Below the pieces are notes generated by a model. The model was not told the DNA's origin. It did no database searches and was given only the letters and a program-made list of their open reading frames with translations. A DNA stretch of 64,000 bases. It comes from Mobula hypostoma. Its lineage: Eukaryota. The stretch is taken from assembly GCF_963921235.1 (NCBI RefSeq), contig NW_026948145.1, forward strand, positions 558,001 to 622,000. Direction: 5' to 3'. The position numbers and the translations under genes were made by a program. Below, piece after piece: positions 1 through 64,000 of the stretch (the stretch's first letter is position 1; each line of letters opens with the position of its first letter).

Positions 1-125
1 TGTTGATCATTTCCTGATGAGAAGACAGGTGTATGGGGTTGAGTGGGATCCGGGATCAGCCATGATGGAATGGCGGAGCAGACTCGATGGGCTGAATGGC
101 CTAATTCTGTTCCTATGTCCTATGA
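1..125 (+). mobile_element. 3' end of a CR1-type LINE (or CR1-tailed SINE)
   Basis: GATCAGCCATGATGGAATGGCGGAGCAGACTCGATGGGCTGAATGGCCTAATTCTG..CCTATG resembles the 3' tails of the CR1 copies ending at about 28500 and 63920. Confidence 0.7.
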
Positions 126-126
126 T

Positions 127-2350
127 GGCACAGACAATGCTGTAGAGAATGCAGATGGAGATTTAACAGACTTGCCTGAACAAAAATGATCACAAGTGCA
201 AAGACAATATGGAAGTACCAGTCTTAAAACAGGACAAACTGTGAGACTTGCAGACCAGGACACTGGTATCTCATACAAAGCTGAAGTCTTAGGACGAACA
301 GGCAAAGCCACTGGGAGAAACTAAAGTCAGTACAACTAGAATTACCTAGAAGCAGTCATGGTCGCTTGTACTACAGGGTTAGTCAACATATCACGTATAG
401 ACAGACTTTATATTGAACCAAGTAAAGATCAGGCTGGCCCATCTGAGAAATGTCAGGATGAAGATGTCCTAGTAACTAACGACATATGCCGTTTGAATCT
501 ACAACACAGGATGAAATCAGTTGGAGAAATAATGGAGTGTTTGTGGAAGTCAGAAGTGTTGGCCAAAAGACGTGTTTACAAGATAGGTGTGCACTCTGAA
601 AGAAAGCCTGACAGGAACTGTATCAAAAGCAGCCTGGAGGCTAGAGGTTTTAAGGAACTGAAAAGAAAAGAACTCTAAAAAGACTCATCAACATGTGCAT
701 CAGAGTCTGTCCAACTACTTCTGACAGTGATATGTCAAAAGCACTGACAACTCCAGTGAACAGACATTCTTACAGGGAATGCAACTGTCATGTGACATTT
801 ACATTAAACCCCCGCGTGAAGCCAGAAGTGAAGGAACACTGTGGAAACTCTAAAAGTGTGTGTAGGGTCTAGCAGATGCATCACTCTACTGGCATAAAAA
901 GTTCAAGCAAGTGATGTTGTAAACAGGTGGAAAGATGTCACAAGTGTATCCAGCTGTTTTTTTATACTGACAAGATGCAGAAGGTGTACTTGCCTGTCTT
1001 CATATAAGCAGGTTTCTCAAAACTTTCCCACAACAGTTATCCCTTAGCTAAAGTCAGCCTTTCAGGCTGGATGCGAGGAACATGACAGATACTGCTATGT
1101 AGGGATAGACATCCTTGCCTTGCTGTTGATGGAACAGCACAACTGCACCGAGAAAGCTACATCAGGAATCTTCAGGCAATCCACGTGGAATCCTCACGTG
1201 TCACACAATGGGACGCACCCCTCAGTGAAGCTGAAGCGGACCAACTTGAGCCAAAGATAAGTCAGATTCTATAGATGGCAAGGCAGGGCAGACCTGATAT
1301 CATGTTTGACGCTTGCAAACTTGACATCCAGCACAAAGAAATGCCACAGTACAAACTTTAGATGAGGCAGACACGACAGTGTGCAGAATTCAATCTGAAA
1401 AAGTAGCCCTGCAGTTTCAACAGCTTGGAAAAGATAGCTCGCTGAGGCTCCTTATCTTCGGTGATGCCTCACATGGTAATGTCCCTGATGGAAGGACTCC
1501 ATTTGATTGTACTGCTGGGAGAAGAGAGAAGATTTTCACACCTCTGTTGGCAATCAAAAAGGATCTGAGGGGTTGTATGGAGTACGCAGGCAGGAGAAAC
1601 CCTTGCAATGTCTGAAGGTATTGACAATACTGTTTTTCTGGCCACACTCTATTCCGAGCTTTTCCATGGTGACCCAAAGGGCAGTCAACAAATAACTTGT
1701 GTCACAAACAACTGGTCTTTGGTTGATGCCATCAAATCCACCAAGTCAGTTACAGAGGAGAGGCTTCATCTAGTGATAAGATCTTGTCCAAGCACAGAAA
1801 ATTTATCACGTGCTGTGGTCAACTAGAAAGGAACAACTAGCTGACAGTCTGACAGAGAAGGGAGCTCCAGCTCTTGTGCTGCTAAAGGCCTTTCGTGAAG
1901 GCATTTGGTACCTTAAGAACTGTATCAACGTCAAGAGTTAGAACCAATCCCCGTATCCTAATGGACATTTGAGTTGATATATATATGTATTTTTTTTATT
2001 TTTGTAGTACTGTGAAAGCATTAAGTGAGGGTATAGAGAATCTTAAGAAATTTATTAAGCCTAACAAGAAGAGTTAAAAGTAATACATCTAAACCAATGG
2101 ACATTTAAGATTATTTTATGTACATAAAGAGGATGGGAGATTGTTGAGTTATGTTCATTTGGGTTATGTCGACATTTAGTTATGATGTTCACTTTCCCTG
2201 TTATGGGCATGTGCATGAAAGTGGTGGGAGGATGGTTGGTAAGAAAATGGCAGCCTAATGTACAAAATTTGAACGGAGAGAGTAAAGTTGAAGAAACAAA
2301 AGAAAATCTTGCCTTTGTTGTTTGAATGTTAATGAGAACCTCGCCATGTA
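127..2350 (+). mobile_element. Degenerate Ty1/copia LTR retrotransposon: RT and RNase H remnants, polypurine tract and probable 3' LTR
   Basis: Frameshifted copia-like motifs: SLEARGF, LWKL*KCV*GLADASLYW, IFGDASHGN, NNWSLVDAIKSTKSVTEERL, QLADSLTEKG. Purine tract AAAGAGGATGGGAGA (about 2126-2140) is followed by TGTTG at 2142. The LTR end is uncertain. Confidence 0.7.
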
Positions 2351-3430
2351 GTGGTACTAGGTGTCCATGGATTTAGGTTCCACACACAACCTGATGCAGC
2401 TACATACAAAGGTGATTATCAGGATGAGGGTGACATTAGGTATGGATTTGCTCCCATTGTCCAGCGAGTTGTGCGTTGTGACCCATCTGACCCACTCCAT
2501 CTTCAATCCCCAGATGAACCTGAAGATGTCTCGGGTGATTCCCAAGCTGGAGAAGTGGGTAGAAGGGCCACACCTGCACCTAGTACTGCAGTGGAGAGCT
2601 GATGGCCAGGTTCTTCCCAGTTATCCAGAGGGAAATCCCAATTTTTGATCCCCAGCACCTTCACGTAATTGGACCTGACAGATAAAAGGACACTGGGTGG
2701 GTCGGGCCAGTTGCTGAAGAGTGTGGCTTTTCTGATGGCAATTTGAACTGGTTGCAGATCTATCTATGGACTGGCCTCCGATCCGAGCAGGAGACATTGA
2801 CATCGACCATGTACAGGGAGGTTTTCACCTGGGTCCCCCCCCATTGCCCAGCAGCATCACCCCTCTTACGCTCTCGTCCTTCGACAAAGAGTTCTATACA
2901 GCACACAAACAAGGCAGGGGAGAGAGGGCAGCCCTGCCTGACTCGAGACTTGAAGGGGAAGCTATCTCCCAACCATTGATTTGGACTGCAATATAGATCT
3001 CTGTGGAGAGCTGCTGGATCCAATTTCTGATTCCCTCCCCAAGACCCATTTTGGAGTGTCCATCATACGTATACCTGTGTAGCATGCTGTCAAAGGCTTT
3101 TTCCTGCTCCGAAGATGACCAGCCGGGCATCCACTCCTCTGACCCGCGTGCAGGCGATGGTATCCGTGAGCAGCACGAGGCTGTCAAAGAGCTTCCTGCC
3201 AGGTACAGCATAGGTTTGGTCCAGGTGGGTCACCTGTCCTACAACAGACCTGACTCTGTTGGCAGTGGTCTTGGATAGCATACTGTAATCTACATTCAGC
3301 AGTGAAATGGGTCTCCAATTCCTGATGTCATTTCTCTCCCGCTTCTACTTGTAGACGAGGGTAAGGATGCCCTTCCTCATGGAGTGACATGCTGCCAGCC
3401 AGAAGCATAGCATTGTACACTTCCAGTAGG
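2350..3430 (-). mobile_element. Degenerate L1/Tx1-clade LINE reverse transcriptase fragment
   Basis: Minus-strand ORF pieces: NVDYSMLSKTTANRVRSVVGQVTHLDQTYAVPGR, EQEKAFD, RQGCPLSPALF, SLYMVDV. Confidence 0.8.
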
Positions 3431-3899
3431 TCTGGAATGAGGACATGCTTGTTTGAGACCGATCTGAGGGGGGAAAACAGTTCTGTGGAATTGTAAATCT
3501 CTCAGCTCAGGGCACAGTGCGGAAGGTAGAACTGGCGACCAAACCAGCTAGAATACCCCTTCAACCAAATGGCCTCCCCTCTACTCCCTTCTTCACAGCG
3601 GCCAGTATATCTCCAGACCCCCTCCCCCCATGTCTCAGTGACAACCCTCACTCTGCCCACATCGATGATGCTGTTCTCTCTCCCTCATGCTCCACATGAA
3701 CCAGCTGGACGAGCCCCAGAGTCCCAGCTGCCTGTACCTGACCCAAGCCTCCTGCTTTTCAACCAGAGCATCAATAATTTTCGTCTCCCTCGGTTCCCCC
3801 AGTAATGCCCGCCTTGCCTTTCAGTGCAGATCTCCAGGTCCCACTGTTCAAAGCCTCCCTTTGCCCACAAACAATCTATTTTGCGGGGGGGGGGGATAC

Positions 3900-4100
3900 T
3901 GGTGGGATTAACCCTCTCACCCCGGACCGGACGCCCCGTCCCCGAGCACACGGGACCAATTCCCCGGCAGAGTGCGAACATCCCGCCGCCATCCCCAGGA
4001 GAAGCGCGCAGAGTCTCGGCGACACTGCCGTAAAGCAGCGACGCGTCTTCCAGGGGAACGGTTGCCGGGCAACGAGAGCGGCTGCGGGAAATGCAGGTGA
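3900..4100. promoter_or_regulatory. CpG-rich promoter of KLHDC9 with a perfect RFX X-box (GTTGCCGGGCAAC, 4061-4073)
   Basis: Local CpG enrichment; palindromic GTTGCC-G-GGCAAC matches the GTNRCC(N0-3)RGYAAC consensus, ending 17 nt before the candidate ATG. Confidence 0.7.
4091..4096 (+). CDS. KLHDC9: Candidate KLHDC9 first coding exon (ATG CAG | gtgaaa)
   Basis: Phase-0 donor fits the phase-0 acceptor at 15770; exon 2 has no in-frame ATG before the conserved region; lies in a CpG-rich X-box promoter. Assembly gaps downstream could hide an alternative exon. Confidence 0.55.
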
Positions 4101-7100
4101 AACTTCGAGAGAGAGACAGAGGGGGAGAGAGGAGGGGAGATGGAGAACGGGAGGGGGGAGAAAGGGAGGGAAGGGGAGGGGGAGAAAGGGAGGGAAGGGG
4201 AGGGGGAGAAAGGGAGGGAAGGGGAGGGGGAGAAAGGGAGGGAAGGGGAGGGGGAGAAAGGGAGGGAAGGGGAGAAAGGGAGGGAAGGGGAGAAAGGGAG
4301 GGAANNNNNNNNNNNNNNNNNNNNNNNNNNNNNNNNNNNNNNNNNNNNNNNNNNNNNNNNNNNNNNNNNNNNNNNNNNNNNNNNNNNNNNNNNNNNNNNN
4401 NNNNNNNNNNNNNNNNNNNNNNNNNNNNNNNNNNNNNNNNNNNNNNNNNNNNNNNNNNNNNNNNNNNNNNNNNNNNNNNNNNNNNNNNNNNNNNNNNNNN
4501 NNNNNNNNNNNNNNNNNNNNNNNNNNNNNNNNNNNNNNNNNNNNNNNNNNNNNNNNNNNNNNNNNNNNNNNNNNNNNNNNNNNNNNNNNNNNNNNNNNNN
4601 NNNNNNNNNNNNNNNNNNNNNNNNNNNNNNNNNNNNNNNNNNNNNNNNNNNNNNNNNNNNNNNNNNNNNNNNNNNNNNNNNNNNNNNNNNNNNNNNNNNN
4701 NNNNNNNNNNNNNNNNNNNNNNNNNNNNNNNNNNNNNNNNNNNNNNNNNNNNNNNNNNNNNNNNNNNNNNNNNNNNNNNNNNNNNNNNNNNNNNNNNNNN
4801 NNNNNNNNNNNNNNNNNNNNNNNNNNNNNNNNNNNNNNNNNNNNNNNNNNNNNNNNNNNNNNNNNNNNNNNNNNNNNNNNNNNNNNNNNNNNNNNNNNNN
4901 NNNNNNNNNNNNNNNNNNNNNNNNNNNNNNNNNNNNNNNNNNNNNNNNNNNNNNNNNNNNNNNNNNNNNNNNNNNNNNNNNNNNNNNNNNNNNNNNNNNN
5001 NNNNNNNNNNNNNNNNNNNNNNNNNNNNNNNNNNNNNNNNNNNNNNNNNNNNNNNNNNNNNNNNNNNNNNNNNNNNNNNNNNNNNNNNNNNNNNNNNNNN
5101 NNNNNNNNNNNNNNNNNNNNNNNNNNNNNNNNNNNNNNNNNNNNNNNNNNNNNNNNNNNNNNNNNNNNNNNNNNNNNNNNNNNNNNNNNNNNNNNNNNNN
5201 NNGGGGAGGGGGGGATGGAGGGGGGAGGGAAGGNNNNNNNNNNNNNNNNNNNNNNNNNNNNNNNNNNNNNNNNNNNNNNNNNNNNNNNNNNNNNNNNNNN
5301 NNNNNNNNNNNNNNNNNNNNNNNNNNNNNNNNNNNNNNNNNNNNNNNNNNNNNNNNNNNNNNNNNNNNNNNNNNNNNNNNNNNNNNNNNNNNNNNNNNNN
5401 NNNNNNNNNNNNNNNNNNNNNNNNNNNNNNNNNNNNNNNNNNNNNNNNNNNNNNNNNNNNNNNNNNNNNNNNNNNNNNNNNNNNNNNNGAGAGAGAGAGG
5501 GAGCAGGAGATGGACAGAGGGAGGGGATGGAGAGAGGGAGGGAGGGGAGAGAGGGAGGGGGATGGAGGGAGGGGAGGGGAGATGGAGAGAGGGAGGGAGG
5601 AACAGATGGAGAGAAAAGGAGCAGGAGATGGAGAGAGGGAGGGAGCGGAGAGAAGGAGGGAGGGGAGGGAGAGGAGAGANNNNNNNNNNNNNNNNNNNNN
5701 NNNNNNNNNNNNNNNNNNNNNNNNNNNNNNNNNNNNNNNNNNNNNNNNNNNNNNNNNNNNNNNNNNNNNNNNNNNNNNNNNNNNNNNNNNNNNNNNNNNN
5801 NNNNNNNNNNNNNNNNNNNNNNNGAGGGAGGGAGGGGGGATGGAGAGAAGGAGGGAGGGGAGAGAGGGAGGGGGATGGAGAGAGTGATGGAGGGAGGAAC
5901 AGATGGAGAAAGAGGGAGAGGAGATGGAGAGAAGGAGGGTGGGAGAGATGGAGAGAGTGAGGGAGGAGGAGATGGAGGGAAGGTCGATGGAGAAAGGGAT
6001 GGAGGGAGGGAGGGGGATGGAGAGAGGGTGGGAGGGAGGGAAAATAGATTAGATTATGAGGACACGCAGTCCTCTTTTATTATCATTTAGTAATTCATGC
6101 ATTAAGAAATGATACAATATTCCTCCGGTGTGATATGACAGAAACAGAGGACAGATCAAGACTGAAAAACTGACAAAAACCACATAATTATAACATATAG
6201 TTACAACAGTGCAACAATACCGTAACTTGATGAAGAACAGTCCATGGGCACAGTAAAAAAAGGGAGGGAGGGGGGATGGAGAGGGGGAGCCGGAGATGGG
6301 GAGGGAGAGGTGAGATGGAGAGGGTGGGACGGTTCGGGAAGAGGAGGGGAGGGAGAGGTGAGATGGAGAGGGTGGGACGGTTCGGGAAGAGTGGGAGAGG
6401 GGGGGATGAGGCTGGATATCGGAAAGGGAAGAATAGAATGTGAGAATGAAGTGTTACGTACCCCATAACTGGATTGCCAAACCAGAAGAAATGGATCACT
6501 CAGTTGGAGTCTGGATTACTGGAACTAAGAAAGTTTTATTAAAGAAATAAGCAACACAGTACTCTAATCAAAAGGATAATAAGTACAACAGTTCAGCAAT
6601 GATAAACACACATGTACACAGATCTAGGATAATAGGATCAATCAAGCTCTAATCGTCGTCTAGGGGTAAATGACCAGTTTCAAAGTGACACAAAGTTCAG
6701 TTCGCAGTAATCGCTGTCGCCATGGGAGAGAGAGAGAGAGAGAGCGCGAATGAATATTCAAATCGGATTCCAAGCAGACCTTCGATATTCCTCACAGTCA
6801 GCTTTTGGGCGAGCCCTTTGTAATGTCTTCTGAGGTCACCGACTGTGACCCCTCCGTTTCAGATACGATTGTTCCTCTGCAGTGAACCTGGCACCCAGGC
6901 AAGGGCAGACATACACCAGGTTCCCGCCGATCGTACCTTTCCACCCTGTGCATCTATGGCTTGGTCCCGCGACCAGCCCTCCAAAAACTCCCACCGACTT
7001 GTGGGAGGTGCACCGCTTCCAGGGTCTCGTTACCTCGTGGTGTCGTGTGTGTCCTGCCTTAGCGAACCTGTCCCTTTTTATCCCCCTGCTGGGGTATCGC

Positions 7101-10100
7101 CTGTCCATCACACTTCGAACAGTTCAGGGATCAAACAGGAGCCGATCTTCTCAGTTCTGAGATCTTCTCAGTTCTCAGTTCTCCTTCCGTTAAACTCTCT
7201 CGTCTCTTCATGAACATTTCCAAATGCTGCTCCATTGTCTTCCTTATCTCTCTTTCTCCTGAAGACAGGTGGCAGATCAACTGTTGATCCCACTGGTGCC
7301 AGCACAGGACAATTAACATCTTAGTCTATGTGTACTTTTTGTAACCCTCTTTCGTCACAGAAGCTGGGTGGTTGGGTGGTTGGGTGGCAGGGGAAAGGGA
7401 CACAATGTTGCATGAATCTTCTTTAAACTTTCTCCCTCACTCTTTAAACCTATGCCCTACTTTCTAGCACTTCCAACCTGGAATAAAGGTTCTGACCTTA
7501 TCTACATTTCTCTCAGGTCTCTCCTCAGCCTTCAGCATTCCAGAGAGAAAAAAATAAACACATGTTGGTCCAGGTTCCCCTTATACTGGCATTGGTTTAT
7601 TCTTGTCACTTGTACAGTGATACAGTGAAAAGCTTGTCTTGCACTCTGTTCATACAGATCAGATCATTACACGGAGCACTGAGGTAGAACAGTAACAATG
7701 CAGAATCTCGGGGCTGTCCAGTATGAGTTTGTACATTCTCCCTGTGACCGTGAGGATCTTCTCCGGTTTTCTCACACATTCCAAAGACATATGGGTTAGC
7801 AGCTTAATTAGTCATTGGGTGGCACGGACTTGTTGGGTTGGGAGGGTCTGTTAGCATGCTGTATCACTAAAATAAAATAAAAGTCTCAAAGTTAGAGAAT
7901 TTAGATTTAGAAGAATAATTGATTTATAAGCATCATGAACAAAGCGGATGACCTTAGAGAGTCCATCAGTATTTGGAGCTATGATGTTGTGGCATGGCTC
8001 AGGGGCAGGAATGGTTACTCAGAGTGCCAGGCTTTAGATGTTTCAGAAAGGACAGGGAGGGAGGCGAGAGAGGTGGGGGTGTGGAACTGTTGATCAGAGA
8101 TAGTGTCACAGCTGCAGAAAAGGAGGAAATCATGGAGGGATTGTCTACGGAGTCTCTGTGGGTGGAAGTTAGAAACAGGAAGGGATCAATAACTCTACTG
8201 GGTGTTTTTTATCGACCACCCAATAGTAACAGGGACATTGAGGAGCAGATAGGGAGATAGATTCCAGAAACGTGTAATAATAACAGGGTTGTCGTGGTGG
8301 CAGATTCTAATTTCCCAAATATTGATTGGTATCTCCCTGGAACAAGGGGTTTAGATGGGGTAGAGTTTGTTAGGTGTGTTCAGGAAGCTTTCCTGACATA
8401 ATATGTAGATAAGCTGATAAGAGGAGAGACTGTACTTGATCTGGTTTTGGGAAATGAACCTGGTCAGATGTTAGGTCTCTCAGTGGGACAGCAGTTTGGA
8501 GATAGAAATCACAATTCTATCTCCTTTACCATAGCGTTGGAGAGAGATAGGAACAGACAAGTTAGGAAAGTGTTTAACTGGAGTACGGGGAAATATGAAG
8601 CTATCAGGCAGGAACTTGGAAGCATAAATTGGGAACAGATGTTCTCAGGGAAATGTACGGCAGAAATGTGGCAAATGTTCAGGGGATATTTGCGTGGTGT
8701 TCTACATAGGTATGTTCCAATGAGACAGAGAAAGGATGGTAGGATACAGGAACTGAGGTGTACAAAGGCTGTTGAAAATCTAGTCAAAAAGAAAAGAAAA
8801 GCTTACGAAAGGTTCAAAAAGCTAGGCGATGATAGAAATCTAGAAGATTATACTGTAAGGCTAACAGGAAGGAGCTTAAGAATGAAATTAGAAGAGCCAG
8901 AAGGGGCCATGAGAAGGCCTTGGCGAGTAGGATCAAACCCCAAGGCATTCTGCAAGTATGTTAAAAGCAAGAGGATAAGACGTGAGGGAATAGGACCAAT
9001 GTGTGACAGTGGAAAAGTGTGTATGGAACCGGAGGAGATTGCAGAGGTATTTCATGAATACTTTGCTTCAGTATTCACTATGGAAAAGGATCTTGGCGAT
9101 TATAGGGATGACTTACAGCAGATTGAAAAGCTTGAGCATGTAGATATTAAGAAAGAGGATGTGCTGGAGCTTTTGGAAAGCATCAAGTTGGATAAGTCAC
9201 GGGGACCGGATGAGATGTGCTCCAGGCTACTGTGGGAGGCGAGGGAGGAGATTGCTGAGCCTCTGGCAATGATCTTTGCATCATCAATGTGGACAGGAGA
9301 GGTTCTGGAGGATTGGAGAGTTGCAGATGTTGTTCCATTATTCAAGAAAGGGAGTAGAGATAGCCCAGGAAATTATAGACAAGTGAGTCTTACTTCAGTG
9401 GTTGGTAAATTGATGGAAAAGATCCTGAGAGGCAGGATTTATGAACATTTGGAGAGGCATAATATATCAGGAATAGTCAGCATGACTTTGTCAAAGGCAG
9501 GTAGTGCTTTACGAGCCTGACTGAATTTTTTGAGGATGTGACTAAACACGTTGATGAAGGTAGAGCAGTAGATGTAGAGTATATAGATTTCAGCAAGGCA
9601 TTTGATAAGGTATCCCATGCAAGGCTCATTGAGAAAGTAAGGAGGCATGGGATCCAAGGGACATTGCTTTGTGAATCCAGAACTGGCTTGCCCACAGAAG
9701 GTGAAGAGTGGTTGTAGACAGGTCATTTTCTGCATGGAGGTTGGTCACCAGTGGTGTGCCTCAGGGATCTGTACTGGGACCCCTACACTTCCTGATTTTT
9801 ATAAATGACCTGGATGAGGAAGTGGAGGGATGGGTTAGTAAATTTGCTGATGAGACAAAGGTCGGGTGTGTTGTGGATAGTGTGGAGGGCTGTCAGAGGT
9901 TACAGCGGGACATCAATAGGATGCAAAACTGGGCTGAGAAGTGGCAGATGGAGTTCAATTAAGATAAGTGTGAGGTGGTTCATTTTGGTAGGTCAAATAT
10001 GATGGCAGAATGTGGTATTAATGGTAAGACTCTTGGCAGTGTGGAGGATCAGAGGGATCTTGGGGTCCGAGTTCATAGGACACTCAAAGCTGCTGCGCAG

Positions 10101-13100
10101 GTTGACTCTGTGGATAAGAAGGCATCTGATGTATTGGCCTTCATCACTGTGGGATTGAGTGTAACACAGTGTTACACTAGTAACACTGGTCAGACCACAC
10201 TTGGAGTACTGTGCTCAGTTCTGGTCACCTCACTACAGGAAGGATGTGGAAACTGTAGAAAGGGTGCAGAGGAGATTTACAAGGATGTTGCCTGGATTGG
10301 CAAGCATGCCTTATGAGAATAGGTTGAGTGAACTTGGTCTTTTTGCCCTGGAGCGACAGAGGATGAGAGGTGACCTGATAGAGGTGTATAAGATGATGAG
10401 AGGCATTGATTGTGTGGATAGTCAGAGGCTTCTTCCCAGGGCTGAAATTGTTATCGTGAGAGGGCACAGTTTTAAGGTGCCTGGAAGTAGCTAGCAAGGA
10501 GATGTCAGGGGTAAGTTTTTTTACACAGAAGGTGGTGAGTGCGTGGATTGGGCTGCCGGCGATGGTGGTGGAGGTGGATACAATAGGGTCTTTTAAGAGT
10601 CTCCTGGACAGGTACATGGAGCTTCGAAAAATAGAGGGCTATGGGTAACCCTCGGTGATTTCTAAAGTAAGTACATGTTCGGCACAGCATTGTGGGCCAA
10701 AGGGCCTGTATTGTGCTGTAGATTTTCTATGTTTCTATAACAGAAGTAACACGTTATCTGCAGGGATCAGCTTGTGCGTTGTCACACTTCAGCACCATCA
10801 ACATCCAGGTGAACCTCTTCTGCACCCTCTCCAAAGCATCCACATCCTGTAACAGGGTGTCCAGAATGGCACACAATACACGTATATAGCCTAGTCAAAG
10901 CTTTATACAACTTGCACCATTAGAATGGAAACAGAAGAGCCTGCAGGTGTTGGAAATCTGGGACTGCGTACACAATGCTGGAGGAACTCAGCAGGCCAGG
11001 CAACATCTATGGAGGGGAATAAACAGTCAACATTTCAGGCTGAGACCCTTCATCTGAACTGGAAAGTGATATATACTAAAAGCGATGGGAGGAAGATGGA
11101 GAGGACGGTAGACCATTGAATGTGTAGGTGATGAGCAGATCAAGAGGCTGGTGGGGGAGTAGAGGTGGGATGATACAGGGTGATCAGATATGGAAAAAAA
11201 AGGGACGGGGTGAGCAGTTACTGGAAGTTAGAGGAAATGATGTGCACGGTGCGCTGCTGGAGATGAGCAGAACACAATATGAGGTGCTGCTTTGCTGATC
11301 TGTGTCTGGCCTCTACGTGGCAGTAGAGAGCCTTTGGACAGGCATCTGTCCCTGTGGGAATGGGAAGTGTAACTGAGTGGTCAATCACTACTGTAGCGTG
11401 CCGTATCACTAAAATAAAATAAAAGTGGGAATGTGGGAAATTACGACCAGTAAGGTGGATGAATGTACTCACCAACGTAGAAGAGGCTGTGTGAGAGCAG
11501 TGGACACAGTAAATCATATTTTAATAAGTAATATATATTTTGATAAATTAACCGTTTAATTGCATCCAGTGCTCCTTCCCTTTATTTTATGGTCCACTGT
11601 CCTGTCTTATCGGATTCCACCTTGTCAGCCCTTTGTTCTTTCCTCCTATCAGCTCGCAACTTCAGACATTATCCCTACTCTCCGTCCCCCACCTCACCTG
11701 GATCCGCCATCTGCTGCTCGTGTCTTCTCCAACCCTTCCCTCTACTTTTTTATGCTGGCCATCTCCCCTCTTTTTTACTCCAGTCATGATGGGTCTCAAA
11801 CTGAAATCAACACTCTCTGAAGAGTTCATCCAGCACTTATAGAGTCAACACATAAACTGGCCCTTCGGCCCATCTAGTCCATGCCAAACCATTTAAACTG
11901 CCCTCCATACCCCTGCCATCCCTGTACCTATCCAAACTGTTGTTAAACACCGAAATGAAGCTGGCATGCACCACTTATGCTGGCAGCTCGCTCCACACTG
12001 CCACTGCCCTGAGTGAAGAAGTTTCCCCTCGCATACCACGTCAACCTTTCACCTTTATTCACTTCGTGTTACAATTTGATTTTTAGCTTAATGCCCCAAC
12101 CAACCAATGCTGTAAGCCAATTTTACCACCTCTCCATGTGTTGCTATTTAATAATTAATTGGTTTACTATTGGCATGTACTGAGGTGCAGTGACATTTTT
12201 GTTTTGTATGCTATCCATGGTTCATTTCATTACATCAGTGCGTGATATAGTATGAGTGAAAACAAGAACAGAATGCAGAATAAAGTGTTGCAGTTCCAGA
12301 AAAAGTGCAGTGCAGGCTGACGATAACTTGCGAGGGCCATAACGCAGCAGATGGTGAGGTCAAGAATAGCCTAGCATACCAAGGAAGTAGAAGCCACCCT
12401 TGAGCTCGGTGGTACGTACCATCAGGCTTTTACCTCTTCTGCCCAGTGGGACCGGGGAGAAGAGAGGATGTTCAGGGTCATATTGGCAGAGAGGTATAGA
12501 AAGAGTCATGTGCAGAGTGGTTGCTATGCCAAGCCTTGATGCCTCGAGATAGGATGCTTTCTAGAAAAAATGGTGAGGGTCATTGGGTATCTGCCAAGTG
12601 TATTCAGCCTCATAAGGAAGAGGAGAAGCTGGTGAGTTTTCAACAAGCAATGGAATTTCACCACAACTTCCCTCTGCACATCAAAGCTCCTGTCATACGC
12701 AGTGTATTTTGCTCCAGAATCAAATGTAAAAGCAAAGTGTTATCATTTCAGAGGACCTGTCCAGAATATAAGTACAATTAGAAAGAAAGCATCTCTACTT
12801 CCTTAGGAGTTTGCGAAAATTCGGCATGACATCTAGAACTTTGATAAACTGCTATAGATGTGCAGTGAGTATATAGACTGGCTGCATCACAGCCTGGTAT
12901 GGAAACACCAACGCCCTTGAACAGACAATCCTATAAAAGGTAGTGGATACGGCCCAGTCCATCACAGGTAAAGGCCTCCCCATTTCTGAGCATATTTAAA
13001 TGAAATGTCACAGGAAAGCAGCATCCATCATCAGGGATGCCCACCACCAAGAATATTCTCTCATCTTGTTGTTGCCATCAGGAAGAAGGTACAGCAGCCT

Positions 13101-16100
13101 CAGGACTCACTCCACCACGTTCAGGAACAGTTATAACTCCTCAACCATCAGGCTCTTGAACCAAGGAGGATAACTTCACTTGCCCCATCACTGAACTGTT
13201 TCCACAACCTGTGGAGTCACCTTCAAGGACACGTCATCTCATGTTCTTGCTATTTATTGCTTATTTATTTGTAATTATTATGATTTATTTCTTCTGTTAT
13301 TTGCAGAGTTTGTTTTCTTTTTCACACTGGTTGAATGCACAAGTTGAGTTGAATTGAATTGTATTGCATTGTCTTTATTTCTTACATCCTTCATATACAC
13401 GAGGAGTAAAAATCTTTACGTTACGTCTCTGTCTAAACGTGCAATGTGCAATTTACGAGGGACGATTGATAAGTTTGTGGCCTAAGGTAGAAGGAGTCAA
13501 TTTTAGAAAACCTAGCACATTTAGTTTTCAACATAGTCCTCTCCTTTATTCACACACTTAGTCCAGCAGTTGTGGAGCATACGGATCTAGGACCTCCAGA
13601 AAGTGTCCACAGCAGGGGTGATTGGTAAGGGAGAAGGAGATGAGTTATACAGCTCTCGTTACATGCACATACAGTTCAACTCTTTGAATGATTATGCAGA
13701 AAGTTTGAGGTTAATAACTCATCGCCTTCTACCTTAGGCCACGAACTTATCAATCACCCCTCGTATAGTAATTTATAATAAATAGTATGTACCGCAGGAC
13801 AGTCAATATAACATAGAAATACAATTGTACCAGCATGATTTTATCAGCCTGATGGCCTGGTGGAAGAAGCTGTCCCGGAGCCTGTTGGTCCTGGCTTTTA
13901 TGCTGTGGTACCATTTCCTAGATGGTAGCAGCTGGAACAGTTTGTGGCTGGGGTGACTCGGGTCCCCAATCATCATTCGGGCCCTTCTTACACACCTGTC
14001 TTTGTAAATGTCCTGGATAGTGGGAAGTTCACATCTGCAGAGTCCTGTGATTGAGGGAAGTACAGTTCCCATACCAAGCAGTGATGCAGTCAGTCAGGAT
14101 GCTCTCAATTGTGCCCCTGTAAAAAGTTCTGAGGATTTGGGGGCCCATACCAAACTTCTTCACTGAGGTGAAAGAGGCGCTTTTGTGCTTTTTTCACCCC
14201 ACAGCCAGTGTGTACAGACCACGTGAGATCCTTGGTGATGTGGATGCTGAGGAACTTAAAGCTGTTCACCCTCTCAACTCCAGATGTCAGTAGGGGTTGT
14301 TAGCCTGTCTCCATTCCTCCTGTAGTCCACACAACTAGCTCCTTTGTTTTTGTGACATCGGGGGAGAGATTGTTTTCTTGACACCACTGTGTCAGGGTGA
14401 TGACTTCTTCTCTGTAGGCTGCCTCATTATTATTTGAGATAAGGCCAATCGGTGTAGTGTCGTCAGCTAATTTAATTAGCAGATTGGAGCTGTGGGTGGC
14501 GACATGGTCATGGGTGTACAGAGAGTAAAGGAGGGGCTTAGGACACAGCCCAGAGGGGCACCTGTGTTGAGAGTCAGAGGGGCAGAGGTGAGGGAGCCCA
14601 CTCTTACCACCTGCTGGTGATTTGACTGTAAATCCAGGATCCAGCTGCACGAGGCAGGGTGAAGGCCGAGGACTCTGAGCTTCTTGTTGAGACTGCAGGG
14701 AATTACGGTGTTGAATGATGAACTGTAGTCCAAGAACAGCATTCTCACATAAGCATCCTTCTGTGAGGCCTTTCATTAATTCTATTACTTTCATTGGATT
14801 TACTGAGAATGCCCACAAAAAATGAATCTCAGGGATGTATATGGTGACATACTATGTACTTTGATAATAAATTTACTGTGAACTTTAATCAAAAGTACAT
14901 CTCATACTTGCCCAGATCAAATTCCATCTTCCAGTTATCTGTCCAAATTTCCAACTGCTCTATGTTTTTTGACAAACTATTTATTCATATGCTCACCTGG
15001 TCTGTGCTTGGCCTCACTGTGTAGAAGAGTCCACTTCGGGAGCCCCAAATGCAGCAGGCAAGGTTGGAGGAGGTATATCGCTTGGAAAGTCTATTTAAAT
15101 CGCCAGATAGCATTGAGGAAGGAGGTGTGGAGACACTTGGCATCTCCCATGGGTGCATGGAAAGTACTAGAAGATGGGAAGGGTTTGGTGCGGAGAGGTG
15201 AGTGAATGAGGAGAGGAGAGTGCCCAGGGAAAGCAGAAAGGGGTGGAGAGGGGGAGGTGTAACTGGTGGTGGGATCATGTTGCAGCTGGTAAAAATATGG
15301 AAGTGGATGTGCTGGAGGTGAAGGCTGGTGGAGTGAAAGGTGAGGACCAGGAACTCTATCTCTGTTCTGTCTCGGCTGGTGGGGGTGAGAGCAGATCTGC
15401 AGGAAGCAGAGGAAATGTGGGTGAGTGCACTACTAATTATGGCAGAGACAGGGAGCACCACGTTCCGAAGGAGGATATTCCTGGAGCAGAAAGCCTCGAT
15501 CTGAGGGCAGATACAGTGGATGGCATCTATGCAGGATGGAAATGTAATGGAGGAACCTCTGGGTTTGTAGTAGGTATTGGTGGATAGTTTTTTTTCCTGT
15601 CATGGAGGCCAGGAGATCCAGGAAAGGAAGAGAGGTGGCCGAAATAGTGCAAGTAAAACTGAGAATGCCCATTGATGCTGAATGGTTGGGCTGCCCAGTG
15701 GTCCACATTGGCTGTAGATGGCTCCTTCCTTGGTCAGTGACACTGTTCTCTCTTCCCTCTCTGTTGCAGGGCGGAGCGGGAGCGGAGGGGCCTGGGGCTT
15801 TGCAGTGTCCTGAGGTCCGCTGGAGCTGGAAGAAGACGGGCTCCTCTGCGCTCCTGGCCCGAGCCTTCCACAGTGTGGACCTGGTGGGAGACAGGCTGGT
15901 GGTCTACGGAGGGATGCGGTCAGCAGAGCCCCGGGAAGGGCCGCTGGGTGATGCGGTGATCCTGGGGGCGGGCTCATTGGCAGTGGAGAGGGTGGTGTCG
16001 GGTGGGCCAGCCCGCAGCCACCATGGCACCGCCGTGCTGCAGGAGCGCTGGTTGCTGGTGGTAGGGGGGTGGGATGGCAAGAGGCGGCTGGCCGGGCTCC

Positions 16101-19100
16101 AGGCCCTCGACCTGGCTGGGTATGAGACCGAGCCCGGCTTCTGGAGCCAGCTGAAGCAGGAGCAGCACAGCCAGGCACCCGTGGGGCTGAGTGGCCATAG
16201 TGTCACCAAGCTGAGCGAGCAGCGGCTCTGGGTGGTGGGACGCGAGGGAGGGGTCCGCACCCAGAGGAGGTTTGCCAGCATCTTCCAGCTTCAAGTGGAC
16301 ATGCAGCACGGATGCTACCGGTGAGTCAGTCAGACACTGGCCTGAGCATTCTCAACCTTTCCTATCCACGTACTTGTCCAAGTGCCTTTTAAATGCTGTT
16401 AACTTAGCCGCCTCGACACAGCCCCCGGCAGCTTGGTTTGTATGCTGACCAGCCTCTGGGTGAAAAAGCTGTCTCAGGTTCCTATTAAATCTCTGTCCTC
16501 TGCTTCTTGGTCCTCCAACTGTGTGAAAAAGGCCATGCACATTCACCCTATCTATACCTCTGTAAGGTCATCTTTCATTCTCCTACGCTCCAGTGAAAAC
16601 AGTCCTTACCTGCTCAGCCTCTCTGCATCCCAGCAGGGTCTGCAGAAACCTCCCCTGCACTCTTTCCAGCTTAATGGCATCTTTCCTACAGCAAGTGAAT
16701 GACACACGGTATTCCAGATGCGGGCTCACCGACGTCCTGTGCAACGGTAACATATCTCAGTTTCTGCTCTCAGTGCTGTAACTGACGAAGGCCAACATGA
16801 CAGAAGCCCTTTTCACCACCCTTTCTGTGACTCCACTTTCAGGGAAATATGCACTTGTATTCCTGGATCCCTCTGTTCTACAACACTCCCCAGGGCCCTA
16901 TAGTTCACGGGGAAATTCCCCTGATCCCTCTGTTCTACAACACTCCCCAGGGCCCTATCGTTCACTAGAAAAGTCCAGCCCTCCTTTGAACAGAGAACAT
17001 AGAAATCTACAGCACATTACAGGCCCTTCAGCCCACAATATTGTGCTGACCATGTAGCCTACTCTAGAAACTGCCTAGAATTTCCCTAGCGCGTAGCCCT
17101 CTATTTTTCTAAGCTCCATGCACCTATCTTGAGGCTTGCAAAAGGCCCTATTGTATCCACTTCCACCACCGTCACTGGCAGTGCATTCCACGCACCCACC
17201 ACTCCCAGTGTGAAAAACTTACCCCCGACATCCCCTCGGTACCTATTTCCAAGCACTGGGGCTCATACACAAACTTAGATTGTTAGCTCATAGTCATAGT
17301 CATACTTTATTAATCCCAGGGGAAATTGGTTTTCGTTACAGTTGCTCCATAAATAATAAATAGTAATAGAACCATAAATAGCTAAATAGTAATATGTAAA
17401 TTATGAAATAAGTCCAGGACCAGCCTATTGGCTCAGGATGTCTGACCCTCCAAGGGAGGAGTTGTAAAGTTTGATGGCCACAGGCAGGAATGACTTCCTA
17501 TGACGCTCTGTGCTGCATCTCAGTGGAATGAGTCTCTGGGTGAATGTACTCCTGTGCCCACCCAGTACATTATGTAGTGACATACATCAAAGTTGCTGGT
17601 GAACGCAGCAGGCCAAGCAGCATCTATAGGAAGAGGCGCAGTCGACGTTTCAGGCCGAGACCCTTCGTCAGGACTAACTGAAGGAAGAGTGAGTAAGGGA
17701 TTTGAAAGCTGGAGGGGGAGGGGGAGATGCAAAATGATAGGAGAAGACAGGAGGGGGAGGGATAGAGCCGAGAGCTGGACAGGTGATAGGCAAAAGGGGA
17801 TACGAGAGGATCATGGGACAGGAGGTCCGGGAAGAAAGACGGGGGGGGGGGGACCCAGAGGATGGGCAAGAGGTATATTCAGAGGGACAGAGGGAGAAAA
17901 AGGAGAGTGAGAGAAAGAATGTGTGCATAAAAATGAGTAACAGCTGGGGTACGAGGGGGAGGTGGGGCCTAGCGGAAGTTAGAGAAGTCAATGTTCATAC
18001 CATCAGGTTGGAGGCTACCCAGACGGAATATAAGGTGTTGTTCCTCCAACCTGAGTGTGGCTTCATCTTTACAGTAGAGGAGGCCGTGGATAGACATGTC
18101 AGAATGGGAATGGGATGTGGAATTAAATTGTGTGGCCACTGGGAGATCCTGCTTTCTCTGGCGGACAGAGCGTAGATGTTCAGCAAAGCGGTCTCCCAGT
18201 CTGCGTCGGGTCTCACCAATATATAAAAGGCCACATCGGGAGCACCGGACGCAGTATATCACCCCAGTCGACTCACAGGTGAAGTGATGCCTCACCTGGA
18301 AGGACTGTTTGGGGCCCTGAATGGTGGTAAGGGAGGAAGTGTAAGGGCATGTGTAGCACTTGTTCCGCTTACACGGATAAGTGCCAGGAGGGAGATCAGT
18401 GGGGAGGGATGGGGGGGACGAATGGACAAGGGAGTTGTGTAGGGAGCGATCCCTGCGGAATGCAGAGGGGGGGGGAGGGAAAGATGTGCTTAGTGGTGGG
18501 ATCCCGTTGGAGGTGGCGGAAGTTACGGAGAATAATATGTTGGACCCGGAGGCTGGTGGGGTGGTAGGTGAGGACCAGGGGAACCCTATTCCTAGTGGGG
18601 TGGTGGGAGGATGGAGTGAGAGCAGATGTACGTGAAATGGAGGAGATGCGTTTAAGAGCAGAGTTGATAGTGGAGGAAGGGAAGCCCCTTTCTTTAAAAA
18701 ATGAAGACATGGATGGGAGATATTTGACCAAGATGGCATGCAACTTATACAGCATCCTCTTTTCAGACACCACCGTCAGAGAGTCCAGTTCCATCCCCAC
18801 AACATCACTGGCCTTACGAATGAGTTTGTTGATTCTGTTGGTGTCTGCTACCCTCAGCCTGCTGCCCCAGCACACAACAGCAAACATGATAGCACTGGCC
18901 ACCACAGACTTGTAGAACATCCTCAGCATCGTCCAGCAGATCTTAAAGGACCTCAGTCTCCTCAGGAAATAGAGATGGCTCTGGCCCTTCTTGTAGACAG
19001 CCTCAGTGTTCTTTGACCAGTTCAGTTTATTGTCAGTTTGTATCCCCAGGTATTCGTAATCCTCCACCATGTCCACACTGACCCCCTGGATGGAAACAGG

Positions 19101-22100
19101 GGTCACCGGTGCCTTAGCTCTCCTCAAGTCCACCACCAGCTCCTTAGTCTTTTTCACATTAAGCTGCAGATAATTCTGCTCACACCATGTGACAAAGTTT
19201 CCTACCGTAGCCCTGTACTCAGCCTCATCTCCCTTGCTGATGCATCCAACTATGGCAGAGTCATCCGAAAACTTCTGAAGATGACAAGACTACCTCTGCT
19301 AACAGCCATGTGGCCCAGTGGTGAGGCCATCTTTCGTACGGAATGTATGTCTAGCGTTGGTATGATTTGGAGTTCAATTAAACAGGAACATTGAGATGTT
19401 CCAATTAAAGGAACCTCGGTTTGAGTGAATGCTGTGTAAATACTGCCCATAGAGTTATCAGTAGTCCAGAAATGACAGATCGCACACCAACATAAAACTA
19501 TAAAGAAAGTATATTTACCAAATTTCAACTTTATCAAACAGCTAACAGAGAAACAAAAAGAAAAAAAGGGCCTATTACAGTTACACATAAACGTTGGAGC
19601 TCATTTGCGTAGTAGCTGTGAGTATTGCTTTACTCACAGCGCTGAATTCCCATCACCAAGCACAGGCAGAACGTCCCTTCTTGAAATTCTCTGCCTTGTG
19701 AAGCACTCCTTGCAATTGGGTCTTCCCTGGTGCTGTTCTGTCCATGCCCCCCGCCAAAAAGACCTCAAACCAGACTACTGTCCTTCAGAAATCTTACCCA
19801 GCCCAGCTCTCCAGAACCTTCTCACCATCCCACAATCCTGATTAGCTGACATTCTTAACTTGGACAGTGTGACTCCTTATCTTTTACCAGCAGGACAGAC
19901 TGTTTTTACAGAAACTGCTAAAATAAAATACCTCACGGCATAGCAATAGAAATCTTAACCAGGACATTATACACATCTCCACTATTGGACATCACCTGCT
20001 TTTCATGCCATCCATATCTTGCGAATCATGGTTTGTAGATTCCCATTCGAGTGGTGTGGGAGTGTAAGAAGGGAGGGGATAGGGTGGGGTGGAGCCACAT
20101 CACTTCCCCCATGACATCTTGCAGCGACCATGTGATGGGACTGTGGGCTTTGCGGTCTCTGACTGCCTGTCCCTTCCCAGGTACGAGGAGCAGGCCTCAC
20201 GCACAGCCTCGCGCTCTGGGCACTCAGCCACCCTGTGTCGGAGAGGGTGCCGAGGGAAGGCCACCTTTCAGCTGCTGCTGTTTGGAGGGCGTAACACACC
20301 TGGCTTTGAGGTGGCCGGGCACTGGAAGGAAGGGGTCGTGAAGGTCAGTGATGGTGAAAGGGGTTTGTGAAGGTCAGTGATGGGGAGGGGTTTGTGAGGG
20401 TCAGTGATGGGGAGGGGGTTTGTGAGGGTCAGTGATGGGGGAGGGGTTTGTGAGGGTCAGTGATGGGGGAGGGGGTTTGTGAAGGTCAGTGATGGCGAAA
20501 GGGGTTTGTGAGGGTCAGTGATGGGGAGGGGTTTGTGAGGGTCGGTGATGGGGAAGGGGTTTGTGAGGGTCAGTGATGGGGAGGGGTTTGTGAGGGTCAG
20601 TGATGGGGAGGGGGTTTGTGAGGGTCAGTGATGGGGAGGGGTTTGTGAAGGTCAGTGATGGGGAGGGGTTTGTGAGGGTCAGTGATGGGGGAGGGGTTTG
20701 TGAAGGTCAGTGATGGCGAAAGGGGTTTGTGAGGGTCAGTGATGGGGGAGGGGGTTTGTGAGGGTCAGTGATGGGGAGGGGTTTGTGAGGGTCGGTGATG
20801 GGGAAGGGGTTTGTGAGGGTCGGTGATGGGGGAGGGGTTTGTGAGGGTCAGTGATGGGGAGGGGGTTTGTGAGGGTCAGTGATGGGGGAGGGGGTTTGTG
20901 AGGGTCAGTGATGGGGAGGGGTTTGTGAGGGTCAGTGATGGGGAGGGGGTTTGTGAGGGTCAGTGATGGGGGAGGGGTTTGTGAGGGTCAGTGATGGGGG
21001 AGGGGGTTTGTGAGGGTCAGTGATGGGGAGGGGGTTTGTGTGGGTCAGTGATGGGGAGGGGTTTGTGAGGGTCAGTGATGGGGAGGGGGTTTGTGAGGGT
21101 CAGTGATGGGGGAGGGGGTTTGTGAGGGTCAGTGATGGGGAAGGGGTTTGTGAGGGTCAGTGATGGGGAGGGGTTTGTGAGGGTCAGTGATGGGGAAGGG
21201 GTTTGTGTGGGTCAGTGATGGGGGAGGGGTTTGTGAGGGTCAGTGATGGGGAGGGGGTTTGTGAGGGTCAGTGATGGGGGAGGGGGTTTGTGAGGGTCAG
21301 TGATGGGGAAGGGGTTTGTGAGGGTCAGTGATGGGGAGGGGTTTGTGAGGGTCAGTGATGGGGAGGGGTTTGTGAGGGTCAGTGATGGGGGAGGGGGTTT
21401 GTGAGGGTCAGTGATGGGGAAGGGGTTTGTGAGGGTCAGTGATGGGGAGGGGTTTGTGAGGGTCAGTGATGGGGAAGGGGTTTGTGAGGGTCAGTGATGG
21501 GGAGGGGTTTGTGAGGGTCAGTGATGGGGAAGGGGTTTGTGAGGGTCAGTGATGGGGGGAGGGGTTTGTGAGGGTCAGTGATGGGGAGGGGTTTGTGAGG
21601 GTCAGTGATGGGGAGGGGGTTTGTGAGGGTCAGTGATGGGGGAGGGGTTTGTGAGGGTCAGTGATGGGGGAGGGGGTTTGTGAGGGTCAGTGATGGGGAG
21701 GGGGTTTGTGTGGGTCAGTGATGGGGGAGGGGTTTGTGAGGGTCAGTGATGGGGAGGGGGTTTGTGAGGGTCAGTGATGGGGGAGGGGGTTTGTGAGGGT
21801 CAGTGATGGGGAAGGGGTTTGTGAGGGTCAGTGATGGGGAGGGGTTTGTGTGGGTCTGTGTTGGGGAAGGGGTTTGTGTGGGTCAGTGATGGGGGAGGGG
21901 TTTGTGAGGGTCAGTGATGGGGAGGGGGTTTGTGAGGGTCAGTGATGGGGGAGGGGGTTTGTGAGGGTCAGTGATGGGGAAGGGGTTTGTGAGGGTCAGT
22001 GATGGGGAGGGGTTTGTGAGGGTCAGTGATGGGGAGGGGTTTGTGAGGGTCAGTGATGGGGGAGGGGGTTTGTGAGGGTCAGTGATGGGGAAGGGGTTTG

Positions 22101-23537
22101 TGAGGGTCAGTGATGGGGAGGGGTTTGTGAGGGTCAGTGATGGGGAAGGGGTTTGTGAGGGTCAGTGATGGGGAGGGGTTTGTGAGGGTCAGTGATGGGG
22201 AAGGGGTTTGTGAGGGTCAGTGATGGGGGGAGGGGTTTGTGAGGGTCAGTGATGGGGAGGGGTTTGTGAGGGTCAGTGATTGGGGGAGGGGTTTGTGAGG
22301 GTCAGTGATGGGGGAGGGGGTTTGTGAGGGTCAGTGATGGGGAAGGGGTTTGTGTGGGTCAGTGATGGGGAGGGGTTTGTGAGGGTCAGTGATTGGGGGA
22401 GGGGTTTGTGAGGGTCAGTGATGGGGAGGGGTTTGTGAGGGTCAGTGATGGGGGAGGGGTTTGTGATGGTCAGTGATGAGAATGTGGTCAGGAAGATCAG
22501 AGTTGGGAGGGAGGGGATCTTGCTCAGTGATGTTGAGGAGGAAGGATGGAGGGCGTTGTGGTCAGTGAGTAGAGGGGGAAGGGAATGGGGAGGGGTGGGG
22601 GAGGGGGATGAGGAGGGATCGGGAAGAGTGATTGGGAAGAAGGTGTGAAGATGGTGGTGGTGGTGGGGGGAATTATCCTGGAAGGGTCAGCAGGGATAAG
22701 CAGTGGGAGTAAGGAGCCTGCTGGATTGGATGGAATGGGAGAATGGAGAGGACAGAGTTCTGTGAGGAGACAGAGAATGTGGGAAATAAACAATCCTTAG
22801 AATGGAAGGGGAAGACCATGATGGAAGTGTGCAAAAGAGTAGGAGGGAGAGAGGAGACGGGAAGGAAAGAAGGGAGAGTGCGGCTCTCGGGAGGGTGGAT
22901 GACAGGATAGTCCCATTGATACTAACCACCTCTCTGATGCCCCACAGTCCCAGCAACCCTCTCCCCAAGGCTTGGTTGGGAAGTTCAGCTCCCTCATCGC
23001 TGACGAGGTGGTGACTCCTGGCAGCCCAACACCTCGCCGACACCACTCCACGGTGCAGGTGGGACCCTTCACCCTGTTGCATGGGGGCGAATCATTCAAC
23101 AAGGCCATTGACACAATCTGCAGCGACCTCTACATCTACGACACACGTGAGTGTCAGCTATCGTGACAGGGAGCTTCACCGCATGTCTGACCCGTGCCCT
23201 GGGAGTGTGTGATGGGACAGTGTAGAGGGAGCTTCACCGCATGTCTAACCTGTGCCCTGGGAGTGTGTGATGGGACAGTGTAGAGAGTTTCACTCTGACT
23301 CGTGCGCTGGGAGTGTGTGATAGGCCAGGGTTCACAGTGAGTATTTGATCCCAATCTCTTGTTTCCTCAGGATCTTGCGCCGGGCAGTGGTTCCGGTTCC
23401 CCGCCTCTGACGTAGAGCTGAAGAGAGTTGGACATCGGATGGTAGTGCTAGGAGAGCAGCTGTGTGTGATCGGAGGTCTGGGACCAGGCGGCAAGCACTG
23501 TCCCCCTGATATTTACACCCTGGACCTCCACTGCTGA
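4091..23537 (+). CDS. KLHDC9: Kelch domain-containing protein 9, about 361 aa; join(4091..4096,15770..16320,20181..20343,22948..23146,23371..23537)
   Basis: Translation matches KLHDC9 as recalled: LLARAFHS, RSHH..WLLVVGGWDG.RRL, GREGG..TQRR, SRSGH, LLLFGG, RHHS..VGPF..HGGE, TICSDLYIYDT, KRVGHR. All junctions are GT-AG and in phase; total 1086 nt. Confidence 0.92.
4108..6440 (+). repeat. GA/G-rich low-complexity and tandem repeat tract with assembly gaps (N runs 4305-5202, 5234-5488, 5680-5823)
   Basis: Units such as GGGGAGAAAGGGAGGGAAGGGGA; long ORFs here are artefacts. Confidence 0.9.
6452..7359 (-). mobile_element. Solo LTR (908 bp) with 4-bp TSD GAAG
   Basis: Termini TGTTACG...CGTCACA; GAAG at 6448-6451 and 7360-7363; strand inferred from an AATAAA on the minus strand near 6535. 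Confidence 0.8.
7920..10740 (+). mobile_element. Near-complete degenerate CR1 LINE ORF2 (APE endonuclease + RT) with 3' tail
   Basis: GGGVELLIR, FYRPPNS, KSRGPD, NYRQVSLTSVVGK, GVPQGSVLGP, FADETK, EYCAQFWSP; several stops; tail TTTCTATGTTTCTATAA. Confidence 0.9.
10925..11840. mobile_element. Two decayed Penelope-like 3' fragments in opposite orientations
   Basis: ATGCTGGAGGAACTCAGCAGGCCAGGC end motif shared with the copies at 17580 and 41400. Confidence 0.55.
12790..14760. mobile_element. Rex1/Babar-like LINE RT fragments (+ at about 12790-13180; - at about 13350-14760)
   Basis: RMLFLDYSSSFNT, KLADDTT, KTKELVV, HKLFQLLPS, RLRDSFFHQAIRL. Confidence 0.75.
13456..13763. mobile_element. Mariner-type MITE (308 bp) with TA TSD
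   Basis: TA|CGAGGGACGATTGATAAGTTTGTGGCCTAAGGTAGAAGG ... CCTTCTACCTTAGGCCACGAACTTATCAATCACCCCTCG|TA. Confidence 0.85.
14990..15720 (-). mobile_element. Decayed Penelope-like element fragment
   Basis: FTCTISATSLPFLDL and downstream sequence resemble the RT/GIY-YIG copy at 39900-41490. Confidence 0.6.
15770..16320 (+). CDS. KLHDC9: KLHDC9 exon 2
   Basis: Polypyrimidine tract + ttgcag|GGC; kelch repeats; ends CCG|gtgagt. Confidence 0.93.
17580..18710 (-). mobile_element. 5'-truncated Penelope-like element with GIY-YIG endonuclease domain
   Basis: FTCESTGVIYCVRCSRCGLLYIGETRRRLGDRFAEHL...RLEEQHLIFRLGSLQPDGMNIDF. Confidence 0.9.
17640..17675 (-). ncRNA. Minimal hammerhead ribozyme motif in the Penelope 3' end
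   Basis: Minus strand reads AGTC-CTGACGA-AGGGTCTCGGCCT-GAAA-C-GTC-GACT: stem I AGTC/GACT, CUGANGA and GAAA cores, palindromic ACGU stem III, GUC cleavage triplet. Confidence 0.7.
20181..20343 (+). CDS. KLHDC9: KLHDC9 exon 3
   Basis: cccag|G YEEQASRTASRSGHSA..LLLFGGRN..AGHWKEGVVK|gtcagt. Confidence 0.92.
20331..22478 (+). repeat. G-rich minisatellite, 27-29 bp unit (GGGGTTTGTGAGGGTCAGTGATGGGGA), roughly 75 copies, in KLHDC9 intron 3
   Basis: Directly visible tandem array whose first unit overlaps the exon 3 donor. Confidence 0.95.
22948..23146 (+). CDS. KLHDC9: KLHDC9 exon 4
   Basis: Branch-like ACTAAC at 22921; cacag|SQQPSP..RHHSTVQVGPFTLLHGGE..DLYIYDT|gtgagt. Confidence 0.92.
23165..23350 (+). 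repeat. Intronic satellite (GGGAGTGTGTGATGGGACAGTGTAGAGGGAGCTTCAC..TGTCTGACCCGTG), about 3 units
   Basis: Same family as 38836-39305 and 59325-61705. Confidence 0.85.
23371..23537 (+). CDS. KLHDC9: KLHDC9 last exon; AATAAA at 23565-23570
   Basis: cctcag|..QWFRFPASDVELKRVGHR..VIGGLG..IYTLDLHC*. Confidence 0.92.
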
Positions 23538-24229
23538 CCCTGGCTGTGGGAACCCTTTGGTTCAAATAAAGATGCTATCTGCCCCACTCACGTGGAATGC
23601 TTGTCATGTTCTGGGCTCATTTATCCTATGTTTATACACATGGAATCAGGCCATCCAGTCTATCAAGTGCACACTGACCAGTGGCCAGCCGTCTGTATTG
23701 CTCCCATCGCCAGCAGTTGTCAAGGGGACTTTGTGCTCATCTGGACGATTGTTAAATGTCAGTGGTCCAGTTCCCCCACTCTCTCCAGCTGTGTTCTAAG
23801 TACTCCCCACACTTCTACTTCTTCATACAGGTGATAAACATGTCCCTCTGAATCCCTCCTCCCATACCCTGAATTTGTGTATCCCAGTTTTACCACCCCT
23901 GCAGGGTGTCAAAACTCTTGTCAGTCCGCCCTCTGATATTTAATCCTGCTCACACCACACCTTCCCCTTCTGTTCTGTACGCCTCTCCCCAAACCCCACC
24001 CCTCCTGCAAGTTGAAGCTTGCTTCATGTCGACACTGAGCCAGACAGGCAACCCAATCCACACGAACAGCCAAGCACTCAGTGTTTCTCATTGGGCTGAG
24101 CAGGAGGGTCACAGAGTCAGACAGGAGGGAAACAGGCCATTAAACTGTCAGTGACTCTGTCCGGCTGTGTGTCACAGGTAGTCGTCACTCTCTGAGTGAC
24201 AAAGGTACCTACCCCGCTTCCTCCTCACC

Positions 24230-25030
24230 CTGATCTGTGTCCTTAAATTTCATCTACCTCAGGGTACGGGGAAAATTCCTGCAGTCTGTTCTGACTCATT
24301 TTAAATATCCCAGTCTTGCCCCTCCTAACTTCCTCCACTCCTGGGGGAACAGACCCAGCCTCTCCTCAGAAGTGAAATCCAATGTCCCAGGCAACATCTT
24401 GGTGAATTCCCCTCTGCACTGTTCAGTGATGATCACATCCTTCCTGTGGCCTGCAGACCAGAACTGCACGCAGTAGTCCAGCTGAGGACTGAGCAAGGTT
24501 TTTAGAAATTGAAACAACTTCTTTACTCTTGTACTCCGTGCCATAATAATCACGATCAGTACCCCTCATGCCTGCTTAATGACATTGCCTGCCCGTGCTG
24601 TCACCTTCAGGGATCTTTTATCTTGCACAGCAAGGTCCCTGTTTGTCAATACTCCATACAACCTTGTCATTCATGGTCTCTGTCCTACACATCAAACCTC
24701 CAACATCTACATTCGAGTCATTGATATGAACTACAAACTGCATGGGTCCCAGCACCTATCCCTGTGGAACACAAATCACCCTCCACCATCTCATTAACAA
24801 TTCCATTTCCCATTTGACCTGAATCCCATGGGCTCTAATCTAATGGTCCAGTCTCCCCTTCAGGACCTTGTCAAAGGCTTTACTGATCTTACAGACATCA
24901 ACAATATACTTCATTACCTCAGAAAGATTCATTCAAATTAGTAAGCCACGATTTTCCACAAACAGAGCTATGCTGCGTATCCCATATCAATCTGTGCCTT
25001 TCCAACTGTAAATGGATCCTGTGTCTCAGA
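24230..25030 (-). mobile_element. Decayed CR1 LINE fragment
   Basis: KTLLSPQLDYCVQFWSAGHRKD on the minus strand. Confidence 0.65.
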
Positions 25031-25844
25031 TGTTTGGCCCACTGTATGTTCCCTACTCCCCTCTTTGAACAGGAATTGGGGGCACATTTGTCATCCTCCA
25101 GTTATCCATCTGGCAGCACACTGGCGTTCCGGGAAGGTTTCAAAATCTGCCATGACTCCAGCCATCTCTTTCACCTTCCACAGCAGCTTGGGATAGGGTA
25201 TGTTCATTCTCCCCATGGAACGTGTGGGATTTCCTCCGGGTGCTCTGATTTCCCTCCACAGTCCAAACATGTAGTGATTGATAGGTTAATTTGTCATTGT
25301 AAATCGTCCTGTGATTAGGCTAGGGTTAAATCAGGAGATGCCGGGTGGCGAGGCTCAAAGGGCCAGTTCCACACCGTATCTCAATAAACAATCCCACCCA
25401 GACATCACGTCTCTTTGCTTAGAACTGAACACTTTCATCTTCCTCTCAGCGAGTTTAGCAGTTCCCTTTGTGAATGCCCAATCAAAGTATTCATTTAATC
25501 CCTCACCTACACTTTCTGGTTTTGTACAGATTGTCCCTAATGGACCTTGCTCTGTTCCTGGGCATTCTCTTGTCCTTAATATACTTACAAACCGTCTTCA
25601 GACCTGCCAGCCCTCTGATTTCTTTTTGCCTCCCTGACTTCCTTTGCAAGTCTCTCGCTACATTTTGTCTCCTCCTGTCATTAGTTCCCTACACCTCCCA
25701 CATGGTTCCTTTTTCCTCTTTATCCAACCCTCCAAATCACTCTAGATCCAGGTTCTGCACTTGTTATCCTTACAGGATTGCGTCAGCCCTCAACTTGCTG
25801 CTTTTACTCTGAATGCTTCCCACTGCGTAGATGTCACCTTACCT

Positions 25845-28500
25845 AAAAGTGGACAAACTCATGGTGCAATTAGAGATTGGGCAGTATGACGTTGTGGGCA
25901 TCACTGAGCTGTGGCTGAAAGGCCTTAATTGCGAGCTTATCAAAGGATACTTTGTACCGAAAGGACAGGCAAGAAAGCAAAGGCGATGGTGCGGCTCTGT
26001 TGGTAAGAGATGGAATTAAATTTTTAGGAGGTAACATAGCGTCAGAGAATGTTAATCTTTGTGGATGAAGTGAAGTAATTGCAAGGATGAAAAAAAATTA
26101 TGGGAATCGTATATCGGCCTTCAAATAGCAGCCAACATGTGACGTTGAGACTGCAAAGGGAGCTGGAAAGGGCATGTAACAAGGGTAATGTCACAATTGT
26201 AATGCAGGACTTCAAAATGCAAGGGGATTGGGAAAATCAGGTTGGTGTCAGATAGCAAAAGCCATTTTTAAATGCCTACAAGATGGCTTTTTAGAGCAGC
26301 TTGTGCTTGAGCCTACTCAGGAAAAGGCTATTGTAGATTGGGTGTTGTGCAATAACCCTAAAAGCTTAAAGTAAAGGAACCCTTAGGAGGCAGAGATCAT
26401 AAGATGATTGAATTTATACTGCAATTTCAGAGGGAGAAGCATAAGTCACATGTATCAGTATCACAATGGAATAAAGGGAATTCAGAGGCACGAGAGAAGA
26501 ACTTGTCCAGGTGGATTGGAGGAGGGTACTGGCGAGGATGACTGCAGAGTAGAGATGGCTGAAGTTTCTGAAAATGGTCTAAAAGGTGCAGAATAAATAC
26601 GTCCCACAGAGGAAGAAGGTCTCAAAGTGGCAGGGGTAGGCAACCATGGCTGACAAGGGAGGTTAAGGACTGCATAAAAGCCAATGAAAGGGCATACAAG
26701 GTAGCAAAAGTGAATGGGAAGTTGTATGATTGGGAAGCTTTATATTCCAACAAAAGGTAACTAAAAAAGGTACAATGGAAAAGATGAAACATGAGAACAA
26801 ACTAGCCAATAATATAAAGCAGGATACCAAAAGCTTTTTCAGTTATATATAAAGGGAGGTAAGAGTTGATACTGGACCTCTGGAAAAATATGCTAGTGAG
26901 GTAGTAATGGGGACCAAGAAATGGCAGATGAACTTAAAGGGCACTTTGCATCAGTCTTCACTGTGGAAGACACTGGCAGTGTGCCAGAGTGTCAGGGACT
27001 AGGAGTGCCATTGCCATTACAAAGGAAAAAGTGCTAGGCAAACTCAAAGGCTTAAGGTGGATAAGTCACCTGGACCAGATAGACTTCATCCCAGAGTCCT
27101 GAGAGAGATAACAGATGCATTGGTCATGATCTTTCAAGAATCACTTGATTCTGGCATGGACTGAAAGGACTGGAAGATTGCAAATGTCACTCCGCTCTTT
27201 AAGAAGGGAGGAAGGCAAAAGAAAGATAATTATAGGCCAGTTAGCCTAACCTCAGTGGTTGGGCAAGTGTTGGAGTCTATTATTAAGGATGAAGTTTTGG
27301 GGTATTTGGAGACTAATGACAAAATAAGTCAAAGTCAGCATGGTTTCTGTAAAGGGAAATCTTGTCTGACAAATCTGTTCGAGTTCTTTAAGGAAGTAAC
27401 TAGCAGGGTAGACAAAGGAGAAGCAGTGGGTGTCATTGATTTGGATTTTCAGAAGGCATTTGTAAGGTGCCACACAAGACTTGTTAACAAGGTAAAATCC
27501 CATGGCCTTACAGGAAAGATACTGCCATGGGTAGAGGAATGGCTGACAGGCAGGAGGCAGCGAGTGGGAATAAAGGGGGCCTTTTCTGGTTGGCTGCCAG
27601 TGACTGTGTTCCTCAGGTATTGGGACTGCAACTTTTCACATTGTTTGCCAATGATTTAGATAGTGGACTTGATGGCTTTGTGGCAAAATTTGCAAATGAT
27701 ACGGAGCTAGGTGGAGGGGTAGGTAGTGCTTAACGAAGCACTAAAAATGTGCAATAAAGTGGCAGATGTAATAGTGTTGGGAAATGTATGAAAATGCATT
27801 TTGGTAAAAAGGAATAGTGTGAACTATTATCTAAATGGGGAACAAATTCAAACATCAGCAGTGCAGAGGGAGTCGTGCAAGACTTCCAAGTTTACAGGTT
27901 GAGCCTGTGGTAAAAAAAGACAAATGTATGTTGGCATTCATTTCAAGGGAAACAGAATATAAAAGCAAGGCGATAACACTGAAGCTTTAAGACACTAGCC
28001 TGGCCACACTTGGGAGTATTATAAACAGTTTTGGGCCCCTTATATCAGAAACGAAGTTTTATTGTTGGGAGTGTCCAGAGTAGGTTCATGAAGATGATTC
28101 CAGGAATGAAGGGGTTAACATGAGGAGGCTTTGGCAGTTTTGGGCCTGTACTCACTGGAATTTAGAATGCATGTGGATCTCATTAAAACCTACGGAATGC
28201 TAAATTGAATAGATATCCTCTCCACATCCACTATGTTTCCTCTGGCAGGGGTATCCAGAAGGCAGAGCATCAAAAATTGAGGGGCAACCCTTTAGAACAG
28301 AGGAAACGATTTTTTTCCCCAGCCAGAAAGTGGTGAATCTGTGGAATGCTTTGCCACAGATTGCAGTGGAGGCCAAGTCCATGGGTATATTGAAAGCATT
28401 GGTCAGGGCAAAGGATATTGGGAGAAGGCAGATGTATGGGGTTGATGGAATGGTGGAGCAGACTCCACGGCTGAACGACCCAATTCTGCTCCTGCCTTAT
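25845..28500 (+). mobile_element. Degenerate CR1 LINE ORF2
   Basis: YDVVGITELWL, KSPGPD, SQHGFCKGKSCLTNL, LDFQKAF, KFANDT; many stops and frameshifts; CR1 tail. Confidence 0.85.
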
Positions 28501-28693
28501 ATACTTCTTGTAATTGATAGTTTTAAAATGTATTGCGGCCACAAAACTGATTTCATGACATGTTGCCAGCAGTATTAAACTTGATTGCAATTCTGATTCA
28601 ATAATTGCATGTTTTTAACTGAAAGCACATCTGTTTCCTCTGCTGATTGTTTGGAGTCTGTAACACACCCCTCGTAAGGTGACCATAGACCAT

Positions 28694-28820
28694 AGGTGGT
28701 GTAGTGGCATCAGCGCTGGATTTTCAGCAGATGGTCCTGGGTTCGAATCCGGCCAGCTCCCAGCTCAGGCAGCAGCAGTATCTGTGTGGAAGAAAGGCCT
28801 GGCAATCTACTTCCGTATAG
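28694..28820 (+). mobile_element. tRNA-derived SINE head
   Basis: A box TGGTGTAGTGG (28697-28707) and B box GGTTCGAATCC (28740-28750) without a clean cloverleaf. Confidence 0.6.
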
Positions 28821-29189
28821 ACTCACAACAAGTTGACAAAGCACTCAATGACAAGGTGACCATGTTTAATTTGTTTCAAGATATCCTGAACACAGAAGCA
28901 ATGCAGGTGCACGGGGCTGACCTGACTAGCAACTCAATGCCCCCTCCTTTTAGAGTAGGGGTTCCCAGGCATTGCTTTTAAATGTCATGGACGAATACCG
29001 TTAAGCAACGGTAAGCAGTTAAGCAATACCGTTAAGCAATCCGTGGATTGAGGGTCGGGAATCACAGAGCAATACTGCACAGGAGCAGATCCTTCAGTCC
29101 ATGTCAAACTAGTCCCATCTGCCCCCACCGGGACCAGAATCCTCCATGCCCCTGCCATCCACGTACTCACCCACACTTCTCTCAACTGT

Positions 29190-30220
29190 TGAAATTGAAC
29201 CTGCGTCCTCCACTTGTTCCATTCTCACAGCACCGAGTCAAGTTCTTCCTCAGGATTCTCTTAAATATCTCACCTTTCATGCTTAACCCATGACTTCTAG
29301 TTTCACCTAAACAGTGGAAAAAGACTGCTATCTAATTTTATATCTCTATCTAATCTCCCCTCATTCTCCTATGGTCCAGGGAATAAAGTCCCAACTTACT
29401 CAATCTTTCCCTACATCTCAGGTCAAGTCCCAATAGCATCCTTGTAGATTTTCTCTGCACTTTCAGATCCTATTGATATCTTTCTTGTAGATTGGTAACC
29501 AGAACTGCACATAATTCTCCAAATTCAGCCTCACCAGCATCTTGTACAACTACTGTAAGGAGTTTATATCTCCCCGTGACCATGTGGGTTTACTCACAAA
29601 GACGTACCAGTTGGTAGGTTAATTGGTCACTGTAAATAGTCCCATGATTAGGCTAGGATGAAACTGGGTGACTGCTGGGCGGCGCAGCTCAAAGGGCTGG
29701 AACCTGTTCTGTGCTGTACGTCAATAACATATTGATTTATGAAGGCCAATGTGCCAAAAGCTCTACAACCATCCACCTGTAACACTTTCAAGGAATTATG
29801 GATCTGTACACCTAGATTCCTGTTCTGCTATACTCCTCAGTACCCATTTACTATGCAAGTTTTAACGTGGTTTATCAACCCCAAGTGCAACACCTCACAT
29901 TTGTCTGCATTAAATTCCAAGTCATTTTTCTAGCTGGTCCAGATCATGCTGCAAGCTTTGATAATCTTCCTTGCATTTCACTACGCCAATTCTGGTCACC
30001 TGCTAATTTACTGACCCAGTTTACCACATTATTGATACAGATGACAAACGATGGATCCAATACCAATCCCTGCAGCACACCACGAGTCAGAGGCAACCAT
30101 CGACCACTCTTCGCTGGCTTCTCATGCAAGGTCAACGTGGAAATCTAATTTACTACCTCCACTGCAATTTCAAGAGACCGCAACTTCTCGTTTTGTCTGA
30201 ACCTGCCATGTGGGACCTTG
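29190..30220 (-). mobile_element. Decayed CR1 fragment with a V-SINE-like insert (about 29555-29730)
   Basis: LTRGVLQGLVL..NWVSKLAGD; the GGTAGGTTAATTGGTCACTGTAAA SINE core recurs at 7800, 25280 and 52870. Confidence 0.6.
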
Positions 30221-31654
30221 TCTTTCACATTGCTTCTACCCCAGTCAAAACTTCTACACCCTGGAATAATACCACTCTTTCAGCTATGTCACAAAGCAAG
30301 TCCCACATCATAATTAAAGTTCTGGGTTCACTTGCACCCCTCGACTCCTTGCAAAGGGACAGGTAGCTAAATAGATGTAATTTAGCTAACTGCTTCCACC
30401 TTATTTTAATCTTTCCCCAGCACTGGTAACTGTCCCAGTAAAAACACTGATCTCATTGTGGCTAAGCTGCAACCTATCCCATTTGTACTGAACTCACTTT
30501 CTCCCGAAACGGTTCCCGCGATCTGGAGACCCAAAACCTATCCTCCTGCAGCCACAGATTCACCCGACCTGCCCGATGAGCTCCTGGCACCAGAAGCAAT
30601 GCAGAGATGACTCTCCCTCTTCTGTTCTGTAAAAGTTTACCGGCAGTTCCATAAACACACAACAGGATCTCAACATCCTCCAATTCCTCTTTCTTCTCCA
30701 TTACTCTGCCATCAGTGGCTGGGACACCTGAACTCACAAATCCATCTGAACACCATTGCCACGTCTCTCCCTCACCCATCACAAATCCACCTACTCCTTC
30801 TACAGAAGTAACCAAGGTAAAGAACTCAAAACATGTTTCCCCGTGTCTCTTGGATCTCTCAGTCAGGGCCTCTCCAACAGACACTGACCACCAGATGCGG
30901 GCTAATGCCCAGGGTGACGGAAGCCCAATCTCGCCACCTTTCATTCTATTTAACCCACCAATAAACCCTGTTGCAACACCCCCCCCCCCACATCGTACAC
31001 CGGGGTCACCCATGCTCCCTCTGCAATTCAGTCCTTGCTCCTGTCAGTTGGGCATGGCCCTCAAGCTGAGAGGCTGGGATCTGGAAGCCTCTGAGTACAC
31101 ATGGACCCCTCCATTCCAGAGCTACCAGAGCTACGTACTCAGCCAGGGTGGGGAAAGACTTGGCTGCTGCTCCCCCATCACACAAGTGATGAACTGGCAA
31201 GTGTCCAACTTACTGACTGCAACATTTTATCCCAGACCCTACCCAGAGCAGCGGTGAGTGTGATCTCCACTGTCAGTCCGTCCGTCAGCGCAGCAGCCAG
31301 GGTCCACTGGCCCATTCAGCCCTGCTAGACAGGGACAAGAGATACCTCAACCCCTCCCCAGCCTGTCACAAAGTAGCTCCAGGCCAGTTGTGGTGAGGTA
31401 ATGAGCGTGGGGGGTGGTGGGAGGAGGGAGAAATCTCAGAAGCCCCTGTTTACAACCATACAGTTTAATAATCACATTAGCAGTCACAAACGTTACACAA
31501 AGATCTAATTCAGGACCCAGGACCAAAATAACTGGCTCCCGGGGATAACCCACTACACGAACCGTGTCCAAGGGTGACAGCACAATGCCTTCCCAGTCGG
31601 GCAGCAGCTGGGGCTGAGACAAAACAGGGATTGAGCAGCCCAGCTGGGACCGGG

Positions 31655-31822
31655 CTAGGAAACCAAGACTCCGGTGCCCCCAGTCCTGCTGCTGGAGTCA
31701 CTGTCACGAGCTGACTTCTCCTCCTCGTTCATCAGCCGGATGTTGTACTTCTCCCGGTACTCTGTCAGCTCTCGGCCCTTGCTCTGGATCTGGGCGTTCA
31801 GCGATTCGATCAGCTTCACCAG
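31655..31822 (-). CDS. PFDN2: PFDN2 last exon
   Basis: ctgcag|CTG..GTT TCC TAG. Confidence 0.93.
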   Translation of the reverse strand: MVKLIESLNAQIQSKGRELTEYREKYNIRLMNEEEKSARDSDSSSRTGGTGVLVS

Positions 31823-34772
31823 CTGCAGGAGGGGAGAGTAGCGTTAACACAGTCCACAACACAATGACATCCCAAACTCCCAGTGATCCAGGACACCTAT
31901 CTAGCAGGGGAACCACATCCAAGTGAGCACAGAGGGAGATGGTGACTGAGACCACTTGGGTTTCCTGCTCTGGTTCAAGGCCACTGCTCAGAGCACTGGG
32001 TTAACATTTTACATGGGTGGAGAACTGCAGAGACACACCTGAAACAGGCCCTTCAGCCCAGAGTCTATGCTATCAATCACCCACTTACACGGATCTTTTA
32101 CCAATGCAATTCCTCTCAAATTCCCCCAGATTTGACACCTCACCCGTACGCTAGGGGACAATATACAGCAGCCACTGACAGAAACCTTTGCGATGTGGGA
32201 GGAAATCCTGAGCATCTCGGCAGAAGCCACAGGGGGAACGTGCAAATTCCACCAGAGATCAGCACGGAAGCCAGGACTCTGGAATTGGGGGCAACAGGAC
32301 TAGCTGCTGCACCGTGCCGTCAAGATGCACAATTCACTTTAAGACCACTGTGGTGCCACTGGGCACAGGGCAATCAGCGGCTTAGCCAAAGGGCCCTGCA
32401 GCCAGCTTGACTGATGTCACAAGGTGGAGTTGCTGGCACTGTGGCATACAAGCTGGGCAGGCAGCAGCTGAAAAGCTCCCACACATGCATAGCCTTTATT
32501 GCCCCACAACTGGAACAAAGATAGACAAGAACAAGTTCACAAAACAAGAAGTTTTTCGTTGTACTGCATTTCATCATTATTTGTTTGATATGTGCCGTGT
32601 CGTATGGCGCCACTGATCATTGTCGTTCCATGACCATGATCGTTCTTGGCAAATTTTCCCCACAAAAGTGGTTTGCCGTTGCCTTCTTCTGGGCAGTGTC
32701 TTTACAAGGCGGGTGACCCCAGCCATTGTCGATACTCTTCAGAGATTATCTGCCTGGCGTCACTGGTCACATAACCAGGACTTGTGATGTACACCACCCG
32801 CTCGCAAGGCTTCATGTGACCAAGGGTGACCTGCAGCCTAGCAGAGGGAAGGAGTGCCGTTGGCAGAGGTGCATTTCTACTCCGCCACCCATTTCATTAT
32901 ACCCTTCAAATTAAATAGAATTATGCAAGTTTTCAATTTTCATTCAAAATATTGGTAGTATGAATATTACAAAAAAAAATTTAAAATTTCGTGCAGTTTT
33001 CAGGTCGTGTAAAAATTTCCTGGTCAGAGCAAGGGTTGGCCCACGCAACTGTTTACAAGAAAAATTAGAGAACGTTGTTTGCTGAGAACAAGTAAATAGA
33101 GGGGTGACAATGCAGAGCCAGTTTCCCCTCCAACTCACCTGTAAACCTGCTAACAGAACCGGTCAGTGCACACAGCAAGAGCCCATGGGAGGAAGCGAGG
33201 GGGAATGGGGAATGGGTGCTTGTATGACTGGAGCTGTTACCCATCTGATCCACAGGGTCAGTGCTCCATCCCTCACTGCGTTGTAGACAGGGATGGTTTA
33301 GAGGTCTGCATGAAGTGGTTTGCTGTGGGACATGAATGAACTGGGTGGAGGAGGAGTACAGGCAGTTCAGCGCAGAGGGATGCGAGGTGATGTGAAAAGG
33401 TGCAGTCACAGATCCCTAAAGGATCAGGACAGTGACATAGTGGGTTACAAAGGTAGATTGCTCATCTGAGACAAGGCATTACATTCACTTAATTTAGCAA
33501 TACAGTGTGGAGTTGCCCCTTTGAGCCTCGGCAACCCCACAACCCCAATTAACCATAACTTAATCCTGGGAAATTTACAATGGCCAATTAACCCTACCCG
33601 GTACATCTTTGGACCTGCCCAACTACCTCACCTGCTGCCGGTTGTTCTCCAGGGCTGGGAGAACCTCCCTCACCGTCCGTTCCACCAGCACACCCCCCAC
33701 CATACGGTAACACTTGCGGCTGGGATCCACCTCTGCCAGGGTTTCAATGACGAGTCTGGGTGGGGAAGAGAGGAGGAGGGAGTGAGAGATTGCTCGCCAC
33801 CACCATTTTAATGAGCTACTCAACCCCTCCCCCAATCTCTGTTTTAAAAGAAGCTTCTTCCCTTTGTGGTCAGATTTCTAAACTTTATACAAACACACTG
33901 TTCTACTCTTGCACTACTTTATGTGATACATTAATTTTTGATGTCTTGCACCACACAATAATTTTCCCACTGTACGTAAGAGATAACCACTCTGATTCTA
34001 ATGCCCACTCTCCCCATTCCCCTCAAATAAAACCCCTCCCTCTACACATACTTGACACCCCATATCCTCCCCCAGTACACACAAACCCCCGATCATTCTG
34101 CCATCTCCACTCCCACCAATCCTAAAGTCAATCACTCAGCAAACAGACCCTTTGGCCCATCCGGTCCATACTCACCAAGATGGCTACCCAAGAAAAACAC
34201 ATTTGCCTGTATCATATCCCCCTATCTGTATACTTGACCAAATAACTTTAATGCTGTAACTACCACTTCGTCTGCCAGTTCATTCCACATTCCCACTAGC
34301 CCGTGTGGAAATCCCACTTCCAATCTTTCCCCTCTCGCCTTAAACCGTTTGGCCTCCCCTAGCCAGCCAAAGTTATTGGGAGCATCCATTTTATCTGTCC
34401 CCATCGTGGTCTCATGGGTCTCCTACCCTTCCAACAAAGAGCCCCAGTCTCTTCTCCTAAGCCAGGCTCATCTGTTGTGTATCATCTCCAGCTCAGTGAC
34501 TTTGCAGGATGGCCAGATCTGTACAAGATAGCACGAATGTGGCTCAGCCACCCTCTGCTCCCCGCCCACACGCACCCGTGCTCCACCACTTCCTGCTCCA
34601 GCTCCGCTCCCTTCCCGACCAGGTTGCGCTGCTCCTGTCGCAGACGATTGAAGCCGGCCAGCACCTGCTCGGGAGTAGGCCCGGAGCCGGAACCTGTGCC
34701 CGGAGCTCGGGGCCGACCTCCCGACGCGGGCCCAGCGGTACGAGCACCACCAAAACCGGCTCCGCTCTCCAT
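31655..34772 (-). CDS. PFDN2: Prefoldin subunit 2, 162 aa; complement(join(31655..31822,33632..33755,34576..34772))
   Basis: EQVLAGFNRLRQEQR..ELEQEVVEHG|LVIETLAEVDPSRKCYRMVGGVLVERTVREVLPALENNRQQ|LVKLIESL..KGRELTEYREKYNIRL..GVLVS*; GT-AG and in phase; ATTAAA on the minus strand at 31464-31469. Confidence 0.95.
33632..33755 (-). CDS. PFDN2: PFDN2 exon 2 (124 nt)
   Basis: cccag|A CTC..CAG|gtgagg; RKCYRMVGGVLVERTV. Confidence 0.95.
34576..34772 (-). CDS. PFDN2: PFDN2 exon 1
   Basis: gggATGG start; ends CAC GG|gtgcgt. Confidence 0.88.
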
Positions 34773-35360
34773 CCCGCGGAGGCGGCGACTGGCAGCGCCG
34801 AACGTGCGCCGCCTTTTATAGACGTCCGCCCACCGCAGGTAGCCCCTGCAAGCGCCTGTTGGGGCTTTCCCACCTGACCGTTCGAGGATGGGGGAAAAAA
34901 CACAGCTGCCGCTGCTTCATAGTGGTAAATAATCTCATTCTGACTGGCCGCCTCCCGTTTCCTTCGGCCCTCATAAATAAAAGTAAAGGTGATAGGATTT
35001 TAGCCAGCTAAACCCGCCAGGACCCCACCCGTCGCCCCGGAATCGGGCAGCCATCTTCCCGTCTCGCTAATGCTCCTTCTGCGGTTTGCAAGAAGAATCG
35101 GCGGGTAATTCCAGTAACGCTGTCGCATTCCAGAGAATATTTTCTGTGTGGATGCTGTCGAAGCTCTGGGTTTGATTGTGGCAAAGTGATTTTTTTAAAA
35201 AAGTTAGGCATTGGTTCTGTGGAAAAGACCCTGACTCAGCCGAGTGCGGTTGTGATGACGTCACCATAGTTGGAGCGGAACGGGCGAGATTTTAATACAG
35301 CCGCTGCCAATCAGCGAGGAGGGCGGGCTCAGGCTGACAATCAGCCAATTAGAAGGCGAG
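34773..35360. promoter_or_regulatory. Bidirectional PFDN2/NIT1 CpG-rich promoter
   Basis: TATAAAAG on minus (34813-34820), YY1-like GCCATCTT (35050-35057), TGACTCAGC (35232-35240), CRE TGACGTCA (35256-35263), CCAAT at 35307 and 35345, GC box at 35321. Confidence 0.75.
35070..35104 (+). CDS. NIT1: Candidate NIT1 exon 1 encoding a mitochondrial-presequence-like leader (MLLLRFARRIG)
   Basis: Phase-2 donor GG|gtaatt fits the phase-2 acceptor at 37581; Arg-rich with no acidic residues. Confidence 0.55.
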
Positions 35361-38300
35361 GATGGGAAATCATTCCCTGCCTACCCCTCATCTCTGTACC
35401 ACCCATGGCTGCTAGTCCTTCCTCGGACTCCTACCAACTTGCCCATCGCACTGATTCAGCCCCATGGTCCGTAACCACCTGCTCCTGGACCCTGACCCCA
35501 GCATCTTGGGACTTTGACCCATCACTCAAACTTTCAACACCCCTACCCTGGTTCTCTCCCGATCCCACTCCCTTATTAGCCCTACCCTGATCCACTGCCT
35601 CCCCACTTGACTTCTCCCATCACCACACTCCCTTCCCCTGTTACATCCTGTCCTGTGTGTCCCTCGCTTGGTCCCTCTACGATCTCAGTGCCCAGGGACA
35701 GACCCATCTGTGTGGGAAGGGTCTTTTGCTTGGGGTAGGGAGGGACCCACTATACAGTGCCTCTAAAAAGTATTCAATCCCCTTTGAAATTTTCATGTTT
35801 TATGGTTTTACAACATTGAATCACAGTAAATTTAGTTTGGATTTAAACGCAAACAACAGGAATTCTGCAGATGCTGGAAATTCAAGCAACACACATCAAA
35901 GTTGCTGGTGAACTCAGCAGGCCAGGCAGCACCTTCAAGGGTCTCAGCCTGAAACGTCGACTGCACCTCTTCCTACAGATGCTGCCTGGCCTGCTGAATT
36001 TAGTTTGGCTTTTTTTTGAGACTGAACAACAGAAGAGGACGCTTTCAAGTAAAAGTGAAAACAGATCTCTACAATGTGATCTAAATCAATTACAAATATA
36101 AAACACAAAATAATTTATTGCATAAGTATTCACCCCATTCAAGTCAGTGTTTAGTAGATGCACTAATGGCAGCATTGAGTCTGTGTGGATAGGTCTCGAT
36201 CACCTTTGCACATCTGGACACTGCAATTTTTCCTCATTCTTCTTTACAAAACTGCTCAAACTCTGTCAGATTGCATTGGGATCATGAGTGAACAGCCCTT
36301 TTCAAGTCCAGCCACAAATTGCTTGGGGTCATTGTCTTGCTGGAAAACAAATCTTCTCCCAAGTCACAGTTCTCTTGCAGATTGCATCATGTTTTCCTTT
36401 AGGATTTCCCTGTATTTTGATGCATTCATTTTACCCTGTACCTTCACAAGCCTTGTAGGGCCTACTGCAGAGAAACATCCCCACAGCATGATACAGCCAC
36501 CACTATGCTTCACGGCAGAGATGGGGTATTTTTGAAGATGTGCGATGTTTGGCTTATGACAAACATAGCATTTAGCCCGATGGTCAAAAAGCTCAAATTT
36601 GGTTTCATCAGATCATTGAACCATCTTCCAGCTGACTTCAGAGTCTCCCAAATGCCTTCTGGTAAGCTCTAGCTGAGATTTCATGTAGGTTTTTTTCAAC
36701 AGTGGCTTTTTCTTTGCCACTCTTCCATAAAACTGACTACTGAAGCACTTGGGCAACAGTTATTGTATGCACAGTCTCTCCCATCTCAGCCTCTGAACCT
36801 TGTAACTCCTCCAGAGTTGTCATGGGTCTCTGTGGCCTCCCTCACTCGTTCCCTTGCACAGTCACTCAGTTTTTGAGGATGGTCTCCTTGAGGCAAATTT
36901 ACTGCTGTGTCATATTCTTTCCATTTCTTAATGATTGACTTAACCAAGGGATACTCAGTGACTTGGAAATGTTCTTGTATCCTTCTCCTGACTTGTACTT
37001 TTCAATAACCTTTTGGTGGAGTTGCTTGGAGTGTTCTTTTGTCTTCATGGTGTAGGTTTTGCCAGGATACTGACTCTCCAGTAATTGGACCTTCCAGATA
37101 CAGGTGTGTTTTCACTATTCACTTGAAACACCTTGACTCCAAAAACAGATCTCCATTTAATTAATTACGTACATGACTTATAAAACCAAGTGGCTGCACC
37201 AGTGATCTTCTGGTGTGTCATATTAAAGGAGGTGAATACTTAAGCAATCAATTATTTTGTGTTTTATATTTCTAATCAGTTTAGATCACTTTGTACAGAT
37301 CTGTTTTCACCTGGACACAAGAGTCTTTTTCTGTTGATCAGTATCAAAAAAAGTCAAATTCAATCCACTGTGATTCAAAATTGTAAAACAATAAAACATG
37401 AAAACTTCCTGGGGTGGGATGATTACTTTTTATAGGCACTGTGTTTGAGTTTGCTGGAGTCTATTTATAAGGGATGTACATTATTTGAAAGTATGGTGGT
37501 ATTTGTGTGAGGGCTGTGGGAGAGAGGGAGGGAGGGTGAGGCTGTTTACTGACAAACTCTCCTTTCCTCTCCTGGGGCAGGACCTTGGCCATGTCCAGCT
37601 CCCGGAGGGCCCTGATTGGAGTGGGCCAGATGACCGCCTCCGCAGACAAGGAGCACAATTTCCAGCAGTGCCAGGAGCTGGTGAGGGTGGGGGCAGCCCG
37701 TGGGGTCCGCATGCTCTTCCTGCCTGAGGCCTTCGATTACATCGCACCCAGCACTGAGGAAACCCTCCACCTCGCCGAGGGTCTTGAGGGGGAGCTGGTA
37801 GAGAGATACCGGCAGCTGGCCAGGTAGGCCTCCTTGACCCTCTGTATTTGCCACTTATCTCCGTTCCCCCAATCCCCCTCCATCTCCCTCATTCCCCTTG
37901 TCCCCTCAGTACTCCTCATTCCCCTTGTCCCCTCAGTACTCCTCATTCCCCATGTTCCCCTCCATCCCCCTCATTCCCTCCTTCATTCCCTTCATTCTCA
38001 CTGTCCCTCTCCATCTCCACTGTCCTCCTCCAACCCCTAATTCCCTCCACCCCCTCATTCCTTCCTTGCCCTCGTCCTCACTGTCCCTCACCATCTTCAC
38101 TGTTCTCTCCAATCCCTCATTCCCTCCATCCCTCTTCCCCTAACACAGTCTCCCCTCGTTCTCCTCTGTCTCATTCGTCCCTCCATCTCTCTCGTTCCTC
38201 TCCGACCCGATCGTCGCCTTTGTCAGCCTCGTCCCCCTCTGTCCCTCTTCATCCCTCAGTTCCCATTAACAACCTTCCCCATCCCTCTGCATTGTCTCTC

Positions 38301-41300
38301 CCTCGATTCCCCACACCTCTTGCCTCCTTCGCCCTCTCTCAAAGGCCTGTACCTGTCTGCAGGGAGTCGAGGCTCTGGCTGTCCCTGGGTGGGTTCCACG
38401 AACGAGGACCACGCTGGGATCAGGACCGGCGAATCTACAATACCCACCTGCTACTTGACGACTCGGGTAAGAGGGATTGGCAGATGGAATAGCCGTGTGG
38501 GCTGGTGGGGGGCAGGAGGTCCCGAATCAGGGAAGGACGGGGAGAAACAGCCCTGTGTCTGGGACAGATTTGATTGTGAGGACAAATCCAGATTGATGTT
38601 TTCTGTCTGCTGTCACTGGGGGTGGTGTGACCATAGGAAGGTGGAATTAAAACCAGGAGGCAGAGCTACAAAGCATATTAATCCTGTTGTATTTAGGACA
38701 AACTGTGGGGCTCTACCGAAAGACCCACCTCTTCGATGTGGATCTCCCGGGTCAGGTCTCACTCAAGGAGAGCAGCTTCACCATTCCGGGACCACAAATT
38801 GAGCTGCCGGTTACAACTCCAGTTGGCAAGGTAAATGTGATGGGACTGTGTCTGACCCGTGTCCTGGGAGTGTGTGATGGGACAGTGTAGAGTGAGTTTC
38901 ACTCTGTGTCTGACCCTGGGAGTGTGTGATGGGACAGTGTAGAGTGAGCTTCACTCTGTGTCTGACCCGTGCCCTGGGAGTGTGTGATGGGACAGTGTAG
39001 AGTGAGCTTCACTCTGTGTCTGACCCTGGGAGTGTGTGATGGGACAGTGCGGAGGGAGTTACACTCTGTGTCTGACCCGTGCCCTGGGAGTGTGTATTGG
39101 GATAGTGTAGAGTGGGTGTGTGAAGGGACAATGTAGAGGGAGATTCACTCTGTGTCTGACCCCTGTCCTGGGAGTGCGTATTGGGATAGTGTAGAGGGGG
39201 TGTGTGAAGGGACAATGTAGAGGGAGATTCACTCTGTGTCTGACCCGTTCCCTGGGGGTGTGTGATGGATAGGGTAGAGGGAGATTCACTCTGTGTCTGA
39301 CCTGTGTTGTGCTTTCCTACCACAGATTGGACTTGCTATTTGTTATGATCTTCGATTCCCAGAAATATCTCGTACTCTAGCTGATGCTGGAGCAGAAATT
39401 CTTACATTCCCATCTGCTTTTACATTAACGACTGGCATGGCACATTGGGAGGTGAGGCTTCATGAGAGTAATTTCACTCTGTCAAATTTCAGGTTTGAAG
39501 AAAAGTGCTTAATAGTGATTTGTGTGTGTGTGAAATAAGGTGAAAACTTCAAAGACTTGGCATCTTTTAGATTATATCATCGTTCAGAGGAGGGATCACA
39601 GAAACGTAAAGAATACAAGAGCCATGATCAGTGCTGATGATGGCTGGACAGACCAGTGGCTTATTTGCTCACAAATGACCATCAAAATCATGTGGAGGAG
39701 TGGAGTGAAAAAGAACGTGAGCCGTCCCGGGTTCAACATTGAGAGCCTAAAAGACACAGTGAAGGTACAATATCTCCAGGTTGCCCTTTCTGAAAGATTC
39801 CCAAAGCAGTATCTGGAGGACATTGAAGCACACTGGACTACACTGAGGATTACCATCCTTGATACTTGTGAAAATATCATTAGATACAAGACCTGAAAAA
39901 ACAAAGTTTTTATGTTTGGCAGAACTGGTATTCTCACTTAATAACTTCTCTTTTGGCTCTTCCCACTTTCTTCAGACCAAGGGTGTAGCTATGGGCACTC
40001 GCATGGGCCCCAGCTATGCCTGCCTCTTTGTTGGTTATGTGGAACAGTCTATGCTCCAAACCTATACTGGTGCTGCTCCCCAGCTTTTCGTTCGCTACAT
40101 TGACGACTATATTGGCGCTGCTTCCTGCACCCATGCTGAGCTTGTCAATTTCATCGACTTTGCTTCTAGCTTCCACCCAGCCCTCAGATTCACTTGGTCC
40201 ATCTCGGACACTTCTCTCCCCTTTCTCGATCTCTCGGTCTCCATCTCTGGAGACAGACTGTCCACTGACATCTTCTATATGCCCACTGACTCTCATAACT
40301 ACCTTGAGTATACCTCTTCCCACACTGCCACATGGAAAAATGCTATTCCTTATTCCCAGTTCATCCATCTCCGCTGCATCTGCTCCCAGGATGAGGCTTT
40401 CCGTTCCAGGACATCTCAAATGTCCTCTTTCTTTAAGGATCGTGGTTTCCCTTCTGTCGTCATCAATGATGCCCTCACCCGCATCTCCTCCATTTCCTGC
40501 ACTTTGGCCCTCACCCCATCCTCCCGTCACCACAACAGGGACAGTTTCCCTTGTCCTTACCTACCACCCCACCAGCCTCCGAATCCAGCACATTATCCTC
40601 CGCAACTTCCGCCACCTTCAACAGGACCCCACCACTAAACACATCTTTCCCTCTCTACCCCTCTCCGCTTTCCGCAGGGATCGGTCCCTCCGCGACTCCC
40701 TGGTCCACACATCCCTCCCCACGGATCTCCCACCCGGCACTTATCCCTATAAGCATAAGTGCTACACCTGTCCCTACACCTCCTCTCTCACCACTATTCG
40801 GGCCACAAACAGTCCTTCCAAGTGAGGCAACACTTGTGAGTCTGTTGGGGTGATCGATTGCATCCGGTGCTCCCAACGCAGATTGGGGGACCGCTTCGTC
40901 GAGCACCTCTGCTCCGTTCGCCGCAACAGACAGGATCTCCCGGTAGCTGCCCACTCCAACTCTGCTTCACGTTCCCATTTGGATATGTCCATACATGGCC
41001 TCCTCTACTGCCACGATGAGGCCAAACTCAGGTTGGAGGAGCAACACCTCATACACCGTCTGGGTAGTCTCCAGCCACTTGGCATAAACATTAAATTCTC
41101 CAACTTCCGGTAATTCCCTCCCCCTCCCAGTTTCACTCTGCACCCTCCCCCAGCTGCCTATCACCTCCCTCATGGTTCCCCCTCCTTCTACTACCCATTG
41201 TGCTTTCCCTTATTCCTTCTTCACCTTTCCTGCCTATCGCCTCCCTGCTTCCCCTCCCCCACCACTTTATCTTTCCCCTTACTGGTTTTTCACCTGGAAC

Positions 41301-44028
41301 CTACCAGCCTTCTCCTTCCCACCCTCCCCCACCTTCTTTATAGGGCCTCTGCCCCCTCCCTCTACAGTCCTGACGAAGGGTTCCAGCCCAAAACGTTGAC
41401 TGATGGTTTCCACGGATGCTGCCTGACCTGCTGAGTTCCTCCAGCGTGTTGTGCATGTTTCTTTAACCCCAGCATCTGCAGATCATTTTGGTTTGATGAA
41501 AATGACAATGAAATAGAAGGGCTAATCAACAAAAAAGGAAAGCTTTCTGTGCCTGGCAGAAGGACATTAATAACAAGGCTAAAAAAGCAGCCCATTTCAA
41601 AGCAAAGGCTTTAGTCTAGTTTAGAGTAAGGGGAATAAAGAATCAGTGGTAGACTGAGAGGGCCCCAGAAACACGGCAGCCTGCTGACTCTGGTGATATC
41701 AGGGTTTCTTTATTGCCACCGAGGCCGTGGCCTAAACTTCCTTCACACCAAAGATGGACAAAGGCTGCTAAAGGACAATGATGCCATCAATTCTGATGGC
41801 AGGAACACTTTCAGGAGCTACTTAATCCTAACACCACTGTTGATATTGAAGTTCCCACAACGACCCATGAAGGAGGATGTGAGTAAGCCTCCCAGTATCA
41901 AAGAGGTGCAGATAGCTTACAAGAAATTGAGGAACAACAAGGCCACCAGGCCTGATGGAATTCCAGCAGAAATTCTCGAGGAAGGTGACATAGAACTTTT
42001 AAATCCTATTCATGACCTGCTGGGACCAGGAGAAGATTCTGGCTGAACTCAGGGATGCCCTGATTGTCACACTCTTCAAAGAGGGTGATAAAGCTGACTG
42101 CAGAAACCATAGTGGCATCTCTCTCCTCTCTACAACAGGAAAGATACTCACCTGAATTTTATGTGACTGGTTTTCACCTCTGGCAGAAGATCTCCTGCCT
42201 GAGTCTCAGTGTGGCCTTCATCCAGCCAGAGGAGTACCTGATGTGATATTTACAGCACATCAATTGCAGGAGCAAGCTCGGGAACAAACTCTCCCATATG
42301 GCTTTCATAGACTTTACAGAAGCATTTGACTCTGTATCTTGTCCTTTAGCAGGTACTGTCCAAATTCAGGTGCCCGGAGAAATACCTCAAGGTCCTGCAG
42401 CTCTTACACAGTGATATGAGTGCAACAGTCATTAGCAGCAGCAGCCCTGAAACAGCTCCTTTTAAGGTTGAGACCAGGGTTAAACAGGGGTGCATCGTTG
42501 CCCCAACTCTGTTTGCCAATTTCATTGCAACCATTCTTCACCTCACAGGCCAAGACCTCCCATAAGCAGTCTAGATTCTCTATAGGACCTTAACAGGTTC
42601 AAGACAAAGAGCAAGGTGTCAACTATTTCTATCATGCAGCTCCAATATGCAGACAACAACATAGTAGCTTGCTGTAAAGAGGATCTGCAGTGTACAATGG
42701 ATGCTTTTGCCAGAGCATACAAGCTCCTGGGACTTGATCTAAACATCAAGAAAACCCAAGTCCTGCACCAAACTGCTCCAAATCAAGCTCCTAAACCTCC
42801 AACCATCCAAATTGACAACGTCCCTCTGGAGGACACTTGTCATTGTCCGTATTTGGGCAGCCTTCTTTCTTCAAGAGCCAACATTACATTGAAATAACTC
42901 ACAGAATAGGCTGTGTGAGTGGAGCTGTTGCCAGCCTGAGAAAGAGGGTTTTTGAAGATCAAGATAGCAAGACCAACTCAAGCTTCTGGTCTATAAAGTT
43001 AAAGTCCTCACCTACTTACTATATGGAGTGGAGTCATGGACAACATACAGCAGGCACATAAAATCCCACTTACCATCAAAGTTTCCTCTGAGAGCTGAAG
43101 AACGGGCATACTAACTCCAGCATCCTGTTGGAAGCTGACATTAACCCCATAGCCACAATCATCACTCAACACCAACTGCGATGGGTCGGCCACATCATCC
43201 GTATCCCTGACTCCTGCCTCCCTAAAGGACTCCTGTTCAGCCAACTCAAGGATGCAAAGCGACTCCTGAAGGCCAGAAAAAGCAGCTCAAGGACAACATC
43301 AAGGCCCACCTGAAGAAGTACTACATCAACCTGAATGGGTGGGAGAAATTATCACAGGACAGGAAAAGCTGGAGAAGGACTGTCTATGAGGGGACTGCAC
43401 AGCTCAAAGAATACCTCCACTGTGCCGCTGAAACTAAGCGGCTTCAACGTAAGGAGAGACTGGGAAAGGTCCAACCAGCTACATCCAGCACCCTCTCAAT
43501 GCCCTACACCTGCCAACACTGCAAAGGACTTGTAGATCACAGATCGGCCTCTTCAGTTATCTCAAGACCCACAAGTGACCAGATCAACACCAGGAAAGGA
43601 ATTGTACTCGACTACGAGTAATTGACGTGCGTGTGCGTGTGTCTCGGGTGTGAGGGAATGTTCCTTAGTAGTGTATCCTGTGTGCGTGCTGAGTGTGTGG
43701 ACTCCCACAGTGTGACCCACTGTTGCCCTGCCACTCATCCTGTTCTCTCTGGCAGACTCTCCTGCGGAGCCGGGCGATCGAGACACAGTGCTATGTGGTT
43801 GCGGCTGCACAGACAGGCCGGCACAATGACCGCCGCTTGTCCTTCGGCCACTCCATGGTGGTGGACCCCTGGGGCTGTGTGTTGGCCCAGTGTGGACAGG
43901 GCCCCGGTCTCTGCTGTGCTGAGGTCGACCTGGACTACCTGCGTCAGGTGCGCCAACAGATGCCCGTGACCCAACACCGGCGGAACGATCTCTACGGGAG
44001 TGTGGGTGAACCTCCATTCCTAAGCTGA
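35070..44028 (+). CDS. NIT1: Deaminated glutathione amidase (nitrilase 1), about 304 aa; join(35070..35104,37581..37823,38363..38466,38697..38830,39326..39451,43756..44028)
   Basis: Nitrilase triad in FLPEAFD, YRKTHLFDV and ICYDLRFPE; also PSAFT..AHWE, RAIETQCYV, GHSMVVDPWG; in-phase GT-AG junctions; AATAAA at 44111-44116. Confidence 0.93.
35755..37441 (-). mobile_element. Decayed Tc1-like DNA transposon in NIT1 intron 1, with a Penelope-end fragment (about 35847-35998) inside one TIR
   Basis: TA|CAGTGCCT...AGGCACTG|TG with long inverted termini; minus-strand transposase motifs AVKHSGGCIMLWGCF and FQQDNDPK. Confidence 0.85.
37581..37823 (+). CDS. NIT1: NIT1 exon 2 (second ATG at 37591)
   Basis: TLAMSSSRRALIGVGQMT..FLPEAFDYIA..QLA AG|gtaggc. 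Confidence 0.92.
38363..38466 (+). CDS. NIT1: NIT1 exon 3
   Basis: ESRLWLSLGGFHERG..IYNTHLLLDDS|gtaaga. Confidence 0.94.
38697..38830 (+). CDS. NIT1: NIT1 exon 4
   Basis: YRKTHLFDVDLPG..PVTTPVGK|gtaaat. Confidence 0.94.
38836..39305 (+). repeat. Intronic satellite filling NIT1 intron 4
   Basis: Tandem GGGAGTGTGTGATGGGACAGTGTAGAG..TTCACTCTGTGTCTGACCC units. Confidence 0.92.
39326..39451 (+). CDS. NIT1: NIT1 exon 5 (catalytic Cys)
   Basis: IGLAICYDLRFPE..PSAFTLTTGMAHWE|gtgagg. Confidence 0.95.
39530..43625 (+). mobile_element. Degenerate RTE-clade LINE in NIT1 intron 5, interrupted by a Penelope-like element
   Basis: WHLLDYIIV, NNKATRPDGIPAE, VKQGCIVAPTLF, LQYADNN, QLRWVGHIIRIPD, terminal CxxC..H motif. 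Confidence 0.85.
39900..41490 (+). mobile_element. 5'-truncated Penelope-like element (RT + GIY-YIG)
   Basis: QTKGVAMGTRMGPSYACLFVG..RYIDD..LPFLDL; RRLGDRFVEHL..LGINIKF. Confidence 0.9.
43756..44028 (+). CDS. NIT1: NIT1 last exon
   Basis: TLLRSRAIETQCYVVAAAQ..GHSMVVDPWG..HRRNDLYG..*. Confidence 0.95.
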   Translation, partial: TLLRSRAIETQCYVVAAAQTGRHNDRRLSFGHSMVVDPWGCVLAQCGQGPGLCCAEVDLDYLRQVRQQMPVTQHRRNDLYGSVGEPPFLS

Positions 44029-44329
44029 CTGTTCTCCTCACACTCTCACCATCGTTAATCAGGCACCAGAACTCTCTGTGTTCATCACATCTTATACCCC
44101 TGCTGCTGTCAATAAAGGAAATATTACCAGGAGCTGTCCGCTTAAGGGGATGAGGTGGGCTTGAAGGACTGCAGGCGAAGGCGGGAGCAGGATGTGTGAG
44201 AGATGGTTGAGGGGGCTGGTGTATGTGAGAAAGATCTTCCAAGAGTTTTTGTAGTCACACGATGAATACCCCTGTGTGTGTCTGTCTCTCTGGATTCTGC
44301 CACGCAGTTCTGGATCACCATCAAATTTG

Positions 44330-44920
44330 TACATAAGACGGAGTTCTGGCCTGTATCCGTAAGGGCACTGACTGCAGGAGCTGGGACGTTACGTTGCAGA
44401 TGTACAGCACGTAGGTGAGGCCACTTTTGGAAGACTGTGTTCAGTTTTGGTCATCCTGCTGTAGGAAAGATGTGATTAAGCTGGAAAGAGTGCAGAGGAT
44501 ATTACTGATAATGTTGCCAGGACTCGGACTGACTGGACGTGTTGGGAATGTTCTCGCTTGAGCTTAGGAGAAGGATGGGTGATCTTATGGAGGTGTATAC
44601 AATTCTCAGTGACGTGGATAGGGTCTGTGCACTCATTTTCTCCCCATGGTTTGGGAATGACGAGCCAGAGGGCAGGTTTACAGTGAAAGGGCAGAGATTT
44701 AATAAGGACCTTTGGGCAACTTTTCCACACCAAGGCTGGTCAGTATTTGGAGTAAGCTGCCACAGGCAGGCATGTTAACAACATTTGCAAGGTATTTGGA
44801 TAGGAAAGGTTTCGAGGAATTCTGGCCAAATCTAAGCAAATGGATCTACCTTAGGTAGGCACTTTGGCTATTATAGACCATTTGGGATGAAGGGCCTGTT
44901 TCCACACACTATGATTCTAC
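44330..44920 (+). mobile_element. Decayed CR1 3' fragment
   Basis: DCVQFWS, FSLELRRRMGDLMEVY. Confidence 0.65.
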
Positions 44921-45907
44921 GAGATGGTTGGGCTTCAGTAACGTAGACAGTGAAGAGCTGGACCCTGGAACTTATTCCTGTGGCTGGTCCCAGTCTGGAT
45001 ATGATTATTCCTGAACAGGAGAGATCTGCAGATGCTAAGTCTATCCTGAATCCAAAACAACATACAAAAAATGCTGGAGGAACTCAGCAGGTCAGGCAGC
45101 ATCTATGGAGAGGAATAAACAGATGGCATTTCATTTCATGCTGAGACCCTTCGTTTCCAGTCCTGAAGAAGAGTCTTGGCCTGAAGTGTCAACTGTTTAT
45201 TCATTTCGATAGATGCTGCCTGACCTGCTGAGTTCCTCCATCATTTAGTGTATGAAGTTTATTACTGCTGTTTCCTGTCTCTTCGGCAGTCCAAGGTCCA
45301 CACTGGTCTATTGCCGTCAATACCCTGTGTTGAACTTTTGTTTAATTGTCATTGCCTGCACCTTATCAAAAAAATGCCGAAAGTTCAAACACACCACATC
45401 AGCCTTATCTGTCAATGGTTACAACCTGAGCAATCGGCAGAGAGTTGGCCAGCTGTGATTTCCCTTTGATCATTCTGCACTGGCTCTGCCCTGTCCCATT
45501 CCAACTTGCCACTTTCTAGCCTTTTCACTGCAACTGATCCCTGCTTTGCTGCTTTCCATCCCTTCCCTCCTTCAAATCCTGGGCTGCATGCCATCTAGTC
45601 CTGCAGCTTATTGCTTTCCATTCTCACTCATTTCACCAACAATAAATGTTATCCTATCAATAATTTCCACTGCTCACTCACTCTCAATCCAGTGGACTGC
45701 ATTGTTTCTGGGAGGTTTTCTGTGTCCCCCTGTGTGAAAGGCAGGCATAAGATATTTGTTGAACCTCTGTAATTCCATTGATACTTCCTCAATTTCTGAG
45801 AGTTCTTTGCTTCTTCAATTTTCACTTCAAATCTTACAAAAAACAAAAGTTTATTTGATATAACATAGAACATAGAATAGTACAGCACAGTACCGGCCCT
45901 TTGGCCC

Positions 45908-46921
45908 TGTCATGGTCCGGTCCGTGAAGTCCGTATTCTAGTTCACAGTCCGGTCCATCGACCTTTGCTCCAGGTTTTCCTGTCTACCCTGTTTCTGTTC
46001 TTGTTGAGCTGTAAATGAGCCAGCTGATGCTCGTTGGGGCTGGCTGCATAAATACCCAGTGACCAGGGTATGGCTGCTGGATTGGTCTTGTCCTTACTCC
46101 TTGTATGCCTTCTGTTTCCTTGCCTGAAGCCTTGCCTTGTTTTGCCGGTAACTCTTGCCTCGCCTGAAGTTCTCGTTTTGCCTTGCATTGCCTGAAGCCT
46201 TGCCTGGTCTTGCTGGTATCTCTCGCCTCGTCTCACCTGCAGTCTTGTCCTGGAGCCACCCTGTACCTAGCTCCCTTCCTGCCCCTTGCCTCCGCCCAGG
46301 TAAGCCAGGCCATCTTGCTGTTACCCTGCGGTTGGTTCTGTCCCTTCCTGTTCCTTGCCTCCGTCGGGTAAGCCAGGCCGTATTGCCGTTACCTACGGTT
46401 GGTTCTGTCCCTTCCTAACCCTTGCCTCTGTCGGGTGGTGATCCGCACCCTGCCCAGGAGGAGTCTCTAGCCTCCTGCCTCCTGCCAAGCCTGGCCTCAA
46501 GTCTCCAGCCTCCTGCCTCCTGCCAAGCCAAATCTCTAGCCTCTAGCCTGGAGACTCCAGCCTCCTGCCTAGCCTCAAGCCTGAAGACTCCAGCCCCCTG
46601 CCAAGCCTCGCCTCAAGTCTCCTGCCTCCTGCCAAGCCTTGCCTCAAGTCTCTAAGACTCCAGCCTCGTCCTGCCTGCCAGCCAGGCCTCGTCCTTGCCT
46701 AGTTGAGGGGTCCGAGCCAGAGGCAAGACCAGGTACTGGGTCCTTGTCCAGTCTCTGGCTCGGAGTCCAAGCCTGGGCTCCTAGCTCTTGTCCAGTCCTG
46801 TTCCGGGTTCCTGGTTTTCGTGTCCATGTCCTTGCTCTCACCCTGTATCCTAGTCCCGTCCCTAGCCCTTCAGTATCTGTGTCTTGCACTTGGGTCCGTT
46901 CCCAGCCACCTCCTTATGACA
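45908..46921 (+). mobile_element. Solo LTR (1014 bp) with 5-bp TSD GGCCC, inserted in a CR1 tail
   Basis: TGTCAT...ATGACA termini; GGCCC at 45903-45907 and 46922-46926; strand given only relative to the copy at 52957. Confidence 0.85.
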
Positions 46922-47974
46922 GGCCCACAATGTTGTGCCGACCCTCAAACCCTGCCTCCCATATAAGCCCCCACCTTAAATTCCTCCATATACCTATCTA
47001 GAAGTCTCTTAAACTTCACTAATGTATCTGCCTCCACCACTGACTCAGGCAGTGCATTCCACGCACCAACCACTCTCTGAGTAAAAAACCTTCCTCTAAT
47101 ATCCCCTTTGAACTTCCCACCCCTTACCTTAAAGCCATGTCCTCTTTTGTTGGCTATTTCCCTACTTCACCAAATAACTTTAAGGGACAGGGCAGGGAAA
47201 TGGAGAGAGGGGGAGAGAGAAAGAGAAAGAGAGGGGGAGAGAGAGATAAATGAGGTAGAATGACAAATGGATGGAAAGAGCAAGTGAGGCCGAAGCCAGG
47301 GAGTGAAGGGAAGGGAGAGTGAGAAGGAGGTGGGAGAGAGAGTTTTAAAAAGACAGAGTGAGAAGAAGAGTGGGAATCCTAAAATCTCAGAAAGTTTACT
47401 ATACAGGAGTAGCCTTTCAATGTAACAAGTTCATACTGTACAGGAACAGCTCCACCCCCTGCAGCTACACCCTCCCACACTGGGTCTGTACCACTGTGGG
47501 TCATGGCACATCACCCACTGTGAGGAGGGCCTCTGTCTCCCCTGTCAGGCAACGTTCCAGACCCCCACTATCTGGGGAAATACCTTCCCTCCTCTCCCCT
47601 CTATCCAGGTCCCTGTTCCTGTAAACTTCTGCATCTGGTCTCAGGGCACTTGCTCCTTTCTATTTGCTTTGGCCAGACCATTCACCATTTCACATCCCTC
47701 CATGATCTCCTTGCTGCCTCTTGTGTTTAATAGGAAACATCCTCAGCTTCTCCCGTTCCCGTCTCTCCTCACAGTGACAGTGTTCCAGACACACCAATGT
47801 CCTTGTAAATCGACCCCTCCTCTCCAGTGGGACTACAGTTCTTCTGGAATGTGGTCAGGCTGGGGTGTAACTGCTGTGGGACACAGCTTTGGTGTCTCAT
47901 CCCTGATCTTTTCTCTTTCTCAGGAATGAGAGTGACCCTTTCCTTCTAATTCTATGGGCCCTGAGGTGACTGAT

Positions 47975-49900
47975 GAATCAGATTCAGAATCAGAGTTAAT
48001 ATCACCAGCATATGTCGTGAAATTTGTGAACTTTACAGCAGCAGTACAATGAAATACATGATAAATATACAGGAAAAAACACTGAATTACAGTAAGTATG
48101 TATATGCCCATTAAATAGTTAAAATGAGTAGTGCAAAAAATACTGAAATAAAAATAGAGAGGTAGTGTTCATGGGTTCAATGTCCATTTAGCAATTGGAT
48201 GGCAGAGGGGAATAAGCTGTTTCTGAATCACTGAGTGCCTGCTTTCGGGCTTCTGAACCTCCTTTCTGACGATAACATTGAGAAGAGGCATATCCTGGGT
48301 GGTGGGGATCCTTAATGATGGGCACCACTCCTTAAAGATGTCTTGGATACTACGGAGGCTGGTACCCTTGATAGAGCTGACTAACTTTACAAGTTTCTGC
48401 AACTTACTTTGATTTTATGTAGTAGCCTCACCTCCCATACCAGACAGTGATGCAGCCAGTCAGAATGCTCTCCATGGTACATTTGTAGAAGTTTTTGAGT
48501 GTTTTCAAACTGACAAACCAAGTCACCTCAGACTGCTAATGAAATATAGCTGCTGTCTTGCCTTTATAGCTGCATCAATATGTTACGTCCAGATTAGGTC
48601 CTCAGTGATATCACACCTAGGAACTTGAAACTGCTCACTCTCTCCATTTCTGATCCCTCTATGAAGATGGTTTGTGTTCCCTCGTCTTACCCTTTCTGAA
48701 GTCCACAATCAGCTGTTTGGTCTTTCTGATGTGCAAGGTTTTTGCTGTGACACCACTCAACTAACTGGTATATCCCACTGCTGTATGCCCTTTCATCAGC
48801 ATCCGAAATTCTGCCAGCAATGGTTATGTCATCAGCAAATGTATAGCTATGCCTAACGACACATTCAGTCATTGATATAGCGAGAGTAGAGCAGAGCAGT
48901 GTTGGTCTTCCAGTTAGTAAGTGAGGATTCATTTGTGGAGGGGAGGTACAGAGACTTTTCAATCAGGACTGTAGGAATCATGGTGTTGAACGCTGAGCTA
49001 TATTCAATACTGTAAACAGCATCCTGACGTAAGTATTTGCATTGTCCAGGTGATCCAAGGCCACGTGAAGAACCATTCAGAATGTGTCTGCTGTAGACCT
49101 TTTGTGGCAATAGGCAAATTGAAGTGGGTCTAGGTCCTTCTTGAGACAGGTGTTGATCCTAGACTTGACCAAACTCTCAATGTATTTTGTTGCCAAGGAT
49201 GTGAGCACTACTGGACAATGGTCGTTAAGGCAGCTCTTCTTGGGCACTGTTATAATTGTTGCCCTTTTGAAGCAAGTGGGACAGGAATGTAGCAGTGAGA
49301 CATTTAAAATGTCTTTGAGTACCCCCACTAGTTGGTTGGCACAGGCTTCAGAGTCTTACCAGGTACTTCATCAGGCCCTGTCACCTTGCAAGGATTCACC
49401 CTCTTGAAAGACTGCTTGACATCGGCCTCTGAGACAGAGACATCAAACATTGCAGGGATCCTCACAGAAGTATGTTTATTCTCCCTTTCAAAATAAGCAG
49501 AGTAGGCTTTGAGTTCATCTGGTAGCGAAGCACTGCTGCCACTCATGATGTTGGGCTTCACTTTGTAGGAAGTAATGTCTTGCAAACCCTGCCAGAGTTG
49601 ACGTGCAGCCAGTGTCTCCTCCAATCTCTCTTGGAATTGTTTCTTTGCTCTTGAAATAGCCCTCCTGATTTTGTTGGACAGACCTCGGTCACCAGACTTA
49701 AATGCCACAAGTCAGCAGGCTGTGAACCTCCTGGTTCAGCCACGGCTTTTGGTTTGGGAATGTATAATACAGTACGTTTTTGTAGGCACCTGCTCATCCA
49801 CACAGGTCTTAATGAAGTCAGTGTGGCATCCAAAGACCCTTCCCAGATGGGACAGGTGGTGGGTGAGGAATTTGTGAGGTAATGGCTCCTCCCACTGCTC
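47975..49900 (-). mobile_element. Degenerate Rex1/Babar-like LINE
   Basis: CFKRATIITVPKKSCLND..DLDPLQFAY; YSSAFNT; YTFADDITI. Confidence 0.8.
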
Positions 49901-51159
49901 ACTCTTGTGTGCTATCGATCCACAGTTCCAGAATCCCAGTTCTGTCTCAAACACTCCCTCTATACATGGAACAGTCATGGGCTGGAGATTCCCAGGATTC
50001 AGTGGGAATGTTGTGTCCCTTCACAGAGACTTTAAGCACATCTTTGAGTTGTTCCCTCTGTCAGCCTGGTGATCTCTTCCCATGATGGATCTGGGAACAG
50101 ACTGTGAGGTGTGGGAGTCTGGTATTGAGCTTGGAAATGACGTGGTCTATCCAATGGACAGGGTGTGACTGAGGCCTCCATGCTGCGGATGTTGGGCTGG
50201 GAGAGGTCACCGATACTGGTTGACTGATCCTTCCAGTGGATTGGGAGGGTTTGTGGGGACAGTGCTGATGTTGTATCCCTCCAATACCTTGAGGAGCTTG
50301 CTGTAGATGGTCCAAATTGCAGTGGGTCCAGGGCCTTGCTGAGACAGGGTTGCCCACTAGATCATGTCTGTCTAAAGAGGTCTTCGCCCTTTTCCATGAT
50401 CAACTGAAGGTGATGATGACAGTCACCGTCAATGTTCTCCTTCAACAAGAGGTAGCTCCTAAGAAGTAGTCCATTTCCCAGGGTCTCACCTTGGACCTGT
50501 TGTATAGTGGTGACAAGTTGCTGAATGTTGTTAGTGAGCCCACTCTGTTGCACTTCACTGAATAAGCTCCTGATCTTGAAGCCCAGCAGTGACTACACGC
50601 TGCAACTGGACGAATGACATCAGGGTAACCTTGGTCATGGAGGTATCAGCAGAGGAGGCTTTCTGCTGTCTACCTTGAGAAAGGTTTCAAAAGTACATTT
50701 AAGGTCAGAGAAATGTATACAATATACATCCTGAAATTTGTTTTCTTGGCAACCATCCACGAAAACAGAGGAGTGCCCCAAAGAATGAATGTTAAATGTT
50801 AGAACCCCAAAGTCCCCCCAGCTCTCCCTCCCACTTGTAGGTAGCAGCAAAGCAATGATCCCCCTCCCCCACCAGCAAAAAAAGTATCACGTCCCCCACC
50901 GAGCACTCAAGGGTGCAGCAAAACATCAATAAAAACACAGACTTGCAGTACCCCAAAGACTACTCGTTTACCCGGTAATTCGACATTCCACAGGCTCTCT
51001 CTGTCCCTAATAAGGGAAAAAGGGGTGTCTCCGTTACCACCAGCTCCTCCTCCTAAGTGACTCCCTACATTTCAGTGTGGATTTTCTCCCTGCAGAGGCA
51101 CTATTTTGTTACAAATGTCTGCTTGCTTTGAAAGAGAGGAGAAAACTTTGGCTATGAGG

Positions 51160-64000: not shown

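What the first reader, a model, noticed from the sequence alone, without database searches (positions are those of the whole stretch)
38831..39325. An intronic satellite family that ends exactly at, and appears to supply, the branch point in three different introns
Seen: the same ~50-bp satellite lies in KLHDC9 intron 4 (23165-23350), NIT1 intron 4 (38836-39305) and at 59325-61705. Its unit contains TCTGAC, a match to the vertebrate branch consensus yUnAy. Each array stops at this motif, which is directly followed by a polypyrimidine tract and AG. NIT1 has CTGAC with the A at 39300 (exon at 39326). KLHDC9 has a degenerate TTGAT with the A at 23348 (exon at 23371). The third has CTGAC at 59333-59337 on the minus strand, about 30 nt from the AG once the CR1 insertion is removed. 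In both known genes the G-rich strand is the sense strand and the array starts within about 20 nt of the donor. Inference: this is a dispersed, strand-biased repeat that colonises or rebuilds introns while carrying its own branch point and G-runs, rather than neutral filler.
Basis: partly seen in the sequence, partly recalled or inferred. Interest (0 to 1): 0.78.

Follow-up and report, generated by a model that had tools for sequence, protein, structure and literature searches.

The report
Intron-filling minisatellite holding a branch point
A G-rich 52-58-base tandem repeat found at three places in this devil-ray window fills two short, old introns (NIT1, KLHDC9), and in NIT1 it now contains the only plausible splicing branch point. 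This looks like an ordinary repeat that grew until splicing constraints stopped it, not an element built to colonise introns.

Summary
The repeat is real. One 52-58-bp G-rich minisatellite forms exactly three arrays: 23163-23341 (+), 38836-39307 (+) and 59329-61712 (G-rich on minus).

- **NIT1:** the exon junction is confirmed. Satellite makes up 472 of the intron's 495 nt. Only two strict yUnAy motifs lie in the 40-nt AG-free zone, CTGAC (A39300, 25 nt from the intron end) and TTCAC (A39288). Both are in the last repeat unit, so the branch point very probably lies in satellite sequence. This is in silico only.
- **KLHDC9:** firm repeat homology stops at 23341. The TTGAT motif lies in a 29-nt tail that aligns only weakly.
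- **Third array:** no exon, gene or transcript could be shown there.

The broader interpretation is not supported. The KLHDC9 intron is old, because an electric-ray isoform diverges at the same codon. Start phases differ among arrays, and two motifs per unit is not significant (P=0.09). Each array carries private variants, which indicates growth in place. AG dinucleotides in the unit restrict where an array can end close to an acceptor. The C-rich strand would add an acceptor-like site to most units, which could explain a sense-strand bias.

Genome-wide strand and end-phase tests could not be run. Other satellite-filled introns, built from different repeats, were noted elsewhere in this genome.

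The parts
38831..39325 (+). NIT1 intron (phase 0, 495 nt), donor AAG|GTAAAT, acceptor CCACAG|A
   Evidence: Flanking exons map to consecutive residues of solved nitrilase homologues: 1EMS 163|164, 7ELF 161|162, 4H5U 197|198. Sequence read.
38836..39307 (+). Satellite array in NIT1, about 8.5 units with 110-bp and 84-bp higher-order copies, G-rich on the sense strand. Takes up 472 of the 495 intron nt.
   Evidence: TRF, nhmmer, segmentation. Local alignment to the consensus ends at 39307, phase 57. Firm 5' start at 38846, preceded by an 11-nt unit fragment from 38836.
39285..39301 (+). Candidate branch points in the last repeat unit: TTCAC (A39288, 37 nt from the intron end) and CTGAC (A39300, 25 nt)
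   Evidence: These are the only strict yUnAy motifs in the 40-nt AG-free stretch before the acceptor. 83% of mapped human branch points lie 21-34 nt from the intron end (PMC2367711).
39308..39325 (+). Non-satellite pyrimidine tract plus acceptor AG (18 nt, 72% pyrimidine)
23147..23370 (+). KLHDC9 last intron (phase 1, 224 nt), donor CAC|GTGAGT
   Evidence: Junction DTR|S in the NCBI M. hypostoma protein P0001, mapped on the window by tblastn. Sequence read.
23163..23341 (+). Satellite array in KLHDC9, about 3 units, G-rich on the sense strand, with a private CACCGCATGTCT variant
23342..23370 (+). The 29-nt intron tail holding TTGAT (A23348, 22 nt from the intron end) and the pyrimidine tract. 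Either a decayed repeat unit or original intron sequence.
   Evidence: Strict yUnAy with no AG downstream. Only a weak gapped alignment to the unit, score 9.5.
59329..61712 (-). Third array, 2.4 kb, about 45 anchored segments including A-only modules. Ends at phase 55, with the CTGAC A at 59334.
   Evidence: No exon or transcript shown nearby.
57828..59306 (-). 5'-truncated CR1-type LINE with an open reverse-transcriptase frame, lying 22 nt downstream of the third array
   Evidence: 483-aa ORF at 57919-59370, sequence. Loose ends of repeat-family contigs at 57823-57830 and 59306 mark its limits.

Best explanation
This is an ordinary dispersed G-rich minisatellite of the devil-ray genome. It entered two pre-existing short introns and then grew in place by slippage or unequal exchange. 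Selection on splicing decides which expansions survive.

**Constraint on the array end (inferred).** The sense-strand unit has AG dinucleotides only at phases 6-33. Phases 34-58, plus phases 1-5 of the next unit, form a 30-nt AG-free stretch that holds two consensus branch motifs, TTCAC and CTGAC. An array that comes within about 20 nt of an acceptor is therefore tolerated only if it ends after those motifs. The last unit then serves as the branch site.

**Constraint on orientation (inferred).** On the opposite strand most units would present an acceptor-like CCCATCACACACTCCCAG|G, so that orientation should be selected against in short introns.

**Shown.** The repeat, the exon borders, the geometry, growth in place, and the age of the KLHDC9 intron.

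**Inferred.** Which A is actually used, that selection shaped the array ends, and that any strand bias exists.
For: - Three arrays of one family.
- Private variants shared by several units within each array and absent from the others: 2/0/0, 0/3/0, 0/3/0, 0/0/11, 0/0/10.
- NIT1 intron: 472 of 495 nt are satellite. Only A39288 and A39300 are strict yUnAy motifs in the AG-free zone.
- Their distances of 25 and 37 nt compare with the 21-34 nt range for 83% of mapped human branch points (PMC2367711).
- The role of AG exclusion zones is documented (PMC1431707).
- Acceptor-like sites (YAG with at least 65% pyrimidine upstream): 0 sense against 7 antisense in the NIT1 array, and 1 against 31 in the third array.
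- The KLHDC9 intron position is shared with Narcine, whose isoform X2 diverges at the same codon. M. birostris isoform X2 uses the same acceptor.
- Earlier notes on this genome describe other introns filled by unrelated satellites that stop short of the splice signals.
Against: - No branch point was mapped.
- Only two introns are available.
- The third array ends at almost the same phase (55 against 57) and is followed by a 22-nt pyrimidine-rich spacer although no exon is known there. That could hint at a property of the repeat itself. With two arrays, a match this close has roughly a 1-in-10 to 1-in-5 chance.
- Orthologous introns of other rays could not be fetched, so when the array arrived and what the ancestral branch site looked like are both unknown.
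Confidence: 0.7

Rival explanations
1. One reading: the family is a strand-biased, intron-seeking or intron-rebuilding repeat. It brings its own branch point and G-runs and is enriched with its end 18-35 nt upstream of acceptors genome-wide.
For: - Both genic arrays are G-rich on the sense strand, start 5-16 nt after the donor and end just before the pyrimidine tract.
- The NIT1 and third arrays end at phases 57 and 55.
- The sense strand has 2 yUnAy motifs and the antisense strand none.
- Each unit carries three G triplets. By general knowledge, G triplets are intronic splicing enhancers in short vertebrate introns.
Against: - Only two introns; both being sense has a chance of 0.25.
- The motif count is not significant (P=0.09).
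- In KLHDC9 the motif lies outside firm homology.
- Start phases are 41 (or 9), 22 and 4, so there is no common terminus.
- The 3' flanks of the NIT1 and third arrays are not significantly alike (p about 0.13).
- The third site has no demonstrated exon.
Confidence: 0.13
2. The repeat does not supply the working branch point. Splicing uses original intron sequence (the KLHDC9 tail with TTGAT) or, in NIT1, a non-consensus or more distant site, and the array is a passive filler.
For: - The best KLHDC9 candidate, A23348, lies in a 29-nt tail that aligns only weakly with the unit.
- Vertebrate branch sites are degenerate (PMC2367711).
Against: - In NIT1 only 18 nt before the acceptor are non-satellite, and their A residues lie 1-6 nt from the intron end, too close for a branch site.
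- Everything further upstream is repeat. Any branch point at a normal distance is therefore repeat-derived.
Confidence: 0.1
3. An introner-like origin: insertion of the repeat created these introns, with the donor derived from the unit's GGGAGTGT (compare GTGAGTGT at the KLHDC9 donor).
For: - The first 8 nt of the KLHDC9 intron differ from the unit start by one base.
- Amphioxus KLHDC9 has no intron at this position.
Against: - The intron position is shared with Narcine, and the same acceptor is used in M. birostris, so the intron is far older than arrays that are still being homogenised.
- No target-site duplications or terminal repeats were seen.
- The NIT1 donor GTAAAT does not resemble the unit.
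- A survey of 3,325 genomes found no sign of introner gain in vertebrates (PMC9860276).
Confidence: 0.02

Closest known systems
Intronic minisatellites (VNTRs) that swell introns up to the splice signals. Other cases were noted in this same genome, for example the TUFM intron that is about 98% satellite.
   Same: Head-to-tail units of tens of bases, higher-order copies, growth in place, and array limits just inside the essential splice signals while the gene stays intact.
   Different: Here one family occurs at three loci within 40 kb. In NIT1 it has gone one step further than stopping short: the branch site itself now lies in repeat sequence.
Splice signals supplied by mobile elements (Alu-type exonization, where an inserted repeat provides the pyrimidine tract, acceptor or branch site)
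   Same: A repeated sequence supplies a degenerate splice signal by chance resemblance. Orientation matters because one strand is pyrimidine-rich and acceptor-like.
   Different: No new exon is created. The repeat sits in a constitutive intron of a housekeeping gene and would serve the normal acceptor. This comparison rests on general knowledge and was not tested here.
Introner elements (PMC9860276; PMC12130899)
   Same: Similar sequence makes up almost the whole of introns in unrelated genes and lies next to both splice sites.
   Different: The introns are old, copies are arrays of varying length rather than discrete near-identical elements, and there are no target-site duplications or terminal repeats. 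Introners have not been found in vertebrates.
Boundary-spanning minisatellites that copy a host splice site (noted elsewhere in this genome; also the 28-bp array at 20328-22478 in KLHDC9)
   Same: A tandem repeat abutting an exon-intron border in the same genome and even in the same gene.
   Different: Those units are copies of the host's own exon end or splice site. This unit is the same in different genes and contains no exon sequence.

Membership tests
Dispersed minisatellite family | Head-to-tail units of about 10-100 bp | tested here: met
   52/58-bp units with 26-bp sub-modules.
Dispersed minisatellite family | The same unit at several unlinked or separated loci | tested here: met
   Three arrays in the window. 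Genome-wide copy number could not be measured (blank).
Dispersed minisatellite family | Local amplification or homogenisation, seen as array-private variants and higher-order repeats | tested here: met
   Private variants per array. 110-bp and 84-bp higher-order copies in NIT1.
Introner elements | Intron positions are lineage-specific recent gains | tested here: not met
   The KLHDC9 intron position is shared with Narcine (P0004 diverges at the same codon), and the acceptor is used in M. birostris. The age of the NIT1 intron could not be tested.
Introner elements | Discrete near-identical element copies with defined ends (often target-site duplications or terminal inverted repeats) | tested here: not met
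   Arrays of 179, 472 and 2384 bp. Start phases are 22, 41 (or 9) and 4. Flanks are not significantly alike.
Introner elements | The element carries or recruits the splice sites | tested here: inconclusive
   The branch motif lies in the repeat. Donor and acceptor dinucleotides lie outside firm repeat homology.
Repeat-derived branch point | A consensus branch motif inside repeat sequence, 18-40 nt from the acceptor, with no AG in between | tested here: met
   NIT1 A39300 (25 nt) and A39288 (37 nt), within a 40-nt AG-free stretch.
Repeat-derived branch point | The lariat is shown to form at that adenosine | not testable with these tools
   The only runs offered were contigs that behave like low-coverage DNA. 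No raw RNA reads were available.
Boundary-spanning (splice-site-copying) minisatellite | The unit contains the host gene's own exon end or splice site | tested here: not met
   The same unit occurs in NIT1, KLHDC9 and the third locus, and no exon sequence is in the unit.

The most novel reading that the evidence does not exclude
The family could be a vertebrate repeat whose sense strand is pre-adapted for life in introns: a branch motif, an AG-free 3' part and G-triplets. It would then be systematically retained in sense orientation with its last unit acting as the branch site of many short introns. That would amount to a satellite that can overwrite and replace intron-internal splice signals genome-wide.
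Probability: 0.08. Interest if true: 0.75.

Novelty: new member of a known kind. Interest (0 to 1): 0.3.

Why it matters
The NIT1 case is a tidy natural illustration of how little unique sequence a vertebrate intron needs. Five bases at the donor and 18 at the acceptor remain, and everything between them, including the probable branch site, is satellite.

It also yields a concrete, testable rule. The positions of AG dinucleotides within a repeat unit predict at which phase an array may abut an acceptor, and in which orientation. If that rule held genome-wide, it would show how splicing constraints shape satellite growth in a repeat-rich genome. As it stands, this is one well-supported intron, one ambiguous intron and one unsupported site.

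Tried and rejected
- **More genomic copies.**
  - A protein word search with a satellite-encoded ORF gave no hit at E<=0.001.
  - An exact 25-mer scan of metagenome contigs gave 0 matches.
  - A text search of papers for the unit gave 0.
  - Earlier findings searched by sequence gave nothing.
- **RNA family.** Rfam at gathering thresholds found nothing in the whole window.
- **Transcripts at the third array.** Runs X1-X4 are contigs labelled 'RNA?'. LINE depth was 10^4-10^5 and unique pieces were at depth 3-5, which looks like low-coverage DNA. They cannot show or exclude an exon.
- **Orthologous introns.**
  - Look-ups of the M. hypostoma and Mustelus KLHDC9 genes returned gene tables but no DNA, because the files were too large.
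  - The M. birostris, Narcine and Rhinoraja proteins were not on record.
  - Only the amphioxus locus was fetched.
  - A search with the NIT1 exon-5 ORF returned five short partial nitrilase-family proteins (56-69% identical), none of them from a ray.
- **Shared 3' arm.** The similarity between the NIT1 and third-array flanks (CTTTCCTAC against CTTTCTTAC) is not significant (shuffle p=0.14, composition-matched p=0.13).
- **LINE origin.** A 59-bp duplicated LINE fragment at 16850-16990 aligns weakly with the unit. Its score of 16 is reached by 6% of window pieces, so it was not accepted.
- **Hammerhead motif.** This was considered because Penelope-borne hammerheads are common in this genome. 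It was not followed up because the unit lacks the CUGAUGA core and Rfam was blank.
- **NIT1 gene-structure paper.** The 1998 paper could not be opened.

Full report
**What is there**

Tandem Repeats Finder and an nhmmer scan with two repeat units as query show one repeat family at exactly three places in the window:
- 23163-23341 (+),
- 38836-39307 (+),
- 59329-61712 (G-rich strand is the minus strand).

Segmentation gives a unit of 58 bp. On the G-rich strand it reads CTGGGAGTGTGTGATGGGACAGTGTAGAGGGAGCTTCACTCTGTGTCTGACCCGTGTC. There is also a 52-bp form that lacks the last six bases. In the third array the first 26 bases (module A) often stand alone.

The organism is a devil ray. The KLHDC9 exons of the window translate to the NCBI protein 'kelch domain-containing protein 9-like [Mobula hypostoma]' at 99-100% identity. 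This agrees with earlier notes on this genome.

**Are these introns?**

*NIT1.* The exon ending at 38830 matches C. elegans NitFhit (1EMS) up to residue 163. The exon starting at 39326 matches from residue 164. The same continuity is seen in 7ELF (161|162) and yeast NIT2 4H5U (197|198). The intron is 38831-39325, 495 nt, phase 0.

*KLHDC9.* The annotated protein P0001 reads ...LYIYDTR|SCAGQWF... and maps on the window. The intron is 23147-23370 (224 nt), with donor CAC|GTGAGT.

*The third array.*
- No exon could be shown.
- PFDN2 lies on the minus strand at 33.6-34.7 kb, and NIT1 ends near 44025.
- No DEDD or UFC1 peptide was found between 44 and 64 kb.
  - Those runs are contigs whose LINE-family depth is 10^4-10^5. 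Exact unique pieces, such as 56669-57139, stand at depth 3-5.
  - They behave like low-coverage DNA, not RNA.
  - No spliced contig and nothing over 57640-57826 was seen. This neither proves nor excludes an exon.
- With the CR1 copy (about 57828-59306; limits from loose ends) removed, the first AG would follow A59334 by about 35 nt.

**Where the arrays end**

Local alignment of the flanks to a cyclic consensus gives these 3' ends:
- NIT1: 39307, phase 57 of 58.
- Third array: 59329, phase 55.
- KLHDC9: 23341, phase 33.

The CTGAC adenosine is at phase 50, so two arrays end 5-7 nt after it, at the end of a whole unit. In KLHDC9 the TTGAT motif (A23348) sits in a 29-nt tail that aligns with the unit only with several gaps (score 9.5). 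It may be a decayed unit or original intron sequence.

The 5' ends start at phases 41 (or 9, counting an 11-nt fragment), 22 and 4. The arrays therefore do not share element-like termini.

The 3' flanks of the NIT1 and third arrays look alike by eye (CTTTCCTAC against CTTTCTTAC), but the similarity is not significant (p about 0.13).

**The branch point**

*NIT1.*
- The last upstream AG is at 39282, which leaves a 40-nt AG-free stretch before the acceptor.
- The only strict yUnAy motifs in that stretch are TTCAC (A39288, 37 nt from the intron end) and CTGAC (A39300, 25 nt). Both lie in the last repeat unit.
- Only 18 nt of non-repeat sequence precede the acceptor, and their adenosines are 1-6 nt from the intron end.
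- In human housekeeping introns 83% of mapped branch points lie 21-34 nt from the intron end, and the consensus is yUnAy (PMC2367711).
- The NIT1 branch point is therefore almost certainly repeat-derived, most likely at A39300. This is an inference from geometry; no lariat was observed.

*KLHDC9.* The best candidate is TTGAT (A23348, 22 nt, no AG downstream), in the ambiguous tail.

**Is it more than chance?**
- The sense unit has two strict yUnAy motifs, against 0.54 expected from shuffles (P=0.09). The antisense unit has none.
- Two of two genic arrays being sense has a chance of 0.25.
- Two arrays ending within 2 nt of the same phase has a chance of roughly 0.1-0.2.

None of these results is compelling taken singly.

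**A simpler explanation**

The AG dinucleotides of the unit lie at phases 6-33. Phases 34-58 plus phases 1-5 of the next unit form a 30-nt AG-free stretch that contains both branch motifs.

An AG between branch point and acceptor is normally excluded (PMC1431707). An array that comes within about 20 nt of an acceptor can therefore be tolerated only if it ends after phase 38-50. That is where the NIT1 array ends.

On the other strand most units would present CCCATCACACACTCCCAG|G. This has 72% pyrimidine upstream, the same as the true NIT1 acceptor. Acceptor-like sites number:
- 7 in the NIT1 array against 0 on the sense strand,
- 31 in the third array against 1 on the G-rich strand.

Antisense arrays in short introns would thus be a ladder of decoy acceptors and should be removed by selection. 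Both the end phase and the orientation follow from survivorship, without the repeat having any intron-seeking property.

**History**
- Each array has variants shared by several of its own units and absent from the other arrays:
  - CACCGCATGTCT in KLHDC9,
  - GAGTGAG and GAGATT types in NIT1,
  - CACACTGTCTC and GGGAACYTCAC types in the third array.
- NIT1 also shows 110-bp and 84-bp higher-order copies. The arrays therefore grew in place.
- The KLHDC9 intron is old.
  - Isoform X2 of the electric ray Narcine bancroftii (P0004) diverges and stops exactly at the DTR codon.
  - M. birostris isoform X2 (P0002) uses the same acceptor.
  - Amphioxus has no intron there, so the intron arose, or was lost in amphioxus, long before the array.
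- This argues against an introner-like origin. A survey of 3,325 genomes also reported no sign of introner gain in vertebrates (PMC9860276).
- The age of the NIT1 intron and the state of the orthologous introns in other rays could not be checked, because the vertebrate assemblies were too large to be served.

**Context**

Earlier notes on this genome describe many minisatellites. Some fill introns and 'stop just short of the splice signals', for example a 30-kb TUFM intron. Others copy splice sites. I did not check those notes. They fit the view that this genome's introns are commonly invaded by tandem repeats and that splice signals set the limits.

**Verdict**
- The statement that the satellite supplies the branch point is well supported in silico for one intron.
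- The broader model, a repeat that colonises or rebuilds introns carrying its own branch point, is not supported by what could be tested. Its decisive genome-wide test could not be run with these tools.
- I rate this a new member of a known kind, an intronic minisatellite that has come to hold a degenerate splice signal. Interest is modest.

Noticed in passing
window 20328-22478: A 2.1-kb array of 77 copies of a 28-bp G-rich unit (92% matches) starts 16 nt inside the 3' end of a KLHDC9 exon (exon 20179-20343) and fills most of the next intron.
   Followed up: no
window 22574-22617, 37875-38139, 62013-62782: A second set of short repeats appears to share a GGAATG(A/G)(A/G)GGGG-like core. This was judged by eye and not aligned. 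One such array lies 300-700 bp from each of the three 58-bp arrays. It is in the same orientation at two of them and opposite at NIT1, and exons lie in between at two loci. This may simply be chance in a repeat-rich genome.
   Followed up: no
window 57828-59306 (minus): A 5'-truncated CR1-type LINE with an uninterrupted 483-aa reverse-transcriptase frame and a (CTATGTTT)-type tail. Relatives of it stand at very high depth in all four runs laid.
   Followed up: partly
window 16850-16990 (minus): A LINE coding fragment (...RALGSVVEQRD...) carries a 59-bp tandem duplication. Its unit shares ordered blocks (CCTGGGGAGTGT, ACAG, AGGGA, CCCGTG) with the 58-bp satellite, but the alignment score is not significant.
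   Followed up: partly
window 38892 (+): Three NIT1 repeat units carry AGA|GTGAG(T/C). The first is a 5-of-7 donor-like site 61 nt downstream of the true donor. Using it would shift the reading frame. Whether it is ever used could not be checked.
   Followed up: no
runs X1-X4: Runs listed as 'RNA?' behave like low-coverage genomic DNA. Repeats stand at depth 10^4-10^5, and unique exact pieces are only 100-450 nt long at depth 3-5.
   Followed up: partly
L001:1001-2693 (Branchiostoma lanceolatum KLHDC9): The amphioxus gene has an intron near residue 224/225, but the last 123 residues are encoded without interruption. The ray's last intron therefore has no counterpart there.
   Followed up: partly
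window 4305-5823: Three runs of N are flanked by GA/GGA-rich simple repeats (4122-4304, 5490-6041).
   Followed up: no
P0002 (Mobula birostris KLHDC9 isoform X2): The predicted isoform joins ...HHSTVQ directly to the last exon in another reading frame. This implies an alternative donor inside exon 4 (near 23056 in this window) paired with the same acceptor.
   Followed up: no
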